Shown here: positions 1 to 64,000 of the stretch, one piece after another
How the letters are laid out: every line of letters begins with the position of its first letter
Numbering within the stretch: position 1 is the first letter of the stretch
Source of the DNA: Escherichia phage HK6
Length of the DNA stretch: 64,000 bases
Reading direction: 5' to 3' (one strand)
Sequence record: PP724615.1
Position numbers and translations under genes: made by a program
The notes under the pieces: model-generated
Databases searched by the model: none
Seen by the model: only the letters and a program-made list of their open reading frames with translations
What the model was told of the DNA's origin: nothing

Positions 1-53
1 ATCCGCCCTCGAATGAGTTATAATAGTAGTCTTAGTTAGAGAAGGAGAGTATA

Positions 54-1928
54 ATGAATCGCAATGAAGAACTAAAGTATAAAGAAATGCAGGCGTTAAT
101 TAGAAACTGCAAAGAGATTATCGAAGGGTCAGCAGATGAAGAGCTGCTGTTTAATAATGCTAATAAACCCTCAGAACGTTTCCCTACACAAAGGGATATG
201 CTTGCAGGTGAGTTGAGTAAGTATCTGATTCTAGAAGAAATGCCAATTCAGATTCGAAATGCTCATATGATTGGGGATATTCATTTCCATGATGCTGATT
301 ATGCTGCATTAGGCATGACTAATTGTTGTCTGGTAGCTCTGGAAGATATGTTAAAGAATGGTATGAAGGTTGGTAATGCTGAAATTAGCACTCCAAACTC
401 TATTACCACTGCGGCGGCTATTACTGCTCAAATTATCACTCAGGTTAGCTCCCATCAGTATGGTGGTACTTCTGTAGATCGCCTTGATGAAGTATTAGCC
501 CCTTATGTTCGTAAATCCTATGACAAAAATCATGCGTTTGCAAAACGTTGGACTAAGGATGAAGCCAAAGCATCCGTAATGGCTACGGAGATGACTGAAA
601 AAGAAGTCTATGACGCTTGTCAGGGTTTAGAATATGAAATCAATACCATGTTCAACTCTAATGGTCAGAGTCCATTTATTACCTTTGGTTTTGGTCTAGG
701 AACTTCTTGGGAAGCACGTCTAGTACAGAAAGCAATACTGAAAGTACGCATGGATGGTTTAGGTATCAATAAACGTACAGCTATCTTCCCAAAACTGGTA
801 TTTGTACTTCGTGATGGTGTTAACATGAAACCAGGAGATGTTAATTATGACATCAAGAAGTTAGCTATGAAATGTACTGCTGAACGTATGTATCCAGATT
901 ATATCAGCTATGACAAGGTTGTAGAAGTTACTGGAGACTACAAAGTTTCTATGGGCTGCCGTTCATTCCTAGCTGCTACAGAAGATGGTGAAACTGCCGG
1001 TCGTAATAACTTAGGTGTTGTTTCTGTAAACTTGCCTAGAATTGCTATCGAAGCTGAAGGAAATATTGACCTATTCTTTGATTTGCTTGAGCTACGTGTG
1101 GATACAGCGTTAAAAGCATTGGAGTGGAGAGTTGATCGCTTAAAATACATTCAAGCTAAAGCTGCACCTATCCTCTATATGTCCGGAGCCTTTGGGTTAC
1201 GCTTGGGGCCTGATGAGTATGTGTTCGATCATTTCTATAACCGTGCTTCTGTATCTCTAGGGTATATTGGTTGCCATGAAATGCTACAGTTCATGTTTGG
1301 CAAAGATGTAGACACAATGTCCGAGACCTGCATCAAGTTTGTTCAGCGTGTATTGCAGTACATGCGGGATAGAGTCGATCAGAAGAAGGAAGAGACTAAG
1401 TTAGGTTATAGCTTGTATGCTACACCGTCAGAGTCCCTATGCGATAGGTTTTGCCGTTTAGATCGTGAATATTTCCCAGAGCATGAAGATATTCTGTCTA
1501 AAGGATACTACACTAACTCGCACCACCTTGATGTAGAACGTAAAGTTGCTCCCAATGTGAAATTTGATTATGAATCTAACTTTACTCCTATTGCTTCTGG
1601 TGGGTGCATTTCCTATGTAGAACTACCAGATATGAAACGATTCCCAGATGCACTGGAATGGGTTATTAATTATGCTGCTAGTAAAGTTCATTACTTCGGT
1701 ATTAATACTCCAGTGGATTCTTGTGGTAAATGTGGATTCTTAGGTGAAACAGTAGCATCCGAAGATGGGTTTAAGTGCCCTATCTGTGGTAATCATGACC
1801 CCGAAACTCTTGAAGTAACTCGTCGAGTTTGTGGGTATCTTGGAAATCCAGGTGCTCGTCCATTTAACCCCGGCAAACAGCACGAGGTAATGGGCAGAGT
1901 GAAGCATCAAGATATTCGAGCTAAGTAA
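54..1928 (+). CDS. nrdD: anaerobic ribonucleoside-triphosphate reductase (class III RNR), 624 aa
   Basis: ATG at 54 preceded by AGGAG; C-terminal glycyl-radical motif RVCGYLG and Zn-ribbon cysteines CGKCGF...CPICG typical of NrdD. Confidence 0.85.
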   Translation: MNRNEELKYKEMQALIRNCKEIIEGSADEELLFNNANKPSERFPTQRDMLAGELSKYLILEEMPIQIRNAHMIGDIHFHDADYAALGMTNCCLVALEDMLKNGMKVGNAEISTPNSITTAAAITAQIITQVSSHQYGGTSVDRLDEVLAPYVRKSYDKNHAFAKRWTKDEAKASVMATEMTEKEVYDACQGLEYEINTMFNSNGQSPFITFGFGLGTSWEARLVQKAILKVRMDGLGINKRTAIFPKLVFVLRDGVNMKPGDVNYDIKKLAMKCTAERMYPDYISYDKVVEVTGDYKVSMGCRSFLAATEDGETAGRNNLGVVSVNLPRIAIEAEGNIDLFFDLLELRVDTALKALEWRVDRLKYIQAKAAPILYMSGAFGLRLGPDEYVFDHFYNRASVSLGYIGCHEMLQFMFGKDVDTMSETCIKFVQRVLQYMRDRVDQKKEETKLGYSLYATPSESLCDRFCRLDREYFPEHEDILSKGYYTNSHHLDVERKVAPNVKFDYESNFTPIASGGCISYVELPDMKRFPDALEWVINYAASKVHYFGINTPVDSCGKCGFLGETVASEDGFKCPICGNHDPETLEVTRRVCGYLGNPGARPFNPGKQHEVMGRVKHQDIRAK

Positions 1929-1970
1929 GCTAATCAGCCGGGTTGCTAGTCGACCTGGCTTTTATTTTAT

Positions 1971-1999
1971 TTGCTTTCATCCAAAAATTTATATATAAT
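1971..1999 (+). promoter_or_regulatory. sigma70-type early promoter (TTGCTT-17-TATAAT) with downstream ATAAATTTGAGAGGAG element
   Basis: -35 TTGCTT 1971-1976, 17-nt spacer, -10 TATAAT 1994-1999, 28 nt upstream of ATG 2028; same architecture recurs at 8927, 11169, 21209 and 53777. Confidence 0.6.
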
Positions 2000-2027
2000 A
2001 GATTTATAAATTTGAGAGGAGAAAGAT

Positions 2028-2408
2028 ATGGAATTAAAGCCCTATATAGTTGAATCTACATGTGGTAGTTTCCATCTGGGTGTGGATGATATTGCTGAGG
2101 CTGTCTTTGCTGCTACAGGTGATTACTCGCATATAGAGGGTGTTGCATACCCTACCATTATTGGCGATTGGGTGGAAACAAATCTAGATGTATCGCCTTA
2201 TAACCCATATTGCTTGTTTGATGAAGACAGAGATGAAGTAAAATGTAATCTTGAATTTGTGTATAATAGAGTGTTAAAAGTATACCAACGTAGCCCCAAT
2301 GGGTACGAAGATATTACTTGGAGTATTAAACAGTATCTTAAAGATATATACTCTAGTTTTTCTGACGAAGACCTAGAAATAGTTGCAGTGGAGTTTAATA
2401 ATGACTAA
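2028..2408 (+). CDS. hypothetical acidic protein, 126 aa
   Basis: ORF with GAGAGGAG RBS 8 nt upstream, directly downstream of a strong promoter; D/E-rich; no recognisable motif. Confidence 0.6.
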   Translation: MELKPYIVESTCGSFHLGVDDIAEAVFAATGDYSHIEGVAYPTIIGDWVETNLDVSPYNPYCLFDEDRDEVKCNLEFVYNRVLKVYQRSPNGYEDITWSIKQYLKDIYSSFSDEDLEIVAVEFNND

Positions 2409-2607
2409 GAATGTGAAACACCTTAAATATCGCTTAATTTACAACGGACGTATGGAAACAGAAGATCTGGCCCAGTTAGCTATTAATTCTAAGGAGGTTA
2501 CAGTGCGTGCGCTGGCAATTGAAAAGTTGCGTGCCTCTTATGAAAATCGTGTTATGGAATTAGAGGAGAAACTTTATGGCATTCTCGAAGCCGATGCTAC
2601 CAGATAA
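2401..2607 (+). CDS. hypothetical protein, ~68 aa
   Basis: ATG at 2401 overlaps the stop of the upstream gene (TAATGA) with GGAG 8 nt upstream; the track ORF starts 18 nt earlier at 2383. Confidence 0.45.
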   Translation: MTKNVKHLKYRLIYNGRMETEDLAQLAINSKEVTVRALAIEKLRASYENRVMELEEKLYGILEADATR

Positions 2608-2797
2608 GGGTTTAAACGCCGCTTTGGAAAACGCATTAATGCAGCACTGGGAAACTGGCTATAAGGATGGTGTTGAATCCTGCGCTACTATGCTAGAAGT
2701 TATTGCTAATACCTTAATGGAGAAAGGCAATAAAGAATTAGCTGAGCTATTAGATAGTATTGGGCAAAACTTCAGAGAACAGGTGAAAAATGCGTAG
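2576..2797 (+). CDS. hypothetical protein, 73 aa
   Basis: ORF with GAGGAG RBS; overlapping start and stop with neighbours suggests translational coupling. Confidence 0.5.
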   Translation: MAFSKPMLPDKGLNAALENALMQHWETGYKDGVESCATMLEVIANTLMEKGNKELAELLDSIGQNFREQVKNA

Positions 2798-3626
2798 ATT
2801 AATTATTATTAGTGGTGCAGGTTTGAGTGTTGAAAGTGGTGTACGAGCTTTTCGTACTAATACTGCTAGCGGTAAAGCATTGTGGGATGATTATGATCTA
2901 GAAGAAGTATGTAATATTCATGCCTTTCGTGGTAATTTTTATCATAAAACCCATATGTTTTACAACAAGCGTCGTGAAGAGCTAAAAACTGTTGAACCCA
3001 ATCTTGCGCATTTGCGTATTGGTGAATGGTATAAACAATATCCAGGTCAAGTAGTAAACTTGACTACCAACGTTGATGACCTTATTGAGCGTGCTGGCGT
3101 TTCACATAGTGACATTCTGCACATTCACGGATATTTAAAAGAGGTTGTTGTAGCTGATAGCTACAATAGTAGCAATAAACGGATTATTGATGTAGGATAC
3201 AGTTCTATCGATCCGGATGATTATAAATGGGTTAAACCTAATGTAATCTTCTTTGGAGAGCATGCTCCAGCATATGCAGAAATGTACAATGTTTTTGATG
3301 GTATTACCAGTCAAGATATGATTGTTGTGGTTGGTTGTTCTAACCAAGTAATTAACTTCTACTGGGAATTATTTCCTGTTCTTAATTTGACTGCTGCGAA
3401 ACTTATGGTTGTTAACTACCATGATAGTGCCCTCGCAGCGGAACCGGGCTATCAAGGTATGACTCGTAGTGAGATGTACCAGCTGGAGGAACGCGGTATC
3501 CCTTACTGGAGTAAAGGTGCGGTAGATGCTTTCAGTGACCCTGATTTTATTGCTCGTGTAGAAGCTCATTTAGAGGGTAGACCTTATGTGTTGAGAAGCA
3601 AGGGAAACAGATATGTCCATAGTTAA
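2790..3626 (+). CDS. Sir2-like (sirtuin-family) NAD-binding protein, 278 aa
   Basis: N-terminal GAGLSVESGVRAFR matches the sirtuin signature GAGxSxxSGIPxFR; downstream HIHGYL (catalytic His) and PNVIFFGEHAP motifs; no CxxC Zn-binding pairs. Confidence 0.6.
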   Translation: MRRLIIISGAGLSVESGVRAFRTNTASGKALWDDYDLEEVCNIHAFRGNFYHKTHMFYNKRREELKTVEPNLAHLRIGEWYKQYPGQVVNLTTNVDDLIERAGVSHSDILHIHGYLKEVVVADSYNSSNKRIIDVGYSSIDPDDYKWVKPNVIFFGEHAPAYAEMYNVFDGITSQDMIVVVGCSNQVINFYWELFPVLNLTAAKLMVVNYHDSALAAEPGYQGMTRSEMYQLEERGIPYWSKGAVDAFSDPDFIARVEAHLEGRPYVLRSKGNRYVHS

Positions 3627-3795
3627 ATCTGTATATACACATCCCGATGACATATTTGTATGGGCAGATGGTAGTTGGTGCTATCGATGTGAGTTATGGG
3701 AAATGGACTATAAATCCGATGACTATGGCGTCATATATGTTGATACGGTTGAGTATGATACGTTCTTAGAAAGGAACAAAAATGGAAATAAGTAA
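3613..3795 (+). CDS. hypothetical protein, 60 aa
   Basis: ORF overlapping neighbours in an operon-like arrangement; Trp/Tyr/Asp-rich; no motif. Confidence 0.4.
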   Translation: MSIVKSVYTHPDDIFVWADGSWCYRCELWEMDYKSDDYGVIYVDTVEYDTFLERNKNGNK

Positions 3796-4288
3796 TACTC
3801 CAATTATTTTTCTAGATATTGATGGGGTGCTCAATTCGAGCATCTCCCACCATCATGCACCTGATAATGAAAAGATTTTCTTTGGAAGTGACTGGGTTTT
3901 CAAACCGCTTCTCAAGGCTTTTCAGGATTTTATTCGTCCTTCTCCGATAATGATTGTTGGAGTATCCTCATGGTTCTCTGTCAGGAATGAGATGGAAAAC
4001 GTTCAGATTATGACCGGATTAGGTCTTATCGATCGTTTTCTTGGTACAACGGATTTTACTGGGGGTGGATTATCTAGGGGTAATTCTGTTCTTCGCTTCG
4101 TTGAAAAGCATAAGCTCAAACATTGGTGTGTGCTTGATGATGCTGGTGCTATGATGTATCAGTATCCAACGGTTATAGTCAACGGTAGGACTGGGATAAA
4201 TCTTCAAGATTTAAAAGCTGTTAGCTATATGCTAGAATTTAGCCCAGATCTTGAAATGTGTAAATCCTTACAACAATTTAAGGTGTAA
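3782..4288 (+). CDS. HAD-superfamily phosphatase-like protein, 168 aa
   Basis: Motif I IIFLDIDGVLNS (hhhDxDGxL) at the N-terminus and motif IV CVLDDAG; RBS AAAGGAA. Confidence 0.55.
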   Translation: MEISNTPIIFLDIDGVLNSSISHHHAPDNEKIFFGSDWVFKPLLKAFQDFIRPSPIMIVGVSSWFSVRNEMENVQIMTGLGLIDRFLGTTDFTGGGLSRGNSVLRFVEKHKLKHWCVLDDAGAMMYQYPTVIVNGRTGINLQDLKAVSYMLEFSPDLEMCKSLQQFKV

Positions 4289-4290
4289 AT

Positions 4291-4719
4291 ATGTTCAATA
4301 ATGTATTCTCTAAAGAAGCTAACCCAATTTTGGTTAACTTTTGGCGTACTCTCCCAGCTAGCCTGTATAATGAGGCTATTAACTCCTTGAAAATATGGTG
4401 TGAGAATAATGAAATCTCCTTTGCTTTTAAAGATGATATTGATGAGGCCCCCTGTATTGGTTTAATTGTTCAGGTAGAGGAGGGTCTTGAGGAGATTGTC
4501 GGCTGGAAAGAGTTAGATGAAATAGGCTTAGTTTTTGCGTTAAACTATAAGCTGTTTATGCCTGCTAAGCATCGCCTCGTTGTTAACTATAAAACTAGTG
4601 AATCTCCTGGTTTTCAAGTTAATGAACGTTACGGTTGGTCTTACTTACCGGAAGAAGTAAATGATGGTATCCAAAAACTTCGCCGTTTTGGTTATCAAAT
4701 TCCGGGTTTAACTGCTTAA
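4291..4719 (+). CDS. hypothetical protein, paralog A of a tandem pair, 142 aa
   Basis: AAGGTG RBS; shares PCIG...GW.ELD/S..GL..ALN and R.G...PGL segments with the next ORF. Confidence 0.6.
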   Translation: MFNNVFSKEANPILVNFWRTLPASLYNEAINSLKIWCENNEISFAFKDDIDEAPCIGLIVQVEEGLEEIVGWKELDEIGLVFALNYKLFMPAKHRLVVNYKTSESPGFQVNERYGWSYLPEEVNDGIQKLRRFGYQIPGLTA

Positions 4720-4728
4720 GGAGGAAGA

Positions 4729-5121
4729 ATGGAACAAGTATATTGGCGTCAGATTGACCCTAGTTTGGTGAAGCGTGCGGAAAAGCTGCTACAACGTTGG
4801 TTAGGGGTAAGGCAAGCCTCCTTCACTTTTCCGGAGCAGCAAACGGATGATCCCTGCATTGGCGTTTTCCTGTCTGGATATGCCGGGGAATGGGAGATGG
4901 ACTGGAATGAATTGTCAGCTATGGGTTTAATTGTTGCCCTAAACTTCTCTATATTCCATCCACGTGGTTTGGCCATATGTCGCGTGCCTGATGACGGTTG
5001 TTCGCCCCATCTTTTACAGGTGGAAAATGATATTTGGGAGTACACTCCAGATATTCTCGCAGAAGCTAAAGAACAATTAAATCGTGTTGGGATTTATGTT
5101 CCGGGATTAAATGATGAATAA
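4729..5121 (+). CDS. hypothetical protein, paralog B of a tandem pair, 130 aa
   Basis: AGGAGG RBS; sequence similarity to ORF 4291-4719 (DDPCIGVFL, MGLIVALN, GIYVPGLND). Confidence 0.6.
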   Translation: MEQVYWRQIDPSLVKRAEKLLQRWLGVRQASFTFPEQQTDDPCIGVFLSGYAGEWEMDWNELSAMGLIVALNFSIFHPRGLAICRVPDDGCSPHLLQVENDIWEYTPDILAEAKEQLNRVGIYVPGLNDE

Positions 5122-5308
5122 GGAATTTTGGAAAATAAAAGGGAAGATTTCTAAGTGGAATACTACAGGGAAAATTAGTAAGTCTCTAGAGATAGAGATA
5201 GCTAGAATGTTTACTGATCCTAATTTTGATATAGAAAAACTAAGCAAAGTAGATGCTAAAAAAGTAGATAAGTATATAGAAGAGATTAGAAGTATTTTAA
5301 GTGTCTAA
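5111..5308 (+). CDS. hypothetical Lys-rich protein, 65 aa
   Basis: ORF overlapping the upstream stop; followed by an intrinsic terminator. Confidence 0.45.
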   Translation: MMNKEFWKIKGKISKWNTTGKISKSLEIEIARMFTDPNFDIEKLSKVDAKKVDKYIEEIRSILSV

Positions 5309-5315
5309 TCCACGT

Positions 5316-5342
5316 AACCGAGTCATTTTGGCTCGGTTTTAT
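5316..5342 (+). terminator. rho-independent terminator
   Basis: Hairpin CCGAGTCATTTTGGCTCGG followed by TTTT. Confidence 0.55.
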
Positions 5343-5384
5343 CCGTACTCAAGACCAATGATAGCACCATCCGGAAAATTTTAC

Positions 5385-5413
5385 TTGCAGGATGCCCAAA
5401 ATCTTGATATAAT
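5385..5413 (+). promoter_or_regulatory. sigma70-type promoter (TTGCAG-17-TATAAT)
   Basis: -35 TTGCAG 5385-5390, -10 TATAAT 5408-5413, followed by ATTTATATTGAATTGAGAGA resembling the downstream element of the other early promoters. Confidence 0.45.
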
Positions 5414-5911
5414 ATTTATATTGAATTGAGAGACATTAGTAAAAATTGATTTTGCTAATTTTTCTTGTTTACAATCCGCGATACGGAACAGTTAGGCTGC
5501 CCCATTAAGGGTTGTTTTAACTGTTACGTGTTAGTTTTTAAACAAATAGTTAATAGAATACTTAGCGATCTACATCCCGTAGGAACCCTGGTAAGGCCTC
5601 GAAGCAACCTAGTGTGAGGTGGTTGTGAAGTGAGACGGGAAGAGTGAAAAACTCTGAGAAGTGATGACGTAAGGTATACTGCATCTAGTATGAGCTAGTA
5701 CATGAAGCATTAGGTGAGCAAATCTGGCTTAGCGGCCATCCTCAAGGATTTGTGCGGTATAGTGAAGCGGCAGTGTAGCGTGAAAGGGGAAGTTGCCACC
5801 CCCCTTCAGTATTTGCGATTAATTGTTGAGAAATTGACAGTAACAGTTGTTCTATTCTTTCTGAATAGTCCTAAAGAAAACTTATTTCATTTCCAACACA
5901 GGAGTATTGTT

Positions 5912-8701
5912 GTGTTCTCAATCCTACAAGGTCATGCAGGATTTCATCGCGACTTAGCCACAGGCATTTGGCGAGAAGTTAAAGCAGAAGACTATCTTTT
6001 TGCTAAAAGATTTTCCTCAAAGCATCCTGAAGGTAAACCAGCTTCAATGCCCTTCAAGTTTGATGTAATTGATGAAGTTGATCCTCAAACCCTAGTAGAA
6101 ATGCTCCCTCTTATGAGACGTTTAACGTCTGACCCTCATATCGTTGCGGTACGAGGTCGATGTCTTGCACCCAAAAATAACGTGCGGCGTAAGAAGGGCA
6201 ACTTTAATGTATCTAACCCAAGTCATATAATTGCATTGGACGTGGATGGTATTGTAGATACAGGTGGTTGTAACAAGTTTGATCTTGTTGGCATGGCTCG
6301 ACATATTATTAGGATGTTAAATAGTATTAGTGAGGATATGTTTCCTCTTGATGCAGGGTTTATTGCTCATGCATCGTCTTCGGCTGGGCTAAAACCAGGT
6401 ATCCGAATGCACTTAATACTAGAATCTAATGTTAAAGTAACTCAGGGTCAAATCAAATTCTTATTTACATCTATCAACGAAAGTAGTAGACAAAAGTATG
6501 GCTTTGATATTGCCGACTTAGCTTATTACTCTTCCGTACAGCTCCATTATTTTGCAGATCCGTTATTTACCGATGGTATAGTAGATCCGTTTAAAGCGGA
6601 GGGTGCCTCACGTCTGGTATTTGTTAAGGGTTCTAAAGTAAATTTACCTAATAATCTGGTTGACTATGAAACAACTAGAGGTGAGTTTAAAGAGGAGTTC
6701 TACTCTTTACTCGACCAAATTAAGGGTAAAAAAGCTGCCTCTGATAAAGTAGAGGAAACTATCAGCGAACTAGAAGAAGCTGAGGATGGAGTGTACCTAC
6801 GTATTATACCTAAACTCTATCATAGAGCTTTGGAGGATGGTGTTGATTTTGCATGGCTAGAAAAAGAAATCCGTCCAGCCTTATCAGAATATATTGCAAC
6901 TAAAGATAATAGTCGCAATATTCAAGATTACTTTAATAACGGTCGTAAGCAGGCTCTAAAAGCATTTGTTAATAATTCTAAACGTGATATACCTGATGTT
7001 TTAAAAGGTATTCCACTTAAAAAGCTAGAAACTAACTCTCTAGAAACTGATAACTTCTTGAAATTAAATACTGTACCACCAGAAGGTTATATGACTTTTG
7101 TAAAAGCAAGTCTAGGTACAGGTAAAACTACGGCGGTTGTGCGTTGGTTAGATTCAGGAGTTATTAAAGGTAATTTCTTAGCAATTACCAATACTCGAGC
7201 ACTGGTATCTTCAAATGCTAAGAAATTTAGTGCAGGACAATATGATAAGTCTGTAGATATGCTTAATTTTAAGCGTGGCGCTATTGACCGTATGTCCACA
7301 ACTATACATTCTTTGCATAAGTTCAAGAGTTTTATTGGTCAAATTGATGCAATCTTTATCGATGAATGTGATGCTGTAATGAATGACCTATTATTCGCCC
7401 CGGTTGTTAAACAACGTCGTGAATGTATTCAGGTTCTTCGGGATATTCTTGCAACTGCAAAAATCATTATATTATCTGATGGGGATATTAGTGCAGAAAC
7501 AATTGAAGCATACGGTTCTTTGATTGAGTTTGATAAACCAGTAGCATTTTATAATCATCACCGTAAGATGCTGTCAAAAGCTCATGCTTATGAGTTCCCT
7601 GACGAATCCAGTATTTGGGTTGCACTTCAGACTTCTCTAGAGATGGGTGAGAAATCTATCCTAGTATCTGACTGTGGTCCAGATGAACTGAATGAGAAGG
7701 GCATGGCGTTGCGTCGTAATACGGGTGCGTTAGTTAAGGAAATCCACTCAAACTCTACGTCTGATGTAGATATTCGACGTATTCTGGATTACACAACTAA
7801 TGAGTTAATTGACCAACAAATTGATTGCTTATTATGTAGCCCATCCGTAACGAGCGGTGTTGACTTTAACTATTTTGATAACGTATTCGTTATTACTAGG
7901 ACCAGTAACCAAGCGCCAAACATGCGTTTTCAAGCAATCAGGCGCGACCGTGGCGCTCAGAACATTTATTATTTTATTGATAAATCTACGAGTGGATTCT
8001 CCGCAGGTTCTGAGCAATATAACATTGACGAGGGTTGGCTGGAGTTAGCACAGCAATTATACGCACGTCGCAGAGAGCTGGAATCTAGGAACTATACTAG
8101 TACTTTACGTTACTATTTGCTTGATCAGGGTGCAACTATTGATATTTTCAGTGAAAGCTGGGGAACTATCGAAGGTGCGGGGAAAGAATATACAGAAGAG
8201 CGAATCAAAGCCATTTTGTATTCAACCCCTGATTATTGTGCTCCACGCCATGCAGATGCGTATGAAGCTAAACTACTTCTTGTACGCTATTATCATCTTG
8301 AGTCTATTAAAGATGTAACAGTTGAGCATGTTGAACAATATATCAAGGATAAACCGAATGATCGAGCTGCATTCTTCCATAAGATGCACGAGATGTTCTG
8401 GGAAGATATTAAGAAGTGTTCAAATGTCACTATCAAACCATTCATAGAAGCTCTGAAAGGTAAGAAGAAAGATTTCTTCCTTAAAACAGGTCAGAGTGCT
8501 AACCCAAAATATGCAAGAATGTATCTTGGTATGATGGGTATTGGTAAGGATATGAACACGGAGAATATTGTAGACTGGTACAGAACCTATTGTAAAATCG
8601 AGTGTATGCCAATCCCATATAAGTTTATGACTGATGAGGAGAAACATATGCATGATGAAGCAATGGCAGAGCTAGGTGCTAGAAATGACAGTGAAGAATA
8701 A
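5912..8701 (+). CDS. replication-associated P-loop helicase (replication-origin-binding-protein-like), ~930 aa
   Basis: Walker A ASLGTGKTTAV, Walker B IFIDECDAV and later LLCSPSVTSGVDF; proposed start is GTG 5912 with AGGAG 7 nt upstream; the track start at 5714 is an in-frame GTG without RBS, and ATG 6047 is an alternative. Confidence 0.6.
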   Translation: MFSILQGHAGFHRDLATGIWREVKAEDYLFAKRFSSKHPEGKPASMPFKFDVIDEVDPQTLVEMLPLMRRLTSDPHIVAVRGRCLAPKNNVRRKKGNFNVSNPSHIIALDVDGIVDTGGCNKFDLVGMARHIIRMLNSISEDMFPLDAGFIAHASSSAGLKPGIRMHLILESNVKVTQGQIKFLFTSINESSRQKYGFDIADLAYYSSVQLHYFADPLFTDGIVDPFKAEGASRLVFVKGSKVNLPNNLVDYETTRGEFKEEFYSLLDQIKGKKAASDKVEETISELEEAEDGVYLRIIPKLYHRALEDGVDFAWLEKEIRPALSEYIATKDNSRNIQDYFNNGRKQALKAFVNNSKRDIPDVLKGIPLKKLETNSLETDNFLKLNTVPPEGYMTFVKASLGTGKTTAVVRWLDSGVIKGNFLAITNTRALVSSNAKKFSAGQYDKSVDMLNFKRGAIDRMSTTIHSLHKFKSFIGQIDAIFIDECDAVMNDLLFAPVVKQRRECIQVLRDILATAKIIILSDGDISAETIEAYGSLIEFDKPVAFYNHHRKMLSKAHAYEFPDESSIWVALQTSLEMGEKSILVSDCGPDELNEKGMALRRNTGALVKEIHSNSTSDVDIRRILDYTTNELIDQQIDCLLCSPSVTSGVDFNYFDNVFVITRTSNQAPNMRFQAIRRDRGAQNIYYFIDKSTSGFSAGSEQYNIDEGWLELAQQLYARRRELESRNYTSTLRYYLLDQGATIDIFSESWGTIEGAGKEYTEERIKAILYSTPDYCAPRHADAYEAKLLLVRYYHLESIKDVTVEHVEQYIKDKPNDRAAFFHKMHEMFWEDIKKCSNVTIKPFIEALKGKKKDFFLKTGQSANPKYARMYLGMMGIGKDMNTENIVDWYRTYCKIECMPIPYKFMTDEEKHMHDEAMAELGARNDSEE

Positions 8702-8918
8702 AAAATGGGAAACAAGGAAGTTCCCAGTAAAAGAACGTAAAGTTCCTGTTTACGACACTTCGGAAAAGCTATGTAGGGTAGTACCGCATAGATTAGCTGG
8801 CATCCCTAACATATCCGAGTGGTTACTTAAACAACGGAAAACAAACGTGTCTCTTCGTATCGGCTTTGAGTTAGATAAAGTCTACGCTGAACTTGCTTCT
8901 TTGCTCAAGGAATCGTAA
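8676..8918 (+). CDS. hypothetical protein, 80 aa
   Basis: ORF overlapping the 3' end of the helicase gene; start uncertain. Confidence 0.35.
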   Translation: MLEMTVKNKKWETRKFPVKERKVPVYDTSEKLCRVVPHRLAGIPNISEWLLKQRKTNVSLRIGFELDKVYAELASLLKES

Positions 8919-8926
8919 AAATTTAT

Positions 8927-8955
8927 TTGCTTTCAGGAAAATTTTTCTGTATAAT
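8927..8955 (+). promoter_or_regulatory. strong early promoter, matches the classic T5 PN25 promoter as I recall it
   Basis: AAAATTTATTTGCTTTCAGGAAAATTTTTCTGTATAATAGATTCATAAATTTGAGAGAGGAG; -35 TTGCTT 8927-8932, 17-nt spacer, -10 TATAAT 8950-8955. Confidence 0.7.
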
Positions 8956-8986
8956 AGATTCATAAATTTGAGAGAGGAGTTTAAAT

Positions 8987-9691
8987 ATGGCTGGTTCTCG
9001 CAGAAAGAAACATATCCATGAAATCCCGGATGAAGTCTTTAAAAAGGTTATAGAGCATCTGGAGAACGGTGGTACTAAGAAAGCAGCATGTGAAATGCTC
9101 GGCGTATCATCCAATCCAACTATGGAAAGGATGATTGAAGAATGGCAAGACCGCCAGATTCAAGTTGCCGAAATGAAGAAAAAGAAACGTGGTACACTCA
9201 TTGAAGGCATTGAGTTAGCTAACGTTATTGAGCAGTATTTATCTGGTGATTCTTTTGAAGAAATTGCCGATCGTAATTATCGCTCTGTAGCAATGGTCAA
9301 ATCAGTTTTGGAACGCTATGGTGCTTTACTTCGTTTGAACGATATTGTAGACCCATTGAATCCTCCAATTATTCCTGATGATGCTGTAGCAGAAGAATTT
9401 GCAGTTGGTGAGCTTGTTTGGGTTCCTGGATACCAGTGTATAGGCGAAATCAAAAAGGCAATGGATAATCCTGTAGGTTGCTACCGTGTATGGCTTCTAT
9501 CGGAAGGCAAACAACAGAACGTCCATTATATGAATTACGAGCTGGCCTCTGTTAAACATCTGGAAAAATTAGGGGTTGACGTAAAATCTCTAGGGTACAA
9601 GTGGACTCGTGAAGAAGTAATTTCATTAATTAATGAAGCTGTTAAGGCTGCCTTGAAACTTGATAAAGAAAAAGGAAAACGCCGTGAGTAG
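8987..9691 (+). CDS. putative HTH DNA-binding protein, 234 aa
   Basis: Directly downstream of the PN25-type promoter with GAGAGGAG RBS; N-terminal HTH-like segment GGTKKAACEMLGVSSNPTMERMIEEW. Confidence 0.55.
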   Translation: MAGSRRKKHIHEIPDEVFKKVIEHLENGGTKKAACEMLGVSSNPTMERMIEEWQDRQIQVAEMKKKKRGTLIEGIELANVIEQYLSGDSFEEIADRNYRSVAMVKSVLERYGALLRLNDIVDPLNPPIIPDDAVAEEFAVGELVWVPGYQCIGEIKKAMDNPVGCYRVWLLSEGKQQNVHYMNYELASVKHLEKLGVDVKSLGYKWTREEVISLINEAVKAALKLDKEKGKRRE

Positions 9692-9935
9692 GCTAACTGA
9701 TTTGCTTAAAGATGGGGAAGTAAAAACTCTCTATCGTAGAAGCTGGGATAATGATAATAATGGCTTAGTATTACTAACTCTAGATGCTGACTCAGATGTA
9801 GTTACCCAACATACCTGGGTAGCTGGTAATTATCCCTATAGTGAGGTTGTTACGTTAACAGTATGCGAAGCTATTGCCGACGATTGGGAGGTTGCCAGCA
9901 TCGATGATATGCTCGCTGTTGGCCTGGTGGAGTAA
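9660..9935 (+). CDS. hypothetical acidic protein, ~85-91 aa
   Basis: ORF overlapping the upstream gene end; start ambiguous (ATG 9660 or GTG 9687). Confidence 0.4.
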   Translation: MIKKKENAVSRLTDLLKDGEVKTLYRRSWDNDNNGLVLLTLDADSDVVTQHTWVAGNYPYSEVVTLTVCEAIADDWEVASIDDMLAVGLVE

Positions 9936-10038
9936 CTACAGAAAAATTTCAGTTGCTTAATCCTATAATTCTTGATATAATATTCTCATAGTTTGAAAGA
10001 ACTATTCTGTTTAATTCTTAATTAAGGAAATATAAAAT

Positions 10039-10449
10039 ATGACTACTCCAACTCAGTGGACTGATGAACTGTTCGAAAAAATGTCTTCCGAATACGTTGC
10101 TCGCATGGAGCAATTTCCAGAGGATGAACGTCCGGGTGTTAGCATGGAAATTGTTAGCGAAATTGCCCAGGAAAATGGTGTAACTCCGAATGGTTTTCGT
10201 ATGAAGCTAACTAAAGCAGGTGTGTATATCAAGAAAGCTGCTGGCTCCGCTTCTAAATCTAGCGCATCTACTGGAGAAAAAGCTTCTGGTGGTTCTCGTA
10301 CTTCTAAAGCCCAAGCTCATGCCGACCTTCGTTCAGCATTCTCTGATGCTGGCCTAGCACCAGATTTTCTGGATGATGCAATTATCGACAAACTGACCGG
10401 TAAAGCGGCTGCTCATCTGGCAGAAGCAATCCGAGCTATCACTAAGTAA
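10039..10449 (+). CDS. hypothetical protein, 136 aa, Ser/Ala-rich low-complexity centre
   Basis: ORF with AAGGAA RBS; highly optimised codons suggest strong expression. Confidence 0.55.
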   Translation: MTTPTQWTDELFEKMSSEYVARMEQFPEDERPGVSMEIVSEIAQENGVTPNGFRMKLTKAGVYIKKAAGSASKSSASTGEKASGGSRTSKAQAHADLRSAFSDAGLAPDFLDDAIIDKLTGKAAAHLAEAIRAITK

Positions 10450-10485
10450 TTTTTAGATAAATCCACCAACAAAAGGAACACAGTT

Positions 10486-10782
10486 ATGACCAAAGCTGAA
10501 ATTATCGCACAATGTGAAAAATTTGGTGAGTTTTATCTTCATTACGAAAAACTTCGTCAGAAAGGAACCACGTACCTTCAGGGTACGATGGAATTTGATC
10601 CAGCTCAAGATAAATATCTGGCTGAGCGTATTAAACGTGAACGTATTCGTAAAGCGAAAGATGATGAGATCCTTGTCTTCTCTCGTACTAATGATAGCTT
10701 CCGTTTTATTCCTGTCGAGAAAGTCCGTCGTGTGACTAGCCTCCAATCAGAGTTAGATCGTGCTTCTCCAGTAGGCCGATAA
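10486..10782 (+). CDS. hypothetical basic protein, 98 aa
   Basis: AAAGGAA RBS; followed by a terminator. Confidence 0.55.
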   Translation: MTKAEIIAQCEKFGEFYLHYEKLRQKGTTYLQGTMEFDPAQDKYLAERIKRERIRKAKDDEILVFSRTNDSFRFIPVEKVRRVTSLQSELDRASPVGR

Positions 10783-10789
10783 GAAACCA

Positions 10790-10816
10790 ATTAGCCCCTA
10801 TATGGGGCTTTTTGTG
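10790..10816 (+). terminator. rho-independent terminator
   Basis: Hairpin AGCCCCTATATGGGGCT followed by TTTTTG. Confidence 0.6.
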
Positions 10817-10832
10817 TATTTGGGATATGTAA

Positions 10833-11141
10833 ATGAGCGAACAGGTAAATCAAAACTATGAAGGACACGTTGATGACCAGTCCATCATACTCTGGGAGAA
10901 GGAGGGAGAACAAGTAAGATTAACAGTATCTGAATTTCGTGGGAATCTATACATGGGTATTCGTTACTGGCTTCTTGATATTAATGATGAATGGTTTCCA
11001 ACGAAATCTGGCTTCTCTTTTCCTTACACCCTAGAAACAACATCACAGCTTTTCTATGCGTTTACACAGATTCTTAGCGAATCTGAGGTTTTACATGAGG
11101 TACAGAAACGAGCTGAAGAACTCAAAGCCAAGAATGCCTAG
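10833..11141 (+). CDS. PC4-like ssDNA-binding protein, 102 aa
   Basis: RLTVSEFRGNLYMGIRYWLLDINDEWFPTKSGFSF resembles the PC4/Sub1 fold signature (F.G..y.dIRey...dge..ptkKGisl). Confidence 0.5.
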   Translation: MSEQVNQNYEGHVDDQSIILWEKEGEQVRLTVSEFRGNLYMGIRYWLLDINDEWFPTKSGFSFPYTLETTSQLFYAFTQILSESEVLHEVQKRAEELKAKNA

Positions 11142-11158
11142 TTCTTGGCTTTTTCTTT
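11127..11158 (+). terminator. rho-independent terminator
   Basis: Hairpin GCCAAGAATGCCTAGTTCTTGGC overlapping the stop codon, followed by TTTTTC. Confidence 0.6.
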
Positions 11159-11168
11159 ATAAATGTAT

Positions 11169-11197
11169 TTGCTTTCAACTCAGTTTTGTTATATAAT
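11169..11197 (+). promoter_or_regulatory. sigma70-type early promoter (TTGCTT-17-TATAAT)
   Basis: -35 TTGCTT 11169-11174, -10 TATAAT 11192-11197, downstream ATTTATATAAATTAATGAGAGGG. Confidence 0.55.
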
Positions 11198-11227
11198 ATT
11201 TATATAAATTAATGAGAGGGTTGCAAA

Positions 11228-11500
11228 GTGAAAAAGATAAATATAAGTACACTTAAACCTTTCCCATATATCGGACAGCCTCTTATACTTATGTGGGAGG
11301 AGAAGATTAATGGAGAAAAGTATACTAAAATTAGAAGTGGGTATAAGCTGATTTCACTTCATTACGAAAAAGAAGTATTAACAGCTGAAATATACTCTCC
11401 ATTATCAGATAGGCTAGTAAAAACCACGTATTTGCATCTCTGCAAAAATTTTACATGGCACGGATCCACTAGACAGCCCACGTACTATGAGGCAGAATAA
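11228..11500 (+). CDS. hypothetical protein, 90 aa (GTG start)
   Basis: ORF starting at GTG with GAGAGGG upstream, ending immediately before the ligase start codon. Confidence 0.4.
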   Translation: MKKINISTLKPFPYIGQPLILMWEEKINGEKYTKIRSGYKLISLHYEKEVLTAEIYSPLSDRLVKTTYLHLCKNFTWHGSTRQPTYYEAE

Positions 11501-12472
11501 ATGACTAATGTAAAAGACTTTATTAAACGTTGCCAAGAAGCGTATTACCAGGGAATGTCTTTAATCTCTGACGAAGAATATGATCGTCTGATTAAAAGAT
11601 TTCCGTTAGAAGAAGAGATCGGGCCTAAGGGCGATATTCCACATCTGTATCGTATGTATTCTTTACAGAAAGTTTATTATAATCGTGGAGATAAACCTCC
11701 ATTTAACCCATTAGGTCAGGTAGAAACTGATAAGTTAGATGGTTGTGCGATTTCTCTGTTATATATTAATGGAGAATTTGTTCAAGCACTAACTCGTGGT
11801 AATGGTATTCTAGGGAATGATGTCACAAGCAACGTAAGATTGCTGAACATCCCTAAAAAGATTTCCCAAAAAGTACCTACTCAAATCACTGGTGAAGTTC
11901 TAATTACAAAAGAAGTAGAAAATAAACGTAACTTTGCCTCTGGTGCTATTAACCTCAAAGATAGTGATGATTTCGTACAACGTATCGGAGAAGGTGGTTT
12001 AATCTTCGTTGCATACGGTATCCAGTGTTCTGCTGAATCTGTAGGTATTACAGAAGCATATTTAAAAGATATGCTTTGGCTAGAGAATGAGGACTTCTTA
12101 ACAGTTGTTAATGTGCGTTCCTTCTTTAAATGGATTCCGACGGACGGTAAAGTTGTTCGTATTAATGATAACAACAAATTCTTTCGTGAAGGCTGGACTA
12201 ATAAATTTCCTCGTGGCGCATTCGCTATTAAAGAAGATGAAGAAGGCGAAATTACAACTCTTACTAAAGTTGAATGGCAGGTAGGGGCTTCTGGTAAAGT
12301 AACTCCAGTTGGTTATTTCGAACCGGTAATTATTGATGATGCTACAATTGTTAAGGCGACTCTTAATAACGTTGATTATATTAACTCTCTTGATCTAGAG
12401 ATCGGTTGCCAGATTCGAGTAATTCGTGCTGGTGGTGTGATCCCGTGCATAGTAGAGCGAGTATACGATTAA
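11501..12472 (+). CDS. NAD-dependent DNA ligase, N-terminal part (adenylation/OB domains), 323 aa
   Basis: N-terminal Ia-domain-like segment (YYQGMSLISDEEYDRL) and adenylation motif I KLDG (ETDKLDGCAISLLY). Confidence 0.8.
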   Translation: MTNVKDFIKRCQEAYYQGMSLISDEEYDRLIKRFPLEEEIGPKGDIPHLYRMYSLQKVYYNRGDKPPFNPLGQVETDKLDGCAISLLYINGEFVQALTRGNGILGNDVTSNVRLLNIPKKISQKVPTQITGEVLITKEVENKRNFASGAINLKDSDDFVQRIGEGGLIFVAYGIQCSAESVGITEAYLKDMLWLENEDFLTVVNVRSFFKWIPTDGKVVRINDNNKFFREGWTNKFPRGAFAIKEDEEGEITTLTKVEWQVGASGKVTPVGYFEPVIIDDATIVKATLNNVDYINSLDLEIGCQIRVIRAGGVIPCIVERVYD

Positions 12473-12522
12473 TACATAACCCTTTGCTACCCATCTACCA
12501 TATCGGAATTATAAAGTGGTTA

Positions 12523-12551
12523 TTGACATTTTCGCCGCTTAGGTATATACT
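12523..12551 (+). promoter_or_regulatory. near-consensus sigma70 promoter between the two ligase genes
   Basis: -35 TTGACA 12523-12528, 17-nt spacer, -10 TATACT 12546-12551; a second T5-type promoter (TTGCTA..TATAAT) follows at ~12614-12642. Confidence 0.55.
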
Positions 12552-12674
12552 ATTATCATTCAGTTGAGGGATAGAAAGTTATGGCGAGGGTAAGCAAAGT
12601 TAGTTAAAATTGTAGTTGCTAAATGCTTAAATACTTGCTATAATATTTATATAAATTGATAAGGAAGAAATTTG

Positions 12675-13454
12675 ATGAAAATCGAAATTCCAACACAATG
12701 TCCCTCTTGTGGTTCTAAGCTAGATCTTGTCAACGGACAATTATTCTGTAGGAATAAGTCCAACTGTCCAGCGCAATCAAGTAAGTTAATTGAGAACTTC
12801 TGTTCAAAAATGAAGTTAAAGGGCTTTGGCCCAAAAACTATTGAGAAGCTGGAGCTGACGAAGATTTCAGAACTATTTTACCTAACCGAAGAAGATTTGG
12901 TTAGAGCCGTGGGTAGCAAGGTTGCCGCTAAGTTAATTAGCGAATTAAATACTAAAGTTCGCGGAGGCATTGACTTTGGTTCAGTTCTCGGTTCTTTAGG
13001 AATCCCTCTAATTGGAGAGGTTGCAGCAAAGAAATTATCCCAAAATTGCACTAGCTTCCACGATGTGAAGGCTGACGGCAAGGCTGGAGAAAACTATAAA
13101 GCCTGGCTAAATTCCCCACAAGGCAAGGATGTTATCGAACTACCGTGGAAATTCTCAACTGGTATTAAGGGCACTAAAGCCGACATCATCATTACAGATG
13201 AGTTAGTTGCCCAGCCAAATGGAATCGCGGTATGTATTACCGGATCTTTGCAAGATTTTGCAAATCGAACGGATGCAACAAACTATTTAGAGAGTCTAGG
13301 ATATACGGTTAAGAAATCCGTTACCAAAGACGTCAAATACCTAATCTGTGAGGATGAATCAAAACGTTCTTCCTCATCTTATAAGAAAGCCGAAACGAAT
13401 GGGATAGAAATCCTGTCGATTAAAGAACTATTGGAGAAAAATAATAATGTCTAA
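12675..13454 (+). CDS. NAD-dependent DNA ligase, C-terminal part (Zn finger / HhH / BRCT-like), ~259 aa
   Basis: Four-cysteine Zn finger CPSCGSKL...CRNKSNCPAQ typical of LigA, followed by a Gly-rich HhH-like region; ATG 12675 with AAGGAAG RBS. Confidence 0.7.
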   Translation: MKIEIPTQCPSCGSKLDLVNGQLFCRNKSNCPAQSSKLIENFCSKMKLKGFGPKTIEKLELTKISELFYLTEEDLVRAVGSKVAAKLISELNTKVRGGIDFGSVLGSLGIPLIGEVAAKKLSQNCTSFHDVKADGKAGENYKAWLNSPQGKDVIELPWKFSTGIKGTKADIIITDELVAQPNGIAVCITGSLQDFANRTDATNYLESLGYTVKKSVTKDVKYLICEDESKRSSSSYKKAETNGIEILSIKELLEKNNNV

Positions 13455-14214
13455 ACTGAACTGGAACGTAGAAGGTGTAACCGAGTCTCTGAAAGCAAAA
13501 GCCACTGCTCTGGGTGTTGCTGTAATCTCTCAAGAACAAGTAGCTGCTATCGCTGCTGAACTGGCTGCTGAAACTGGCAAAGATGTTACTGCTCGCTCTG
13601 TTGGCTCTAAACTGCGTAAAGAAGGTTTTGAAGTACAGAAAGCTAACGAAGTGCAGAAATCTCCGTGGACTCCTGAGCAGGAAGCTGAACTGGTTGATTT
13701 CCTGAACGCTCATGCTGGTCAGTATACCTATGCTGAAATCGCTGCTGCTGTAGCTGGTGGTCAGTTCGGTGCTAAACAGGTACAGGGTAAGATCCTGAGT
13801 CTGGAAATGACCGCTTCTGTTAAACCAACTGAAAAAGCTGCTGCTGTTCGTTCCTTCACTCCGGATGAAGAAACTGATTTTGTTAATCAGGTTGTTGCTG
13901 GTGCTACTATTGAAGCTATCGCTGCTCACTTCGGTCGCAATATTAAGCAGATCCGTGGTAAAGCTCTGAGCCTGCTTCGTGAAGGTCGTATTGCTGCTAT
14001 GCCGGTACAGGAAACTTCAAGTGCTAAAACTCGTGAAGATCTGTTAGAAGGTCTAGATCTGGTTAACATGACTGTTGCTGAGATCGCTGAGAAAACCGGT
14101 AAGTCTGAGCGTGGTGTTAAATCTATGCTGTCTCGTCGTGGTCTGGTTGCTAAGGACTATGATGGTGCCGCTAAGCGTGCTAAACTGGATGCAAAAGCTG
14201 CGGCTGCTGAATAA
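13447..14214 (+). CDS. abundant repeat-containing putative DNA-binding protein, 255 aa
   Basis: Four internal repeats of an HTH-like module (AAIAAELAAETGKDVTARSVGSKLRKEG; YAEIAAAVAGGQFGAKQVQGKILSL; IEAIAAHFGRNIKQIRGKALSLLREG; VAEIAEKTGKSERGVKSMLSRRG); strongly optimised codons. Confidence 0.6.
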   Translation: MSKLNWNVEGVTESLKAKATALGVAVISQEQVAAIAAELAAETGKDVTARSVGSKLRKEGFEVQKANEVQKSPWTPEQEAELVDFLNAHAGQYTYAEIAAAVAGGQFGAKQVQGKILSLEMTASVKPTEKAAAVRSFTPDEETDFVNQVVAGATIEAIAAHFGRNIKQIRGKALSLLREGRIAAMPVQETSSAKTREDLLEGLDLVNMTVAEIAEKTGKSERGVKSMLSRRGLVAKDYDGAAKRAKLDAKAAAAE

Positions 14215-14231
14215 TCTGGTAAATTAAACCT

Positions 14232-14265
14232 AAGGGGAGGGGGCTATGCTCCTTCCCCTTTTTGC
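14232..14265 (+). terminator. rho-independent terminator
   Basis: GC-rich hairpin AAGGGGAGGGGGCTATGCTCCTTCCCCTT followed by TTTTGC. Confidence 0.55.
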
Positions 14266-14296
14266 ATTTAGAAGGCACGAAAGCGTGCAAAGGAGA

Positions 14297-15769
14297 ATGA
14301 CCTTGTTTAACGTGCAAGCTGTAGTGTTGAAGATGCTTCTCGCTTCCGAACAGAAGCAAATAGCATTGGAAACATTCTCAAAACTGCATAAAGATCATTT
14401 TAATGACGCTTTCTCCTCAATTTACCAAGCCGTCCAGAATTATTATAAAAAATATAACACAATGCCGTCCATTGACGCACTTATGCTTGAAGCTAATAGG
14501 AACGCCCGCCTTTCTCAAGCTCTAGTCGTCTTAGCTAACACTCAAATTCCAGAAGTGAGCATGGAACAGGCACTTGAAGTCCTAGAGGCCGAATATACAC
14601 AGGATTTATTCCTGAAGCTTCTAGAAACAGACGTGCTTCAAGATTTAACAATGCTGGATCAGGGAGAAATTCTCAACCGAGTTGCCTCCCTTCACTTAAA
14701 ATTAGAAGAGAAAGTAACGAATACTGGAAAAGTATTCAACGCAGATAACATGCGTATTTTCCAGAGAGAAGAAGATACCAAACTGAACTTAATCGCTCTT
14801 GGTATTTGTAATGAGTTCGACGCTCAAATTGGTTTAGCTCGCACAGAAACGTTACTGCTTGGTGGTTGGCGTGGTACTGGTAAATCCATTATCTGTTCAA
14901 ACATACAGGTTCAGCAATATTTGAATGGGGATATTGCTCCATACTTCTCAATTGAGATGAAAGAACATGAAGTATTTAGACGTAATCTAGCCATGTTAGC
15001 TGGTGTATCAGCATTAGCAATGCGTAATAATACTCTAGAAGGTGCAGCTCTATTAAGATTAGCCAGAACTAGAGCTAGAATGTTTAATGGTGGTGAAGAG
15101 CTTTTCGATAACTTCGTTAAACAGTACACAATGGCTAAGATGAGTGATTTCTACGATATGGAGAGTAAACTAATAGAAGGGTATGAGCTACATACTCCTA
15201 TGATTATTGTTTATGACCCTGAGCTGTCTATTACAACAGTTGACGTAGAATTAAATAAATTAGTTGCTAGATATGGAGATAAAGTTACAGTAGCTTTACT
15301 GGACTATATTAACCAAACCCGACTTCCAGATTCTAAAACCATTGATATGTATGACTGGAAAGAACAGATGGTTGTTAGCTCGTCTTTCAAATCTATCTGC
15401 CAGAAACATAACGTGGCTGGTGTAGCTCCTTACCAGATCGATCAAGATGGTAGAACACGTATGTCAAAGGGGATTCTTGATTCCGCAGACATGGCTGCTA
15501 ATCTTAATGCTGCAAAAGCTGATAATGGTCAAGGTGCTATTATGTTTGACTTCGTTAAGACTCGTTCTTCTGATAGCGTGAAGTTTATGCCTAAAATGAA
15601 CTGGGAAACTCTGCGAATGGATAACACTACCAACCTAGCAATGGAAGATATATCTCAAATGGAAGCTGAGTTCGTTATCCCTATTGAGAAGGATAAGCCG
15701 GCTCAACCTAAACGTGCTAAGAAAGACAAAACTGAAAATTCAACAGGTGAACAGGCCAGCGATATATGA
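14297..15769 (+). CDS. DnaB-family replicative helicase, ~490 aa
   Basis: Walker A GGWRGTGKS followed by FSIEM (DnaB H1a), Walker B VALLDYINQ, and PYQIDQ; ATG 14297 with AGGAG RBS (track start 14246 lies inside the terminator). Confidence 0.75.
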   Translation: MTLFNVQAVVLKMLLASEQKQIALETFSKLHKDHFNDAFSSIYQAVQNYYKKYNTMPSIDALMLEANRNARLSQALVVLANTQIPEVSMEQALEVLEAEYTQDLFLKLLETDVLQDLTMLDQGEILNRVASLHLKLEEKVTNTGKVFNADNMRIFQREEDTKLNLIALGICNEFDAQIGLARTETLLLGGWRGTGKSIICSNIQVQQYLNGDIAPYFSIEMKEHEVFRRNLAMLAGVSALAMRNNTLEGAALLRLARTRARMFNGGEELFDNFVKQYTMAKMSDFYDMESKLIEGYELHTPMIIVYDPELSITTVDVELNKLVARYGDKVTVALLDYINQTRLPDSKTIDMYDWKEQMVVSSSFKSICQKHNVAGVAPYQIDQDGRTRMSKGILDSADMAANLNAAKADNGQGAIMFDFVKTRSSDSVKFMPKMNWETLRMDNTTNLAMEDISQMEAEFVIPIEKDKPAQPKRAKKDKTENSTGEQASDI

Positions 15770-16656
15770 GTAGAATAACAGAACTACTTGATCTGAAAGG
15801 CATTGAATATAAAGACACAGGTGGGGACATCCTCATCTGTTGTCTCAATCCAGATCATGACGATAAACACCCAAGTTTGCGTATTGATCCTGAAACAGGT
15901 ATTATGCACTGCTTGAGTTGTGGCTTCGGTAAAGGTATACCGAGCATTTACCATTATTTTAATGAGACTCAGTACAGACAGTCCCCAAGGCTATCGCAAG
16001 TACGCAAAAAGATTTCAGAGATTAGGAATGGATCAACGAATCTTGCAATTCCTGAATCTGCTTACCTTTTCGAAGGTGATTTCCGAGGTATAAGTTCTAA
16101 GACCTTGAAGAAATATTTTGCTTTCCAACACCAAGCAGACTGGGAAGGCAGAATTGTATTCCCAATCACAGATGCTGTTGGACGCAATATCCTATTTTTG
16201 GGTCGTTCTATAAACAGTTCTGCCCCTCCTAAATACTTAGTAAAACCAAAACAAGTTTCACCGCCGATTTTCCCTGTACGATATAATACTCCAGTGCTTA
16301 TTCTAGTTGAAGGTATCTTTGATATGCTGAACCTAGAGGATAATGGTATAGACTATGCTTCTTGCTGCTTTGGTACACATCAGTTCACTTCAGATAACAT
16401 TGCAGATAAGTTCAGTCCTTATATTATTGCTGGTGTAAAAGTTGTTGTTATCTTACTAGATAATGATGCTTCTGGTAATAAAGCTGCACAAGCGTTGGCC
16501 AAGCTAATTCGTACAAAAACGCGTTTAACACCTGTAGTTGCTAACTTTCTCCTACCTGAAGGCAAAGATCCAGGTGAGTTAAACAAAGATGAAATTGATA
16601 TGTTAGCAAAACGTATTGAAATTTTAGTTGCTGAATCGCTTAAAGATTTGGTATAA
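15766..16656 (+). CDS. DnaG-like DNA primase (Zn ribbon + Toprim), 296 aa
   Basis: Zn-binding CCLNPDHDDKHPSLRIDPETGIMHCLSCG; Toprim acidic motifs EGIFDMLNLED and ILLDNDASGNKAA; start overlaps the helicase stop. Confidence 0.75.
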   Translation: MSRITELLDLKGIEYKDTGGDILICCLNPDHDDKHPSLRIDPETGIMHCLSCGFGKGIPSIYHYFNETQYRQSPRLSQVRKKISEIRNGSTNLAIPESAYLFEGDFRGISSKTLKKYFAFQHQADWEGRIVFPITDAVGRNILFLGRSINSSAPPKYLVKPKQVSPPIFPVRYNTPVLILVEGIFDMLNLEDNGIDYASCCFGTHQFTSDNIADKFSPYIIAGVKVVVILLDNDASGNKAAQALAKLIRTKTRLTPVVANFLLPEGKDPGELNKDEIDMLAKRIEILVAESLKDLV

Positions 16657-16657
16657 T
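16628..16657 (+). promoter_or_regulatory. candidate sigma70 promoter for the polymerase gene inside the primase 3' end
   Basis: TTGCTG 16628-16633, 18-nt spacer, TATAAT 16652-16657. Confidence 0.4.
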
Positions 16658-16718
16658 ATATTGGTAAGTTAGAGAAGAAACACTGAAGTTATACTTACTT
16701 ACCAAGAGGAGATTAAAT

Positions 16719-19286
16719 TTGAAAATCGCAGTAGTTGATAAAGCTCTAAATAACACTCGTTATGATAAACATTTCCAGCTATACGGCGAGGAAGTTGATG
16801 TATTCCATATGTGTAACGAGAAGTTATCTGGTCGTTTGCTTAAAAAGCACATTACTATTGGAACACCAGAAAACCCATTTGATCCGAATGATTATGATTT
16901 TGTTATACTAGTAGGTGCTGAACCTTTCCTGTATTTCGCAGGTAAGAAAGGCATTGGTGACTATACTGGTAAACGTGTAGAGTATAATGGATATGCTAAC
17001 TGGATTGCGAGTATCAGCCCAGCCCAGTTACACTTTAAACCTGAAATGAAACCAGTTTTTGATGCAACAGTAGAGAATATCCACGATATTATCAATGGTC
17101 GTGAGAAGATTGCAAAAGCTGGTGATTACCGTCCTATTACTGACCCTGACGAGGCGGAAGAATATATCAAGATGGTGTATAATATGGTTATCGGACCTGT
17201 AGCATTCGACTCCGAAACCTCAGCACTATACTGTCGAGATGGTTATCTGCTTGGTGTTTCTATGTCTCACCAAGAGTATCAGGGTGTGTATATCGATTCT
17301 GATTGCCTCACAGAGGTTGCAGTATATTATCTCCAGAAAATTCTGGATAGTGAAAATCACACTATTGTTTTTCACAACCTGAAGTTTGATATGCACTTTT
17401 ATAAGTACCATCTGGGACTTACTTTTGACAAAGCACATAAAGAACGCAGGCTCCATGATACCATGTTGCAGCATTATGTTCTGGATGAGCGTCGTGGTAC
17501 TCATGGCTTGAAATCTCTAGCAATGAAGTATACCGATATGGGTGACTATGACTTTGAACTAGATAAGTTCAAGGAGGATTACTGCAAAGCACATAAAATC
17601 AAGAAAGAAGATTTCACTTATGATTTAATTCCGTTTGATATTATGTGGCCTTACGCTGCAAAAGATACCGATGCCACCATACGTTTGCACAATTTCTTCT
17701 TACCAAAAATTGAGAAGAATGAAAAACTTTGCAGTCTGTATTATGATGTTCTAATGCCTGGTTGTGTATTTCTCCAGCGTGTTGAGGATCGTGGTGTACC
17801 AATTTCTATTGATCGCTTGAAAGAAGCTCAGTATCAGTTAACTCATAATCTGAATAAAGCTCGTGAGAAGCTGTATACTTATCCAGAAGTCGTTCAGCTA
17901 GAGAAAGATCAGAACGAAGCGTTTAACCCAAACTCTGTTAAACAACTCCGTGTTCTTCTGTTTGATTATGTTGGCTTAACTCCAACAGGTAAATTGACGG
18001 ATACTGGAGCAGACTCTACAGATGCAGAGGCTTTGAACGAATTGTCTACGCAGCATCCAATTGCTAAGACTCTACTAGAAATTCGTAAGCTGACTAAGCT
18101 GATCTCTACTTATGTTGAGAAGATTCTTCTGAGTATTGATGCAGATGGTTGCATTCGTACTGGCTTCCATGAACACATGACTACTTCTGGTCGTCTGAGT
18201 TCTTCTGGTAAACTGAACCTGCAACAGTTACCTCGTGATGAATCTATTATCAAGGGTTGTGTAGTAGCTCCTCCCGGGTATCGTGTAATCGCATGGGACT
18301 TAACAACTGCGGAAGTTTATTATGCTGCTGTTCTATCTGGTGATAGAAATATGCAACAGGTATTTATCAACATGAGAAATGAACCTGATAAATACCCTGA
18401 CTTCCACTCTAACATCGCACACATGGTATTTAAGCTCCAATGCGAACCTCGTGATGTTAAAAAGTTGTTCCCAGCTCTGCGTCAGGCTGCTAAGGCAATT
18501 ACCTTTGGTATTTTGTATGGTTCTGGCCCGGCTAAAGTAGCTCATTCTGTTAATGAAGCTCTTCTGGAACAAGCTGCTAAGACAGGCGAACCGTTTGTAG
18601 AATGTACTGTTGCAGATGCTAAAGAGTACATTGAAACTTATTTCGGTCAGTTCCCGCAGCTTAAGCGTTGGATTGATAAGTGCCACGATCAAATCAAGAA
18701 TCATGGGTTTATCTATAGTCACTTTGGGCGTAAACGTCGTCTGCATAATATCCACTCCGAAGACCGTGGTGTTCAGGGTGAAGAAATTCGTTCTGGATTT
18801 AACGCAATCATTCAGTCTGCTTCCTCTGATAGCCTCCTTTTAGGTGCTGTAGATGCAGATAATGAGATCATTTCTCTTGGCCTAGAACAAGAGATGAAGA
18901 TTGTTATGCTGGTTCATGACTCCGTAGTTGCTATTGTTCGTGAGGATTTGATTGATCAATACAATGAAATCCTGATTCGTAATATCCAAAAAGACCGTGG
19001 TATCAGTATTCCTGGCTGTCCGATTGGTATTGATTCTGATTCTGAAGCTGGAGGTTCTCGTGACTACTCTTGTGGTAAGATGAAGAAGCAGCATCCATCA
19101 ATCGCTTGTATTGATGATGATGAATATACTCGTTATGTCAAGGGTGTATTACTTGACGCAGAATTCGAGTATAAGAAACTAGCTGCAATGGATAAAGAGC
19201 ATCCAGATCATAGCAAATACAAGGATGATAAGTTTATTGCTGTATGTAAAGATTTGGATAACGTGAGAAGGATTCTCGGTGCTTGA
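16719..19286 (+). CDS. family A DNA polymerase with 3'-5' exonuclease domain, 855 aa
   Basis: Exo motifs VAFDSETSAL, FHNLKFDMHF, YAAKDTDAT; polymerase motif B RQAAKAITFGILYGSG and motif C VHDS; TTG start with AGGAG 7 nt upstream. Confidence 0.9.
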   Translation: MKIAVVDKALNNTRYDKHFQLYGEEVDVFHMCNEKLSGRLLKKHITIGTPENPFDPNDYDFVILVGAEPFLYFAGKKGIGDYTGKRVEYNGYANWIASISPAQLHFKPEMKPVFDATVENIHDIINGREKIAKAGDYRPITDPDEAEEYIKMVYNMVIGPVAFDSETSALYCRDGYLLGVSMSHQEYQGVYIDSDCLTEVAVYYLQKILDSENHTIVFHNLKFDMHFYKYHLGLTFDKAHKERRLHDTMLQHYVLDERRGTHGLKSLAMKYTDMGDYDFELDKFKEDYCKAHKIKKEDFTYDLIPFDIMWPYAAKDTDATIRLHNFFLPKIEKNEKLCSLYYDVLMPGCVFLQRVEDRGVPISIDRLKEAQYQLTHNLNKAREKLYTYPEVVQLEKDQNEAFNPNSVKQLRVLLFDYVGLTPTGKLTDTGADSTDAEALNELSTQHPIAKTLLEIRKLTKLISTYVEKILLSIDADGCIRTGFHEHMTTSGRLSSSGKLNLQQLPRDESIIKGCVVAPPGYRVIAWDLTTAEVYYAAVLSGDRNMQQVFINMRNEPDKYPDFHSNIAHMVFKLQCEPRDVKKLFPALRQAAKAITFGILYGSGPAKVAHSVNEALLEQAAKTGEPFVECTVADAKEYIETYFGQFPQLKRWIDKCHDQIKNHGFIYSHFGRKRRLHNIHSEDRGVQGEEIRSGFNAIIQSASSDSLLLGAVDADNEIISLGLEQEMKIVMLVHDSVVAIVREDLIDQYNEILIRNIQKDRGISIPGCPIGIDSDSEAGGSRDYSCGKMKKQHPSIACIDDDEYTRYVKGVLLDAEFEYKKLAAMDKEHPDHSKYKDDKFIAVCKDLDNVRRILGA

Positions 19287-19776
19287 TTTCAAATTGCCCG
19301 TATATGCTTTACGGGCGTTTGTATCAATTGAGCAAGAAGGTGATTATTCCGTAATTACAACAAGGTATAATAAATACGTGCTAGATAACAGGAAGTTGCC
19401 TGGCACTTTTTCTCAACGTAGGCTTATTCTATTTGAGAAACGGAAAGAATTACCATACAAGCTCTATCCTATTAGAGGTAGAATATCAATGTTGTCTCAA
19501 TTAGTTGGGTCAAAGCGTAGCCAATTTATAGATTCTGATGGAAATCTTATTAACTGGAAGAAAACTACGTTCTATGATGTTGTCACCTCTAAAGTTTTGC
19601 ATTCAGCTAGAATTTATAACGGAAAATACCAATGCTATGTAGCTAAAGTTCCATACCCATTTGTATTATCCTATGTTCCAGCTTATATAAGCTATATTCT
19701 GGTAAATAATAGCCCTGTTATTTATCAAGTCCATCAAGAGGAGCCTGAAATTCCTAGACTTAGAATAAAATTATGA
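19279..19776 (+). CDS. hypothetical protein (165 aa as drawn; true start possibly ATG ~19489)
   Basis: ORF bridging polymerase and helicase genes; its 5' part contains a terminator-like hairpin GCCCGTATATGCTTTACGGGC+GTTTGT (19297-19325), so the real CDS may be shorter. Confidence 0.3.
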   Translation: MLDFKLPVYALRAFVSIEQEGDYSVITTRYNKYVLDNRKLPGTFSQRRLILFEKRKELPYKLYPIRGRISMLSQLVGSKRSQFIDSDGNLINWKKTTFYDVVTSKVLHSARIYNGKYQCYVAKVPYPFVLSYVPAYISYILVNNSPVIYQVHQEEPEIPRLRIKL

Positions 19777-21125
19777 AGGTTGTCATATCTAATAAAGCAT
19801 ATTTCAAGCCCGATGATGAACTTTGGGATTATTGTAGTAAGCAAACCACTTATCACATTGAGACAATGACTAGTAAATACCCTATTATGTATAAGAATAG
19901 TGGTGTTGTTGCCAAAGAGATTAAGTGGATTCCTATTACGCGTCTGGACTTACTAGACGCTAAAGGAGTAAAATACGAATTAGTCGATAAACGTACATTA
20001 GCTCCGGTAGATATACCAAAACCTAAGTTCAAACTGCGTGAAGAAGACCAGCTCCCAATATATGAAGAGTGTGATGATACCTGTATTATTAATGGTAAGC
20101 CCGGATTCGGTAAAACTATCCTAGCCCTTGCACTTGCGTATAAATTTGGCCAAAAAACTCTGGTAATATGTACGAATACATCCATTCGTGAGATGTGGGC
20201 AGCAGAAGTTCGTAAATGGTTTGGGTTTGAGCCTGGTATCATAGGTTCTGGGAAATATAACATTGATCCACCAATTGTGGTCAGTAATATTCAAACAGTG
20301 AATAAACATGCGAATAATCTTTCTAAAGTATTCGGTACTGTTATAGTTGATGAGGTTCACCATTGTGTGGCTACAACTTTCACTAACTTCCTAGAAATAT
20401 CATGTGCTCGCTATAAGATTGGGCTATCTGGAACATTAAAACGTAAAGACGGTCTACAAGTTATGTTCAAAGATTTCTTTGGATATAAGATCTTTAGCCC
20501 ACCGGTTAATAATACTGTTGCACCTACAATCCATAGATACTCCGTACCTGTTGAGTTATCAGGGAACCAAAACGTACCATGGGCATTACGTGCTAACGAT
20601 GTATATAATCATCCTGAATATCGAGAGACTATTATAAATCTAGCACATCTATACGTGAATATGGGGCATAAAGTACTCATTGTAAGCGATAGAACAGAGT
20701 TAATCCAAACAGTACTAGAAGCTCTTGCACAGCGTGGTGTTACAACATATGAAATTATAGGGGCAACCCACTTAGATGATCGATTAAAAATTCAGGAAGA
20801 TATAGCAAAAGGTGGACCTTGTGTACTTGCAGCAGCTCAAAGTATCTTCTCTGAAGGTATTTCTCTTAATGAGTTGTCCTGTTTAATAATGGGAAGTCTC
20901 ATTAATAATGAGTCTCTCATTGAACAGCTTGCAGGTCGTGTTCAACGTATTGTCGATGGTAAACTCGACCCTATTGTTGTAGATCTAATTATGAAAGGGG
21001 GCACTGGACTAAGACAGGCTTCTGGACGTATGGCAGTATATCGTAACAACGGGTGGAAAACTATTACCATGACTCCGGAGAAAGCAGTTCAATTAGCTAA
21101 AATTGCATTTGGCAACAGCTCATAA
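19773..21125 (+). CDS. SF2 DNA helicase (DExH-box), 450 aa
   Basis: Walker A GKPGFGKT, motif II VIVDEVHHC, motif III LSGT, motif VI-like QLAGRVQR. Confidence 0.75.
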   Translation: MKVVISNKAYFKPDDELWDYCSKQTTYHIETMTSKYPIMYKNSGVVAKEIKWIPITRLDLLDAKGVKYELVDKRTLAPVDIPKPKFKLREEDQLPIYEECDDTCIINGKPGFGKTILALALAYKFGQKTLVICTNTSIREMWAAEVRKWFGFEPGIIGSGKYNIDPPIVVSNIQTVNKHANNLSKVFGTVIVDEVHHCVATTFTNFLEISCARYKIGLSGTLKRKDGLQVMFKDFFGYKIFSPPVNNTVAPTIHRYSVPVELSGNQNVPWALRANDVYNHPEYRETIINLAHLYVNMGHKVLIVSDRTELIQTVLEALAQRGVTTYEIIGATHLDDRLKIQEDIAKGGPCVLAAAQSIFSEGISLNELSCLIMGSLINNESLIEQLAGRVQRIVDGKLDPIVVDLIMKGGTGLRQASGRMAVYRNNGWKTITMTPEKAVQLAKIAFGNSS

Positions 21126-21208
21126 ATGATGTATAATATATACATAAATTTGAGAGAGAAAGTTTCGGATTGATAAGAAAGTCCGAAGCAGAAAAATAAA
21201 AATTTTAG

Positions 21209-21238
21209 TTGCTAAATTCTCTCGAAATCTAGTATAAT
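21209..21238 (+). promoter_or_regulatory. sigma70-type early promoter (TTGCTA-18-TATAAT)
   Basis: -35 TTGCTA 21209-21214, -10 TATAAT 21233-21238, then ATATACATAAATTCGAGGAG; a second -10 plus ATACATAAATTTGAGAGAG copy lies at 21132-21160. Confidence 0.5.
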
Positions 21239-21345
21239 ATATACATAAATTCGAGGAGAAAACAAAAATTAAATTCTTCGATTATGAAAAGCTATACTTA
21301 CTAGCTAGAGGAAATTCCGACCTAATTATTAAGCTATTCAAAAGA

Positions 21346-21630
21346 ATGCTTACAGAGCCTGATGCTCACCAATTATTGGTCGGTTCCTCATTCATTTTGA
21401 ATGAATCAACAATAGTTGATAATCCAAATAAATTGTCTAATAGACAACTGGCAGAATATCTAGGAATTTTAAGTCTACGAAATTATGCCGAATACAAGTT
21501 TACAAACGATCCTAGTTTGGACATACAATATGTTCCAGTATGGATACCACGTTTAGTAATCGACACTAACCCACTAATCGCAATTAACAAATCGAAATTA
21601 ATCTTTAAAGAGGAAATAAAATATGGCTAA
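21346..21630 (+). CDS. hypothetical protein, 94 aa
   Basis: ORF downstream of the tandem promoters; weak RBS; no motif. Confidence 0.4.
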   Translation: MLTEPDAHQLLVGSSFILNESTIVDNPNKLSNRQLAEYLGILSLRNYAEYKFTNDPSLDIQYVPVWIPRLVIDTNPLIAINKSKLIFKEEIKYG

Positions 21631-22396
21631 GTCTTGGGGCGAAACTACTGGCGGTTCTAACGATAAAATCGAATTCCTGAAGTTCAACAACGGTATCACT
21701 CGTGTTCGTATCGTTTCTGGTGTTCTTCCACGTTATGTTTATTGGCTGACTAATAAAGATGGTAACGCAGCTCCTTTCGAATGTCTCCGTTTTAACCGTG
21801 ACAAAGAGAGTTTTGTTCGTGGTAAAGCTGATCCGGTTCATGAGATGGGCTTCTTCGAGAAAGAGCTGGATAAAGATGGTAATCGTGTTCCGCTGAAACC
21901 GAAGAAAAACTATATCGCTTTTGTTATCGACCGTTCTGATAACAAACTGAAGGTAATGGAAGTCAAGGCTACTATTCTGAAAGGCATCCAGTCTATCATG
22001 AAGCAGTTGAGCCTGGCAACTCCGTTTGATATTGATATTTCTATCGAGAAAAAAGGTAAAGGTTTCGATACTGAGTATGATGTACAGCAGATTGCTGCTA
22101 TGCAGTTCCAGATTAAGCTGCAAGATCCTAACAGTGCGGAATCTAAGCAATATGTTGCGGATGTAGATCTGATCGGTGAAGCTATGTGTGACGAAGATGG
22201 CGACATCATTAAGTTCGAAAAAGTTCCTTCTCTGGAACAAACCTATCCGGTTCCTACCTATGAAGAGCAGAAAGAAGCAATCCAAGCCTTCATGGAAGGT
22301 CGTGAGAATAAAGATGATGATGCCAAATCTGGTAATAGCAATGCAGGCTCCCAGAAAGGTATTGACTCAGAAGCTGCAAGCGATCTAGACGACTAA
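21623..22396 (+). CDS. putative ssDNA-binding protein, 257 aa
   Basis: AGAGGA RBS; highly optimised codons; acidic C-terminal tail (DDDAKSGNSNAGSQKGIDSEAASDLDD) as in SSB/gp32-type proteins; assignment is inferential. Confidence 0.4.
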   Translation: MAKSWGETTGGSNDKIEFLKFNNGITRVRIVSGVLPRYVYWLTNKDGNAAPFECLRFNRDKESFVRGKADPVHEMGFFEKELDKDGNRVPLKPKKNYIAFVIDRSDNKLKVMEVKATILKGIQSIMKQLSLATPFDIDISIEKKGKGFDTEYDVQQIAAMQFQIKLQDPNSAESKQYVADVDLIGEAMCDEDGDIIKFEKVPSLEQTYPVPTYEEQKEAIQAFMEGRENKDDDAKSGNSNAGSQKGIDSEAASDLDD

Positions 22397-22399
22397 TAA

Positions 22400-22425
22400 A
22401 TAGAGGGGCTTCGGCCCCTTTTCTT
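22400..22425 (+). terminator. rho-independent terminator
   Basis: Hairpin AGGGGCTTCGGCCCCT followed by TTTTCTT. Confidence 0.6.
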
Positions 22426-22433
22426 ATATCTTT

Positions 22434-22910
22434 ATGATTACACAAGATAGACTTAAAGAGCTATTGGACTATGATCCTCTAACCGGTATATTTAGATGGA
22501 AAGTCTCAAGAGGAAGAGTATCAAAAGGATTCATAGCAGGGACGGAAGTATGGGTATCTGATAACTATATCAGATTGGAAATCCGAATTGATGGTAAAAG
22601 GTATAAAGCACATCAACTAGCTTTCTTATACGTGTATGGATACATTCCAGAAGAAATTGACCATAAGGATAGGAATCCATTAAATAATGCCATAGATAAT
22701 TTACTAGACTCTTCTAAGTCACGCAATCAGTTGAATAGAAACAAGAATAGTAATAAAGAATTACCAAAAGGTGTTTTCTTAAAACATTCAACTGGTAGAT
22801 ATTTTGTTCAAATTAAAGGTAAGCATTATGGATATACAGATTCCATATATGAAGCAGAGACTGTAGCAAATGCAGTATATGATAGTCTATTAAGTGAAAA
22901 TACTATTTAG
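22434..22910 (+). CDS. HNH homing endonuclease with AP2-like DNA-binding domain, 158 aa
   Basis: HNH_3-type motif AHQLAFLYVYGYIPEEIDHKDRNPLNNAIDNL; C-terminal AP2-like GVFLKHSTGRYFVQIKGKHYGYTDSIYEAE. Confidence 0.7.
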   Translation: MITQDRLKELLDYDPLTGIFRWKVSRGRVSKGFIAGTEVWVSDNYIRLEIRIDGKRYKAHQLAFLYVYGYIPEEIDHKDRNPLNNAIDNLLDSSKSRNQLNRNKNSNKELPKGVFLKHSTGRYFVQIKGKHYGYTDSIYEAETVANAVYDSLLSENTI

Positions 22911-23871
22911 TGCTGATCATCATATTAAGCTGGGCCAAGATAAGATACCAAAAGAATGGCAGAAGCGTCGCTTCCTGATGCTAGGAGAACGGTTAAATGA
23001 TATATTCCATAGTCATAACTGTGATCTTCATATTGCTGGTGGTGATATACTTGATGTTGCCGACCCGTCGTCAGAAGAAATAGAACTGCTTGAACAGTTC
23101 ATGTCAAGACTTGACCATCCAGGCAAAATCTTTACTGGAAATCATGAAATGTTAACGAAAACCATTTCATGCCTATATCATTATGCAGGAGTTATTAATA
23201 AAGTAACGAGTGGGAAGTGGGAAGTAATTACCAAACCATATCGTTCCCCTGAGTTTGATATTGTTCCATATGACGAAATCCATAAATCCAAATGGAAACC
23301 ATCTGAATCAAAACTATGTTTCACACATGTTCGTGGTGAAATACCTCCACATGTAAAACCAGAAATTGATCTAACTAAGTACAACTGTTATGATACTGTA
23401 ATTGCTGGCGATTTACATTCTTATACTAATAGCCAGACTATCGGATCCACTAGACTTCTCTACCCAGGGTCTCCATTAACTACATCGTTTCATAGAGAAC
23501 GCACAAAAGGTACAAATGGTTGCTTTATCATTGATACCGACACATTAAAAGTAGAATGGATTGAACTCGGTGATTTACCACAACTGATTCGTAAAACAAT
23601 CGGAGCGGGTGAAGAGATGGAACCTAGTGATTATGATCGTGTAGTCTATGAAGTTACTGGTGACGTTGTTCAATTAAAGTCTATTAAAGACTCTGATTTA
23701 TTAGATAAGAAGATTAACCATCGAGTTACTAAAGATGCTAAGTTAAATCTTGTTGATCTTGATATGTTAGGTGAACTTGAACTTTACTTCCGTGAAGTCG
23801 AGAAGCTATCTCAAGGAGACATTGATAGAATCTTAGCTAGAGCTGCGAAATATGTCAAAGATTACAATTAA
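22894..23871 (+). CDS. SbcD/Mre11-like nuclease, 325 aa
   Basis: Calcineurin-like phosphoesterase motifs: N-terminal SADHH, FTGNHE, IAGDLHS. Confidence 0.7.
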   Translation: MKILFSADHHIKLGQDKIPKEWQKRRFLMLGERLNDIFHSHNCDLHIAGGDILDVADPSSEEIELLEQFMSRLDHPGKIFTGNHEMLTKTISCLYHYAGVINKVTSGKWEVITKPYRSPEFDIVPYDEIHKSKWKPSESKLCFTHVRGEIPPHVKPEIDLTKYNCYDTVIAGDLHSYTNSQTIGSTRLLYPGSPLTTSFHRERTKGTNGCFIIDTDTLKVEWIELGDLPQLIRKTIGAGEEMEPSDYDRVVYEVTGDVVQLKSIKDSDLLDKKINHRVTKDAKLNLVDLDMLGELELYFREVEKLSQGDIDRILARAAKYVKDYN

Positions 23872-25690
23872 GACACTAAAATTTAGTAACGTTATGTCTT
23901 ACGGTAAGGACATCGTAATTCATTTCGATAAGAATCCAGTTACTCAACTAATTGGTGGCAATGGGCTAGGGAAATCCACCATCGCTACTGTTATTGAAGA
24001 ACTATTCTATAATAAGAACTCACGTGGTATTAAGAAGGATGCTCTGTTCTCTTGGTCTACTCCGAAAAAAGAGTACGATATGCACGCTTACTTCTCGAAA
24101 GATGAAGATGAGTACGAACTACATAAAGTAGTTAAATCAACTGCTAAAGTAACTCTTATTAAGAATGGAGAAGATATTAGTGGACACACGGCAACTCAAA
24201 CATACAAGATGATTGAGGAGATTATGGGAGGTGACTTCCAAACGTTCACCAAACTAATTTATCAATCAGTGGGTTCCAATCTAGACTTTCTAAAAGCAAC
24301 AGATGCAACACGTAAGGCTTTTCTTGTTAACTTGTTCAATCAAGAACAGTATAAAGAAATGTCAGAAACTATTAAGGCTGACCGTAAAGAAATAGCAAAT
24401 ACCTTAAATAATTTGCAGGGCCAAATGGCTGTAATTACGAAAATCCTTAATGGAAAGAATAATCTAGGAACTCTACAGGAACCTGTAGAAGTACCCGAGT
24501 TTGATGAAGAGCCATTAGCACAAGAACTTACTGAATCGAAAATTAAGGCGGCATTAGCCAAGTCTCAAGAGGCTAATATTACTAAATTGCGTAATTTGGA
24601 CAAAGCTGTACAAGTTGCCGAACAATCTTTCGAGCCTTTCAAAAATTTGCCTGCGCCCACTGACCAAAATGAAGAGATCTCGAGTGTTACGCGTGACCTA
24701 ACGATTGTGACCTCACGTGCGGGCGAAGTCAAGAAACGTTATCAGAAGTTCAAGCAAGAAGCTTCAAATACTGAATGTCCTACTTGTGGTACTCATCTGG
24801 ATACAACTGCTGCTCAAAAAGCAATGGATATGGCTAGAACAGAATATGATCCTCTGTTCAAAGAGAAGCAATCTCTTGAAGCTAAGTTAGAACAGTTGAA
24901 GAAAGAACAACTTGAATACACTGCATATATTAGAGCAAAGGATGCTTTGGATAAAGCAGTGATAGCTAGAGACGAGTTCAAAAATTCAATGAGTGATGCT
25001 TCTTTTGAAGAACTCAATGTGCAAATCCTACAGGTGCAAATCCGACAATTAGAACAGGAAATCGCTGATGGCCGTTCTAAGGTTGCAATTGCCAAAGAGC
25101 ATAACGCAAATGTTGAATTAGCCAATGCAAAATATAAGGCGAAACTAGAACAGATTGAGAAAGCTGAGGCAGAACTGTCTGAGATTACTTCCAAACTGGA
25201 TGAAGTATCAGAAGCTGTTGCTGATCTCGATATTCTGATCGCCGCATTGAAAAATCTGGTAGGGTATAAGCTAGAGCATAGTGTGAAAGTATTTGAAGAG
25301 CTTATCAATAAATACCTTTCCATTATGACTGGTGGTAAGTTCGCACTTGGATTTGAACTTGATGAAACAAAATTACAAGTAGTAATCTTCAATGATGGAA
25401 ATCGTACTAGTATGGAGAATTGCTCTACTGGTCAGCAAAGTAGAATCAATCTAGCAACTCTGTTAGCTATTCGAATGCTACTAACATCTATTAGTAAAGT
25501 TAATATTAATCTTCTATTCCTTGATGAAGTAATTAGCTTTATTGATACTAAAGGACTTGACACTCTTGTTGAATTATTAAATGAGGAAGAAAGTCTAAAT
25601 TCTATCATTGTTTCTCACGGGCATACGCATCCATTGGCTCATAAGATTACTGTCAAAAAAGATGCAGAAGGATTTTCCTACTTAGAATAA
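23852..25690 (+). CDS. SbcC/Rad50-like ATPase, 612 aa
   Basis: N-terminal Walker A GGNGLGKST, central coiled coil with CPTCG zinc-hook-like motif, C-terminal Walker B/D-loop LLFLDEVISFID. Confidence 0.75.
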   Translation: MSKITIKTLKFSNVMSYGKDIVIHFDKNPVTQLIGGNGLGKSTIATVIEELFYNKNSRGIKKDALFSWSTPKKEYDMHAYFSKDEDEYELHKVVKSTAKVTLIKNGEDISGHTATQTYKMIEEIMGGDFQTFTKLIYQSVGSNLDFLKATDATRKAFLVNLFNQEQYKEMSETIKADRKEIANTLNNLQGQMAVITKILNGKNNLGTLQEPVEVPEFDEEPLAQELTESKIKAALAKSQEANITKLRNLDKAVQVAEQSFEPFKNLPAPTDQNEEISSVTRDLTIVTSRAGEVKKRYQKFKQEASNTECPTCGTHLDTTAAQKAMDMARTEYDPLFKEKQSLEAKLEQLKKEQLEYTAYIRAKDALDKAVIARDEFKNSMSDASFEELNVQILQVQIRQLEQEIADGRSKVAIAKEHNANVELANAKYKAKLEQIEKAEAELSEITSKLDEVSEAVADLDILIAALKNLVGYKLEHSVKVFEELINKYLSIMTGGKFALGFELDETKLQVVIFNDGNRTSMENCSTGQQSRINLATLLAIRMLLTSISKVNINLLFLDEVISFIDTKGLDTLVELLNEEESLNSIIVSHGHTHPLAHKITVKKDAEGFSYLE

Positions 25691-25693
25691 AAC

Positions 25694-26176
25694 ATGGCTG
25701 TAGATAGTAGAGAGAAAGGTAAACGTGGTGAATATCAGGTAAGAGATATTTTACGTGAACGTACAGGTCTTGAGTGGGAACGTGTTCCTGGTTCTGGTGC
25801 TTTTGGCCAGAGCCATGGACTAAAAGGTGACATCTACCTTCCACCACAAAGCGGACACATTAGTAAATACTGCTTCGAAGTTAAGTGGTATAAAGATGAC
25901 GCATTATCAAGTAATTTATTTAATGTTGGTGAATCCACTCTAGAGAAGTGGTGGCAGCAGTGCTCACGTGAAGGTGAGCAGATGAACTCCAAACCTGCAT
26001 TAATATTCAAAAAAGACAGAGGACAGTGGTTAATAGCTTTGGATAGCTCAGACCCGATGGTTGACAACTTAATGAGTCGTACCCATATGGTGTTAAATAA
26101 GAAAGACATGGAAATCGTAATTGGTTTATTTGAGCCGTGGCTACATCATGCATCTGTTGAGGACTTAATTAAATAA
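25694..26176 (+). CDS. PD-(D/E)xK nuclease, Holliday-junction-resolvase-like, 160 aa
   Basis: GKRGEYQVRDIL...GDIYL...FEVKW arrangement matches the Hjc-type G..E / D / E.K catalytic motif pattern. Confidence 0.45.
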   Translation: MAVDSREKGKRGEYQVRDILRERTGLEWERVPGSGAFGQSHGLKGDIYLPPQSGHISKYCFEVKWYKDDALSSNLFNVGESTLEKWWQQCSREGEQMNSKPALIFKKDRGQWLIALDSSDPMVDNLMSRTHMVLNKKDMEIVIGLFEPWLHHASVEDLIK

Positions 26177-27051
26177 TGAGTAAATCCTGGGGAAAATTTA
26201 TTGAAGAAGAGGAAGCTGAAATGGCTTCCCGTCGTAACCTAATGATTGTCGATGGAACTAACTTAGGCTTTCGCTTCAAGCATAATAATAGTAAGAAACC
26301 ATTTGCCTCAAGTTATGTTTCCACTATTCAATCTCTTGCAAAATCTTATTCTGCTAGAACTACAATAGTTTTAGGGGATAAAGGGAAGTCAGCATTCCGC
26401 TTAGAGCATTTACCTGAGTATAAAGGGAACCGAGATGAGAAATACTCGCAGCGTACGGAAGAGGAGAAAGCGTTAGATGAGCAGTTCTTCGAGTATTTGA
26501 AAGATGCTTTCGAGTTATGTGAAACTACATTCCCAACTTTCACTATTCGTGGTGTAGAAGCAGACGACATGGCAGCTTATATTGTTAAGCTCATCGGGCA
26601 TCTATATGATCACGTTTGGCTAATTTCTACCGATGGTGACTGGGATACCTTATTAACTGATAAAGTTTCTCGTTTTTCTTTCACAACGCGTCGTGAATAC
26701 CATCTTCGTGATATGTATGAGCATCATAATGTTGATGATGTAGAGCAGTTTATCTCTCTGAAAGCAATTATGGGTGATTTAGGGGATAATATCCGTGGTG
26801 TCGAGGGTATCGGGGCAAAACGCGGGTATAATATTATTCGTGAATTTGGTAACGTTCTGGATATTATTGATCAGCTTCCACTGCCTGGAAAACAGAAATA
26901 TATACAGAATTTAAATGCTTCGGAAGAACTGCTTTATCGAAACCTAATTCTGGTTGATTTACCTACCTACTGTGTGGATGCTATTGCTGCTGTAGGTCAA
27001 GATGTATTAGATAAGTTTACAAAAGATATTTTGGAGATTGCAGAACAATGA
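26176..27051 (+). CDS. flap endonuclease / 5'-3' exonuclease (T5 D15-type), 291 aa
   Basis: N-terminal LMIVDGTNLGFRF, ISTDGDWDTL and the H3TH-like GVEGIGAKRG motif; length equals the 291-aa T5 D15 exonuclease. Confidence 0.85.
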   Translation: MSKSWGKFIEEEEAEMASRRNLMIVDGTNLGFRFKHNNSKKPFASSYVSTIQSLAKSYSARTTIVLGDKGKSAFRLEHLPEYKGNRDEKYSQRTEEEKALDEQFFEYLKDAFELCETTFPTFTIRGVEADDMAAYIVKLIGHLYDHVWLISTDGDWDTLLTDKVSRFSFTTRREYHLRDMYEHHNVDDVEQFISLKAIMGDLGDNIRGVEGIGAKRGYNIIREFGNVLDIIDQLPLPGKQKYIQNLNASEELLYRNLILVDLPTYCVDAIAAVGQDVLDKFTKDILEIAEQ

Positions 27052-27494
27052 TTAAAATTAAATTAACTCATCCAGATTGTATGCCTAAGATTGGTTCCGA
27101 AGATGCCGCAGGTATGGATCTACGAGCATTCTTTGGTACTAACCCTGCTGCAGATTTACGCGCTATTGCACCTGGTAAATCCCTAATGATTGACACCGGT
27201 GTCGCGGTGGAAATTCCGCGAGGTTGGTTCGGTTTGGTAGTTCCACGCAGCTCTTTAGGTAAGCGTCATCTGATGATTGCAAACACCGCAGGGGTGATCG
27301 ATTCAGACTATCGTGGAACTATTAAGATGAACCTTTATAACTATGGTTCTGAAATTCAAACTCTGGAGAATTTTGAAAGACTTTGTCAGCTAGTAGTAGT
27401 ACCACACTACTCAACTCATAATTTTGAAATCGTTGACGAACTGGGGGAGACTAATCGTGGGGAAGGCGGATTTGGAAGTTCAGGAAGCAAATAA
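27048..27494 (+). CDS. dut: dUTPase, 148 aa
   Basis: dUTPase motifs AGMDLRA, GVIDSDYRGTIKMNLYNYG and C-terminal RGEGGFGSSG. Confidence 0.85.
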   Translation: MIKIKLTHPDCMPKIGSEDAAGMDLRAFFGTNPAADLRAIAPGKSLMIDTGVAVEIPRGWFGLVVPRSSLGKRHLMIANTAGVIDSDYRGTIKMNLYNYGSEIQTLENFERLCQLVVVPHYSTHNFEIVDELGETNRGEGGFGSSGSK

Positions 27495-27508
27495 TTTTAC
27501 TGATCCTA

Positions 27509-27720
27509 ATATGATAGGTGTTGATACTAATGCGTCAACTTATCAGATTAAAACTACTGAACCAGAAACGTTTGTGCTAAGAACGGATAAAGAAGGTAAT
27601 GTTATTTTCTGGGATCCTGAAGGTTTTGTAGAGCTTTGTACTAATACAGATAATGAGCAGTTAAAATTACTACTAACTATTTATAATCTTGGCATTATAG
27701 AAGGTTGTAGAAGTGAATAA
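27509..27720 (+). CDS. hypothetical protein, ~70 aa
   Basis: Track ORF 27424-27720 overlaps the dUTPase 3' end; the first ATG after the dut stop is 27509; ends just before the bidirectional terminator. Confidence 0.3.
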
Positions 27721-27722
27721 CA

Positions 27723-27760
27723 GAAAAAACCCCAGTGGATTTTGTCCACTGGGGTTTATT
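27723..27760. terminator. bidirectional rho-independent terminator at the early/late convergence point
   Basis: AAAAAACCCCAGTGGATTTTGTCCACTGGGGTTTATT: 10-bp GC-rich stem flanked by an A-run and a T-run, usable from both strands. Confidence 0.6.
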
Positions 27761-27810
27761 GTACTTAGCATCATAAAACTACGCTAAGTTCTCTATATTA
27801 ACAAGTTTAT

Positions 27811-27975
27811 TTACAGGGCTTTAAGTTCTTCAGCGAAGTTACCGCGACCACCCCAACCGTTACCGATCCAGAAACCAATCAAACCACCAATTGCATCACC
27901 GATACCAGCCGCACCAGCTTCGCTACCAAAGCCGTCACCGCCCAGATTGGTAGGTAAAAGAGTCAAGTCAGACAT
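27811..27975 (-). CDS. small glycine-zipper peptide, 54 aa
   Basis: ATG at 27975 with GGAGA 7 nt upstream; product MSDLTLLPTNLGGDGFGSEAGAAGIGDAIGGLIGFWIGNGWGGRGNFAEELKAL; promoter-like TTTACA-16-TAGTAT at 28075-28048 (minus); below the 60-aa track threshold. Confidence 0.5.
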   Translation of the reverse strand: MSDLTLLPTNLGGDGFGSEAGAAGIGDAIGGLIGFWIGNGWGGRGNFAEELKAL

Positions 27976-28196
27976 AAGAAAATCTCCATATATGGGTTGT
28001 TAGACGGATGTAACCAGTTGGTTACACTGGTAAGTATACTCGCTAACATACTATTTACCATGATATGCGTGTAAATAAATTGTAAATAGCCTGGCATTGG
28101 TACTCCTATAATGCAATGGACGCCATGACTTGAACAAAAGGAGGGAGTTATGTTTAAACGCGGTGCGGTCATAGGTAAGGCGAGAAAGTGACAACT

Positions 28197-28228
28197 AAAA
28201 AAAAAAAAAAAAGGAGCCAAACGGCTCC
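28197..28228 (-). terminator. rho-independent terminator downstream of the tail fiber gene
   Basis: On the minus strand, hairpin GGAGCCGTTTGGCTCC followed by a 16-nt T-run (A16 on the plus strand). Confidence 0.65.
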
Positions 28229-28241
28229 TTAATTATTGTGG

Positions 28242-30899
28242 TTATGGCAGATCGTTGTTAACCACATTGCCCTTCAACGCAGCTATCTCCGCTTTCAAAC
28301 TATCAATTTCTGCTTTGAGCGCTTGAGTGGCGCCCATCAAGTCCATAATAATAGGGTTAGTATCAATTGAAGGTCTGTCTCGGGTCTTCTGTGAAACAAT
28401 TTTCTTCTCGACTTCACGACGAATAAATTTCTGTTCAATGCGTTGTTCTTTGATTTGTTCTGTAATACCAGTTTCGGGGTCGGTATAATCTACAGTAACC
28501 TCTACAGGTACATCCTCGTATATATCCTTATAAACATCCTCGTATACATCCTCATAAATCTCTTCATTGTGCTTCACATATTGTGGGGTGACTTTCTCCG
28601 ATTCTTCTGCAATAATACCAAATCTTATTCTTTCTTGTTCATCATCCTTATAAATAAAAGTGACCATGCGTTGTGCCATGATGCGGTTTAAAGCATCAAT
28701 AGGATTACCGTCATTGATCTCCTTTTTATATGCTAAGCCAGATGTTCCTTGCAGTGCAAGGGTTCCGGCAGCACTCGGAAGCCTAATCCAATACTCAGGC
28801 GAACCTGCTGGGGTATATGTTTGAAATCCATAGCTCCCTACAGTTTCGCTAAATCCAACACGGGTTCGAATAACTCCATTTGCTGCTAAGTTACAAGCAT
28901 AAGACGCTGCACCATTGGATCTAAACGTTGCAGCGTCGGTTCCTGCTTCCCCGCCACCTGCTACAATCCGCCCGGTAATATAGGTAGAGAACGCAAGTGT
29001 AATCCCAGTACCCGCACCCCCAATGATTACCGGAGTAGAATGATACGTGCCATCCTCATTGTAGTAGTAGAATGCATAGGCCCCGCTGGCAGCATGCCCT
29101 GATCGCCATCTTACAGTAGATGGACTGGAAGGTCCAGTATAGGCTGTGTAAGCCGTACCCGCACCCGTCGCTCTAACTAATAGGCTGTCTTGACTATAGC
29201 TCCCAGTTGTCCTGAGCTGACCAACTTCCCCAAATGAATTAGTCTTGTGAGATGGTAGCGTGACTGTTTTAGCTGAAGCGCTGTAGTTAAAGACAGCATT
29301 AGTGCTACTAGTATTATTCTCCTGGAGTCGTATGCTACCGCCATCCATAACCATAACATAGCCAGTTACATCACCTGCGGCGTCAACTTCTTCAAATTTA
29401 ATTGTTGGGTTAGCACTCTTGATTAAAAGAGGGTCACTAGCGGTCGCCCCAAATTCTGCATTAAGGTTAAACTTCTGCTTTTTGGTAAAAGTATTTTCAG
29501 CACCAAGTCTAGCTATGCTGGAAGGGTCCATTGAATCCACATACCCTTTCGCACGGTTAGCTTCCTCTGTTGCTAGGGTAGCTTTCTGCCCTGCGGTTGT
29601 AGCGCTGCCTGCGGCTGCTGTAGCTTGTTTCACCGCTTCGGTTGCACTAGCACCCGCTTGAGTTGCAGAAGCTGCGGCAGCGTCTTTTAGTGGGGTTATT
29701 GCATTAATTGCTTCCGTCTTAGCTGTATTAACTTCTTTGACTGCGTCGGCTTTAGCTGTTGCGACTTCAGTCAACGCGGAGTCTTTAATTGCTTGAGTAT
29801 CTGTTTTTAACTGAGTAACGTCAGCCTTAATCTGAGTAACTGTAGCTACAGCAGCGTTAGTTGTGTTAGCAGACCCCGCCGCGTCAGCTTGTGCTTGTCT
29901 AGCAGCCTCTTCACTAGCTTTTGAGTTAGTTTCACTAGCTTTTGAGTTAGTTTCTGAATTTTTTGCTGCAGCAGCAGCAGCAGTAGCCTGCGTAGCGAAT
30001 ATTTCTGCCTCATCCCTGAATCCTTTGGAATCAGAAGCAGATGCAGCACTACTAGCAGCGTTAGTTTCTGAAGTTTTAGCTGCGGAAGCGGATGCAGCAG
30101 CGTTAGTTTCTGAAGCTTTTGCAGCTGCAGCAGAAGCAGCCGCAGCCGTTTCTGAGGTTTTAGCCGCTGAAGCAGAAGCAGACGCAGCAGTTTTGCTACT
30201 ATTAGCATTAGTCTCAGAAGTTTTAGCCGCTGTTTCACTAGCTTTTGCATTAGTCTCAGAAGTTTTAGCTGCGGTTTCACTAGCTTTTGCGTTGGTTTCT
30301 GAAATTTTTGCTGCTGTTTCACTAGCTTTTGCATTAGTCTCAGAAGTCTTAGCAGCTTTAGCACTGTTAGCAGAAGCAGTAGCAGAAGAAGCAGAAGCAG
30401 TAGCAGAAGAAACAGACTGAGCTGCAGAAGAAGCAGACTGAGTTGCAGATTGTTGAGAAGATCCTGCGGAAATTTCTGCTTCATTCTCAGAAGTTTTAGC
30501 CGCTATTTCACTTGCTTTTGCGTTAGTTTCTGAAGTTTTAGCCGCTATTTCACTTGCTTTTGCATTGGTCTCAGAAGTCTTAGCAGCTTTAGCACTATTA
30601 GCCGAAGCAGTAGCAGAAGACGCAGACTGAGTTGCAGATTGCTGGGAAGATGTTGCGGAAATTTCAGCTTCATTCTCAGAGTCTTTAGCACTTAATTCTG
30701 ACTGTTTAGCATTAATCTCAGATTGCTTAGCTGCTGCAGCGGATGCTTTAGAGGACTCTATAGCAGAGGTTAGCTCTGCAGCAGTAATGGAGCTAATTGT
30801 ATTCCCAAGAACTACAGTGTATTTAGGGTATTTACTTGCAGTTACACTATTTTGGTCCATAGTGACCATTTGTTGTAAAATTATTTTCGTTATAGCCAT
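28242..30899 (-). CDS. tail fiber protein with Ala/Ser-rich tandem repeats and C-terminal intramolecular chaperone (S74-like) domain, 885 aa
   Basis: C-terminal SGLAYK (Ser/Lys dyad candidate) followed by IDALNRIMAQRMVTFIYKDD...RFGIIAEESEKV typical of autoproteolytic fiber chaperone domains; N-terminal half made of (K)TSETNAKASE(T/I)AA repeats. Confidence 0.7.
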   Translation of the reverse strand: MAITKIILQQMVTMDQNSVTASKYPKYTVVLGNTISSITAAELTSAIESSKASAAAAKQSEINAKQSELSAKDSENEAEISATSSQQSATQSASSATASANSAKAAKTSETNAKASEIAAKTSETNAKASEIAAKTSENEAEISAGSSQQSATQSASSAAQSVSSATASASSATASANSAKAAKTSETNAKASETAAKISETNAKASETAAKTSETNAKASETAAKTSETNANSSKTAASASASAAKTSETAAAASAAAAKASETNAAASASAAKTSETNAASSAASASDSKGFRDEAEIFATQATAAAAAAKNSETNSKASETNSKASEEAARQAQADAAGSANTTNAAVATVTQIKADVTQLKTDTQAIKDSALTEVATAKADAVKEVNTAKTEAINAITPLKDAAAASATQAGASATEAVKQATAAAGSATTAGQKATLATEEANRAKGYVDSMDPSSIARLGAENTFTKKQKFNLNAEFGATASDPLLIKSANPTIKFEEVDAAGDVTGYVMVMDGGSIRLQENNTSSTNAVFNYSASAKTVTLPSHKTNSFGEVGQLRTTGSYSQDSLLVRATGAGTAYTAYTGPSSPSTVRWRSGHAASGAYAFYYYNEDGTYHSTPVIIGGAGTGITLAFSTYITGRIVAGGGEAGTDAATFRSNGAASYACNLAANGVIRTRVGFSETVGSYGFQTYTPAGSPEYWIRLPSAAGTLALQGTSGLAYKKEINDGNPIDALNRIMAQRMVTFIYKDDEQERIRFGIIAEESEKVTPQYVKHNEEIYEDVYEDVYKDIYEDVPVEVTVDYTDPETGITEQIKEQRIEQKFIRREVEKKIVSQKTRDRPSIDTNPIIMDLMGATQALKAEIDSLKAEIAALKGNVVNNDLP
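29850..30720 (-). repeat. imperfect in-frame tandem repeats (~39-bp units) inside the tail fiber gene
   Basis: Recurring GCTTTTGCATTAGTCTCAGAAGTTTTAGCNGC units; both-strand long ORFs in the track (29846-30484, 29863-30420) are artefacts of this low complexity. Confidence 0.6.
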
Positions 30900-31321
30900 T
30901 ATTGAGTTACCCCGTCACTAATATAAATTTTACCTTCCATAATACGGAAAGAGCTAGTAGCACTACCAACAGCTGTTCTAGTAATTATAACATCGTAGTA
31001 TCCAGCTAACCTTTGTCTAGGATTATACCTATCCCTTTCTTTGGATGCTTTGGAAGCAATAGTAGTTACGGCATTAACAGGTAAGCTTATAGATGCTACA
31101 CCTTGTCTAGCATCCACAATAGAAGTGGTAAAGGATGCTAAAGTTTCAGCTCCATCTTCTAAGCTACTTTTAATACTTCCTCTAAGAGAGAAGCCAGTAA
31201 GATCTACTGGCTTAGATGTAGCAGGATAAACACTATCATCTACATCCATAAATTGCATAAGTAAACCATAAGGTACGTTTTCGTCTACTACTAAATCAAT
31301 AACTCTATTTTCTGTACTCAT
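30899..31321 (-). CDS. tail structural protein (position and size of the T5 collar/p132-type protein), 140 aa
   Basis: Size and synteny only; start overlaps the stop of the upstream gene. Confidence 0.35.
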
Positions 31322-31325
31322 TATT

Positions 31326-33428
31326 TTACCTTATATGGATATACCCGTTTTGCAGGTCTATCTTCATTTTGTAAGATCCCTCTGGATTAGAGGATAGTGC
31401 TGCTGCACGATCATATATAATATTTACACCAATTTGTGATAAGAAAGCGTTATTAGCAACAATTTTACTAGCAGTTACTGTACCATTAACTATCATATCA
31501 CCATGTAAAACCATTGCAGGGCTAGCCCATGCTGAACCATTCCACTGCCTAGTAAACGCTGTTCCTGGTGCTCCGCTCTTATACTCTGTTAGTACATCAT
31601 ATTTAACAGGACCAGTACCAAAGTTAGATGTAAAAAACGAATTAGCTTGAGAATCATTCCATGCTGTTAAATTCGCAATAGCAAGAGAATACATTCCAGG
31701 ACCACGTTGTCCATTATTACCTGGTCGTCCATCAGCTCCTGGTTTACCATCTGCTCCTGGTCTACCATCAACACCTTCAGTACCACTCCATTGAACTACA
31801 TCTGACCAACTGGTTCCGGATACTAACTGATTAGTAACAGGGTCTAGAGTACCAGTAGAGCAGTAAATATTTTGAGTATTAGATGTTCTATTTGGTGGGG
31901 TTTTAGACCAACCAGAAGGTGGGTATGCAGGGCTTGTTGGTTTAGCAGGTAATGAAGTACCTAGAATATAAATAAATACTGTTTGTTTACCCTGTATACC
32001 CGTCGCTATATCAATGTCGCCATTAGGTGTACCGATCACAACTCCACTAGAAATTCTTAAGGTATCACCATCATAACGAATATATTGTGTAGCATTACCG
32101 ATATCTAGTTTTGGCTTCGCAGTAGCATTATCCATACCCATCCAAATACCAGATTTTGTATCCCCCCAAGTTTTACCTTGAGTATAGATTGCAGGGTTGT
32201 CTTGACCAGTCAAATTAGTCATGACAAAGTTCGCAGCATTAATGGTTTTGGTTATTACACTTCCATCAACGTTAACTATCTTTTTAATAGGGTCAAAAGA
32301 TATTGGTGCTTTTCCTTCGGCATCTAGAAGTCCAATGTTAATTGCACCGGTGGCAGCGTCTATTAGAAAGGTTTGTTTCCAGGTAGATCCATCTTTAATC
32401 TTACCCTTGATGTATGCATAGTTTACTTCGATACCGGTCTCATTAACAAAACTATTATCTAACGGTGTACTCTCATTTAGTATAAATGTCTGTACTGCGG
32501 AATCAGTAACATCTTGAGCATCTGGTCCCCAGGCAATAGATGACACTTTAAATTTATGCTCTACTTTCCATGGGAATGATATAATTGTTGCCGACTGAGC
32601 AGCCCCCACGTTGATTTTTTGTGCTTTAGTCCATCCAGTTCTTGCAAATTCTGCTGAATCTATATAAGAGACAACGAATTCACGAACGTTGGCACCTGCA
32701 CCCCTATTCCAATCCCATTGCACACGTAAATCATAGCGTTCTTTACCGTCTGCTATACGCGCAGCTTTAAACGCAATATTAACAGGAGCTGTAGGGGGTA
32801 CAAAGTTATATCTAACTTCAAAGACAGTAGGATACTCATAGTATCCAGATGAATCAATAGTTACTCCATCTGGTAGGGATATTTGTCCAGAAATTCTTAC
32901 CTTATAGAACCCTATTGGCACACCACCAAACATAATAGTTGGCATCAACGCACCAACATAATATTTAACCCACGGATTATTAGCATTAGAATTGTTTTTT
33001 AATTCTATAGTACAATAATCAGCTTCTCCTGTAGTATCTATATAAACTATTGGCGCTCCAACACCTACGTCTACAGGCTCTGATTCACATCTAGTACCTG
33101 TAATTCTAGGTGCCGACTTCATTTTAAAAGTTTGTTTGTCAGATAGATTAATACCTATCTGAGCATTAAGTAGTTCAGAGTCTATTATAGAATCATAAAA
33201 TGCACCCTGAACTTCATAAGTTGTTGTAGGTTTTAGGTTATTAATAGTTACAGAGAAGGTATCAACTCCAGTAAAATCTCTACGAGTAACATTGCTACCT
33301 TCTTTAAGCCAAAAAGATCTGCCTATAACGTCGTAATCAGAGTAGATAGAATGCTGGATATACGCCAACGTATATCCAGTTAAGACGCTATTTAGGACCA
33401 TTTTAGCTGGTGCATTATTTGAAATCAT
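31326..33428 (-). CDS. baseplate/central fiber protein (pb4-like) with collagen-like segment, 700 aa
   Basis: Size and synteny; Gly-X-Y run [27 protein letters not shown] near the C-terminus. Confidence 0.5.
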
Positions 33429-36278
33429 TTAAATAGTAGCCCAACTAACAGATTGCTCACCATTTTCCCCTTCTGCTCTAATCCTAAATCGTAGTTTACG
33501 ATTAATTCCTAAAGCACCAGAGTTTAATAGTGCAAAATCCGCCTTATTATATGTTAATAGATAGTCATAAGTATAGGCATCCTCTATCCTAATACTACGA
33601 AGCATTCTATCCTGAGAATCATGTATTTCTAGAGTATAATAAATTTCTGGAATTATTTCTTCCTCAGGTATCTTATCCCAAGCAAGCTTCACGTCTGGCC
33701 CAACAAATTCAGTTACATCTCCAGAAGCTGTATTAGTTACTCTGAAGTTACTAACTACACTCAAGTTTCTAGCAGAGTTAAGATCCACGGAAAGAGTAAC
33801 AGGAGAACTACGTCTACCGTTAATATCAACAGCACGTAATTCAAAAATAGCTAAACCAGCAGGCTCACCTATAATCTCCTGAATCATCCTTTCATTAGGA
33901 TTATTCTCTAATTGCTGAATTATGTAAGGATCTACATGACCTGAATGAGCTATAGAATAATATACTACGTTATTAGTAAGACTAGGTAGCCAAGATAGTT
34001 CCCCATTTTTACCTATAGCACCTATCATGCCACCAGGAGTTGGGGTATATTTAAAGTCTCTAGGAGGAAGAACATTATTACTAATATCTGGAATATCATT
34101 GCCGCTATTATCCACTTGATCAGAATTGATGAATACATCTTCACCATACTCTTGTAGTGTTAAATTAATCTTACCATCACGAGTATTTTCTACTTCATCT
34201 ACTAAGAAGAACTTGTCTTTCCACCCATAACGCTCGTAAGTAAAAGCAATCGGGTCATTTGGCTCTATACCAATAAACTTATATGGTACTGAGAAGCTAA
34301 GTGTACGTGAGTACCTGGACTTTTTAAGCTCTCTATCAGCGTAACTACGAGCGGTGTAGTAGTTAGTAATATTTGCAAAAGATAGCTGAAGTTTTTTATC
34401 CAAACCCTTATCTTGTTCTTTAAACTTAGAGTTATAGAATGTAATAGAGTTTGTTTTCCAGCTTAGTGCAGGATCTACTAAAGATGCTTGTACTGAGTTA
34501 AACTTATTCCTACCAGTAGTATCAGATAAGTCTAAGTCCCCATAAGTATCTAGAAAACCTATTTTCAAAGGAGTTGTAGAGTGCTTCTCTACAGTTATTC
34601 TATACTCACCAGATAAGTTATTTATAGCACCACCAAAAGAGTCTAGTACTCCCTGAACGTTTTTAAATACTGATTCGGAGGTGTCTAATATAGTGTTTAA
34701 CTGGACTACTTGGCGGTGTTCAGAAATAGAATCACTCCAACCAATATATCTCCAATAGGGTTGCCAACTAATCTGATAAGACTCATCGATTATATCCAGA
34801 ATTTTTGCTTCTGATATAATTTTTTGTAGTGGAAACTGATCTAGAGTTATATTAGCTCCATAACGTTCAGAGGTTAGATAGTCCATGAGCTGCCAGATAC
34901 CGTTAAGGCTAGTTTTATCAGCTTTAACAGACCCATCAGAGCTATATACTTTAACTTTCTTACCTTGTACTTCGGCACTAATTTCTGGAATTTCAGTTCT
35001 ATTCTCGTTAATAGTAAATCTAACTACAGCATAGGCTGTATCTAAGAGCTTATAACGAGAATCCCAGTACTCTGGACCATTGCCATTTTGATTCTGTAAA
35101 TAGAAACCTCTTCTTTTAGCAATATCTACTAGTACTTGAGCTGCTGTCTGGTCGGGTTTGCCATGAAAAGTCCATATTCTTATATCGCCATTACCATCAT
35201 TATACTTGTACTCCTGGCCATGTACAGAGGGTTGAGAAGTACTTGTACCCGCAGCCAATCTATGCATTGTATCGCCCACTAGTTTCTTACGACCAAAGCA
35301 GGTTCTAGCACTGGAATCCGTTTCATCAAAACAGATCATTGGGCTGTCACCAATATAGAAATCTAGAAATCCGTCAATTTCTCCTTCCGAAAACGCATAG
35401 ACTACATACACTATATTAGGGTTATTTAGCTCAGTATCTGCAAAAATAGGGATACCAGGAATTTTCTGAACCCCATATACAACAGGTATGAATTTAGCAG
35501 CTAAGTTAAAGTCTAAATCAACTTCTTTAGTTACAGTCTCATAATACTTTTTAAGACTGTAACTTCTTGATAGCCCAAAAAGTTTCTTCTTGGACTGAAG
35601 TTTATAGCGTTCTTCTTTTACCTGATATTTAGCTAATATAGTGGTACTTTTATTAGAGTGGAAGAATCCATAGTCTTCTTGGTACTCAGGGCGTTTAGCA
35701 CCATTTGATGGCTGAAGAGTCCCATTAACAACTTCAAGACCTCGGTGAGAAGCATCATCAGTATAACGACCATTCACTCTATCAAAGTCGTAGAACTGGT
35801 TGGAACAGTTCCACGTTATAACAGAAGTTCCTATACCAGAAGTGTTAACATTATCCTTTATTCCTCCGCCAGTAATTTTACCCCGAAAGAATAGTAAAGG
35901 TCCATTAGTATCAGGATCCACAGGAAGAATATTACCTTCTTCATCAATTATAGCTTGATGTATAGTGATAGTTCTATCTAAGAAAGATACTCCATTTTGA
36001 ACTAGTTTTAATACTTCATCTTCTGCTGTACCAGTTATGGTAAAAGATAGGCTCCCAATAGATAGTTCACGGTTTTGTTTATGGGAGCCGATACTTTTTA
36101 CTTTACCAGATCTATATAAGATTCCGTTATAAGTAACATCTCTAAAGTAGTCAGTTAAATAAATATAAGTAGCAGCAGAGCCTGATGAACTAGGAAGCTC
36201 TAAAGCTATAAGACAAGCTGTTTTTAGCTTGTCATGAGTATTAAGATATGTTTTAGCACTATCGAGTATCTGCTTCAT
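33429..36278 (-). CDS. baseplate hub protein (pb3-like), 949 aa
   Basis: Size identical to my recollection of T5 pb3 (949 aa) and position immediately downstream of the tape measure and distal tail protein genes. Confidence 0.5.
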   Translation of the reverse strand: MKQILDSAKTYLNTHDKLKTACLIALELPSSSGSAATYIYLTDYFRDVTYNGILYRSGKVKSIGSHKQNRELSIGSLSFTITGTAEDEVLKLVQNGVSFLDRTITIHQAIIDEEGNILPVDPDTNGPLLFFRGKITGGGIKDNVNTSGIGTSVITWNCSNQFYDFDRVNGRYTDDASHRGLEVVNGTLQPSNGAKRPEYQEDYGFFHSNKSTTILAKYQVKEERYKLQSKKKLFGLSRSYSLKKYYETVTKEVDLDFNLAAKFIPVVYGVQKIPGIPIFADTELNNPNIVYVVYAFSEGEIDGFLDFYIGDSPMICFDETDSSARTCFGRKKLVGDTMHRLAAGTSTSQPSVHGQEYKYNDGNGDIRIWTFHGKPDQTAAQVLVDIAKRRGFYLQNQNGNGPEYWDSRYKLLDTAYAVVRFTINENRTEIPEISAEVQGKKVKVYSSDGSVKADKTSLNGIWQLMDYLTSERYGANITLDQFPLQKIISEAKILDIIDESYQISWQPYWRYIGWSDSISEHRQVVQLNTILDTSESVFKNVQGVLDSFGGAINNLSGEYRITVEKHSTTPLKIGFLDTYGDLDLSDTTGRNKFNSVQASLVDPALSWKTNSITFYNSKFKEQDKGLDKKLQLSFANITNYYTARSYADRELKKSRYSRTLSFSVPYKFIGIEPNDPIAFTYERYGWKDKFFLVDEVENTRDGKINLTLQEYGEDVFINSDQVDNSGNDIPDISNNVLPPRDFKYTPTPGGMIGAIGKNGELSWLPSLTNNVVYYSIAHSGHVDPYIIQQLENNPNERMIQEIIGEPAGLAIFELRAVDINGRRSSPVTLSVDLNSARNLSVVSNFRVTNTASGDVTEFVGPDVKLAWDKIPEEEIIPEIYYTLEIHDSQDRMLRSIRIEDAYTYDYLLTYNKADFALLNSGALGINRKLRFRIRAEGENGEQSVSWATI

Positions 36279-36889
36279 AGACTTTCCCTCAAGGAAAGTG
36301 AAATACCAGAGTAAGTACCATTGTTATTTAATGTAGAACCAAAAGAATCAGCATTCATTAGCTTAGTTCTAAATAGGATACCATTAAAAACTGGTTTTTC
36401 ACTACCCGTAGTAGTAATAAATAGGTCAGGGTATAAGGATAAGTTCCATACATTTCCTGAGCTAGTAAAATTTGTTATTTTATAGACTTTTGGGTGGTTG
36501 GATAATTTAAATAGATCTCCAGCTTTTGGTAGTCCTGTCAAGGTTCCATTAGTATTTAGTATAATCTGAGAACCTTTCTGTCCTGCTGGTATAGTAACAC
36601 TTTTAGTATCACCACGTACTCTAAATGCTTCATACTGAGGTAGAAGTACTTCTAGGTAATCTCCAGTTCTTTTATATTCTAAAATTTTAGAATCTAGGAA
36701 CGCATATTCATCTGGGAAAAGTTCCGGGTATGAGATATTAATTCCCCAGTATTGAGCAGATATTTTAACCTCTTTGACTTTACCATTAGGTAATTCATCA
36801 CGAATCATAGGGTCATTATCTACTACGTTGACGCTTTCAAAACCTAACCCTGGGTACTCTGGGTTCGTGTATGGATCTGGTAGTCTCAT
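36275..36889 (-). CDS. distal tail protein (pb9-like), 204 aa
   Basis: Size and synteny (between tape measure and hub); preceded by a strong RBS AAAGAGGAGAAATTAACT. Confidence 0.45.
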   Translation of the reverse strand: MRLPDPYTNPEYPGLGFESVNVVDNDPMIRDELPNGKVKEVKISAQYWGINISYPELFPDEYAFLDSKILEYKRTGDYLEVLLPQYEAFRVRGDTKSVTIPAGQKGSQIILNTNGTLTGLPKAGDLFKLSNHPKVYKITNFTSSGNVWNLSLYPDLFITTTGSEKPVFNGILFRTKLMNADSFGSTLNNNGTYSGISLSLRESL

Positions 36890-36916
36890 AGTTAATTTCT
36901 CCTCTTTAATAACAAT

Positions 36917-36945
36917 ATTATAATAGTATTGGAAAATTTTATCAA
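36917..36945 (-). promoter_or_regulatory. consensus-like sigma70 promoter (TTGATA-17-TATAAT) upstream of the pb9-like gene
   Basis: Minus-strand TTGATA (36945-36940), 17-nt spacer, TATAAT (36922-36917), followed by ATTGTTATTAAAGAGGAGAAATTAACT ATG. Confidence 0.5.
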
Positions 36946-36954
36946 GAAATTTTT

Positions 36955-36991
36955 ATTTTTCCATAAAGAAAAGGAGGACATAAAGTCCTCC
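36955..36991 (-). terminator. rho-independent terminator after the tape measure gene
   Basis: Minus-strand hairpin GGAGGACTTTATGTCCTCC followed by TTTTCTTTATGG. Confidence 0.5.
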
Positions 36992-36998
36992 TCCAATA

Positions 36999-39900
36999 TT
37001 ACATATTACCAAGAGATTTAAGGGTGGATCCATTCTCATTAAGAGCCAGTTCCACGGCATCTCTTAAAGCAGTGCTGTTATTCGATGCAAAATCTCTAAA
37101 GCTAGCAGCATCCATTGTGCTAATATTCAGAATGATTGGTCTTCCAGAGGTAGTCTTTGATCCATCGGAAAGCTGATCATTAGGTGTGGCTTTCATAGGA
37201 ACCATAGGAGTTACTACTTCGGTACCATGCTCACCCATTTGATAGCTAACTCCAGGATACATCATACCACCTTCAGCACGCGGAACAAATGAGTTAGCAT
37301 TACCAACACCTTTATCACCACGTAAGTAGGATAATTCTCCTGAACTAGCCTGCATAGATACATCAACGTTCTTCTGTCGCTCACCTAAAGTTAGGTACTG
37401 AGTAGTATCTGCTCCAGAATCTGCAATAGAAGACATACCAGATGCAGAAGATGCTTGAGCAAGAGCTAAGGCACCTGCCAAACCTGCCGCCACCATCAAA
37501 GGAATAGAGAACGGGTATGGTACAGCTGTTGCCGCTTGCATTACTGCTACTGCAGTTTGGATGATAATCTGCTTCTTAGCTGCGTCTTGTTGAATCTTCA
37601 GCTTTTCAGCTTCCAACTTCTTCAACTTAGCTTTAGATGCTTCTGATTTACCATCACGTTTCTGCTCTGCTGCAATAGCTTGATCAATGGCACTAACCTG
37701 CTGGCTAGTACTATATTGAATCATAGAGGCTACAGTCTGCATACCGGAAGCAATCATAGACGTAGTATCTAGAGACCCCTGAGAGAACTGAATCATAGCA
37801 TTAGTTAAATTACCCATGCTTTGAGCTACAGCAGTAGCTTCGGAATTTAACTCAGATAGTTTAGAAATTGCTTGGTCATAGGAAGACATCCTATTCTGCA
37901 TATCAGCAAAATCTTTATCCTCTCCAGATAGCCCAGTTGTAGGAGTATACGTAGCTCCTACGGAAGAACCTACCTGTTGCTGCATCTGACTTTCTCTCTG
38001 CTTCCTAAGTTGCTCTAAAGCAGCTGCAGTTTTATAAATCTCATTGCGATACTTAAGCTCTTCTTCAGTATTGCCCTTAGACAGCTCCAGCTGTTGCTGC
38101 AGAATGGATAACCTTTCAGTGAGAATCTGAGACTGGCCAGTAACATTTCTCTGCGTTTGGCTAACCTCTAAGGCATCCATGAGAGCTGACACATGAGTAG
38201 CGGTAGCCTGTTTCTCTGCTTCCCATAGTTCTCTACTTATTTGTGCTTGAGCACGTCTAGACTGTTCAGCCTCTTTCTGTTTGTCCGCTTGTTTTGTATA
38301 CCATTCGTACTTCTCTCTCTCTATAGTTAGTTCTAGTTTTAGCTGAGCTAGTCTATATTGAGTAGTAGTCATAGTACGGTCATTCAGAAGAGCTATCTCA
38401 CGATCTACACCAAGAATTTTATCTGTGTAATCCTTGACCTTCTTCTGGGCTTCCATACCCTGATTGGTAAGTTTAAGTTTCTCCAGCTGAATTTTTTCAA
38501 TTTCTTTTTCAACAGCTTTATTCCCCTGGTTTGTTTGAAGAACGCGGCGTAAAGCAGCTTCTTGCTCTTCTAACTGTTGTAATTCTAAACGCCTACCGGC
38601 TTCCTGTGCCTTTTCTTTATCCTTAGTTTGATTGTATACATCAGCTATCTTCTGTTGAACTGCTAACTGATTTTTAGTTTCATTACCAGTTAGTTTAACA
38701 TACTCAGATAGAGCCTGAGACGCAGTTTTCATTTCAGACAGAGTGTTATACCCCAGGTTAAGGTTTTTAACATACTCATCTGCACTTTTACCAGTACCTA
38801 GAGATAGAGATTCTATGTTTTTTATAGCATCTGCTAAAGTAGCACTAGTCTTAGCAGCAGTATCTGTATTCTGAGCAACGTTCTGTATATCATTAGCTAA
38901 GTCACTAGCAGTTTTCTTAGTCTGATTATATGCTTTTTGTTGTTCAGTTAGTCCTTTTAATACAGTAGAGTTAAAATCGTATACAGCATCAGGATCAGTA
39001 GTATCTCTCTGTAGATTAATCTGTTTCTGAAACTCTGGATTAGCCTTTGCAGCAGCAGCCCCAGCAGCTTGATACGCTGATTTCCAAGCAGTAAGATTCT
39101 CTGTAGAATCAGTAACTTCTTTATCCAAGCGTGCTACTTGTAGTCCCATAGCGGCGGTTTCTGCTACAAATTGTTTATTAGCTTCCGAAGCACCTGCTGC
39201 TGCAAGACCAACAGGAATACCTTCACCAACTTGACGTATAGCTAATTTTGTATAGAAATCTGCTTGTTCCATTCGTTTATCGAACTCAGATTTTAGCTTA
39301 TTACGCTTATCAAGAGATTCCTTATACATATCTAGAGCTTTATTATAGCCCTCTTCAGAAGCGGCCAAACTTAAAGCAACAGCACCAACGTTAGTAGGAT
39401 CTATCTGTCTATTAGTTTTTTCTTGAGCTCTAGCTGCTTCAGCAGATACAGAAGCCTGAGAAGTATAAAATACTGTGTTGATAGCATCAATTACTGGCCC
39501 TAGGTATTTAGCAGCAGCTTGTTGTATTGTTCTTAGTGCAGCATCTGCGTTAGCAGCAAATTGCTCCCACGGAGTAGCACGTAAAACTTCATCTAAGTAA
39601 CCAAAACGTTTAGTAGATTCTGCTATAACAGCATTGGCATACGCTTGCTGTTTCTGGAAGGTAGTAAGGCTATTAATATTATATGTTATACCTGTGTTTG
39701 CAGCATTTAACTGTTTAACGTAATCAGCATAAGCATCGTTAAGACGAATAGTAACACCAAGTTCATCCAGAAGTTCGATTTCTTGTTTAGATACACCCTT
39801 AATTACACGGTTAAGTGCATCAGTCATATCAACGCCAAGAACAGCAGCAGCACGACGAGCTACTAAACCAAATTTATTAAGTTGTTCGGCATCAAATCCA

Positions 39901-40679
39901 TAAGCAGATGCTGAAGATGCCTGTCTCATTGCTTCTTCAAAAGAGATTGCATAGCCAGCTGCCTCTTGTAGTGATCTAGCAAGGGACTGAACAGGAGTAC
40001 CTGTCTGAGTACCTACTATAACACCAAATTTTTCTAGACGATTTAACTGATCACCTAGTTTAAGTTGTTCGAATGCAGATTGCAAAACGAAGATGTTGGA
40101 AGCAATAGCAGCGTATAACAGTGGTAAACCACCACCTACCTTAGCCATTGCCGCAAAATCACGAGTTGCACCACGTGCTGAACCAGAAGTATTACCAATG
40201 GCTCTAGAAGCTCTACCAGCGGCACCAGCAGTATCATTAAAACCTCTAGCTGTACCGCCTAAAACTCTATTGGTATCATACAATCTATCTTGAACTTTTT
40301 CTGTTGCAGCTGCAACATCATTACCCATTGCTTTAACAGATCTAGAAACTCCATCGAATCCAATCTCTAGTTTATCTGTTACTTCAATAAGTTGGATAGC
40401 CAGGTAATCTAGCTTATCACCAATACCATCAATGGATTTAGTGATACCAGCCATACCCCTACTAGCTTGCATTTTAGTAAGACTTTTTGCTGCCCTATCC
40501 GCTGCCCTCTCAATGGAGTAAAGGGTTTTGGGCATTTTACCTAACTGCTCATTTGTCAGTTCGGAAGCAGCAGCAGCGTTTTCCAACGCATCAGATACGT
40601 TTTCAATAGACTTTGCAGTACGAGTTGCCCCCTTCTGCTTAACGTCTATTAGTAATTCTCGTATTAGCTTATCAGTCAT
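36999..40679 (-). CDS. tail tape measure protein (pb2-like), 1226 aa
   Basis: Very long Ala/Gln/Glu-rich coiled-coil protein with hydrophobic segments near the C-terminus (PYPFSIPLMVAAGLAGALALA), placed between chaperone-like ORFs and baseplate genes. Confidence 0.8.
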   Translation of the reverse strand: MTDKLIRELLIDVKQKGATRTAKSIENVSDALENAAAASELTNEQLGKMPKTLYSIERAADRAAKSLTKMQASRGMAGITKSIDGIGDKLDYLAIQLIEVTDKLEIGFDGVSRSVKAMGNDVAAATEKVQDRLYDTNRVLGGTARGFNDTAGAAGRASRAIGNTSGSARGATRDFAAMAKVGGGLPLLYAAIASNIFVLQSAFEQLKLGDQLNRLEKFGVIVGTQTGTPVQSLARSLQEAAGYAISFEEAMRQASSASAYGFDAEQLNKFGLVARRAAAVLGVDMTDALNRVIKGVSKQEIELLDELGVTIRLNDAYADYVKQLNAANTGITYNINSLTTFQKQQAYANAVIAESTKRFGYLDEVLRATPWEQFAANADAALRTIQQAAAKYLGPVIDAINTVFYTSQASVSAEAARAQEKTNRQIDPTNVGAVALSLAASEEGYNKALDMYKESLDKRNKLKSEFDKRMEQADFYTKLAIRQVGEGIPVGLAAAGASEANKQFVAETAAMGLQVARLDKEVTDSTENLTAWKSAYQAAGAAAAKANPEFQKQINLQRDTTDPDAVYDFNSTVLKGLTEQQKAYNQTKKTASDLANDIQNVAQNTDTAAKTSATLADAIKNIESLSLGTGKSADEYVKNLNLGYNTLSEMKTASQALSEYVKLTGNETKNQLAVQQKIADVYNQTKDKEKAQEAGRRLELQQLEEQEAALRRVLQTNQGNKAVEKEIEKIQLEKLKLTNQGMEAQKKVKDYTDKILGVDREIALLNDRTMTTTQYRLAQLKLELTIEREKYEWYTKQADKQKEAEQSRRAQAQISRELWEAEKQATATHVSALMDALEVSQTQRNVTGQSQILTERLSILQQQLELSKGNTEEELKYRNEIYKTAAALEQLRKQRESQMQQQVGSSVGATYTPTTGLSGEDKDFADMQNRMSSYDQAISKLSELNSEATAVAQSMGNLTNAMIQFSQGSLDTTSMIASGMQTVASMIQYSTSQQVSAIDQAIAAEQKRDGKSEASKAKLKKLEAEKLKIQQDAAKKQIIIQTAVAVMQAATAVPYPFSIPLMVAAGLAGALALAQASSASGMSSIADSGADTTQYLTLGERQKNVDVSMQASSGELSYLRGDKGVGNANSFVPRAEGGMMYPGVSYQMGEHGTEVVTPMVPMKATPNDQLSDGSKTTSGRPIILNISTMDAASFRDFASNNSTALRDAVELALNENGSTLKSLGNM

Positions 40680-40689
40680 GTTTTATTTT

Positions 40690-40727
40690 TCCCAATAAAA
40701 AAGGCTCTGGGCAAATCACCCAGAGCC
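40690..40727 (-). terminator. rho-independent terminator immediately upstream of the tape measure start
   Basis: Minus-strand hairpin GGCTCTGGGTGATTTGCCCAGAGCC followed by TTTTTTATTGGGAAAAATAAAAC then ATG. Confidence 0.6.
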
Positions 40728-40762
40728 AAGCCTCATCGTGGAACGCCCATTGGAGGAAACTT

Positions 40763-41131
40763 TTACCGTGCTCGAGATTTAGCATGTGGCTTAACGTTAG
40801 GAATCCTTCCGTTTTGCGGTTTATGCTTCTCAGCACGTTTACGTGCAGCATCTACAGCTTTAGCATCAAATATATTGATAATGTGTAGAACAAATTCTTT
40901 TTCTATAGGATCAGTAATCCCATAAATATCAAATAAAACACCTAATGCAGCCTTATCCTTACCTATAAAAATAGGAAAGTCACCCGGTATGAAACAGTCA
41001 ATTAGACTGTTATAAATATTCATACTAATAGCTACAATAGGTGGAAAATCCTCAAGTTCAACGGGCATAGCCTTAGGATCAGGCTCTATACCCATTGACT
41101 CACAAAGTATTAAATATTGTTGTTTGGTCAT
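40763..41131 (-). CDS. hypothetical protein, candidate tail assembly chaperone, 122 aa
   Basis: Position between the major tail tube gene and the tape measure gene; no motif. Confidence 0.3.
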   Translation of the reverse strand: MTKQQYLILCESMGIEPDPKAMPVELEDFPPIVAISMNIYNSLIDCFIPGDFPIFIGKDKAALGVLFDIYGITDPIEKEFVLHIINIFDAKAVDAARKRAEKHKPQNGRIPNVKPHAKSRAR

Positions 41132-41192
41132 TTTAGATGCTGAGCTTTTAATACATTTATCTGCAAAATCAGCAACAGCATCTAGAAGTTCT

Positions 41193-41597
41193 TTACGCTT
41201 TTGCGCTACGAAAAGTGTCTAAGTGGAACACTGTCTGGTTGATCCAAGAATCAAACGCAGCAGAGTTCTGCATAAGCATTACAGCATTATCGCGACTAAA
41301 AGGAACTTCAGTCTCAGGATCAGCATCTGTTTCAATCAGCATCAGTTTTTCAACGTCACCTACAGTCAAACCAGTCCAACCTTTAATAGCAGCATCAACG
41401 AAGGCTTCAATGAACTTATCATCATCCTGTACCTGAATCAAAGTACCATTAACCCACTCATCACGCTTAGCAGAAGTGATAACTCGTTTAGAAGTAGCAC
41501 GAGACATATAATTAAGCTCTAGCTTAAAATTCGGCATACCTGGGTATGAGAGAGTGACAGTACGAGTTTCTAGAGTAATATCTTTTAAGTTAATCAT
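41193..41597 (-). CDS. hypothetical protein, candidate tail assembly chaperone, 134 aa
   Basis: Position between the major tail tube gene and the tape measure gene; acidic. Confidence 0.3.
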   Translation of the reverse strand: MINLKDITLETRTVTLSYPGMPNFKLELNYMSRATSKRVITSAKRDEWVNGTLIQVQDDDKFIEAFVDAAIKGWTGLTVGDVEKLMLIETDADPETEVPFSRDNAVMLMQNSAAFDSWINQTVFHLDTFRSAKA

Positions 41598-42493
41598 TAT
41601 TTTCTTTCTCCAAAGAAGTTTATTTCTACAGGATCTGAATCAGCAGTAGGTATTACATCATACTCTACCTGATACAAATCTGAGAAGTTTAGGCGTTTTG
41701 AAATACGTGCTAAAGGGAATGTTATAGAAACATATTTATTCTTAATAATTAGTGGAGTTCTTGTTTCAGGGTCTAGATTCAAGAACTTATCTCCTACCAA
41801 TCTCTTAACGTAATAGAAAGCTAGCGTTGCGGAAGCATTCATTTCATTGACATAAGCTCGTTTATTAGTATAAACTTTATTTATATCAAATATACTTCTA
41901 TCTTCTCTCCAAGAACATTGTTGCTGGAAGGACATAGATGCTGAAACTAATGCAGGCAATGGTGCGCTATTAGTATACACAGCTGGAGGACTATATGGAA
42001 GTACTTCACCTTGTGTAATTGTATATCCATCGCGGAAAGTAGATACTTCAGAGAATTTTCCAGACTCAATACCAACATTTAGGATCGGTATACTCTTATC
42101 TAGAGAAAAATCAACTGTTGATACATAACAGTTTTCGAAATAAATACAGCTATTATTAGGATTAATAATATACATATTGAACATAATAGGTTCAATATTG
42201 GGAGTATTTCTTGGCAAAAATAAAGAATTTCCCTCACGCGTGAATCCCATCCAATCAAAGAAATTAGACTCAATAAGCGTAGTACTGAAATTTATTGCCA
42301 ATGAAATAGATGAAGGATCTTGAGCATTAATAATAGAGTCTGCATAGTTTGTACGATTATGGATAGTACGTCTAAGAGTTTTAAACTCTTGAAAAGACGT
42401 ACTAGCATCATAGTTAGAGAGGGCATCGAAATGATACCCTCTACCATCGTACTCAATAACTATTTTAGACTCTCGCATGAGAGAATAAAACAT
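41597..42493 (-). CDS. tail-associated structural protein, 298 aa
   Basis: Synteny (directly downstream of the major tail tube gene). Confidence 0.4.
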   Translation of the reverse strand: MFYSLMRESKIVIEYDGRGYHFDALSNYDASTSFQEFKTLRRTIHNRTNYADSIINAQDPSSISLAINFSTTLIESNFFDWMGFTREGNSLFLPRNTPNIEPIMFNMYIINPNNSCIYFENCYVSTVDFSLDKSIPILNVGIESGKFSEVSTFRDGYTITQGEVLPYSPPAVYTNSAPLPALVSASMSFQQQCSWREDRSIFDINKVYTNKRAYVNEMNASATLAFYYVKRLVGDKFLNLDPETRTPLIIKNKYVSITFPLARISKRLNFSDLYQVEYDVIPTADSDPVEINFFGERK

Positions 42494-42497
42494 TTAA

Positions 42498-43889
42498 TTA
42501 ACCACCTGTTACAGTAATCTGTTTAGTGCCTTTAACTCCAGAACCATCTTTAGCAGTAGCTTCTACAGTTACTGCACCAGTTTTACTAGCATGTGCTGTT
42601 AACAGTCCGGTTGCACTGATAGTAGCTGCATCACCGGCAGTGATAGCCCAAGTAACTTCCTTATTATTTGCGGAAGAAGGAGTAACTTCAACACTCATCT
42701 GAAGAGTAGCCGAGTTGTTTACTGTAGTAGCATCACCGGCAGATTTAACAGTAATTGCGGTTACAGCATCAGTAGCACCATTACCATTAACAATCAAGTT
42801 ATTAATAGTTGTTTTGGTATATTTACTAGAGAAGCCTAAGTAACCTTCATCACCAGCATCCAGATCAGATGGAATAGCCTTAAACTCTACTGAAGTACCA
42901 AGTACATCATCAGTTTCAATAGTAGGAATATTAACGTGGGCTTGTTTAGCTACTAGAATAGCTGCAGGACGTTCATCATCATACTCACCACCAAGTACTA
43001 GAGCGATTTCGAAGCGGTTAACTACCTTCAGAGTTTTGATAAGATCTTTATACAGTTCCATAGAACCAAGAGATTTATCATTCAGATAAGCAGTTAATGA
43101 ACCAGTTAATTCAAAAGCACCAGTAAAGGAACCAATTGGAATAGTGACACGGGACATTACATTAGGTGTTAAATAAGTAATGTTGTTGTTAATAGTAAAA
43201 GTACCACCGGTAATAGGTATGTCATAAGACTTATTGGTATCCATGTCCTTGATCTTCAAGATCGTTAGTTTGTTCTTAATATAAGAACCCTGGATAGTCA
43301 TATAAGTTTCATCATCAATACCTAGTTGATCTGGATCAAATGGGGCGGAATCCAGAGGAATAAGCTGATTACCATTACCAGACCAAGTTACACGGCCAAT
43401 ATCTTCAATATCAACGTTAACTTCTGCCTGATTAATCTGACAGGAATCGATATAACTCCATGCTTTATCAGTCAGAATATAAATATGTAACATTGCTAAC
43501 TCGTGATAAGAGTTATCTTTGAAGTTAACCATGAAGTTAGCTTCGTTATTGTGTGCCCCTGTATTACCTTCTAGATTAATAGCTTTACCACTAGAAAGTG
43601 CATGCCATAACATATAGTCAGGAACAATTTGTTTGTTGGTAGTTTTATCTTTATACGGTAGGATGTAAGTAGAAAAACTCCACTCAGCTGCGTTTAAAGA
43701 GTCGTTAAAACGTTTAGAACCACGAGTTGGACGCGGACCAGCTTCATTAACAGTAATATCTGTTGAGTTACTGTCCTGACCCCAAGAAATATCATCCTGA
43801 ACTAGAATCTCTTGCGTGTTGGTCTTATTATGACCAGTCTTAACCGTAGACACGAAGATTCGAGTATTACGTAATAGTTGTAAAGACAT
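42498..43889 (-). CDS. major tail tube protein (pb6-like) with C-terminal Ig-like (Big_2-type) domain, 463 aa
   Basis: Size and position; C-terminal ~80 aa (ATLQMSVEVTPSSANNKEVTWAITAGDAATISATGLLTAHASKTGAVTVEATAKDGSGVKGTKQITV) has a bacterial Ig-like pattern. Confidence 0.6.
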   Translation of the reverse strand: MSLQLLRNTRIFVSTVKTGHNKTNTQEILVQDDISWGQDSNSTDITVNEAGPRPTRGSKRFNDSLNAAEWSFSTYILPYKDKTTNKQIVPDYMLWHALSSGKAINLEGNTGAHNNEANFMVNFKDNSYHELAMLHIYILTDKAWSYIDSCQINQAEVNVDIEDIGRVTWSGNGNQLIPLDSAPFDPDQLGIDDETYMTIQGSYIKNKLTILKIKDMDTNKSYDIPITGGTFTINNNITYLTPNVMSRVTIPIGSFTGAFELTGSLTAYLNDKSLGSMELYKDLIKTLKVVNRFEIALVLGGEYDDERPAAILVAKQAHVNIPTIETDDVLGTSVEFKAIPSDLDAGDEGYLGFSSKYTKTTINNLIVNGNGATDAVTAITVKSAGDATTVNNSATLQMSVEVTPSSANNKEVTWAITAGDAATISATGLLTAHASKTGAVTVEATAKDGSGVKGTKQITVTGG

Positions 43890-43915
43890 TTAATTATTTT
43901 CTCCTAATCTGTAAC

Positions 43916-44401
43916 TTATCTGCGAAGTGACCTACGTGGAGGCTGATACCTCACTGTTACATTTATTTCTGCTAAACCATATGGGGCCAGTAGACCCTCA
44001 TCTGTACTAACTGATGTAATGATCATATCAGTTGCCTCACATGGGAAGGTCGATCCATTAGGTTTACTAACAGTATATTCTAAATTTCCACCTGTGTCAA
44101 TAACGGTTTTTATATCCGCTACGAGTTTTTCAAGTTGCTCTTGAATGTCTGTTTTCTCTTTATCGTACACCAGGATTGGAAGTTCTAAAAACATCCACTG
44201 TTGGCCTGAAGGAAGATACTGCCCAGTTTCAGTTCCGATATGAACTGCCACATAAGGAAACTCTCGTATTTCCTCAAATTTATAAGTTTGACGAGAAACG
44301 TTTCCGTATAGATTATTAAAATATTCGTCAGGTTGAGAACCATCCATTTGTTTAGAGATTCGGTCAACCATAGCTTGTGCAATACTTGTTCTATGATCCA
44401 T
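43916..44401 (-). CDS. tail completion/terminator-type protein, 161 aa
   Basis: Synteny only. Confidence 0.35.
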   Translation of the reverse strand: MDHRTSIAQAMVDRISKQMDGSQPDEYFNNLYGNVSRQTYKFEEIREFPYVAVHIGTETGQYLPSGQQWMFLELPILVYDKEKTDIQEQLEKLVADIKTVIDTGGNLEYTVSKPNGSTFPCEATDMIITSVSTDEGLLAPYGLAEINVTVRYQPPRRSLRR

Positions 44402-44404
44402 TTA

Positions 44405-45172
44405 TTAGGTTCCTTGATTAACCTTAATTTTATATCTGGAGTGAATCAGGTCTCTTGCAGCTTTTGCTATAGCCTCACCAATAAGTTTTTGTGGGTTTCT
44501 AGCGCCAGGATAAGGTCGTAGAGATAATCTTCTGTATGTAGATACTGCCGGATTGAACACAGAATATGGACGAGTCATATAATTATATGTTACGTTCAAT
44601 TCAGGAGAGCCTTTACTAGCTTCAGAATCACGAAGCATAACATCTTTAATTTTTAAAGAGTTTGCAAAGCGACCCGTTCTAAACTTTAAGGGTGCTCCCG
44701 CTTTTTTCATATCCTTTATTAAGTATTCTTTAGCAACTATCTCTAATATAATCTTCATATTGCTGTTAGACACAAAACGTCCAGAAGCACCTGTTACTGC
44801 ACCAGAGTATCCATCCTCAACATCACTAGGATCACCAAAGTTTACCTGCACTCTACCAGTAGAACGTTTTTTACCTACTGAGGATTTTTTACCAGCAGTT
44901 GCTTGTATTAGATTCTCCAGAGCACCTAAATCTCCAGAAAGATCTAAACTAGAGGATACAGCTTTTAGTATAGAGGCTGTTCTAACATCAAGAAGATCTT
45001 GGGATACAGGTTTTGAAAACTTAAAAGATACTTGAGCAACAGTACCATCTCTGGTAGGATCTTTTAACCCTGTTTCAACAGAGTATACAACAGTATTCTT
45101 ATTATTTTCAGATCGGCCTGCAGTATCTAGCTGCTCTTTAATAATTTGTTTAGCTAGATCGGAAAGAGACAT
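44405..45172 (-). CDS. head-tail joining protein candidate, 255 aa
   Basis: Synteny only. Confidence 0.3.
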   Translation of the reverse strand: MSLSDLAKQIIKEQLDTAGRSENNKNTVVYSVETGLKDPTRDGTVAQVSFKFSKPVSQDLLDVRTASILKAVSSSLDLSGDLGALENLIQATAGKKSSVGKKRSTGRVQVNFGDPSDVEDGYSGAVTGASGRFVSNSNMKIILEIVAKEYLIKDMKKAGAPLKFRTGRFANSLKIKDVMLRDSEASKGSPELNVTYNYMTRPYSVFNPAVSTYRRLSLRPYPGARNPQKLIGEAIAKAARDLIHSRYKIKVNQGT

Positions 45173-45684
45173 TATACTCTCCTATATACTTCAATAATAG
45201 TACGAATATGCTCTGGAATACCAGACTTAGTGCTATTGAAGGTTACTGTTTCACCACCAATTGTTTTAGCTTGGCGATAATCTTGTTTGTGCCAATGATC
45301 TACTAGCATACATGCTGCAAGTTTGAGATCTTCAGGTATTGGATTGAATCCACCTTGTGTATATGCTACGTCCATATAACCTTCTGGAGGATTAAATTTG
45401 AGAAGGATAATACCGTCAGAGTATAGCTTATACTGCTCTGGGTCAATCTCATTATCGTTAATCGTCACTTTAGTTACGGAGGTAGCAGATGGTGAGCTCA
45501 GAAAATATTTCCTACGTGTAGGTTTTGTATTGATTAACTGGTCTACCGCATCAGCATCATCCATGCCTAGAAGGCTCGTGATCAGCGCATTGGCAGCAGT
45601 AATCATCATTTCTACACCAGATTCTAATTCAGGTCGTTTTAAACCACCATATAATCTATAATCTTCGGCTGTGATGATTTGCAT
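45172..45684 (-). CDS. head completion/adaptor protein candidate, 170 aa
   Basis: Synteny only; start codon preceded by the conserved TTTTTTATTGGGAAAAATAA element. Confidence 0.35.
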   Translation of the reverse strand: MQIITAEDYRLYGGLKRPELESGVEMMITAANALITSLLGMDDADAVDQLINTKPTRRKYFLSSPSATSVTKVTINDNEIDPEQYKLYSDGIILLKFNPPEGYMDVAYTQGGFNPIPEDLKLAACMLVDHWHKQDYRQAKTIGGETVTFNSTKSGIPEHIRTIIEVYRRV

Positions 45685-45689
45685 TTATT

Positions 45690-45725
45690 TTTCCCAATAA
45701 AAAAGGAGAGCCGAAGCTCTCCTTA
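45690..45725 (-). terminator. rho-independent terminator after the capsid gene
   Basis: Minus-strand hairpin GGAGAGCTTCGGCTCTCC followed by TTTTTTATTGGG. Confidence 0.6.
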
Positions 45726-45743
45726 TCGGCTGAAAAGCCTGTA

Positions 45744-47120
45744 TTAAGATGCAGCGTAAGCACCAGATACAACGCCATTATTAAAGTAACGTTGCAGGTT
45801 AACACGCTGAGTAACGTAGTACGCATCACGCTGTTTACCAGCTTGGCGCTCACGTTCAACAGTAACAGCACGCTGACGCGGCATTACGAAGTTATCTTTA
45901 TAAACAATAACTGCGAACTCTGCAGAGTTAGCTTTAGCCGGGAAGAACTCAGAAACTACAACCGGCAAACCGTAAATACGACCAACCTGACCTTGCAGTT
46001 TAACAGCATCATTACCAACCTGGGCAACATCCTGCCATTCTTCATCTTCCAGCAAATCGTAATAAGCATCCATAGATACGATCAGTACCAGTTTGCTCAG
46101 TTTCAGACCATGACGGCCCAGTTTACGACGCAGTTTAGAGATAGTTTTAGCAGTTACCAGAACAGAACCATCAGCTTTAGCTTCAGTAATAACTTTAGCA
46201 CTATCGCCTTCAGCCAGTTTCAGCAGACCCTTAGGCTTACCAGTACCGTCACCCGTCATAAACGCTTCTTCGATAGAAACAGCGTGTGCTTCAATCAGAC
46301 GCTTACGCAGCAGAGGTAGCAGGGAGAAGATTGCATCTTCTTCAGTTTCATCAGTAATGAAGGACTTAGCAGCCAGTTTATAGGTTTTGAACTGAATTTC
46401 AGTCAGAGCACCTTTAACTTCGTCACCAGTAGTAGTGTCAGTACCATATGCACTAGCATCTACCCAAGTAGCTTTACCAGCATCTGGTTCAACCAACATA
46501 GTAAGAATTTTGCTAGACATTGGCAGTTCTTCAAACAGAGCACCAACTACTAGTTCTTTCTGCAGGTCACGAATAATACGCTGGGAGAAAATAGTTTCAT
46601 AGCTTTCACTAGAAACTTCTACTGAAGAGGACTGGTTTACAGCTTTCAGGTGTCTCTGGCCATGTTCGGTATCAAATACACCTTTTTCCATCACATAAGA
46701 CAGAAGAACCAGTTTTTCAACTTCATCTTCAAAGTTTTCCTGAGTACCGTACAGTGCTTTAGCTACGCTATCACCAACGAAGGAACGACCTTCACGAGCT
46801 GCTAGCAGAGATTTAATTTCATCCTGGAGACCAACAATAGTTTCCTGCTGTTTTTCTACAGTCTGTGCAAACAGTTCTGCGCTCTTTTTAGATTTTTCAT
46901 CCAGGGACTTAACCAGTTCCAGAGCTTGTTCCAGTTTCTGACGATCTTCGCCAACTGCTTTAGAAACCAGATCATTCATACGAGCCAGTTCTTTTTCTTC
47001 CTGCTCTTTACGCATACGTTCAGCTTCAGCAGCTTTCTGAGCAGCGGTCAGACCTTCCAGAGATTTAGCCAGATCACCCAGACCAAGTTCTTCTTTCAGC
47101 TTATTAATATCAATAGTCAT
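45744..47120 (-). CDS. major capsid protein precursor (pb8-like, HK97-fold type with N-terminal scaffolding domain), 458 aa
   Basis: N-terminal ~150 aa coiled-coil region (scaffold/delta-domain-like) followed by a capsid-type body; size equals T5 pb8 (458 aa) as I recall; adjacent to the prohead protease. Confidence 0.7.
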   Translation of the reverse strand: MTIDINKLKEELGLGDLAKSLEGLTAAQKAAEAERMRKEQEEKELARMNDLVSKAVGEDRQKLEQALELVKSLDEKSKKSAELFAQTVEKQQETIVGLQDEIKSLLAAREGRSFVGDSVAKALYGTQENFEDEVEKLVLLSYVMEKGVFDTEHGQRHLKAVNQSSSVEVSSESYETIFSQRIIRDLQKELVVGALFEELPMSSKILTMLVEPDAGKATWVDASAYGTDTTTGDEVKGALTEIQFKTYKLAAKSFITDETEEDAIFSLLPLLRKRLIEAHAVSIEEAFMTGDGTGKPKGLLKLAEGDSAKVITEAKADGSVLVTAKTISKLRRKLGRHGLKLSKLVLIVSMDAYYDLLEDEEWQDVAQVGNDAVKLQGQVGRIYGLPVVVSEFFPAKANSAEFAVIVYKDNFVMPRQRAVTVERERQAGKQRDAYYVTQRVNLQRYFNNGVVSGAYAAS

Positions 47121-47137
47121 TTTTAAATAATTCTCCG

Positions 47138-47770
47138 TTATTCTTTAACGTAGCCTAAAGCTATCGCAAGTTTTTCTAGTTCAGAAAGATTACGTTCTTG
47201 AGCTGGGACAGCTTTAGAACTTATTGCAGTAAAAGATTTACGCCATTCAGTATAATCATGACCATTCATGCTCTTAGCGAGATTGAATGTCGAGTCCTGA
47301 TTACAAGGTACAGAAACTACCGAAACTTCGTATAGTTCTAAATCTTTAATAATAAATATATCAGTAGCTTCATCCCACTCTGCATCTAGGCAGCGGAATC
47401 CGATACTAAAAGTTTTCAGTACACCGTTTTTAATTAGTGAAAAGATAGCTGGATCAGAACTTTCATAGATCTCGCATTCGATTTCGAGACCCATTTCAGT
47501 AGGGTTAAGATCAATACACTTGCCTATTGGACGACGATGGTCATGTCCGAAAAGAATAATCGGGTTTTTCATGTAGTTGGCAAGTGCATTAGATGTTTTC
47601 CATGCGGAGGCAGGAATTACATCCCCAGCGCGATCCTTACTAATTGTATTAGCGAATCCACGGATTTTTACAACACCCTCTCTGGATTCACTATCAATAG
47701 ATTTAATATAAGCATCTAAATGAACCGGTGCTGATTTTAACTTGTTATAGTCAATAGCAGCTTGTGTCAT
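47138..47770 (-). CDS. prohead protease (pb11-like), 210 aa
   Basis: Position between portal and capsid genes; candidate catalytic His (LFGHDHRRPIG) and Ser (FSIGFR) segments of the HK97-type protease family. Confidence 0.55.
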   Translation of the reverse strand: MTQAAIDYNKLKSAPVHLDAYIKSIDSESREGVVKIRGFANTISKDRAGDVIPASAWKTSNALANYMKNPIILFGHDHRRPIGKCIDLNPTEMGLEIECEIYESSDPAIFSLIKNGVLKTFSIGFRCLDAEWDEATDIFIIKDLELYEVSVVSVPCNQDSTFNLAKSMNGHDYTEWRKSFTAISSKAVPAQERNLSELEKLAIALGYVKE

Positions 47771-47773
47771 TTA

Positions 47774-48262
47774 TTAGCCTCCAACACCAGGTGCAGTTGG
47801 GGTAGCTTTTACTGCCGCAGACTTAGGAGATTCTCCCGCCCCATTAACAGCTACTGCCTGGAAAGTATACTCTTTTGCTTCTAAGGTAGAAATAGTACCT
47901 GTTTTAGAAGACCCAGAATTATAGGTTTTTGGAGTAGTTCCATCAGTATAGTATACTTTATACTGGGTGATTGGTGAGCCGGTATTAGTACCATCAGTAA
48001 TTGTATAAGTTACTGAATTTTCACCTGGAGTTACCTGCAACGTAGGGGCTCCAGGGACAACGTCTACTGGACCAGCCTTACCATAAGCCTCTACAAATTT
48101 CTTCCATACTTTGCGGTTAGTATGCGCAGATGAAAGTCCTAGTTCTCTACGCAGAAAAGCATAGCTAGGAACATATTTATGCGCGGCAACCGTAGCAAAG
48201 AAGATATGAGATTCTGGCAGTTTTTCACCAAAAATGGTCTTTAGACCACTATAATCAATCAT
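47774..48262 (-). CDS. capsid decoration protein candidate with C-terminal Ig/FN3-like domain (pb10-like), 162 aa
   Basis: C-terminal beta-rich segment TPGENSVTYTITDGTNTGSPITQYKVYYTDG...YTFQAVAVNGAGESP typical of FN3/Ig-like domains; size and position. Confidence 0.45.
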   Translation of the reverse strand: MIDYSGLKTIFGEKLPESHIFFATVAAHKYVPSYAFLRRELGLSSAHTNRKVWKKFVEAYGKAGPVDVVPGAPTLQVTPGENSVTYTITDGTNTGSPITQYKVYYTDGTTPKTYNSGSSKTGTISTLEAKEYTFQAVAVNGAGESPKSAAVKATPTAPGVGG

Positions 48263-49476
48263 TCTTTATCTCCCTCGGTGGAACCTTGAGGTCTACCACC
48301 TTCTTGACCGGATACACCTGTTGCAGAACCAGCAACGTTGGCAGGAATACGAATCTTATTCATCTGCTCATCATCTAAAGGTTCAAGGTTTAGCTCTACA
48401 CGAGCTTCGTTACCAGTCATAATACCATTATTAACCAATGAGGTTAAATGTTTAGCCTCAGCTTCTTTATCTGGTGTTAATGCAGCTACTTCCTTAGTAT
48501 TAGGAGTAATCTTATAACCAAAAAAGAAAGTAAGAGAACTAGTCAGTTTGTTCAGCATAGGGATGATAGTCATGTAATAGAACAGTTCGATATTTGGTCG
48601 AATGTTCGCATTATTACCACCATCAAGTAGCACCTGCGGAACACCAAAGGCTAGACAGATAGATTTATTAAATCCTTCTATGTCTTCCTTAAAGTCTAGA
48701 TCTTTAAAAGAGGATATTTGGGAGTACGGTTTAGCTTTCATACCACCATCTAGAATCAGGACAGAGGACTGACCAGTACTAGGATTATAATCTAGTTGTA
48801 ATTCTTCTTGTTTACGCTCACGCAATTTCTTGTTCAGGATTTCATCCGTCTCAAGAATAAGACCAATCACGGTTCCGTTATCTAGGAACTTCTCTTTAAA
48901 GTTAAGCATCTTAGAACGCTTCTCAAGAGAATCAATAACAGTAGCAACACGAGATTGTCCAGAAATTTGAGAATTTGTGCCACACACGTAACTGTTATCC
49001 TTTATAAAGATAATCTCATCTACGCGATAGTCTATCTGATTATTAAATATAAATTTTTTGATAAACTTATTGGCATCTGCCTCTACTTGCATTAGTGCAG
49101 CAGGGACATGGTAAAGTGCTGTGCCATCCCAATAGATGTATGCACAACCTTCAAAAAGTAGGTCAGTGACTACAAGTCTACGGAATGTGCTTATATCCAT
49201 GAATGGATTAGGTCGTACATTTAAGAGAGTGTCTAGAGTCTTTGTCTTGATGCCATTGGCATACGTGACAATATTATATTTATCTCCGACAGTATAAGAA
49301 CACTCCGCCGCACTATCTATAACCATATTAGCAGTTCTATTGAGAATCTCAATTTTACTGTAGGCTTGTCCAGTGGTAAAAGGCTTACGGTTAGTGCGAT
49401 GACTAACTGGTTCCATGTCTCTTATAATACGTTGACCCGGATTTAGCTTTTCAGTAATCCAGCTTTTAAAACCCAT
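48259..49476 (-). CDS. portal protein (pb7-like), 405 aa
   Basis: Size and synteny (between terminase/HNH and protease genes). Confidence 0.5.
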   Translation of the reverse strand: MGFKSWITEKLNPGQRIIRDMEPVSHRTNRKPFTTGQAYSKIEILNRTANMVIDSAAECSYTVGDKYNIVTYANGIKTKTLDTLLNVRPNPFMDISTFRRLVVTDLLFEGCAYIYWDGTALYHVPAALMQVEADANKFIKKFIFNNQIDYRVDEIIFIKDNSYVCGTNSQISGQSRVATVIDSLEKRSKMLNFKEKFLDNGTVIGLILETDEILNKKLRERKQEELQLDYNPSTGQSSVLILDGGMKAKPYSQISSFKDLDFKEDIEGFNKSICLAFGVPQVLLDGGNNANIRPNIELFYYMTIIPMLNKLTSSLTFFFGYKITPNTKEVAALTPDKEAEAKHLTSLVNNGIMTGNEARVELNLEPLDDEQMNKIRIPANVAGSATGVSGQEGGRPQGSTEGDKE

Positions 49477-49913
49477 TATAAGAACCTTGCGAATCCTGAT
49501 TTTGTTTCAGTCTTGACTTGTGTCTTTTCTTGAGGATTCTGTAATTTGTCTTTCTGCTTTTGAACCCACACTTTTTGCTTATTAGCAGAAAATAAAGGAG
49601 GTTCTTTTGTGTAAACCTTATGTAATAATTGGTGATGGTGTACACAAAGGGTAACAGTGTCTTCTACTAGCTCATGCCTATATCGATCATAGAATGCCGT
49701 CCTATTTGAAAGGACTATTTCTTCGTCAGTGAAATCCAATTGGAGTTCTTTAGCAAATTTTTTAACTAGTAGAGACACCGTATGGTAATGATGAAGCTCT
49801 AATTCTTCAGCACAACCGCAGATAGCACATTGAGAGTCTTTTTTATATTGACTTTTTATTCCGTCTCTCATAAGGGATATAGCATCGCGTTTATATTTTA
49901 CATTGCTTGCCAT
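49476..49913 (-). CDS. HNH-type zinc-finger nuclease-like protein, ~145 aa
   Basis: CAICGCAEELELHHYH ... CVHHHQLLH Cys/His pattern of HNH nucleases; ATG at 49913 with GAGGAG RBS (track ORF extends to 50000). Confidence 0.5.
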   Translation of the reverse strand: MASNVKYKRDAISLMRDGIKSQYKKDSQCAICGCAEELELHHYHTVSLLVKKFAKELQLDFTDEEIVLSNRTAFYDRYRHELVEDTVTLCVHHHQLLHKVYTKEPPLFSANKQKVWVQKQKDKLQNPQEKTQVKTETKSGFARFL

Positions 49914-50027
49914 AGTGTTCTCCTCAACTGTATGAATATAGTATACATAATCGTATCGAATTTGTAAAGGGGATTTTAAAATGCAGGAATGGGATACCAA
50001 CTGAGTAGTATCCCATCCTATACTTAT

Positions 50028-51344
50028 TTATTTACCACGGGAAATAGAGTAAATTCCGTAGCGCAGCGCATCACAAAGGTGAGAGTTAGCATCATGACGT
50101 GGTTTTTCACGTGATAATTTCTCTTCGCCTTCTTGGAAATCCCACTTATAGTTCTGCAATGCATGGATTAATGAGGAACATGAAGCATCTACAATAATCT
50201 TATCCTGCTGGAATAGTGCTTGCAAGCATGCTAGACCGTCTAGGACAGACTTTTTAGCTGGAGCTGATGCAATTTCATGTTCATAAGCTAAGTCCTGACG
50301 GAACTGGGCAGCCGCGGAGTCAACGAAGATACGATCTACGTTATAACGATCTATACAGTGCTGAATATACGCAGCATGTTGGGCTGTGGTTTTCTCCGCC
50401 TGCTGGTATTCTTCTAGTACATAGTAAGTATCCGTATCGTAATGATATTTAATAGTAAGAACTGCTGTAGGATCACGATAACCAACGTCAATACCGAGCA
50501 ACGTTTCGAAGGCTTCATCATCTTTAAAGAAGTGACGCATACCTTTGAGGTCTTTAACATGATCTATAGCATTAAAGGTATCAAAGATCTGACCTTCGAA
50601 TACAGAGAAGTCAGCCTCGTATTCTTGGCGGAAGTAGTTTTTACTAACAGTACGACGTGCTTCCTCGATATCATTCAGGTCAGCACGTGGATTATCACGA
50701 TATGTACCATGAATAGATACCCAGTTAGGCAACGTATCATCAAACCCATAGGCATAAAACTCTTTAAACCAGTTACCGCCACGAGGAGTAGAGATAAACA
50801 GAGCCTTAGAATTAGGTTTATCTAGGGTAGGACGCAACTGAACCCTGAAGGCATCACCACCTACATCGGAAATTGCCGCCTCATCAAAGATGATAAAGTC
50901 ATATGAACGTCCAACTGCGGAGTCAGCCTGAGCTGCAGAAGCTAGTTTAAACAGTGAGCCGTTTGCCAGCTCAATTTCTTTATCTTTAGCATTCTCACGT
51001 TCAGTTTGTAGGCCGTACTTTTTAATAAGACCACGAATCTGAGACCACCCGATGTTGGCCAGTGAGTAGTTAGGGGCAACTACTAATACCTTCACATTAG
51101 GTTCCAGCAATTTTAGGAACCCAAGGGTATACGCGATGAAGGATTTACCTACACGGCGTGATACACACGCCGTTACAAAACGATGTCTAGGATCCTCTAA
51201 AGCATTGATAATCGCTATTTGAGGACCATTAGGTGTAATGCCTTCTTGCGCTAATATTCCAGAAACAGGTAGACGAAAGAAACGTTTATCTATTCCGAAA
51301 TCAATAACATCTACTGTGTTAACGTAGGGTCTTGATACTTCCAT
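50028..51344 (-). CDS. terminase large subunit, 438 aa
   Basis: Walker A CVSRRVGKS, Walker B FIIFDEAA, C-terminal acidic nuclease-type residues (GIDVGYRDPTAV, FVDSAAAQ). Confidence 0.8.
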   Translation of the reverse strand: MEVSRPYVNTVDVIDFGIDKRFFRLPVSGILAQEGITPNGPQIAIINALEDPRHRFVTACVSRRVGKSFIAYTLGFLKLLEPNVKVLVVAPNYSLANIGWSQIRGLIKKYGLQTERENAKDKEIELANGSLFKLASAAQADSAVGRSYDFIIFDEAAISDVGGDAFRVQLRPTLDKPNSKALFISTPRGGNWFKEFYAYGFDDTLPNWVSIHGTYRDNPRADLNDIEEARRTVSKNYFRQEYEADFSVFEGQIFDTFNAIDHVKDLKGMRHFFKDDEAFETLLGIDVGYRDPTAVLTIKYHYDTDTYYVLEEYQQAEKTTAQHAAYIQHCIDRYNVDRIFVDSAAAQFRQDLAYEHEIASAPAKKSVLDGLACLQALFQQDKIIVDASCSSLIHALQNYKWDFQEGEEKLSREKPRHDANSHLCDALRYGIYSISRGK

Positions 51345-51826
51345 TACTTTTTACCTCCAGTAGCTAGGGAAGTAATTAAGTCCATGTAGTTTTGATCCCC
51401 AGCTCCAGCAATAATGTTATTCTGGATATTGGTCTGATTAGCAGGAGCACGGACGGCAGCTTTAGCTTTTTCTAGCTCCACCATCATTTTCATTTCCTCC
51501 ATTTTCATCTTATGTGCCTTCCAGAGAATATCCATAATATCTTGGTCAGAACCCATGCCAGTTTCTTCTAGTTCCTCCAGCTTACGTTTAATAACTTCAT
51601 CTAGAACACCGAACAAACGATCTCTGTTACGGAAACCACTCTCCATAAAAATATCATTTAAGTAATTCTTAACTTCACTACGATTCATAATATCTCGAAA
51701 AGCAATTTCGGACATTCCAAGACTACGTGCGGCAGAAGGCACATCGCTGCCGCACTGTAAATAAGCTTCAATCACATCCATCCCTTCAGGGGACATAAGA
51801 TCTGGTACTAATACATCATTTGCCAT
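51344..51826 (-). CDS. putative terminase small subunit, 160 aa
   Basis: Position immediately upstream of the large subunit with overlapping stop/start; N-terminal HTH-like region; inferential. Confidence 0.35.
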
Positions 51827-51836
51827 ATTTCCTCCT

Positions 51837-53756
51837 TTAGGTAAGGCGTTGAATTGTTATTTTTACATTAGGTAAGCAAGCTTTTAGCCCAGTTACATTA
51901 CTAACAGAAGCATTTAACCATACGCTAACATTACCATTACCATCATTTTTTAAATAATAAGTTATAGTATAGTATCCAGTTTGTGCATTACCACCATACA
52001 AGCTAGATACCCAGAAAGCTGTAGGAGTAAACATAGCACCACCACCACCAGTAGCATTAACCGCGGTTCCTTTGATAGTCATAAAAGGAACATACTTTCC
52101 TGATGGTAACGATAAAATTTGGTGAAGTTTTTTACTAACTGCATTACTAGTAATTCTAAGACGACTATCGCCTGTGGTTGCTCCTCTATTGAGAATCTCG
52201 TTAGGATTAAAACATCCAATACCACCCGCGGATAACCAAGTATCATCTAAGAATTCCATAGTACATACAATAGCCCCGTCTCTAGCGCTCTGTATACCTA
52301 ATCCCATAGTAGTTAAATGAACTGAACCCCCGCTATTAAATACAACATTCCCTGATAGTGTTGCAGATGCACTCCCAGATATTAAACGTAAAGGTATGTT
52401 ACTCTCACTCCATACATCACCATATTTATTACCTATTTTTGGTGGAGTACTTTGTACATACCAGGAACTAGAAGGCATAAAACTATAAATACTAACAGTA
52501 CTATTAGTTAACCCACTAATATTACCACCTTTGAATAGGGGAACATTACTTCCGTTAGTAACAGGTACTGCAAAGGTAGCTATACCGTTTACTCCAGTAG
52601 AGGCAGAACCACTACTAACATTATTACCAATATTTCGTATATCGGCCCTACTGCCGGGGTTATACCCAGGTTGAACGAAATTTATAAATTTCCAAGAAGT
52701 GGTAGATAGATTAACTCCACGAATGGTAAAATCAGTAGGACTTATTTTTATATCAGACCCTTTAAATAGGTCAGTACCTACAGTAAAGCCACTACCAGTA
52801 TACCTTAGATTAGTAACGTACCATGTAACTTTTTTAGGTGTTACACCTAAACTTTCACTATATATCCCTATAGGACCACCAGGACCATTATTTGGGTCAG
52901 ACATACCCTCCCAATACGCATACCCATGCGGTGCAGCTCTAGCAAAGCCTACAGCCCATGCCATAGAACTAGGATCAGTAGAGTTATAGTTTTTTACCAT
53001 TTCTGCAGCTGAGCTAGCTACCCCCTGTACTTTACCAGCAGTGGTATGGTTTGGCCCATTGTAACCGTAGACTATTCTGGGACAAGATTTGCCGCGTACA
53101 TAGATAGCATTAAAACCTAAACTTCGTGATCCAGGGTGTCTAACTGAGGCACTTTTAACTGTAAGAGTATTTCTATCAGCCACAACATTACTAGAGCCAT
53201 CCCAGGCGGATTTATAGAGTGCTGCACTGCCCATGAACATAGCTGCAGTAGCAAATCCTCGTCGCATAGCATAGGAACCAAACATGTGCTGACAACCAGT
53301 ACCATCTCGTAGTTTTTCTACTACACTACCAGAAGTACCAGTGTTAAAATACCCTACATCTAATGATAGATCAGCACTAGCGGTTATTTGGACTTTATTT
53401 CCACCACCGCTACTAACCTGAGGGTTTGTAGTACCATAAGCTTTTACCCCCACTCCCATGCTCATACCATTTAACATATGCCTAGTACCATCCGTAAACT
53501 CAACTTCAGTAAGAATAACTAAGTTAGAGTCATTATTATGTAGTGCAGCTATCCTACTTGGTAATTCAGCCCAGTAATATTCATTAGTCGCTAGAGCTAA
53601 ATTAGCAGAATAAGTTTCTGTAATAATAACATGAGGCATATTAGAATGAAATATAGTATTATTGTCGGGGTTAATATGCTGATTAATATCTCCTCCACTA
53701 CCCCTTTTTAAAGAAAGAGTAGGAGTGTTATTTAGTCTTCCTGCAAAAAAGCCCAT
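51837..53756 (-). CDS. receptor-binding tail protein (pb5/oad-like), 639 aa
   Basis: Size matches T5 pb5 (~640 aa); divergently paired with an llp-like lipoprotein gene; N-terminus resembles my recollection of pb5. Confidence 0.5.
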
Positions 53757-53776
53757 TTATCCTCCAAAAATTTAAT

Positions 53777-53805
53777 TGCTTAGATTGCTATAATCTTGTA
53801 TAATA
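53777..53805 (+). promoter_or_regulatory. sigma70-type promoter for the llp-like gene (TTGCTT-17-TATAAT)
   Basis: -35 TTGCTT 53777-53782, 17-nt spacer, -10 TATAAT 53800-53805, then TTATAAATTAAATAGAGGAGGA and ATG 53836. Confidence 0.5.
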
Positions 53806-53835
53806 GTATTATAAATTAAATAGAGGAGGATGTAA

Positions 53836-54069
53836 ATGAAAAAATTATTTTTAGCTATGGCAGTTGTGCTTCTTTCGGCTTGCTCTACTTTTGGACCAAA
53901 AGATATTAAATGTGAAGCCTATTATGTACAAGATCATGTTAAATATAAGGCTAATGTTTTTGATAGGAAAGGGGATATGTTTTTAGTGGCACCAATTATG
54001 GCTTATGGGTCATTTTGGGCTCCTGTAAGCTATTTTACTGAGGGAAATACCTGTGAAGGAGTTTTCTAA
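53836..54069 (+). CDS. llp: small lipoprotein (Llp-like, receptor-masking superinfection exclusion type), 77 aa
   Basis: Signal peptide with lipobox LLSAC; small size; divergent from the receptor-binding protein gene as in T5 oad/llp. Confidence 0.65.
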   Translation: MKKLFLAMAVVLLSACSTFGPKDIKCEAYYVQDHVKYKANVFDRKGDMFLVAPIMAYGSFWAPVSYFTEGNTCEGVF

Positions 54070-54370
54070 AGAGAAGCCCTTCCAGGAACTCATGCCACTT
54101 GAGATGAATCCTAGGGCAAAAGCAATTCACGATGCAATTAATGAAATCATTCAGGGCGTCATACAAGACACTAGGGAAGATGTAATGGGAACATCATTTA
54201 TTCTAGAAGAATCTGGATTTGATGAAATGATGAACCTCGTAGGAACAGTTATAATGGTTCGTGCAATTGCTAGAATATTCCAAATACCACATTTACGGGA
54301 GCATGAAAGACATGTCAAACGGCAACAAAAGAAAGAACAGACGCGGAGAAGTGTACGAAGCGTGGATTAA
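54053..54370 (+). CDS. hypothetical protein, 105 aa
   Basis: ORF overlapping the llp stop; no motif. Confidence 0.4.
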   Translation: MKEFSKEKPFQELMPLEMNPRAKAIHDAINEIIQGVIQDTREDVMGTSFILEESGFDEMMNLVGTVIMVRAIARIFQIPHLREHERHVKRQQKKEQTRRSVRSVD

Positions 54371-54446
54371 CATTTACGGATTTGGTTTTGTATTATTCCT
54401 AGTCTTCGTAGGTTTTTGGTTAGCAGCTATGGCGGGGTGGATCTAA
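54312..54446 (+). CDS. small membrane protein (C-terminal TM), ~45 aa
   Basis: ATG 54312 with GGGAG ~10 nt upstream; C-terminal hydrophobic helix GFGFVLFLVFVGFWLAAMAGWI; overlaps the 3' end of the previous ORF, so one of the two may be spurious. Confidence 0.3.
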   Translation: MSNGNKRKNRRGEVYEAWINIYGFGFVLFLVFVGFWLAAMAGWI

Positions 54447-54601
54447 TGGAATGGGTAATTATTGGCATATTCGTCTTGTTAATACTTCTCTTTGTAGGCT
54501 TACGTGTAATAGATACCTCTGTAACCCAAACAGAAATTAAATTAATGCAGTTGAGTAATAGATTATCTAGAATCGAAACTTTATTAGAGGAGCGTAAATA
54601 A
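54446..54601 (+). CDS. small single-pass membrane protein, 51 aa
   Basis: MEWVIIGIFVLLILLFVGL TM helix followed by charged helix ...RLSRIETLLEERK; start within the track ORF 54416-54601. Confidence 0.45.
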   Translation: MEWVIIGIFVLLILLFVGLRVIDTSVTQTEIKLMQLSNRLSRIETLLEERK

Positions 54602-54708
54602 TGGAATGGGTAATTATTGCACTACTAGGGATTGTGATTATTGGGCAGTGTATTCTAGATAATCACTTAGCTAGAATTGAAACCTTACTATCGGAGAAAC
54701 GTAAATGA
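54601..54708 (+). CDS. small single-pass membrane protein, paralog of the previous, 35 aa
   Basis: MEWVIIALLGIVIIGQCIL...LARIETLLSEKRK; start overlaps the previous stop (TAATG) and its stop overlaps the next start. Confidence 0.4.
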   Translation: MEWVIIALLGIVIIGQCILDNHLARIETLLSEKRK

Positions 54709-54899
54709 TGGAGGTGGCGGTTACACTAATAGTAATATTAGTCTGGGTAATCCTCATTGTCTCTCGTATCGTGTATCTCCGCCTAAAAACTCTAGAAGCT
54801 CAGGTGAAACAACAACAAGTTATTCTAGAAAAGCTAGTACTACTGCAACGCTGTGATAGCACCCGTATTCTGCAAATTGAGAGGGAATTAGATGTTTAG
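54705..54899 (+). CDS. small single-pass membrane protein, 64 aa
   Basis: N-terminal TM helix VTLIVILVWVILIVSRIV followed by a coiled-coil-like tail; translationally coupled. Confidence 0.45.
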   Translation: MMEVAVTLIVILVWVILIVSRIVYLRLKTLEAQVKQQQVILEKLVLLQRCDSTRILQIERELDV

Positions 54900-55137
54900 T
54901 ATTGTAGTTGCTTTTATTATCGGGGTACTCGCGGGGGTTTTCGGGACGACTGCGGCAATCAACAAGCATCGTAAATATATTGCGGAAGTATCGCGGGAGA
55001 TTGCGGAAAGGGAGCGGAAGTTTGACGAGAAACGTGCGGAGTTTGAACGAGAATGGTCGGATGGATCTCGGGCGTCGCGGAAGAGATTTCGCATGTCAGA
55101 ATCAGGAGACAAGCCGGTAGACAGGAGAAGCTCATGA
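54892..55137 (+). CDS. small single-pass membrane protein, 81 aa
   Basis: N-terminal TM helix FSIVVAFIIGVLAGVFG followed by a highly charged tail (REIAERERKFDEKRAEFEREW). Confidence 0.45.
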   Translation: MFSIVVAFIIGVLAGVFGTTAAINKHRKYIAEVSREIAERERKFDEKRAEFEREWSDGSRASRKRFRMSESGDKPVDRRSS

Positions 55138-55607
55138 TATTTAAGAAGATTCCAGATGAAATAGCTGGTAGCTTCTCATATGACCCAGATACAGGACAAT
55201 TCTCCCCTATTGTAGGGTATACAAAGGAAAGTGAAGGATATCTTGTATACCGTCACCCTAAATTTGGGGAGTTTAAGGTACATCGCCTAGCGTGGTGGTA
55301 TACCTACGGAGAAGATCCTGGAGAGTCTCTAATAGACCATAAGAATTGTGAGGGATTTGATAATAGAAAGAGTAATCTTCGTAAAGCATCCCACGAGCAG
55401 AACTTAGCAAATCAGCGATTATCAAAGAATAATACCTCAGGGGTTAAGGGTGTATATTGGGACAATACTCGTAAGAAGTGGAGAGCACGCGGGAGATATC
55501 AAGGAAAATATTTTATCTCGGCCTACTTCGAGAGTCTCGAGGAAGCTGAGAGTGCAATAAGGGAAGCACGTGAGAAAGTGTGTGGTGAGTTCACAAATCA
55601 CGGTTAA
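55134..55607 (+). CDS. HNH homing endonuclease with AP2-like domain, ~157 aa
   Basis: HRLAWWYTYGEDPGESLIDHKNCEGFDNRKSNL (HNH_3 pattern) and GVKGVYWDNTRKKWRARGRYQGKYFISAYFESLEEAESA (AP2-like); ATG 55134 with AGGAG RBS. Confidence 0.6.
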   Translation: MIFKKIPDEIAGSFSYDPDTGQFSPIVGYTKESEGYLVYRHPKFGEFKVHRLAWWYTYGEDPGESLIDHKNCEGFDNRKSNLRKASHEQNLANQRLSKNNTSGVKGVYWDNTRKKWRARGRYQGKYFISAYFESLEEAESAIREAREKVCGEFTNHG

Positions 55608-55780
55608 TAGCGCTAATTTGGAAATCTTGAAATTTCATAAGATTACACATACGGGTGTGCCCAGTGGCTAGGGGGAGAATACTTAGTCTGCTAACCGCCA
55701 CCCCCGTTACTATTACCATGCTAACTATTTCACCCTGCAACCATTTTAATTGCAAGGTGAAACAATTTCAACTTTAATTA

Positions 55781-56515
55781 TTACGCAACCTTTAGTTTCT
55801 CAATATATTGTTGCGGGCTGCAACTATATTCTGCGCGTTCTTCTTCTGTCATACTTTCCCAACATAGTTTTAAGCGATCGGCTAGGAACTGATAATCATT
55901 ATCATCCTCAAGAGATTCATCAATAAAGGTTCCGCCTATCAATGCCACGCCGATTGATAGAATATCATTAACGGCTTGCGCGTCCAACGTTTTAAATCCA
56001 TATGATGCCGCCGCCGCCAATACTCCTTTATGATCATCAATCATTGTAAAATCAGCGTTCGGATATAGTTGCTTAAATAATTCAAAATAATAACTTTTAT
56101 ATACTGCGTCCTTGCTGTGGTATATTTCGCTAACCTTATCAGCCTCAAAATATTTATGCAGTGTATCGCGGGAAAATACACGGATATTGGTATCCCCACG
56201 CCCGCGCAATCCTTGCTTGCGTAGGAAGTAATAATCTGACTTGCTCATCAGGCGAGCGGTGCAAATAATGTTTAAAGTATTTGCGTCATTCATGCATTGG
56301 CGCATATATTCCACCAAAGGCAATAAGGTATCTCGCATTATTAAATGATGTTTGCAAGCCTCGTTTTTGTATTTATTTAAATTTAAATTCCCGTCGCTAT
56401 CAAAGCAAGGCGCGACACGATGAAACGAATTAACGATAGTGCCATCAAGATCCCAGATCATGACGCGGGTAATATGCGGAAAAGCGCGGGTAATATTCGT
56501 TTTTACTTGATTCAT
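55781..56515 (-). CDS. dmp: HAD-family 5'-deoxyribonucleotidase (dmp-like), ~244 aa
   Basis: HAD motif I MIWDLDGTIVNS and motif IV MIDDHKGV; first pre-early-type gene on the minus strand; start chosen at ATG 56515, which has the conserved GGAG element (track ORF extends to 56557). Confidence 0.55.
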   Translation of the reverse strand: MNQVKTNITRAFPHITRVMIWDLDGTIVNSFHRVAPCFDSDGNLNLNKYKNEACKHHLIMRDTLLPLVEYMRQCMNDANTLNIICTARLMSKSDYYFLRKQGLRGRGDTNIRVFSRDTLHKYFEADKVSEIYHSKDAVYKSYYFELFKQLYPNADFTMIDDHKGVLAAAASYGFKTLDAQAVNDILSIGVALIGGTFIDESLEDDNDYQFLADRLKLCWESMTEEERAEYSCSPQQYIEKLKVA

Positions 56516-56595
56516 TTTGTTACGTTCTCCAATAAAGGGATGTAGTTTATCCAGCATTACCCGCTATTTATCAGCGGGCAATAATAAATCAACTA

Positions 56596-56988
56596 TTAAA
56601 GACCATAAGCCAACGCATCAGCGATATAACTAATATCTTCGCCGGATACATGGGAACGAATGCCCGCGCATGTAAATACCTTCGCGCTCATTAGTTGATC
56701 ATCAAAGCAAGCCGGACAAGGCGCGACAACTGCAAACGCTAGGCCGGATTTTACGGCGTCGATGATAATCGTTTCCTGCTTCACCGTATCAACATAAACG
56801 CCGGCGGCCTTGATGTGACTACTTGCACGGCCTTGCGTATAGGCGAAAGTCGTGATCTGTAGCGCCTCATTAAACTCAATTAAATCATCAACAACGTGCC
56901 CCGCCTCAACGTGATACCGCTCACCATTTGAATAAACCAGAACAATGGAAGATTGAGCGCGATCGAATGGAATATTTTGCTTTTTCAT
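56596..56988 (-). CDS. hypothetical protein with HxE ... PCxxC zinc-motif pattern, 130 aa
   Basis: HVEAGH and PCPACFDD are reminiscent of cytidine/dCMP-deaminase-fold Zn sites, but their spacing is longer than typical, so assignment is tentative. Confidence 0.45.
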   Translation of the reverse strand: MKKQNIPFDRAQSSIVLVYSNGERYHVEAGHVVDDLIEFNEALQITTFAYTQGRASSHIKAAGVYVDTVKQETIIIDAVKSGLAFAVVAPCPACFDDQLMSAKVFTCAGIRSHVSGEDISYIADALAYGL

Positions 56989-57055
56989 ATTTATAAAACT
57001 CCAATTAATTTAATAAGGGGCATAAGCGGGGTATATACCCCGCTTATAAATTTAA

Positions 57056-58726
57056 TTATGCGAAAAATTTGCCGTTTTTAAAGTCAATCAAAGTGCGCTG
57101 CCCGTTGGCGTATGTAATTAAATGCGTTTGCGTCCAGCTTGACGCGCCAACGTTATAGCCCATATCTAGGGAACCAGCGACGCCCGCTGTGTATACGCCG
57201 CCGTATATGCTGGCGGTGTGGGTGTGCCCCGTGTTTAACTTGCCCAATTTCTTAAACTGTTTAGGATTGCCACGGCTGCCGTTAATGCCGTTGTGACCGT
57301 GTACGCCGCACTCAATGCCTGCAATTTTAAATGATTGGTCAGTGGTCAGGAAAATCGCGTTAAACTCGCAACCTGCAACCGTACGCAGCGCATAATCTAG
57401 CACGTTGAAAGTATCGTCATGATTACCGATTGCCGCGTAAATCGCAGCATTAAGGCGGTGATATAGTTCCGCATTGGCTGGATCGTCTTTAATGTTAGCA
57501 TTACGATCATCAAGCCAACGAGATAACGCCAGATCGTGGTTTGATTCGACAATGATCGTTTGACTAAAATCGCGCTCCATTGACTCCAGCACGCGCCCGG
57601 TGTCGATGAGATCATCCAGAACCTTATCACGTCCGGCTGCATACTGTTTCGCTAGAAATACACCTGAAGCGCGGTTGTGATGGTTGCGTGATGTAAAATC
57701 ATGCACGTCATGCACAAACTGATATTTTGGCTTGAGAATATCCACTAGCCCATAAGTATCACCGTGCCCCCATGACGCAGCGGCGCACTCCTCATCTAAT
57801 TTTTCAGCGTGTACGTCGCCATACTGCAAGCCTAAAACATGCCCCGACGTTTCAAAACATCCGGCGGGGGTCGCGCAAATATTCAGATCGTAAAACATGC
57901 CGCTTTCGTCCATCGTTTCAAGCTGGCGAACAAAAAATTCCCCGTCCTCGTCGAACTCAACAATCAGCGCGCCGTAATTATGCAATGCTTCAGCTTTTTG
58001 CCCTGCTTTCTGCTGAATGTAGTTTTTAAGTGTTGCCGTTCCGGTTGAGTACATGCGGCGCACTACTTCACCTTTGAGAGCTGGTACGCTTTCTGCGGTG
58101 ATTTTAGCGTGACCAATTGCCAGACCTTCAATATTCAAAGCCGTTGCAGTTTCTGCAAATCCAGACAGCGGATAGTCTGCGGTCGGTAGTACGTTAATTT
58201 CAGCCATGAAAGCGAAACGGCGGTTATTTAAAAACACGTTCTTATTGCAGATATATTTGTCAAAAGCGGAATCATATTTTACACCGTCTGCGCCTTCCCC
58301 ATTCTGGAATCCGTTTTTGTTATAAATATACTTAGAAACAAGCAAATCAGCGCCGATAAATTGGGCGTATTGCTCCAACGCGGCTAAAAAGTTTTTATGC
58401 GGGAAAGTATTATTCTGAATCGATGTAATAATAAAGCGTTTACCTTGTTTTACTTCCCACTGTTCCACCGTGCTAGAAATAATTCCAGCCGCTTCGGGGC
58501 GCTCGTCGTTTTTGATAGCTTTTACAGCTTTCGCCGCTTTTGGTTTTGCTGGTTTATTTGCTTCTAACCAATCACAAATCGCGGTCGAGTGTTTCGTTGT
58601 ATCGTAGACCGCTTTTGAAATATCGTCGCAGACTTCCAGCTTAGTAGCGCGCAGACGTTTACCATAGAAATTAAAGTCAGCGGCCAGCTTCAGGATAACG
58701 GTTTGTTTTTCTGCGGAAATAATCAT
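57056..58726 (-). CDS. A1: A1-like pre-early protein, calcineurin-like metallophosphoesterase, 556 aa
   Basis: Phosphoesterase motifs GDVHAE, GDTYGLVD, VESNHD, GHTHT; 556 aa equals the size I recall for T5 A1; location in the pre-early-type block. Confidence 0.6.
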   Translation of the reverse strand: MIISAEKQTVILKLAADFNFYGKRLRATKLEVCDDISKAVYDTTKHSTAICDWLEANKPAKPKAAKAVKAIKNDERPEAAGIISSTVEQWEVKQGKRFIITSIQNNTFPHKNFLAALEQYAQFIGADLLVSKYIYNKNGFQNGEGADGVKYDSAFDKYICNKNVFLNNRRFAFMAEINVLPTADYPLSGFAETATALNIEGLAIGHAKITAESVPALKGEVVRRMYSTGTATLKNYIQQKAGQKAEALHNYGALIVEFDEDGEFFVRQLETMDESGMFYDLNICATPAGCFETSGHVLGLQYGDVHAEKLDEECAAASWGHGDTYGLVDILKPKYQFVHDVHDFTSRNHHNRASGVFLAKQYAAGRDKVLDDLIDTGRVLESMERDFSQTIIVESNHDLALSRWLDDRNANIKDDPANAELYHRLNAAIYAAIGNHDDTFNVLDYALRTVAGCEFNAIFLTTDQSFKIAGIECGVHGHNGINGSRGNPKQFKKLGKLNTGHTHTASIYGGVYTAGVAGSLDMGYNVGASSWTQTHLITYANGQRTLIDFKNGKFFA

Positions 58727-58823
58727 AGTAATAAAACTCCATTAAAGGGATTAAAAAACGTTTGTTATTGGCAATATTGCCAAATATAACGCCTCCAATA
58801 ATAGGCGTTATAATTTGCAACAT

Positions 58824-59021
58824 TCAACTAATAGGCATCAGGCTAGAACTAACACCACAAACAACGGCGGCAATAAAACAAATCAGACCTAAACGCTTTG
58901 CCAGCCTAGATTTGCGTTTAAAATAATACGAATCTAAGTCATTTTGAAAATATGCGAACAATAACGAGGCCGCCATAATAAATAAGCCTAGAATGAGCGA
59001 TTCAGTGGGGTAAAAGATCAT
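58824..59021 (-). CDS. small two-helix membrane protein, ~65 aa
   Basis: Hydrophobic segments LILGLFIMAASLLFAYF and LGLICFIAAVVCGVSSS; ATG 59021 preceded by the conserved TTAATTGGAGTT element (track ORF extends to 59069). Confidence 0.45.
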   Translation of the reverse strand: MIFYPTESLILGLFIMAASLLFAYFQNDLDSYYFKRKSRLAKRLGLICFIAAVVCGVSSSLMPIS

Positions 59022-59078
59022 TTTAATAACTCCAATTAAAGGGAAATTATAGTGGGGAATAATCCCCACTAATTAAAT

Positions 59079-59486
59079 TTATTCACCTGCGGCCTGCTTT
59101 ACTTCATCGGCAACGCCCAATAATTGCGCCACAGCGTCCAATGTTTCTAATTTCGCGCTTTCAAGGCTTGCCAGATCATCGGCGTCCTTGATAATGCCGG
59201 AATCGATGGCATGTTTTGCAATTACTCGCACGTAATGAGCTTTACGGATTGAGCTGCCGCCGCCTACTTTGCGCGGCTTGTCGCTTTTCTGATAGGCTTT
59301 CGCGCTGGTCAATTTCGAACGAACTGACACGGGAGAAGCCGCGCCCACTGCCTTTGCGATCTCTTTCAAGCCGTCGCTGTTTGCGAATTCTAGCCCGTTT
59401 TCATTGATTAACTGCTGATACATGGAAACAGCCTGCTGAGTGTTTTCTTCGTTCCAGGAAAATTTTGCGGCTTTAACGTTAGTCAT
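59079..59486 (-). CDS. A2: A2-like pre-early protein, 135 aa
   Basis: Size (~15 kDa) and position downstream of A1 in the pre-early-type operon; conserved TTAATTGGAGTT element before ATG. Confidence 0.45.
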   Translation of the reverse strand: MTNVKAAKFSWNEENTQQAVSMYQQLINENGLEFANSDGLKEIAKAVGAASPVSVRSKLTSAKAYQKSDKPRKVGGGSSIRKAHYVRVIAKHAIDSGIIKDADDLASLESAKLETLDAVAQLLGVADEVKQAAGE

Positions 59487-59587
59487 GGTAAAAACTCCAA
59501 TTAATTTAATTTAAGGGATTAAATGATTAACATAATGTTAATCGTTATATGCCCCGAACTACTGGGGCATATAAAGTTAACACTATA

Positions 59588-59839
59588 TTATAAAACGGCT
59601 TCCCATTTTTCGTTGCGTTGAACAACCTTTACAACGTCGCCAGATTTAACGCGAACGCTAAAAACGGTTTTTCCGTTGTTACTGCGCTCATTTTCAGCGT
59701 ATACCGCGTCAATTGTATCGAACGGCATGAGCGCCGCGCCTTTAATACGTTCGGCTTTTCCGGTTAATTCATCCGTTTTAGTAACGAAAGGAATAAAAAC
59801 GGATTGACCAACTTTCGGCGCATTAATAACGTTTTTCAT
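59588..59839 (-). CDS. hypothetical pre-early protein, 83 aa
   Basis: ORF with ACCGGAGTT element 11 nt upstream of ATG, same operon and orientation. Confidence 0.5.
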   Translation of the reverse strand: MKNVINAPKVGQSVFIPFVTKTDELTGKAERIKGAALMPFDTIDAVYAENERSNNGKTVFSVRVKSGDVVKVVQRNEKWEAVL

Positions 59840-60274
59840 GGTATAAACTCCGGTTTATTTAGTGGATTGTTCCGCATTATCTGCTACTTTCTAGCAGATA
59901 ATAAGAAAAAATCCGCTCGCCATTATAAAATCAATTTAAGGAACTCCACGCGGGCCGCTATATCCCAGTTAGGGGGCGGGATGCATTATGGTAAGCACCG
60001 ACCGTCAAATTGTATCAAGTTATCGCTCTTATCGAACTGGGTACATCTTAAAGCCTATCGGCTAGGGTGTCAAATAGTTTTTTCGTTTTCTTTTAAGTTA
60101 GGATTTTCCCAACTGAATATCATTTCGCAAAATATTTTCCCATCTTTATGATGGTAAGCTATTTCGCTTCCGTGGTTCGCGCAAAAACTGATCACTGCTT
60201 CAGCTTGTTCTACCGTGATATTGTTAGCCGTTTCTTTGATTTTCATATCGTCGATTCCTTATATATAATAGATA

Positions 60275-60334
60275 AGTTTACCGCCGATAGGCTTTAAGAT
60301 ATACCCAATTTTTAAAGAGCGCGGCGGTAAACTT
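60275..60334. repeat. 13-bp perfect inverted repeat separated by 34 bp
   Basis: AAGTTTACCGCCG (60275-60287) and CGGCGGTAAACTT (60322-60334). Confidence 0.6.
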
Positions 60335-60952
60335 CCCGCCGTGTAGTTCGTCATTGCCGCCCTACGAGATAAATAATAACAAACAACGAAAAAGGCGCAA
60401 CCTTATATTTGTAAAGAAATGTAAAGACAAACGCCACCGGACACCATGCGGCGGGCTGGGCGCGGCGGCCCAAAATTAAAAGAAACGGGCGCGCGAATAC
60501 CACAAAACAAAGCAGATAGGCAAGTAATTTTTTTTATTTATATTTGCTTTGCCCTACTTGACAAAACCTAAAAAGCTCGTGGCAGCGATAAACGGCTTAT
60601 CCCCTTATGATGGGATGGCTAAAAACTTTACTGCGTTCTGGGGCGTTTTAGGCCGCCTATTATCGACTTAACAAATCATTAACAAAAGCAAAATTGAAAA
60701 ATAGTTGTAAAAGGTCTTGACTTTTAAAAATCAAGGGGCGTTGCGTTAATTTATTAAATAAAATATTTGACTTTTATTTGTTAGTATGCATCGGAAGGAT
60801 AGCAGACTAATAATTGCTAGGATGATAATCATGCTGGTGGATTGTAACGGCCTGAATTATTAGCAGACTATTAATCACGGAAAATCTCATTAGCCAACTA
60901 ACTATTTCATGATATATAATATACTTATAAATTAATGAGAAATAATAAATAT

Positions 60953-61060
60953 ATGAAATCATCACCATTATAATAATAACTATATGAAATCATCACCGTT
61001 ATAATAATAACTATAAGAAATTATCACCATTATAATAATAACGATAAGAAACTATCGGCA
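60953..61060. repeat. 31-bp direct repeats, about 3.5 tandem copies
   Basis: ATGAAATCATCACCATTATAATAATAACTAT / ATGAAATCATCACCGTTATAATAATAACTAT / AAGAAATTATCACCATTATAATAATAACGAT / degenerate fourth copy. Confidence 0.8.
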
Positions 61061-61085
61061 TAAGTGAGAACCACTATCATTTAAG

Positions 61086-61106
61086 TTATCCACAACGTTA
61101 TCCACA
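61086..61106. promoter_or_regulatory. two tandem consensus DnaA boxes
   Basis: TTATCCACA at 61086-61094 and 61098-61106, matching the TTATNCACA consensus. Confidence 0.6.
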
Positions 61107-61152
61107 GCACAAAATAACTTGACACAATAGGCGGCGATATGGGGACTTTTGC

Positions 61153-61195
61153 ACAGACTTATCCACAGGTTATTCCACTGTATAAATATACAGGG
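61153..61195. repeat. left copy of a 43-bp inverted repeat (DnaA box + SOS-box-like palindrome)
   Basis: ACAGACTTATCCACAGGTTATTCCACTGTATAAATATACAG: DnaA box 61159-61167, CTGT-N8-ACAG palindrome 61178-61193; ~39/43 identical to the reverse complement of 63947-63990. Confidence 0.65.
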
Positions 61196-61459
61196 TAGAA
61201 AGATAGTGTTAACGACTGCAATCAATTTTAAGCGGCCTAAAACGCTTTCTAACGAGCTAAACGCTGCGGGGCAATATTAAAGTAAAGACCCAACGCGTCG
61301 GCCTGGTGGCCTCATCGTGTTTTGCTCTTTACTACACCGCTGCGCGGTTAGCATAAAACTAGGCGTTAGGCAAGGAAAATAAAAAAGTAAAATAATCTTT
61401 GCCTATGCTAGAAAATTACCCTTATCATTCACTCACCGATTAACGAGAGGGCCGAACAA

Positions 61460-62452
61460 ATGAGGCTATATAAACCAGATAACGCAACCGTCTTAAAAGG
61501 TGCGCTGCGTAACCTGCTGGATGGTAGCAGAACAACCAGCATCCGGCATTTTGTTTTCAATATTGAAACTATTCATCAAAACTTTTTTGATGAATATGAT
61601 GCTTATAATATGAATAGTTTTCTACCGTTATATAAGCAAGGGGCAACGCTTGTTTTGTATAATCAGGATTATCAATTGCTCACTAGTCGGGGGCCGGATA
61701 CTGATTTCATAATTGTAAAAGGCAACACAGTAAAAGCCTATGATACTGGGGCGAGCTTAGAAGTTTTTTCAATAGAAAACTATGAGGCCAATGATAATGA
61801 TCTTTATGACGTAGAAAATTTTCTTGATTCATTTTGGCGTTATTTATCAGTTGGCTGGAATCGGTCGGATTCTGATGGGTATCGTTTTGCGGCTATAATG
61901 GCCTTTGATGATAACGGTAATTTTTTGCTACCGTCGGAACTATACCCGTATGTTTATAATGATCTGATACAGGAAGCCGGTTTTACTTTCTGGAAAGATG
62001 AAAATCAGCCTATTGACAATATAGAAAAACATGCTGTAAATTCTAACACTCAAAGCGTTATCGCTCAAACTACTGAAAATAAAGGAAAAAACACCATGAC
62101 CAAGATTGCTAACATCGTTGCCGCTAATAAATCCGCCGTTGTAAACGCTGCAAAACTGGAAGCGGGTAAAATTGCACTAACTCAAATCACGAAAGTAGCG
62201 GCTAAAAAAGCGCCGTTCATGATCAAAGGCTATATTGATACGCCGATTGGTCGCGTAGTGATCGCTAACCTGCTGAGTGTAGCGGTTGACCAGTACGCCC
62301 CGAGTAATCAAAAAGCGAAAGCGGTAGCGGGGGCGGCTATGGAAGCGGCAATGTTGGAAATGGTGCAAAGTTTTAACATCGCTGAGATGATCGATGAAAT
62401 GGTAAAAGGTATCGATATTTCTACTTTTACCAATAACACCGAAAACGAGTAA
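61460..62452 (+). CDS. hypothetical protein, 330 aa
   Basis: ORF with GAGAGGG RBS; first gene inside the inverted-repeat-bracketed segment; no motif. Confidence 0.55.
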   Translation: MRLYKPDNATVLKGALRNLLDGSRTTSIRHFVFNIETIHQNFFDEYDAYNMNSFLPLYKQGATLVLYNQDYQLLTSRGPDTDFIIVKGNTVKAYDTGASLEVFSIENYEANDNDLYDVENFLDSFWRYLSVGWNRSDSDGYRFAAIMAFDDNGNFLLPSELYPYVYNDLIQEAGFTFWKDENQPIDNIEKHAVNSNTQSVIAQTTENKGKNTMTKIANIVAANKSAVVNAAKLEAGKIALTQITKVAAKKAPFMIKGYIDTPIGRVVIANLLSVAVDQYAPSNQKAKAVAGAAMEAAMLEMVQSFNIAEMIDEMVKGIDISTFTNNTENE

Positions 62453-62537
62453 TAACTAGCCTATTGTAAAGTTTTGTAAAGGTCGCCTTTTATGGTGGCC
62501 TTTTTTGTTATAATGCCTTTACACCGTTTGAGGACGG

Positions 62538-62801
62538 TTGAAAATTTTCCCAAAATTTTGGAGGCTTATAATGGTTGCTTTTTCTTCTTCTGACGCTCTT
62601 TTCACTGGTAAAGGCTGGGTATCAAATCGCTGGATTATTCAGGAAATGGTGCAAGAATACGGCATTGCTAAAACTTATACTACCATTCAGGCGCTTTATG
62701 ATAATGATCAAATCGATCAGCAAACGGCGGGCTTTTTACTGGATACCCTGAAAGCGGAACATTGCACCGAAAAGCAAGCCGCCAAAATTGTTTTAATGTA
62801 A
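62538..62801 (+). CDS. hypothetical protein, 87 aa (start uncertain)
   Basis: ORF followed by a hairpin (GGGGCGATACTTTCGCCCC) at 62811-62829. Confidence 0.4.
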   Translation: MKIFPKFWRLIMVAFSSSDALFTGKGWVSNRWIIQEMVQEYGIAKTYTTIQALYDNDQIDQQTAGFLLDTLKAEHCTEKQAAKIVLM

Positions 62802-62850
62802 TTAATAACGGGGCGATACTTTCGCCCCGATAACTAGGGGAGTATTAAAA

Positions 62851-63000
62851 ATGGTTATTTTTCAAGCTTTTTTAGCGGGTATCTTGGGCGCTATCTTATC
62901 GTTGTTTGCAATAGCTTTCGACGTTCACGCGGTTATTATTGGCGCGGGTATCGCTGTATTTTCTTATCTGCTGGGCTGCATGACTAGTAAAGGAGAATAA
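62851..63000 (+). CDS. small hydrophobic membrane peptide, 49 aa
   Basis: ATG 62851 with AGGGGAG RBS; product MVIFQAFLAGILGAILSLFAIAFDVHAVIIGAGIAVFSYLLGCMTSKGE; below the track threshold. Confidence 0.35.
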   Translation: MVIFQAFLAGILGAILSLFAIAFDVHAVIIGAGIAVFSYLLGCMTSKGE

Positions 63001-63002
63001 AA

Positions 63003-63215
63003 ATGATCCGCAACGTTTCTCTTGCACGTTCGAAAGGTTTTAAGCTGGTGGATGTTAACACGTTCGAGCGTCCAGACTGTAAAATCGAATATGTAGCACG
63101 TAATAAAAATGCCTTTCGTGTTACTGAAAAGAAATTCGACAAGCGCGGCAACGTGGTCACTGAAACGGTTAAATATTTTGCCACCTTTTACGCTGCATTT
63201 CGTGGGGTACTATGA
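63003..63215 (+). CDS. hypothetical protein, 70 aa
   Basis: ORF with AAAGGAGAA RBS supplied by the 3' end of the preceding small ORF. Confidence 0.5.
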   Translation: MIRNVSLARSKGFKLVDVNTFERPDCKIEYVARNKNAFRVTEKKFDKRGNVVTETVKYFATFYAAFRGVL

Positions 63216-63337
63216 AAAGCGTTATTGTTGTTCTCCTTGCAATGGCTGGCGGTTTTATCGCCACCTTATTTAAGAATGACCCCGTTTCGCTGGGGATCTT
63301 TATGCTTTTATCGGGCTATCTGATCGGGAGGCTATAA
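63212..63337 (+). CDS. small hydrophobic membrane peptide, 41 aa
   Basis: ATG overlapping the upstream stop (ATGA); product MKSVIVVLLAMAGGFIATLFKNDPVSLGIFMLLSGYLIGRL; below the track threshold. Confidence 0.35.
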   Translation: MKSVIVVLLAMAGGFIATLFKNDPVSLGIFMLLSGYLIGRL

Positions 63338-63338
63338 A

Positions 63339-63683
63339 ATGATCATTTACGAGGGAAATCGCTTTGTTGCTAACTGCCGCCCGGCATTATTAGCAAACTA
63401 TTTGAATCAGCTTTCCCCAGCTTATAAGGGCGTTATTAATATTTATGAGGGCAAGGCGCATTATAAAATCAATGCGGTCGTTGCCCGTGAACTAGCGTTT
63501 CAATTTTTAACCTTCGCATCTTGTGATATTCAGGTCATGGGTGAGGCGTTAATTGCAGAAAATGAGGATGATTTTATTAATATTTTTCGCAAGATATGCA
63601 CCGAGCGCCTGATAATCAAAGGCGCATATATTCAATCCACGGCCGATAGTATTGAAACAGCGTTTCGAAAGGTGGCGCAATAA
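63339..63683 (+). CDS. hypothetical protein, 114 aa
   Basis: ORF with GGGAGG RBS, translationally coupled to the preceding peptide gene. Confidence 0.5.
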   Translation: MIIYEGNRFVANCRPALLANYLNQLSPAYKGVINIYEGKAHYKINAVVARELAFQFLTFASCDIQVMGEALIAENEDDFINIFRKICTERLIIKGAYIQSTADSIETAFRKVAQ

Positions 63684-63946
63684 GATTATATAATCACGGG
63701 GCGCAACTATCGAGAAGTGCCCCCAATTTTCAAATGATAATCATTCTCATTTGACCGCGCCCGCGATGGTTAGCCTGCTAATGGTTAGGGTGTTACGTGT
63801 CGCCTTGTGTGATCGTTAGCGAGCTAACTAATTTTCAAGCCTCCTCCAATTTTGCCCTTGTTTTAGTATCCCCACCAAAATTAAACGCGTTAGAATGCGT
63901 TTGAGAGCGTTTTAACGCTATATTAGAACTATTCACTGCGTAGGAA

Positions 63947-63990
63947 TACTGTATATTTATACAGTAGGATAAGCTGTGGATAAGTCTGTT
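63947..63990. repeat. right copy of the 43-bp inverted repeat (SOS-box-like palindrome + DnaA box, opposite orientation)
   Basis: TACTGTATATTTATACAGTA (CTGT-N8-ACAG) at 63947-63966 and TGTGGATAA (reverse DnaA box) at 63975-63983. Confidence 0.65.
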
Positions 63991-64000
63991 AATAACGCCT

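Follow-up and report, generated by a model that had tools for sequence, protein, structure and literature searches.

The leader that separates the primase and DNA polymerase (pol) genes of this phage contains a stem-loop that, judged by comparison across the Demerecviridae, is a real and evolutionarily maintained RNA structure with compensatory evolution on the sense strand. Our tentative preference is that it stabilises or insulates the 5' end of the pol mRNA, beside an independently weak TTG start codon. The DNA analysed, a 64,000-nt stretch of PP724615.1 (the window), is from a T5-like phage (Tequintavirus) and matches the phage T5 reference genome (NC_005859 RefSeq) exactly in the primase-pol intergenic region. 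Table 1 lists the features discussed.

Table 1. Features of the primase-pol junction, in window coordinates
Feature	Position	Strand	Basis and remarks
T5 early-type sigma-70 promoter of pol	16609..16657	+	Sequence, family comparison, RefSeq annotation
Primase stop codon, TAA	16654..16656	+	Inside the -10 hexamer; primase gene is 15766-16656
Discriminator ATATT (16658-62) and predicted transcription start G16663/G16664	16658..16664	+	Analogy
Stem 5' arm, TTGGTAAGT	16661..16669	+	Sequence, folds; G16663/4-U16669 are the predicted first nucleotides of promoter-initiated RNA
In-frame stop TAA 5' of TTG	16665..16667	+	Frame reading
Loop/internal region, UAGAGAAGAAACACUGAAGUUAUACUU	16670..16696	+	Large, purine-rich; 2-6 weak inner pairs in folds
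Stem 3' arm, ACTTACCAA	16697..16705	+	Ends 1 nt 5' of the SD
Shine-Dalgarno (SD) sequence, GAGGAGA	16706..16712	+	Sequence; unpaired in MFE structures, outside the stem
DNA polymerase gene (family A, T5 pol, 855 aa)	16719..19286	+	TTG start, ORF list

Structure and conservation of the leader stem-loop

The first-pass annotation had noted an inverted repeat here, TTGGTAAG (16661-16668) being complementary to CTTACCAA (16698-16705), with its 3' arm abutting the SD. The arms do pair and abut the SD as described, except that the full stem is 9 bp (16661-16669/16697-16705); a longer version of 12 nt (16661-16672/16694-16705) has one mismatch and 92% complementarity. The stem is weak and AU-rich, the hairpin energy being -9 to -11 kcal/mol, and the folding z-score is -2.4 to -2.6 (p ~0.01-0.03) for the leader alone and -1.51 for a fold that takes in 25 nt of unstructured flank. 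From one sequence, the hairpin is only marginally significant (z about -2.5), which is weak evidence. The predicted pair probability of the stem is 1.0 for RNA starting at 16663 and ~0.6 for RNA starting at 16664; in read-through contexts that of the full stem is 0.9-1.0.

No second copy of the hairpin occurs within 3 mismatches in the 64-kb window, and a covariance model gave no second hit in the window or in 25 kb of T5, ruling out over that range a repeated regulatory motif common to other genes. Rfam covariance models produced chance-level hits only, all located elsewhere. Another repeat (I2, 16616-16624/16715-16723) is merely the palindrome AAATTT present twice, and a uORF in the loop, in which an SD-like GAGAAG or AGGAGG is followed by CUG (in frame, T5) or UUG (out of frame, Proteus), was rejected as inconsistent.

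A stem between the nucleotides that directly follow the -10 hexamer and those that precede the SD recurs in five Demerecviridae clades, and the hairpin is thus present in close and distant relatives alike. It has 9 bp in T5/Epseptimavirus (z -2.5), 11 bp in Klebsiella phages (z -4.4), and 13 bp in Thalassavirus (z -6); in Proteus phages it is GUUGGAU/AUCCAAC (z -2.1), and in Providencia phages it is weak (z -0.5). The combined Fisher p across clades is ~5e-7, and the 6th to 8th nucleotides past the -10 fall within the 5' arm in all five. Relative to T5, Thalassavirus shows the compensatory changes U-A to G-C, U-A to A-U, and G-C to U-A, and Proteus phages show U-A to A-U together with A-U to U-A, while Klebsiella phages have U-A to G·U and two new outer pairs. 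Covariation in Klebsiella and Providencia phages extends to the outer pairs, which lie upstream of the predicted transcription start. Wobble pairs on the + strand (Klebsiella phages, L022, L040, L045, and L058) are all G·U and never A·C, which points to a sense-strand RNA and not to a DNA palindrome. The covarying pairs were tallied by hand because in a sequence-only alignment (MAFFT and RNAalifold) the Proteus and Vibrio arms came out of register, and a covariance model did not reach Thalassavirus and drew in reverse-strand self-matches.

Nucleotide diversity is 0.010 in the hairpin (16661-16705) versus 0.07 in the flanking coding sequence and 0.18 at third codon positions, i.e., about 18-fold below synonymous sites. 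The low-diversity trough runs from the promoter (16609) on through the leader, and the loop is conserved to the same degree as the arms. The 67-nt segment from the -10 to the SD has at least 95% identity in 435 records; over 601 nt this holds in only 182 of 440.

In the Vibrio phages of Thalassavirus the hairpin adjoins the promoter, and its 3' end is ~40 nt from the SD and ~50 nt from the ATG. The 5' arm at the homologous position is GAGGUAAUUCGGAGAAG, compared with UUGGUAAGUUAGAGAAG in T5, and the 13-bp stem is followed by UUUUUAUUU; a scan scored this hairpin, 3 nt past the -10, as a terminator. Given its distance from the SD and nearness to the promoter, the conserved partner of the hairpin is the promoter and 5' end and not the ribosome binding site (RBS). 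Where relatives carry a 330-nt insertion cassette at this site, a second copy of the promoter preserves the promoter-hairpin spacing exactly. Pectobacterium phage My1 and several Vibrio and marine clades retain the promoter and have no such stem.

Promoter, start codon, and ribosome binding site of pol

Directly upstream of pol lies what its motifs and their conservation identify as a genuine T5 early-type promoter. It consists of an A/T block (AAATTTTAG, 16619-16627), a -35 TTGCTG (16628-16633), an 18-nt spacer, and a -10 TATAAT (16652-16657), which TG at 16649-16650 makes an extended -10; it thus has the A/T block, TTGCT-type -35, 17-18 nt spacer, and TATAAT of the T5 early class. A side-by-side comparison of nine promoters of the window found the same architecture in the other T5 early promoters, including PN25 (8908-8982) and the promoter at 21233 (AAATTTTAGTTGCTA-18-TATAAT), which shares AAATTTTAGTTGCT identically with that of pol. 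The pol promoter was not listed by a generic promoter scan because its -35 matches TTGACA at only three of six positions. It is annotated as "promoter" in NC_005859 (70987..71061) and as a putative promoter in Salmonella phage S114 (MH370367), and TGnTATAAT is kept here in Klebsiella, Proteus, Providencia, Pectobacterium, and Vibrio relatives. The comparative data put this promoter, like the hairpin, well beyond chance expectation. Positions 16658-16662 match ATATT, which Klimuk et al. (2020, PMC7472727) give as the consensus for the discriminator in every known T5 early promoter. By analogy, transcription probably starts at ~G16663/4: the 7th nucleotide past the -10 was taken as +1, as in PN25, and the RefSeq convention of a 75-nt promoter box gives 16663.

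The pol ORF opens with TTG (16719-16721), and AGGAG (16707-16711) lies 7 nt 5' of it. The sequence, the ORF list, and the equivalent T5 RefSeq gene (T5.122, 71097..73664, same leader) all bear out this start, which the first-pass annotation had proposed together with the TTGCTG..TATAAT promoter; its coordinates are correct throughout. Neither element is new, as both were already annotated in the T5 RefSeq. The pol product has a Klenow-type match. On frame reading and conservation, TTG is the sole possible pol start, true and conserved: an upstream start, such as the in-frame ATG that the annotation had allowed for, is excluded because the in-frame TAA at 16665-16667 is followed by no ATG, GTG, or TTG before 16719. 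Two downstream candidates were rejected. The ATG given in the 1989 record M24354 (window 16798) is out of frame, and M31 would remove the conserved N-terminus, in which KIAVVDK, from residue 2 onward, is conserved in all relatives compared.

The homologous codon is ATG in relatives that infect Klebsiella, Proteus, and Vibrio. In the Klebsiella and Proteus phages the hairpin persists beside this ATG, and hairpin and TTG are therefore separable in evolution. Our best reading is that the TTG is a lineage-specific trait, separate from the hairpin, that causes a mild to moderate lowering of initiation; the initiation region is otherwise near-optimal, with GAGGAG, a 7-nt A/U spacer, and AAA as second codon.

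The earlier statement that the stem-loop overlaps the SD does not hold: the last base of the 3' arm (16705) directly precedes the SD, and modelling indicates that the hairpin does not mask it either. No predicted fold draws the SD or the start codon into the stem, and in all enterobacterial clades the hairpin ends 1-3 nt 5' of the SD. In silico disruption of the 5' arm had little effect on the predicted accessibility of the SD or the start: the unpaired probability of the SD was 0.36 with the arm intact and 0.44 with it disrupted in own-promoter RNA, and 0.42 and 0.27, respectively, in read-through RNA. Sequestration of the SD by GGAGAU/AUUUCC pairing with codons 18-19 appeared in some folds, but was lost on shifting the 3' boundary and is not conserved. 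The suggested down-tuning by a weak start and a structured leader may apply to the TTG, which would be mildly weakening, but is not supported for the hairpin, which does not sequester the SD of an otherwise near-optimal RBS. In the literature searched we found neither an N-terminal sequence of T5 pol nor mapped transcription starts or mRNA half-lives for its gene, and the PDB holds no structure of it.

Possible functions of the stem-loop

The stem-loops at the 5' termini of the ompA, papA, and T7 gene 10 mRNAs block 5'-end-dependent attack. That 5'-terminal stem-loops stabilise mRNA in E. coli is established (Emory 1992; Bouvet & Belasco 1992, as cited in PMC3997798). By analogy we infer a stabilising or insulating function here. 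The T5 early promoter, with the primase stop in its -10, would fire at ~G16663/4, and the first 6-7 transcribed nucleotides (GGUAAGU) would pair with the ACUUACC right before the SD, so that the pol message would begin as a flush stem-loop without unpaired 5' nucleotides. The SD, spacer, and TTG would be single-stranded directly 3' of the stem. Such a stem-loop may block 5'-end-dependent attack by RppH/RNase E and, by locking the leader away, would keep the RBS as accessible in read-through transcripts as in promoter-initiated ones; the TTG would moderately reduce initiation. As expected of a stabilising stem-loop, the stem is thermodynamically stable and evolutionarily maintained, and it starts within ~0-2 nt of the 5' end if +1 is 16663/4, a position assigned by analogy.

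Several observations run counter to a protective role at the 5' terminus. The stem, and the compensatory outer pairs of the Klebsiella and Providencia phages, reach 2-5 nt upstream of the predicted start; these pairs could form only in read-through RNA, and a purely 5'-terminal role leaves them unexplained. The 27-nt loop is conserved to the level of the arms, which a simple protective stem would not demand; either a sequence-specific partner or a constraint on promoter escape may lie behind this. The weak Providencia stem and the stemless Pectobacterium My1 and Vibrio/marine clades also count against protection, as does the homologous Thalassavirus stem, whose U-run and terminator-like form suggest a different function.

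It is less probable that the stem-loop and adjoining SD are a translational operator, bound by the polymerase (as by gp43 in T4/RB69) or by another early protein that represses pol, a weak TTG being easier to out-compete. The nearness of the hairpin end to the SD in enterobacterial clades fits such a site, purifying selection on the loop that matches that on the arms is expected where a protein binds, and an element unique in the window and in 25 kb of T5 suits a gene-specific operator. The stem abuts the SD without including it, and a putative protein footprint could reach over it. The precedent is T4 gp43, a polymerase that binds a hairpin-plus-RBS operator; in T4/RB69 this is a short hairpin of 16-18 nt with a conserved UAAC/UAAA-type loop (PMC3014915). 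The pol element, at 45 nt with a 21-27 nt loop, is not a hairpin of that kind and has no UAAC-type loop, and T5 pol belongs to family A and is not related to gp43. The ~40 nt between stem and SD in Thalassavirus and the uncoupling of hairpin from TTG in Klebsiella and Proteus phages also speak against an operator, and the literature yielded no experimental hint of one for T5 pol. T4-style autoregulation, hypothetical for T5, is not favoured.

Similarly doubtful is a role at the transcript boundary, in which the element descends from a primase-pol terminator or attenuator and, in read-through RNA, provides a pause, a processing signal for RNase III/RNase E, or protection of the primase 3' end, and does not act at the 5' end of pol mRNA. 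The Thalassavirus homologue, with its 13-bp stem, trailing UUUUUAUUU, and terminator score, would be explained, as would the co-varying outer pairs present only in read-through RNA, in which the full stem is predicted to form almost completely. However, a U-run after the stem is absent from every enterobacterial clade, and these stems are therefore not intrinsic terminators; the terminator scan found nothing at 16661-16712, where the 3' flank is AGAGGAGAUUAAAU and a GC-rich stem with U-run is lacking. The stem also falls short of a canonical RNase III site, which is ~20 bp, and is interrupted, and a ribosome terminating at the primase UAA (16654-16656) would cover the 5' arm.

The initial transcribed region of T5 early promoters tunes promoter escape, and constraint at the promoter level alone, with the inverted repeat secondary or incidental, would account for a conservation trough that begins at the promoter and for the similarity of the 5' arm and loop (GGUAAGUUAGAGAAG) to the canonical downstream region (AUAAAUUUGAGAGAGGAG) of PN25-type promoters. 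We consider this improbable, as it leaves unexplained the conservation of a 3' arm 35-45 nt downstream, the pairing-preserving compensatory and G·U changes across clades, and the structural z-scores. A functionless chance repeat in AT-rich non-coding DNA, with the TTG merely tolerated, fits the AU-rich stem and the single-sequence z of merely -1.5 to -2.6, but is already disfavoured, and very improbable, given the 18-fold deficit in diversity, a stem kept with differing arm sequences in five clades, and the combined p.

T5 is a classic model phage whose promoters and RBSs are widely used in expression vectors; to our knowledge, post-transcriptional control in T5 is essentially unexplored. Three features leave room for a dedicated regulatory RNA: the 27-nt loop is conserved in sequence, the element is unique, and pairs 5' of the predicted start co-vary. 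On that view, which we rate as unlikely, the leader would be a regulatory RNA conserved across the Demerecviridae, either an operator by which the family-A T5 polymerase, or else another early protein, adjusts its own dosage, in convergence with T4 gp43 autoregulation, or a promoter-proximal attenuator with a terminator form surviving in Vibrio phages. More generally, the retention of this structure ahead of the replicative polymerase gene in phages of E. coli, Salmonella, Klebsiella, Proteus, Providencia, and Vibrio suggests a specific point at which polymerase dosage or message stability is controlled. If there is only a 5' protective hairpin and a modestly weak start codon, it is an ordinary though tidy example.

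Comparison with known promoters, operators, and leaders

The pol promoter resembles the canonical T5 early promoters (PN25, PN26, P28, P31A/B, and PD/E20) in its A/T upstream block, TTGCT -35, TATAAT, ATATT discriminator, and strong GAGGAG RBS. It differs in its 18-nt spacer and extended -10, in starting with GGUAAGU... in place of the initial transcribed sequence AUAAAUUUGAGAG, and in having a 55-nt structured leader where the canonical leader is unstructured and 20-25 nt long. The Thalassavirus hairpin is like an intrinsic terminator in its 13-bp stem and U-run; the T5-type hairpin, with a large loop, a weak stem, and no U-run, is not. With the gene 43 operator of T4/RB69, the pol leader shares a hairpin directly 5' of the SD, a phage replicative DNA polymerase gene, and uniqueness in the genome. 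The gene 43 polymerase is, however, of family B and T5 pol of family A, the pol element is 45 nt and not 16-18 nt and lacks the UAAC/UAAA loop, and in Vibrio relatives its hairpin tracks the promoter instead of the SD.

If the pol transcript starts where predicted, the leaders of ompA (5' UTR hp1), papA, and T7 gene 10 are like that of pol in having, within the 5' UTR, a stem that begins at +1 or within 1 nt of it, with an exposed SD downstream and no need of a protein partner. Unlike in those mRNAs, the pol stem extends upstream of +1, and its loop is unusually large (21-27 nt) and conserved in sequence.

The polymerase gene and its start codon

The 601 nt around the leader of the DNA polymerase gene (pol) are matched, at 89-99% identity, by 440 phage records that are without exception T5-like (Tequintavirus and Epseptimavirus), and the 114 nt from promoter to start codon do not differ from the T5 reference genome NC_005859. 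The window is nonetheless that of a T5 relative and not of the reference strain, since it lacks hegJ, the HNH homing-endonuclease gene lying between the helicase and primase genes in T5 RefSeq (L093 9614-10147) and Escherichia phage JLBYU43, and its helicase and primase ORFs share 4 nt (15766-15769). The PN25 and PD/E20 promoters occur nearly verbatim, and the ATTAAAGAGGAGAAATTAACTATG ribosome-binding region beside PD/E20 is presumably the 'RBSII' of pQE/pDS vectors.

Positions of the features discussed
Feature	Position	Strand	Details
Early promoter with hairpin	5375-5467		-10 at 5408-13
PN25 promoter	8908-8982	+	T5 early promoter
D6 helicase start hairpin	14232-14260		13 pairs (8 GC), then TTTGC; ATG 14246 in loop
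T5 primase gene	15766-16656	+	upstream flank of pol leader; TAA stop 16654-56
pol promoter -35	16628-33	+	TTGCTG
pol promoter TG	16649-50	+	extended -10
pol promoter -10	16652-57	+	TATAAT
Hairpin 5' arm	16661-69	+	TTGGTAAGT
In-frame stop	16665-67	+	TAA, pol frame
Hairpin 3' arm	16697-705	+	ACTTACCAA
Shine-Dalgarno (SD)	16706-12	+	GAGGAGA
DNA polymerase, family A	16719-19286	+	855 aa; TTG start 16719-21
PD/E20 promoter	around 36922	-	

Base-by-base reading bore out both the TTG start proposed in the first-pass annotation and the AGGAG 7 nt before it. An upstream in-frame start was looked for and is absent: a TAA closes the frame and no ATG, GTG or TTG occurs from there to 16719, leaving the TTG as the sole candidate. 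KIAVVDK follows the homologous codon, an ATG, in Klebsiella, Proteus and Vibrio relatives, and tblastn similarity begins at residue 1-3 in 908/908 related records. Conservation of the TTG itself, which had been proposed as a check, holds for the Tequintavirus/Epseptimavirus contigs sampled from IMG/VR (24 of 24), Yersinia phage phiR2-01 and Providencia phage PSTCR5. ATG stands there in Klebsiella phages of the Sugarlandvirus type, Proteus Novosibvirus, Pectobacterium My1, and Aeromonas and Vibrio phages. Within the T5 replication region, pol alone among 24 CDS begins with TTG (20 ATG, 3 GTG). The TTG is not new, being present in the T5 RefSeq annotation; a 1989 GenBank record (M24354.1, position 121) used an out-of-frame ATG as the start (window 16798; 829 aa). 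That start is now superseded, and the change of frame implies that the old record contains a sequencing frameshift close to its 5' end.

Otherwise the initiation region is near-optimal, with its strong SD, A/U spacer of 7 nt and second codon AAA. The TTG plausibly trims pol expression, as a modest, lineage-specific adjustment. In E. coli, UUG is one of the three canonical start codons, a group with initiation at 10-100% of AUG, and ~3% of that species' genes begin with it (Hecht et al., bioRxiv 10.1101/063800). In Klebsiella phages L022 and L004/L033, an A-to-G change in the 3' arm at the equivalent of 16698 (ACTTACTTACC to ACTTGCTTACC) turns a U-A into a U·G pair and places a TTG in frame 21 nt ahead of the true start; it is an improbable start because no SD precedes it, and gene callers could choose it.

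Promoter and hairpin geometry

The claimed upstream promoter is present, with an 18-nt spacer. Two of its features had been missed, the TG dinucleotide that makes it an extended -10 promoter and the primase stop codon inside the -10 box. A generic scan passed over it because TTGCTG agrees with TTGACA at 3/6 positions. It is clearly of the T5 early type: the AAATTTTAG A/T block, TTGCT, a 17-18 nt spacer and TATAAT are common to the set compared in the window (PN25 and the promoters at 1994, 5408, 9976, 11192, 12639, 21132 and 21233), and it has the ATATT discriminator common to all known T5 early promoters (Klimuk et al., PMC7472727). Nor is it new, as the T5 reference annotation has a 'promoter' at 70987..71061 (window 16609-16683), and the Salmonella phage S114 record likewise annotates one at pol. 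TGnTATAAT directly upstream of pol is kept in Klebsiella, Proteus, Providencia, Pectobacterium and several Vibrio phage clades, where the polymerase N-terminus is just 35-60% identical. If the PN25 pattern (TATAAT-AGATTC-A+1) holds here, the transcript would begin at G16664, the 7th nt past the -10, whereas the RefSeq promoter-box convention would place it at G16663; a literature search for experimental start mapping at this promoter found none.

The inverted repeat stands where it was first noticed and is 1 bp longer, with 9 bp instead of 8; a repeat finder, allowing a single U·U mismatch, lengthens the arms to 12 nt. It does not overlap the SD as had been claimed: the stem ends one nucleotide before it, and the SD lies outside the stem in every predicted structure. 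By itself the hairpin is unimpressive, with z = -1.51 over a stretch that takes in unstructured flanks and -2.4 to -2.6 over the leader proper. No second copy occurs in the window, no second covariance-model hit in the window or 25 kb of T5, and no Rfam family matches it. A far stronger example of a structured initiation region is the D6 helicase start, where a terminator-like hairpin encloses the annotated gene start, with the SD-like AAGGGGAGGGGG as its 5' arm.

Conservation and partner of the hairpin

Comparison among relatives argues that the hairpin, by kind a 5' UTR stem-loop, is a real, conserved and compensatorily evolving RNA structure across Demerecviridae. Far from being absent in relatives, the stem was found in five clades, with nucleotides right after the -10 pairing with those right before the SD: 9 bp in T5/Epseptimavirus/phiR2-01, 11 bp in Klebsiella phages (-15.2 kcal/mol, z -4.4), GUUGGAU/AUCCAAC in Proteus (z -2.1), 6 bp + 4 bp in Providencia (not significant) and 13 bp in Vibrio Thalassavirus (z -6). 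The Fisher-combined p is ~5e-7 over the clades, which are related. Pairing is kept from T5 to Thalassavirus through U-A to G-C, U-A to A-U and G-C to U-A, to Proteus through U-A to A-U and A-U to U-A with a new outer G-C, and to Klebsiella through U-A to G·U with new outer pairs. All non-Watson-Crick pairs that arose are G·U on the + strand (Klebsiella twice, L022, and L040, L045 and L058, grouped with Thalassavirus) and none is A·C, which points to a helix formed by the sense RNA and argues against a DNA palindrome or antisense RNA.

Averaged over pairs of 26 distinct T5-like sequences, positions 16661-16705 differ by 0.010 and the promoter by 0.027, against 0.07 for the coding sequence on either side and 0.18 for third codon positions. 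In GenBank, 435 records match the 67-nt stretch from -10 to SD at 95% identity or better, a level reached by just 182/440 over the surrounding 601 nt. Between Proteus phages 7-8% apart over the region, the 62-nt leader shows a single substitution.

The enterobacterial hairpin fills the whole gap from -10 to SD, so its position alone is uninformative as to the relevant neighbor. In Thalassavirus the homologous stem begins 3 nt past the -10, as in T5 (5' arm GAGGUAAUUCGGAGAAG versus UUGGUAAGUUAGAGAAG), and ends ~40 nt before the SD and ~50 nt from the ATG; a scan scored it as a terminator because UUUUUAUUU follows. Where relatives carry a 330-nt ORF cassette in the primase-pol gap, the hairpin is fused at identical spacing (TATAAT-ATATTGG) to a second promoter copy. 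From these spacings the conserved partner is the promoter and 5' end, and not the SD. A compensatorily evolving leader hairpin across Demerecviridae with this attachment is new, as far as the literature searched shows. The 6th-8th nt past the -10 fall within the 5' arm in 5/5 clades, and promoter-initiated RNA would start with paired nucleotides; in T5 the predicted stem pair probability is 1.0 if +1 is 16663 and ~0.6 if it is 16664.

Several related arrangements were seen. The cassette ORF (109 aa, hypothetical) occurs in ~15% of sampled T5-like records; in JLBYU43 (L001 1758-2150) it sits at the equivalent of 16657/16658, flanked by two early-promoter copies (TTGCTG-18-TGGTATAAT and TTGCTA-17-TGATATAAT) with the junction exactly at TATAATA, which suggests gene-cassette exchange by recombination between promoters. 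In Vibrio phage Javier (L006 494-565; also L040, L041, L045 and L058), a 13-bp terminator hairpin, complete with U-run, begins 3 nt past the pol promoter TTGCAA-17-TGATATAAT, and Thalassavirus transcripts from this promoter would begin within the hairpin's 5' arm; the terminator might end these transcripts or serve only to halt read-through from primase. An ORF-free stretch of the window (5309-5713), upstream of a 995-aa ORF (5714-8701), holds the canonical early promoter TTGCAG-17-TGATATAAT and, within ~15 nt, a strong hairpin with U-run (AUUAGUAAAAAU..AUUUUGCUAAUUUUUCUUG; -13.1 kcal/mol, z -4.0), a candidate small RNA or leader attenuator.

Possible functions of the leader

The first-pass annotation was essentially right in its observation; its mechanism, in which overlap with the SD tunes translation down or serves autoregulation, finds only partial support. 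Down-tuning through a masked SD found no computational support, as SD, spacer and TTG are all single-stranded in minimum free energy structures, and replacing the 5' arm in silico moved the mean SD unpaired probability from 0.36 to 0.44 in own-promoter RNA (0.42 to 0.27 in read-through RNA). A long-range SD pairing in one fold was gone once the 3' end was moved.

Our tentative preference is for a conserved 5'-terminal stem-loop that would shield the pol message against 5'-end-dependent decay and may hold the ribosome-binding context constant, the TTG acting as a modest attenuator independent of it. Rivals stay alive because the transcription start is a predicted one, the stem and some co-varying pairs reach upstream of it, and the large loop is conserved as strongly as the arms. 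A role on read-through RNA, the hairpin having descended from a primase-pol terminator/attenuator that persists in Vibrio phages, is unlikely, and a protein-bound translational operator, for which T4 gp43 offers a precedent in arrangement alone, is about equally so. A promoter-escape constraint is a good deal less probable, as it leaves the 3' arm unexplained. Chance would leave the conservation unexplained and is most improbable of all.

The protective reading draws on the well-established stabilization of E. coli mRNAs by 5'-terminal stem-loops (Emory et al. 1992 and Bouvet & Belasco 1992, as cited in PMC3997798). The T4 gp43 operator is alike in arrangement, but the T5 pol leader is without the size and loop features of the gp43 family.

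Follow-up and report, generated by a model that had tools for sequence, protein, structure and literature searches.

A Gostya9-type lateral tail fibre carrying a Queuovirinae-like distal module in a T5-like Escherichia phage

The 64,000-nt window of Escherichia phage HK6 analysed here (PP724615.1) encodes, at 28242..30899 on the minus strand, a tail fibre of 885 residues at the LtfA/pb1 position of T5-like phages, where T5 itself has the 1396-residue lateral fibre pb1 (Ltf), raising the question of whether this is a shortened pb1 or a fibre built on another plan. A preliminary description of the sequence had given the length of pb1 correctly and proposed a variant architecture relevant to host range; each part of its interpretation was supported. 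In agreement with that proposal, the distal 60% of the protein proved to be unrelated to pb1; the fibre is a hybrid of the Gostya9 LtfA type that carries a Queuovirinae-like distal module, rather than a shortened pb1. We consider it highly probable that this ORF by itself encodes the L-shaped lateral fibre of a T5-like siphovirus, that the fibre is of this type, and that it operates by the mechanism proposed below.

The gene is a single ORF with an ATG start (885 aa and a stop codon), whose product matched the tail-fibre families phrog_5481 and phrog_24369 (PHROG, E 1e-84 to 1e-89). It lies directly downstream of the gene for the fibre's attachment partner, the p132/LtfC collar protein (30899..31321, minus strand; 140 aa; phrog_34807, E 8e-33, described as a collar tail protein for L-shaped tail fibre attachment), and at the convergent boundary with the D14-D15-dut early block. 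The fibre start codon and the collar gene stop codon overlap by 1 nt, and both this overlap and the gene order are identical in T5 and Gostya9. Synteny of the locus with p132 and pb4, along with N-terminal homology to T5 pb1 and DT57C LtfA (below), bears out the initial identification as a tail fibre. The collar gene matches that of locus L005 at 100% identity, and it and the genome backbone are closer to the Salmonella and E. coli phages SP01, SE11 and slur09 than to the Gostya9/DT57C clade. Past the fibre stop codon, an intrinsic terminator (28197..28230, minus strand) has a GC-rich stem of 8 bp and, after it, 16 consecutive T. Other ORFs, two of them over the repeat tract (29846..30484, minus strand, 212 aa; 29863..30420, plus strand, 185 aa) and one downstream (27963..28220, minus strand, 85 aa), were rejected as genes, being low-complexity by-products or lacking family matches.

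An exact-sequence look-up of the 885-aa fibre matched no record, and a word-indexed protein search with its first 162 residues gave no more than 7 short fragments, probably owing to the low complexity of this query; relatives were gathered through the collar gene in IMG/VR. The closest relative was LtfA of Gostya9 (Tequintavirus gostya9; MH203051, AWN08771.1, 889 aa), which is colinear with the window fibre, with 81% protein identity over the full length. One blastn alignment, 3738 nt long and 87% identical, covered the two loci from 31330 to 27650, spanning both junctions of the distal module and their flanks. Both phages have a single-gene locus in which a T5-type N-terminus is followed by the Ser/Ala rod, the distal module and the long-hairpin chaperone, and both carry a truncated remnant of a neighbouring gene. 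The differences include rearrangements of the rods: in Gostya9 a duplicated 'SENEAEISA.SSQQSATQSASSA' block is placed elsewhere and the heptad run is 34 rather than 35, and the window fibre lacks one 11-aa unit of Gostya9's second rod, where an 11-aa indel also separates it from SLUR25. The fibre type is already known from Gostya9, and the window fibre is an ordinary member.

The distal part has close relatives beyond the T5-like phages. A block of about 2.1 kb (27848..29932, minus strand; blastn) is common to the window and the side-fibre loci of Seuratvirus (Queuovirinae), with identities over 2120 nt of 92.1% to SLUR25 and 91.5% to Skure. Besides the part encoding residues 323-885 of the fibre, it takes in the terminator, a spacer and the beginning of the Seuratvirus gene that comes next; in vB_Eco_SLUR25, SLUR63 and Skure alike, the fibre portion, the terminator and around 390 nt downstream are about 92% identical in nucleotides (about 90% in protein). 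Similarity to other T5-like phages stops at 30048 and restarts at 27760 (blastn). The N-terminal attachment domain of the Seuratvirus side fibres is a different one, with PF08400 recorded for the SLUR63 protein; a Pfam search of the window fibre did not find PF08400 and matched PF13884 only. The Seuratvirus fibres also lack the long Ser/Ala heptad tract, and their downstream gene is full length. In the window, that gene is reduced to a truncated 5' remnant, a Gly-rich ORF of 54 aa (27811..27975, minus strand) that matched positions 1-45 of the 234 in the phrog_9288 profile (E 6e-17); the full-length gene encodes 235 aa. In both the window and Gostya9, the first ~48 codons are left, fused to unrelated sequence at one and the same point, 'NFAEELKA'. 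The Gostya9 annotation labels the remnant 'Escherichia phage Greed', and this label suggests that its authors saw part of the Seuratvirus-like module.

Because the neighbour gene is a truncated remnant here and full length in Queuovirinae, import into the T5-like lineage is suggested, a direction that rests on this one remnant. The distal module would have been gained by recombination with a Queuovirinae-like small siphovirus, with a crossover within an Ala/Ser-rich coiled-coil segment that the two fibre types share. Alternatively, the 2.1-kb module may have passed from T5-like phages to Seuratvirus, or both lineages may have taken it independently from a third donor. The left junction falls in an Ala/Ser-rich motif common to all parties and so carries no directional information, distant homologues of the downstream gene follow ltf in some Salmonella T5-like phages, and Drexlerviridae lateral fibres, a conceivable third source, have the same tip family at 32-55% identity. 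Transfer in the opposite direction, however, has to accommodate a phrog_9288 gene that is full length in Seuratvirus, Nonagvirus and Drexlerviridae and cut down to its opening codons in the window and Gostya9, and T5-like flanks that restart 88 nt beyond the block. We regard either alternative to import as unlikely, although they survive better than any other rival reading of the locus.

Within the module, residues 452-719 (28743..29546, minus strand) form the presumed receptor-binding domain, a beta-rich distal region that AF2 modelled entirely as beta strands with pLDDT mostly 50-83. Homologues of it occur in lateral fibres, among them those of Seuratvirus and Drexlerviridae. Diversifying selection is confined to this region: dN/dS was 1.06-1.92 in residues 452-719 versus 0.09-0.42 in the flanking segments, and between the window fibre and Gostya9 the region is 85% identical with a dN/dS of 1.14. 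Fold searches with the model of this region, which is of low to moderate confidence, gave no credible structural match; matches to OspA and flagellar-protein folds were dismissed as reflecting beta meanders that stand alone when one chain of an expected intertwined trimer is modelled as a monomer. By homology to T5 and DT57C, in which O-antigen binding is known, the tip would most likely recognize a surface polysaccharide (O-antigen) as primary receptor. In those two phages the binding to O-antigen polysaccharide is reversible and speeds up adsorption.

The distal region might instead be an enzymatic, tailspike-like depolymerase or esterase and not purely a binding tip, given that S74 chaperones are typical of endosialidase tailspikes and that the Ala/Ser N-terminal repeats resemble the N-termini of the Klebsiella depolymerases 7vyv and 7lzj. 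This seems very improbable, because PF13884 is the sole Pfam match and no catalytic domain was found in the fibre, the region is just 268 aa with no match to a beta-helix or hydrolase fold, and T5 pb1 and DT57C LtfA, its nearest characterised relatives, are fibres that bind.

The presumed binding tip is followed by a Peptidase_S74 intramolecular chaperone domain (residues 720-885, 166 aa; 28245..28742, minus strand), as had been anticipated from a chaperone-type C-terminus with a Ser/Lys pair. Pfam PF13884 matched residues 725-776 with 30.6 bits for the whole protein and 33.3 bits for the last 200 aa (gathering cut-off, 22 bits), and the C-terminal motifs are GTSGLAYK at 718 (S720, K725), IDALNR at 734 and RFGIIAEE at 759. 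Conservation and profile register place the predicted autoproteolytic site between T719 and S720, with the Ser/Lys pair inside codons T719-K725 (TSGLAYK; 28725..28745, minus strand); among 53 homologues, T719 is invariant and S720 and K725 are each at least 90% conserved. The chaperone fold is present, with a helical/beta core, a beta hairpin and a C-terminal trimerising helix, and fold searches matched 3gw6, 7dc3, 3gud and 4uw8. DT57C LtfA (8HQZ chain d, 1076 aa) has a chaperone of the same subfamily (GTSG..YK and RFG(I/V)IAEE, E 1.4e-26). The biochemistry, structure and cleavage mechanism of the T5 pb1 chaperone have been described (PMC4690869; 4UW7, 4UW8), and it shows the same T-S-x4-K register (S1264, K1269) and a beta-hairpin 'tentacle'. 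The pb1 and window chaperones are too diverged for direct sequence alignment: a MAFFT alignment of the C-termini misaligned the catalytic motif, and an HMM built from the fibre's chaperone subfamily did not detect pb1. The Ser/Lys equivalence with T5 rests on the shared Pfam profile, in which K725 and T5 K1269 both fall at position 6 and T5 S1264 falls at position 1, and on the fold.

By analogy with T5, the chaperone may nucleate trimer folding of the tip and then cut itself off at T719/S720, with S720 activated by K725, to leave a mature subunit of 719 aa; homology indicates that the domain is probably self-removing after folding. Details of catalysis may differ from T5, since the upstream Arg that serves there, together with D1239, as a folding sensor from the neighbouring chain (R1250) has no conserved equivalent in this subfamily. 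R706 does stand at the spacing of R1250, at -14 from S720, but the position holds S, N or F in close homologues and there is no acidic residue at -25, and R706 was not adopted as a conserved folding sensor.

The chaperone is unusual in length, at 166 aa compared with 113-125 aa in 31 close homologues, and it is also longer than the auto-processing domains of K1F endosialidase (3GW6), GA-1 neck appendage protein (3GUD) and MyRF (ICA, 7DC3). An extended hairpin accounts for the difference from the close homologues: between the anchors QY[IV]KH and RDRPS there are 62 aa in the fibre and 20-21 aa in the 31 homologues, reflecting a lineage-specific insertion of 42 aa (residues ~789-830; 28410..28535, minus strand; homologue alignment) in the beta hairpin at 775-845. 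The insertion is also found in the Seuratvirus side fibres, whereas the hairpin of DT57C is short (4 residues versus ~46 in the window fibre). A 12-nt tandem repeat at 28510-28558 (TRF, repeat family D4) gives rise to the sequence YEDV-YEDV-YKDI-YEDV within the insertion, and AF2 placed the two hairpin strands at 775-806 and 813-845 with pLDDT of ~86-91. In T5 pb1, the tentacle hairpin sits in grooves of the receptor-binding domain.

Towards the N-terminus, the fibre is dominated by a repeat tract (residues 44-288; 30036..30770, minus strand) of 35 unbroken Ser/Ala heptads of the form xxSxxxA. Tandem Repeats Finder detected DNA arrays of period 21, 42 and 84 nt at 29910-30731, about 820 bp and all in frame, close to the ~850 bp of in-frame Ala/Ser repeats first reported for this gene. 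The 14-aa unit KTSETNAKASE(T/I)AA corresponds to two heptads, the heptad being the basic protein unit, and the repeat is a 7-residue coiled-coil heptad, more than a plain Ala/Ser-rich tract. Of the 37 heptads in residues 51-309, 35 have Ser at position 3 and 36 have Ala or Ser at position 7; in shuffled controls (n = 20,000) the best-phase Ser count averaged 11.7 and was at most 19. The heptad periodicity is thus strict. AF2 monomer prediction gave helix over 40-457, the single-sequence model showing helices at 40-160 and 166-288. By homology to DT57C LtfA, we infer that residues 44-288 make up a rod in which three chains form a coiled coil. This long alpha-helical coiled coil would extend from about residue 40 to about residue 457, ~60 nm if helical throughout, with a small Ser/Ala core in the first 35-37 heptads.

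The rod is interrupted by SDSKGFRDE (residues 289-297; 30009..30035, minus strand), a conserved helix break (AF2, pLDDT <50) shortly after which the heptad frame moves by 3 residues, and which is possibly a hinge or a register change. The GFRD motif is also found in Gostya9, at residue 286, and in DT57C-type fibres, at residue 123. A second helical rod follows (residues 298-457, AF2 helix; 29529..30008, minus strand), whose heptads have a more canonical I/L/V core.

The preliminary description had flagged the repeats as liable to vary in length by recombination or slippage. The repeats are not invariant: T5-type fibres carry ~22-50 Ser/Ala heptads, always in whole numbers, and repeat blocks are rearranged between the window fibre and Gostya9 LtfA with a single 7-aa gap in the alignment. 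Ten exact direct repeats reach 18 nt or more, up to a maximum of 35 nt, and their spacing is a multiple of 21 nt in every case. Unequal recombination at these 21-nt-phased DNA repeats could add, remove or reshuffle whole heptads; given this phasing and the whole-heptad changes, rod length can vary with the coiled-coil register intact. Because exact repeats are so short, gain and loss may be slow. The repetitive DNA and the slippage once proposed for it might suggest a rapid contingency (phase-variation) switch that alters fibre expression or host range in each infection cycle. We think this highly improbable, since spacings in multiples of 21 nt mean that slippage would cause no frame shift, the units are imperfect with such short exact matches, and relatives differ in rod length, not in the receptor-binding part.

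The most T5-like part of the fibre is its N-terminus. Residues 1-39 (30783..30899, minus strand) form a collar-anchoring segment that aligns with DT57C LtfA from residue 5 onward (PDB 8hqz_d), the match to this structure extending into the first heptads (E 1.4e-31). Cryo-EM of DT57C LtfA described such an N-terminal anchor, with a helix that begins at T40 and a three-helix coiled coil (PMC10713586), and in the window phage residues 1-39 may likewise thread into the p132/LtfC collar ring. DT57C differs in having a second fibre gene, ltfB, and hence a branched fibre, whereas the window locus has a single gene, and the middle and receptor-binding parts of DT57C LtfA are unrelated to the window fibre. 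T5 pb1 has the same locus and collar partner and 22 Ser/Ala heptads, and its residues 1-205 are 70.8% identical to residues 1-226 of the window fibre; beyond residue 226, blastp found no similarity, and the middle of pb1 and its bullet-shaped polymannose-binding domain (970-1263) have no counterpart. A plain pb1 ortholog that lost ~500 residues and diverged beyond recognition distally would fit the genomic position and the shared N-terminal residues, but it is the least credible reading, as the blastp result and the failure of the chaperone HMM to find pb1 oppose it and the 2.1 kb shared with Seuratvirus fibres at 92% nucleotide identity refutes it.

The fibre prompts a tentative proposal, which we put forward as a possibility less likely than its alternatives combined: that the hairpin corresponding to the T5 tentacle has been lengthened about three-fold with both strands matched, its ascending strand made of four tandem YEDV-like repeats of 4 residues, and that the Ser/Ala tract acts as an in-register recombination linker. 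If true, the length of the tentacle would be an evolvable trait, driven by repeats and adjusted to the size or shape of the tip that the chaperone folds, and the heptad tract would let whole distal fibre modules pass between phage families in register.

The fibre locus leaves current understanding unchanged and gives a compact picture of fibre evolution, in which a conserved anchor is joined to a rod varying by whole heptads and to an exchanged distal cassette, apparently swapped across phage families through a common low-complexity coiled-coil segment. Within the cassette, a stretch of the tip with dN/dS at or above 1 stands beside a nearly invariant, predicted self-cleaving chaperone. For swapping fibres, the junction at 323-350, the tip at 452-719 and the predicted maturation site T719/S720 offer clean module boundaries. 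Alleles of this kind matter for host-range prediction and for the engineering of therapeutic phages, as it is the lateral fibres that determine which O-antigen types a T5-like phage gets past.

The lateral tail fibre of HK6 is encoded by a single ORF of 885 aa (28242..30899, minus strand), the ATG of which overlaps the stop of a 140-aa gene (30899..31321, minus strand) assigned to the PHROG 'collar tail protein for L-shaped tail fibre attachment'. The 885-aa ORF was itself assigned to PHROG tail-fibre families (E 1e-84 to 1e-89). Gene order in the window is that of T5, with plus-strand early genes (RusA-like D14, flap endonuclease D15 and dUTPase) converging on minus-strand tail genes (p132 collar, pb4-like straight fibre and more tail genes). 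The fibre N-terminus aligned with 8hqz chain d, the LtfA of DT57C (E 1.4e-31), and with residues 1–205 of T5 pb1 (70.8% identity). An exact-sequence look-up did not find the 885-aa protein in a large assembly index, and a search of 50,697 phage records gave two Gostya9 entries as its only full-length relatives. Gostya9 LtfA (889 aa) has 81% protein identity to the HK6 fibre, and Gostya9 DNA is colinear with the window across both junctions (87% over 3738 nt). HK6 is a T5-like phage whose fibre gene is an LtfA allele of Gostya9 type.

The variant architecture proposed in the preliminary description holds: pb1 similarity is confined to the N-terminus, and the distal 60% is of Seuratvirus type, with approximately 90% protein identity to the side tail fibres of SLUR25, SLUR63 and Skure (Seuratvirus, family Queuovirinae; genomes of around 59 kb). 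The block shared with these phages (29932..27848; 92.1% nucleotide identity to SLUR25 over 2120 nt) extends beyond the fibre stop, through the terminator and into a 54-aa ORF, and DNA similarity between the window and other T5-like phages ends at 30048 and restarts at 27760. The left junction (residues 323–350) falls within an Ala/Ser-rich coiled-coil motif, ...KASE.AA.QAQA.AAGSANT..., found in all parental types, a position consistent with a homologous crossover within the rod. We propose with moderate confidence that this block was imported once, in an ancestor, from a Queuovirinae-like phage into the fibre locus of a T5-like one, a view tempered because the module may instead have come to both groups from a third donor or moved in the reverse direction, either of which we consider unlikely. 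A shortened pb1 was rejected, as we found no similarity to T5 pb1 beyond fibre residue 226 and the distal part is Seuratvirus-like; an HMM of this chaperone subfamily also did not find pb1. Across its tail and head genes (31000–55000), the HK6 backbone is 94–96% identical to Escherichia phage slur09 and Salmonella phages SE11, SE8 and Kenya-K15/K18, none of which carries the distal module, so fibre allele and backbone differ in the nearest relatives. The Skure record (4426–6588) divides its homologous side fibre between two CDSs, with annotation ending around 190 nt short of the end of similarity, and likewise breaks the downstream phrog_9288 gene into two, apparently as a result of frameshifts or sequencing errors. 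The pb4-like straight central fibre protein (700 aa; 31326..33428, minus strand) has a short collagen-like Gly-X-Y run (27 aa, around residues 545–575), and its PHROG tail-fibre families from around residue 540 on differ from those of its N-terminal 565 residues, a hint of a further distal module of mosaic origin.

The fibre stop is followed immediately by a strong terminator (28197..28230; 8-bp GC stem at 28211–28230, then a run of 16 T) that belongs to the Seuratvirus-shared block. A second, also in the convergent gap (27727..27757), is a 13–14-bp perfect bidirectional hairpin, the counterpart of the T5 'efficient bidirectional terminator'. Between them, the Gly-rich 54-aa ORF (MSDLTLLPTNLGGDGFG...GNGWGGRGNFAEELKAL; 27811..27975, minus strand), which has a GGAG ribosome-binding site, corresponds to the first ~48 codons of phrog_9288, a 235-aa gene that lies downstream of the side fibre in Seuratvirus and of which many Queuovirinae and Drexlerviridae have a complete copy. 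In the window and Gostya9 the gene is cut off at the same point, the Gostya9 version having 65 aa and the same fusion point; the 54-aa ORF is a truncated 5' remnant of phrog_9288. In some BASEL Drexlerviridae phrog_9288 is annotated as a 'putative sugar-binding protein'; some T5-like phages of Salmonella have distant homologues downstream of ltf. A sigma-70-like promoter match (28075–28048, minus strand) lies between the fibre terminator and the remnant.

Overlapping TRF arrays with periods of 21, 42 and 84 nt span 29910 to 30731, and the spacing between repeat families is a multiple of 21 nt, as is that of all ten exact direct repeats of at least 18 nt (longest, 35 nt). These are the in-frame units of the preliminary description, its 14-aa unit being two heptads. 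A strict heptad emerges when the protein is set out in rows of seven from residue 51: across residues 51–309, 35 of 37 heptads have Ser at position 3 and 36 of 37 have Ala or Ser at position 7, and the longest unbroken run covers 35 heptads (residues 44–288). Across 20,000 shuffles, the mean Ser count in the best phase was 11.7 and the maximum no higher than 19. The repeats, like the C-terminal motifs, are confirmed as real and far beyond chance. A single-sequence AF2 model of residues 1–460 was helical from residue 40 to 457, with breaks only at 161–165 and 289–297. In DT57C, the first ~40 residues of LtfA insert into the LtfC ring, and the helix beginning at T40 is part of a three-helix coiled coil (PMC10713586); in T5, equivalent density is present but unmodelled (PMC10038345). 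On these structural descriptions and the modelled helix, the repeat tract is predicted to be the proximal coiled-coil rod, with an unusual small Ser/Ala core, and is probably trimeric by analogy. The conserved SDSKGFRDE at residues 289–297 (30009..30035, minus strand) interrupts the predicted helix; the motif, S(K/E)GFRD(S/E)AE, also occurs at residue 123 of DT57C-type fibres and twice in one comparison locus (L008), and may act in these fibres as a hinge or as a point of register shift. The HK6 second rod lacks an 11-residue unit, EVNT.KTSGVAA (around 29733, minus strand; near residue 389), present in both Gostya9 and SLUR25; this hendecad-sized indel would roughly keep coiled-coil phase.

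Relatives were compared using 18 T5-like loci from IMG/VR, retrieved via the collar gene, whose extracted fibres ranged from 983 to 1598 aa. The tract, initially proposed as a hotspot for length variation, does vary in heptad number and block order. Fibres sharing this N-terminal type all hold the heptad frame along the tract but differ in heptad number, with fixed-frame counts from residue 51 of 21, 22 (T5), 23, 33 (Gostya9), 34 (HK6) and 36, and longest runs of 22, 24, 34, 35, 37 and 50. The HK6 and Gostya9 tracts share their sequence blocks but arrange them differently; HK6 has a ~165-nt block duplicated at a spacing of 231 nt, and the sole gap in the alignment of the two tracts is exactly 7 residues. 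This variation is evolutionary length change with register preserved, and a frameshifting contingency switch was rejected because the exact repeats are short and none of their spacings would alter the reading frame.

The fibre C-terminus contains GTSGLAYK (S720, K725), IDALNR at 734 and RFGIIAEE at 759, and its match to Pfam Peptidase_S74 exceeds the gathering score. The Ser/Lys pair noted in the preliminary description is indeed conserved: all 53 aligned homologues have T719, and conservation is at least 90% at both S720 and K725. K725 occupies Pfam profile position 6; in T5 pb1, S1264 is at position 1, placing K1269 at position 6. Autoproteolysis of pb1 occurs between T1263 and S1264, with S1264 and K1269 shown or proposed as the acting residues (PMC4690869), and by analogy we infer autoproteolytic cleavage of the HK6 fibre. 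R706, at −14, has the spacing of the T5 'sensor' R1250 and was not relied on as a sensor because close homologues do not conserve it. From QY(I/V)KH to RDRPS, the chaperone has 20–21 residues in 31 homologues and 62 in HK6 and the SLUR63 cluster; Gostya9 and SLUR25 carry the same hairpin sequence as HK6, and the insertion is absent even from the next-closest tips (55% and 49% identity). AF2 predicted a 70-residue beta hairpin (strands 775–806 and 813–845; pLDDT ~86–91), with YEDV-YEDV-YKDI-YEDV in the ascending strand coded by a 12-nt tandem repeat (28510–28558). Equivalent T5 hairpins are 'tentacles' in grooves of the tip (PMC4690869); that the HK6 tentacle has lengthened to suit its own tip is plausible.

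Nei–Gojobori estimates per segment, in three pairwise comparisons among HK6, Gostya9 and SLUR25, gave dN/dS of 1.06–1.92 for the receptor-binding region (residues 452–719), 0.09–0.42 for the second rod (354–451) and 0.10–0.25 for the chaperone (720–885). The segments had similar dS, so amino-acid changes cluster in the presumed receptor-binding region, as would fit the described role of lateral fibres of these families in recognizing variable surface glycans. This region was modelled with pLDDT of 40–83 and had no credible match in fold searches. Overall, the preliminary description and interpretation of the fibre were correct. Unsurprising to a specialist, the locus is a clean and useful example of modular fibre evolution.

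Follow-up and report, generated by a model that had tools for sequence, protein, structure and literature searches.

The four small genes that lie downstream of llp in bacteriophage T5, orf1 to orf4, have been annotated since 1994 (GenBank X75922, deposited alongside the study of llp by Decker et al. 1994; NC_005859, T5.159-T5.162), each with the remark 'contains single transmembrane domain'. In a 64,000-nt stretch of DNA from Escherichia phage HK6 (PP724615.1), here called the window, five head-to-tail ORFs of 44, 51, 35, 64 and 81 aa, designated A to E, occupy positions 54312..55137 of the plus strand. ORFs A, C, D and E are the same genes as T5 orf1-orf4, in the same order and with the same overlaps, at 75-94% amino acid identity, and the profile matches to the families of T5 orf1-orf4 (phrog_8596, 6369, 5851 and 6447) were full-length and significant for all five ORFs. 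As it stands, the array is no discovery, since it consists of genes that are already known and long annotated plus one extra duplicate. Compared with T5, the window differs in four respects: it carries an additional orf2 paralog (ORF B), an intact gene between llp and the array (X105) that in T5 is reduced to a degraded spacer remnant, a gene for an HNH endonuclease after orf4, and an ORF E with a different C-terminal end of 14 residues. Both X105 and the identity with T5 orf1-orf4 had been overlooked in a preliminary description of the locus.

Exclusion at the inner membrane by small phage proteins is represented by Imm and Sp of T4, SieA of P22 and gp15 of HK97, which are produced early or constitutively, act after adsorption and are often encoded beside tail or receptor genes. 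Imm has two transmembrane (TM) segments. In contrast, the products of A to E are single-helix proteins, for which no sequence or profile similarity to any of these four was found. A second group for comparison is that of the Llp/Cor lipoproteins (phrog_1119). Llp shares with A to E the operon and the early lytic-conversion context; unlike the Llp/Cor proteins, the five products have no lipobox, no signal peptide and no similarity to that family, and they are predicted to be inner-membrane proteins instead of outer-membrane lipoproteins. An Llp/Cor-like reading of the array was rejected, as phrog_1119 was matched only by the ORF at 53836..54069 and not by A to E.

Among other Tequintavirus genomes, Escherichia phage DaisyDussoix (Bas31), Salmonella phage SP01 and phage NBSal005 have an identical A-B-C-D-E architecture, with ORF B DNA 95-98% identical; unlike the window, they encode a different receptor-binding protein (RBP) and a non-homologous Llp-type lipoprotein, and have no intact X105. 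The genes of these three phages are annotated as hypothetical proteins.

An overlapping string of eight genes

The array belongs to a run of eight genes (llp, X105, A, B, C, D, E and HNH), each of which overlaps the next, by 17, 59, 1, 1, 4, 8 and 4 nt in turn. The synteny is that of T5 (NC_005859 and X75922): the array lies 3′ of llp, diverges from the RBP gene and directly precedes the right terminal repeat. The first gene of the operon, llp (53836..54069, plus strand), encodes the 77-aa precursor of the FhuA-blocking lytic-conversion lipoprotein; its product is 97% identical to T5 Llp, matches phrog_1119 (E = 1.4e-18) and has a lipobox, LLSAC, visible in the translation. A consensus scan located a promoter-like site, TTGCTA-16-TATTAT, upstream of llp (53785..53812, plus strand), at a position matching the annotated llp promoter of T5 (NC_005859); the scan count was not above the shuffled expectation, and the promoter call rests on the T5 annotation, which has none here other than those upstream of llp. 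Between llp and position 55810, no terminator-like site turned up. The sole one downstream of the operon, a hairpin at 55810..55824 on the plus strand, lies within the 3′ end of the convergent dmp gene (55781..56557, minus strand) in the terminal repeat, in a scan whose terminator-like count was likewise not above the shuffled expectation. A search of Rfam with 53000..56500 returned no match. This lack of predicted signals between the genes suggests that llp and the array are co-transcribed.

The preliminary description had placed the array next to the llp-like gene. The two are indeed linked in one overlapping string, but they are not adjacent, because X105 (54053..54370, plus strand), a gene for a 105-aa protein with a GTG start, intervenes. 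A GAGG Shine-Dalgarno-like motif is found 9 nt before this start, and the product corresponds to phrog_16810 (E = 6.8e-49) and is predicted to be helical with no clear transmembrane segment. Its 25 homologs are all from T5-like phages, and tblastn matched 311 phage records, 170 of them near full length. The AF2 model of X105 is helical (pLDDT 68) and, when compared with BFVD and PDB, found no fold match beyond its own family. In phages H8 and S124 the homologs of X105 are labelled 'receptor blocking protein'; we did not adopt this label, which appears to be positional, as the protein has neither a signal peptide nor a lipobox.

At the other end of the array, the gene of a homing-type endonuclease (HNH_3 + AP2; 55134..55607, plus strand) overlaps the stop codon of ORF E by 4 nt (ATGA) and is preceded by a Shine-Dalgarno motif. 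Its product matches PF13392 (E = 2.5e-8) and phrog_99 (E = 2.4e-52), and the gene occurs only in some relatives, being present in Kenya-K36 and SP01 and absent from T5. The locus as a whole lies in a region of mosaic structure that recombines and contains homing endonucleases.

Within the array, stops overlap starts, as had been described, by 1 nt between A and B and between B and C (TAATG in both cases), 4 nt between C and D (ATGA) and 8 nt between D and E, and every start codon is preceded, at a distance of 6-10 nt and within the ORF before it, by a Shine-Dalgarno-like motif. The coordinates of these junctions are kept across 29 related loci, and in all relatives the stop coordinate of ORF A is the start coordinate of the next gene. 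Such an arrangement is compatible with translational coupling of A to E.

Five single-helix proteins under purifying selection

The preliminary description gave the exact span of the five ORFs and assigned to each one hydrophobic helix and a charged or coiled-coil tail. Our analysis agrees: each product has a single hydrophobic core, with a best Kyte-Doolittle mean of 2.46-3.18 over the 17-residue window on which all TM helix calls for A to E are based. Identity to the counterparts in T5, Kenya-K36 and SP01 ranges from 75 to 100%. ORF A (54312..54446, plus strand, as are all five; 44 aa) corresponds to T5 orf1/T5.159, to which it is 75% identical (phrog_8596, E = 9e-29). It combines a basic N-terminus containing five K/R residues with a C-terminal TM helix (Kyte-Doolittle mean 2.46) that carries a small-xxx-small motif.

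ORF B (54446..54601; 51 aa) and ORF C (54601..54708; 35 aa) both match phrog_6369 (E = 1.5e-16 and 3.8e-26, respectively) and each other (pairwise BLASTP E = 3e-7), so that the paralogy of two ORFs that had been proposed is upheld. ORF C is T5 orf2/T5.160 (94% identity) and consists of an N-terminal TM helix and a short tail in which the motif DNHLARIE is invariant. ORF B, the additional copy that T5 does not have, contains a 16-17-aa insertion relative to orf2, with an N-terminal TM helix followed by a heptad-patterned tail. It is bounded by a perfect 21-nt direct repeat, TAATGGAATGGGTAATTATTG, whose left copy (54444..54464, plus strand) spans the stop of A and the start of B and whose right copy (54599..54619, plus strand) spans the stop of B and the start of C. 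The two copies are 155 nt apart, which is the length of the B unit, and the A-C junction sequence of T5 is the product expected from recombination between them. These flanking repeats allow the precise loss of B.

ORF D (54705..54899; 64 aa; T5 orf3/T5.161, 75% identity; phrog_5851, E = 5.7e-31) has an N-terminal TM helix and a leucine-zipper-like tail that ends in an invariant ERELDV; LIVMF residues fill 75% of its heptad a/d positions versus 41% overall. An hhalign comparison of B/C with D gave a probability of 49% (E = 1.7e-4, 28 columns), which is only suggestive, and that of D with E gave no match. ORF E (54892..55137; 81 aa; T5 orf4/T5.162) matches phrog_6447 (E = 9.8e-49) and is 94% identical to T5.162 over residues 1-67, its C-terminal ∼14 aa being the variable part in which it differs from T5.162. 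Its N-terminal TM helix, with an invariant G11xxxG15xxG18xxxA22 pattern, is followed by an E/R/K-rich amphipathic helix, and its AF2 model is a single helix over residues 2-70 (pLDDT 68).

The five ORFs are under purifying selection and go well beyond what chance would produce. For A to E, dN/dS values in the called frames were 0.16, 0.09, 0.18, 0.39 and 0.36, the value for B coming from only 3 distinct sequences, whereas shifted frames gave 0.66-2.3. Disruption in close relatives was looked for, and the ORFs are intact in nearly all of the 29 related loci; lesions occur in a few relatives, where D stops prematurely (L023), E carries an in-frame deletion (L029) or a protein is frameshifted (P0084). 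With 441 records holding dmp at 80% identity or more as the yardstick, the tblastn counts of 413 phage records for A and 443 for E indicate that these two genes are near-universal in the T5-like Markadamsvirinae. Presence varies only for B, whose DNA occurs in about 36 phage records, each with an identity of 90% or more, from a total of about 440 T5-like genomes, and for D, which is found in 193 records, is missing at 8 of the 29 loci and comes in divergent allelic types with 34-42% identity. The earlier impression of an accessory, fast-evolving locus therefore holds for B and D as regards presence; it does not fit A and E, nor the selection acting on all five.

Llp and the RBP are swapped between relatives, while A and E stay 75-98% identical. 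The five-gene array of Bas31 DaisyDussoix follows a different RBP gene and the gene of a non-homologous 88-aa exclusion lipoprotein, and similar arrays follow other Llp types in SP01 and at one further locus (L028). On these comparisons, A and E are independent of receptor type. In a Klebsiella T5-like phage, the equivalent slot beside the RBP gene is filled by non-homologous proteins with an N-terminal TM helix and a coiled coil; no homology of A to E to these positional analogues was detected. Homologs of A to E outside T5-like phages were not found, and comparison of A to E with Pfam, NCBIfam, PADLOC and PDB sequences gave nothing above threshold. For ORF E, a search of 5.8 billion clustered proteins yielded 87 matches and a profile search of 1.84 billion representatives yielded 5, all of them T5-like.

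Taken together, we consider it very highly probable that we are dealing with an llp operon of the T5 type in a Tequintavirus of the FhuA type, with eight overlapping genes read from the llp promoter; that T5 orf1-orf4 are represented by A, C, D and E, and C has a tandem duplicate, B, whose repeats allow its precise loss; and that all five ORFs encode genuine, selected single-helix membrane proteins.

Membrane topology and candidate functions

The topology was predicted by the positive-inside rule only. On this basis, ORF A would be an N-in, tail-anchored protein, and B to E would insert N-out with 0-3 residues outside. N-out insertion of B to E would place their tails, heptad-patterned in B, C and D and E/R/K-rich and amphipathic in E, on the cytoplasmic face of the inner membrane. 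The apparent coupling of translation, the glycine zipper of E and the small-xxx-small motif of A suggest that early in infection the proteins may assemble in the inner membrane, as homo- or hetero-oligomers, although complex formation is read here from gene arrangement and helix motifs. The literature searched, which covered T5.159-162, orf4/llp, spanins, T5 transcription, deletion mutants and early genes with toxic products, other than Decker 1994 and Mondigler 2006, offered no functional data or paper on the ORFs, and the supplement of the CRISPRi-ART T5 screen had no entry for the A-E genes. Superinfection exclusion, membrane remodelling and interference with host defence, the functions put forward in the preliminary description, are all plausible.

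Our best guess, to which we assign a probability of about 0.3 for the mechanism and not for the anatomy, is that the array encodes microproteins which form a complex in the inner membrane early in infection, with their tails in the cytoplasm, and that this complex serves receptor-independent exclusion or envelope protection. Such a complex would provide an envelope function complementing Llp: Llp blocks the specific outer-membrane receptor, and the complex would work at the cytoplasmic membrane, where it might block or reseal the DNA-entry route of T5-like tails. The outcome would be a post-adsorption exclusion like that of Imm, Sp, SieA or HK97 gp15, or membrane protection. Two considerations count against this proposal. 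Cloned Llp has been reported to confer T5 resistance by itself, which leaves no obvious need for a further layer of exclusion. In addition, genes for exclusion are as a rule accessory, and A and E belong to the core.

Close to this proposal in plausibility, and still only a tentative possibility, is that the proteins are host-takeover effectors whose coiled-coil tails bind and inhibit a machine of the host inner membrane, or put it to a new use, from its cytoplasmic face, in the manner of SPO1 gp56 and lambda Kil; candidate targets include the divisome, FtsH/LapB-LpxC envelope control and transport or energy systems. The core conservation and purifying selection fit such a housekeeping role in infection, as do tails predicted to be cytoplasmic, and ORF E adds two faint similarities, to LapA (PF06305, formerly DUF1049) and, trivially, to FtsL (E = 0.011). 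Residues 4-43 of ORF E, comprising the TM and juxtamembrane helix, align to PF06305 positions 23-62, and among 12 members of the family 8 match at E ≤ 0.01; the top score, 23.1 bits (E = 7.1e-5), stays below the gathering cut-off of 28 bits, and LapA has two TM helices against one in ORF E. This likeness may be compositional, and indeed every cross-family match is below curated thresholds and typical of composition-driven matches between proteins made of a TM segment and a charged helix. Moreover, the genes lie in the llp/RBP module and not in the pre-early host-shutoff region.

A more specific version of the envelope proposal strikes us as somewhat unlikely. Here A and E would form a pair, with the coiled-coil paralogs C, B and D as modulators, in an inner-membrane complex that gates or seals the T5-like DNA-delivery channel. 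It would act either as a receptor-independent second layer of lytic conversion or by a resealing that restores membrane potential after two-step DNA transfer, and would be a Markadamsvirinae-specific system of microproteins without homologs elsewhere.

Polymorphic presence of B and D (36 and 193 of about 440 records), allelic types of D that diverge to 34-42% identity, and a mosaic, recombining region that holds homing endonucleases would suit counter-defence, in which the host's abortive-infection or defence effectors anchored in the membrane would be neutralised by some members, above all B and D. We nevertheless regard this as unlikely, given that dN/dS stays under 0.4 and gives no hint of diversifying selection, that the B copies are all at least 90% identical, that no PADLOC or anti-defence family was matched and that A and E are core and not accessory.

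Improbable, too, is a part in lysis timing as antiholin- or holin-like modulators of the T5 holin, which is encoded elsewhere. A small single-TM protein with a charged cytoplasmic tail does resemble holin/antiholin architecture, but in T5-like phages the holin, the endolysin and both spanins are encoded in a lysis cassette of their own (PMC4342426). No lysis gene adjoins the array, which has no endolysin neighbour of the kind used to recognise holins and antiholins, and the proteins lack both a lipobox and a periplasmic domain of the length that a spanin requires. Accordingly, spanin assignments were discarded: for an o- or u-spanin, no lipobox Cys is present in A to E, only llp having one; for an i-spanin, the tails (16-58 aa) are predicted to be cytoplasmic by flanking charge and the spanin cassette lies elsewhere (PMC4342426).

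Names such as 'tail assembly protein', 'tail fiber protein' and 'receptor blocking protein', given to homologs of A, B and D in several GenBank records, together with the nearby pb5 gene, imply that the proteins are virion or tail-assembly helpers for the adjacent RBP. This is highly improbable: the names are inconsistent between records of one protein, PHROGs class the families as 'unknown function', the array is transcribed divergently from pb5 and together with the early gene llp, and A to E are constant while the RBP type changes. Finally, chance open frames or decaying remnants without a protein product, a reading favoured by the very short lengths (35-81 aa), by other open frames in the ORF E region and by the lesions in a few relatives, can be rejected almost outright, as it is contradicted by frame-specific purifying selection, by lengths and junctions conserved across hundreds of genomes and by a Shine-Dalgarno-like motif before each start.

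T5 is one of the classic model phages, and its T5-like relatives find wide use in biocontrol; nevertheless, four to five conserved and probably co-expressed membrane microproteins encoded next to the receptor module have for thirty years gone without an assigned function. Selection, independence of receptor type and two members that are core to the subfamily make them a defined, tractable experimental target. Should DNA entry, the integrity of the membrane or a host membrane machine prove to be under the control of A to E, a new step would be added to the infection biology of T5.

Organization of the region between llp and the terminal repeat

The array lies in a T5-like phage genome. A megablast search with 53700..55700 returned 350 phage records, every one of them T5-like. 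The five small ORFs occupy 54312..55137 on the plus strand, exactly the positions given in the preliminary description: A (54312..54446, 44 aa), B (54446..54601, 51 aa), C (54601..54708, 35 aa), D (54705..54899, 64 aa) and E (54892..55137, 81 aa). Their stop and start codons overlap by 1, 1, 4 and 8 nt along the array, and a Shine-Dalgarno-like motif is found 6-10 nt 5′ of every start. Upstream, the gene for the 639-aa receptor-binding protein (RBP; 51837..53756, minus strand) diverges from llp (53836..54069; phrog_1119), whose product shows 97% identity to T5 Llp, the FhuA-blocking lytic-conversion lipoprotein. Downstream lies dmp of the terminal repeat (55781..56557, minus strand).

ORFs A, C, D and E correspond to T5.159-T5.162 (NC_005859), each annotated ‘contains single transmembrane domain’, and to orf1-orf4 of GenBank X75922, the llp/oad/dmp record. 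Each matched its own PHROG (E = 1e-26 to 1e-48), three of which are labelled ‘unknown function’ and one ‘membrane protein’. Annotations of the locus already exist for T5 and for hundreds of related phages.

The array had been described as lying next to llp, but this overlooked X105, a 105-aa gene with a GTG start (54053..54370, plus strand; phrog_16810, E = 7e-49) located between llp and A. A GAGG motif precedes the GTG by 9 nt, and the gene shares 17 nt with the end of llp and 59 nt with the beginning of A. Its 25 homologs, all T5-like, have conserved N-termini that need the GTG start. X105 is intact in Epseptimavirus-type loci, one of which (L028) shows the order Llp-type lipoprotein, X105, A, C, D, E. 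In T5, llp and orf1 are separated by a 164-nt ‘spacer’ that is a decayed remnant of X105. The predicted structure (AF2) is helical (pLDDT 68); a fold search gave no match beyond its own family, and neither a signal peptide nor a lipobox was found. Despite the absence of both, the homologs in the FepA-type phages H8 and S124 are labelled ‘receptor blocking protein’. In the unannotated draft record of H8 (L011, 2009..2781), a second HNH-like ORF of 115 aa is inserted between the X105 homolog and A, altering the C-terminus of the former, and no Llp-sized ORF was seen from the RBP region to X105.

Inserted between E and the terminal repeat is a gene for a homing-type HNH/AP2 endonuclease (55134..55607, plus strand), its ATG lying in a 4-nt overlap with the E stop. 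The final ∼14 residues of E change with the downstream element, be it this HNH type, a different HNH type or the repeat itself, an indication that insertion of an endonuclease reshapes the 3′ end of E. Given the overlaps made by X105 and the HNH gene, the absence of any terminator-like site from llp to 55810 and the placement of promoters only 5′ of llp in the T5 annotation, llp-X105-A-B-C-D-E-HNH is best read as a single eight-gene string, for which we infer co-transcription. Judging from Kenya-K36, where the terminal direct repeat begins 84 nt past the HNH stop, and T5, where it begins 42 nt past orf4, the repeat boundary is expected at about 55608..55780; the window runs on into dmp and other pre-early genes and thus spans the junction between unique region and repeat.

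Conservation and distribution of the array

The array was compared across 29 related loci, of which 26 came from IMG/VR and the others were T5, X75922 and Kenya-K36. Lengths and junction coordinates of A-E were preserved among them. Nei-Gojobori dN/dS was 0.16 for A, 0.18 for C, 0.39 for D, 0.36 for E and, from only three distinct sequences, 0.09 for B, with third-position changes in excess; the two shifted frames were stop-rich and gave values of 0.66-2.3. Lesions were uncommon: D stops eight codons early in one locus (L023), E carries an in-frame deletion in another (L029), and the protein database holds one frameshifted E. Considering the kept lengths and junctions, the frame-specific dN/dS and the rarity of lesions, the ORFs are not broken in close relatives. 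The G+C content of E is 50% (GC3 likewise 50%), compared with 39.4% for the window as a whole, and only 1.5% of 246-nt windows attain such a value; the interior of E contains a 21-nt imperfect tandem repeat (54979/55000) coding IAEVSRE/IAERERK.

Distribution was examined by tblastn against ∼50,700 phage records, using dmp at ≥80% identity (441 records) as a proxy for Markadamsvirinae. Matches were obtained in 443 records for E, 413 for A, 311 for X105 (170 near full length), 193 for D and about 36 for B. From these counts relative to dmp, A and E are near-universal in Markadamsvirinae, and presence varies for D, B and intact X105. The earlier characterization of the locus as accessory and fast-evolving-looking is wrong for the core members. 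Gene orders among the loci were A-B-C-D-E, A-C-D-E, A-C(short)-E, A-D′-E and A-C(short)-D′-E. The array stays the same where RBP and Llp are swapped for non-homologous types and is therefore not bound to one receptor.

Outside T5-like phages no homolog was found: a search of 5.8 billion proteins with E matched T5-like proteins only, a profile search with E through 1.84 billion representatives yielded five matches, all T5-like, and in more distant Demerecviridae the array genes were absent by sequence. In the T5-like Klebsiella phage vB_Kpn13-P2 (L032, 5361..6044, minus strand), the llp/orf1-4 slot beside the RBP gene encodes two proteins (74 and 151 aa), both of which combine a TM helix at the N-terminus with a coiled-coil tail; this slot holds no lipoprotein, and homology of the two proteins to the T5 ORFs was not detected, so that architecture is conserved at the position and sequence is not. 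In Proteus phage M4H10_20 (L033, 5641..7430, minus strand), five successive overlapping ORFs of 115-126 aa without obvious TM segments lie beside dmp and may be a tandem paralog array.

Protein anatomy and the duplicated ORF B

Each of A-E has one hydrophobic core (17-residue Kyte-Doolittle mean 2.46-3.18), in agreement with the single helix per ORF proposed from the sequence. Protein A, with 5 K/R in a 20-residue N-terminus and its membrane helix at the C-terminal end, is accordingly predicted to be N-in and tail-anchored. B, C and D have 2-3 residues ahead of the helix and E has none, and K/R follow the helix immediately in all four, for which reason they are predicted to be N-out, C-in. In the tails of B, C and D, LIVMF occupy 75-80% of heptad a/d positions versus 29-41% overall. 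The 58-residue tail of E contains 18 K/R and 13 D/E with a high helical hydrophobic moment; AF2 models E as one helix (residues 2-70, pLDDT 68), in which G11xxxG15xxG18xxxA22 is invariant. The C-terminal half of A (FWLAAMAGW) shows almost no variation, C retains DNHLARIE, and in D the motif QRxDxxRIxQxERELDV persists even between alleles that are 34-42% identical. A distant paralogous relationship of B/C to D is possible (hhalign probability 49%); profile comparison detected no relatedness of E to either.

The array numbers four ORFs in T5 and most relatives, and B is the fifth in the window. B belongs to the same PHROG as C (phrog_6369, E = 1.5e-16) and aligns with it at both ends (MEWVII... 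and ...RIETLLxExRK) around a 16-17-residue insertion in B (BLASTP E = 3e-7), bearing out the paralogy that had been noticed. Its DNA is limited to 36 phage records, all ≥90% identical, among them Bas31 DaisyDussoix and SP01 with the same five-gene array. A perfect 21-nt direct repeat, TAATGGAATGGGTAATTATTG, flanks the 155-nt B unit (copies at 54444..54464 and 54599..54619), and the A-C junction of T5 is the sequence predicted from recombination between the two copies. Homologous recombination is thus the likely source of a precise gain or loss of B; recombination between the copies would yield exactly the four-gene arrangement of T5.

Possible function of the membrane microproteins

Searches of the array against NCBIfam, PADLOC, PDB sequences and Rfam were empty, and Pfam gave nothing but a sub-threshold match of E to the LapA domain (23.1 bits, cut-off 28; 8 of 12 members at E ≤ 0.01). 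A literature search found no study of A-E or orf1-orf4. Homologs of A, B and D, or features under the matches, bear conflicting names (‘receptor blocking protein’, ‘tail assembly protein’, ‘tail fiber protein’ or ‘lysozyme’) in SP01, JLBYU43, SP15, ESCO30, EC100 and other relatives; the names have no profile support and are likely a product of annotation drift. A spanin reading was rejected: there is no lipobox, the short tails are predicted to be cytoplasmic, and T5-like phages carry both spanins in a lysis cassette of their own elsewhere (PMC4342426).

Taken together, A-E are conserved inner-membrane microprotein genes of the llp operon that are kept by selection and form a string with head-to-tail overlaps. 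We further infer that they are expressed early together with llp, have cytoplasmic tails and assemble into oligomers. The reading that we tentatively prefer (probability of about 0.3) is that A-E would act at the cytoplasmic membrane, independently of the receptor, and complement Llp by blocking or resealing the DNA-entry route in the manner of T4 Imm/Sp, P22 SieA or HK97 gp15. It is also possible, if speculative, that they act on an inner-membrane machine as effectors of host takeover. A counter-defence role, chiefly of B and D, appears doubtful, regulation of lysis timing is unlikely, and help in assembly is very improbable; that A-E are non-genes can practically be dismissed. The functions initially suggested, superinfection exclusion, membrane remodelling or host-defence interference, are reasonable, though conjectural. 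The value of the analysis is that a T5 unknown of thirty years, in a model phage, is now cleanly defined.
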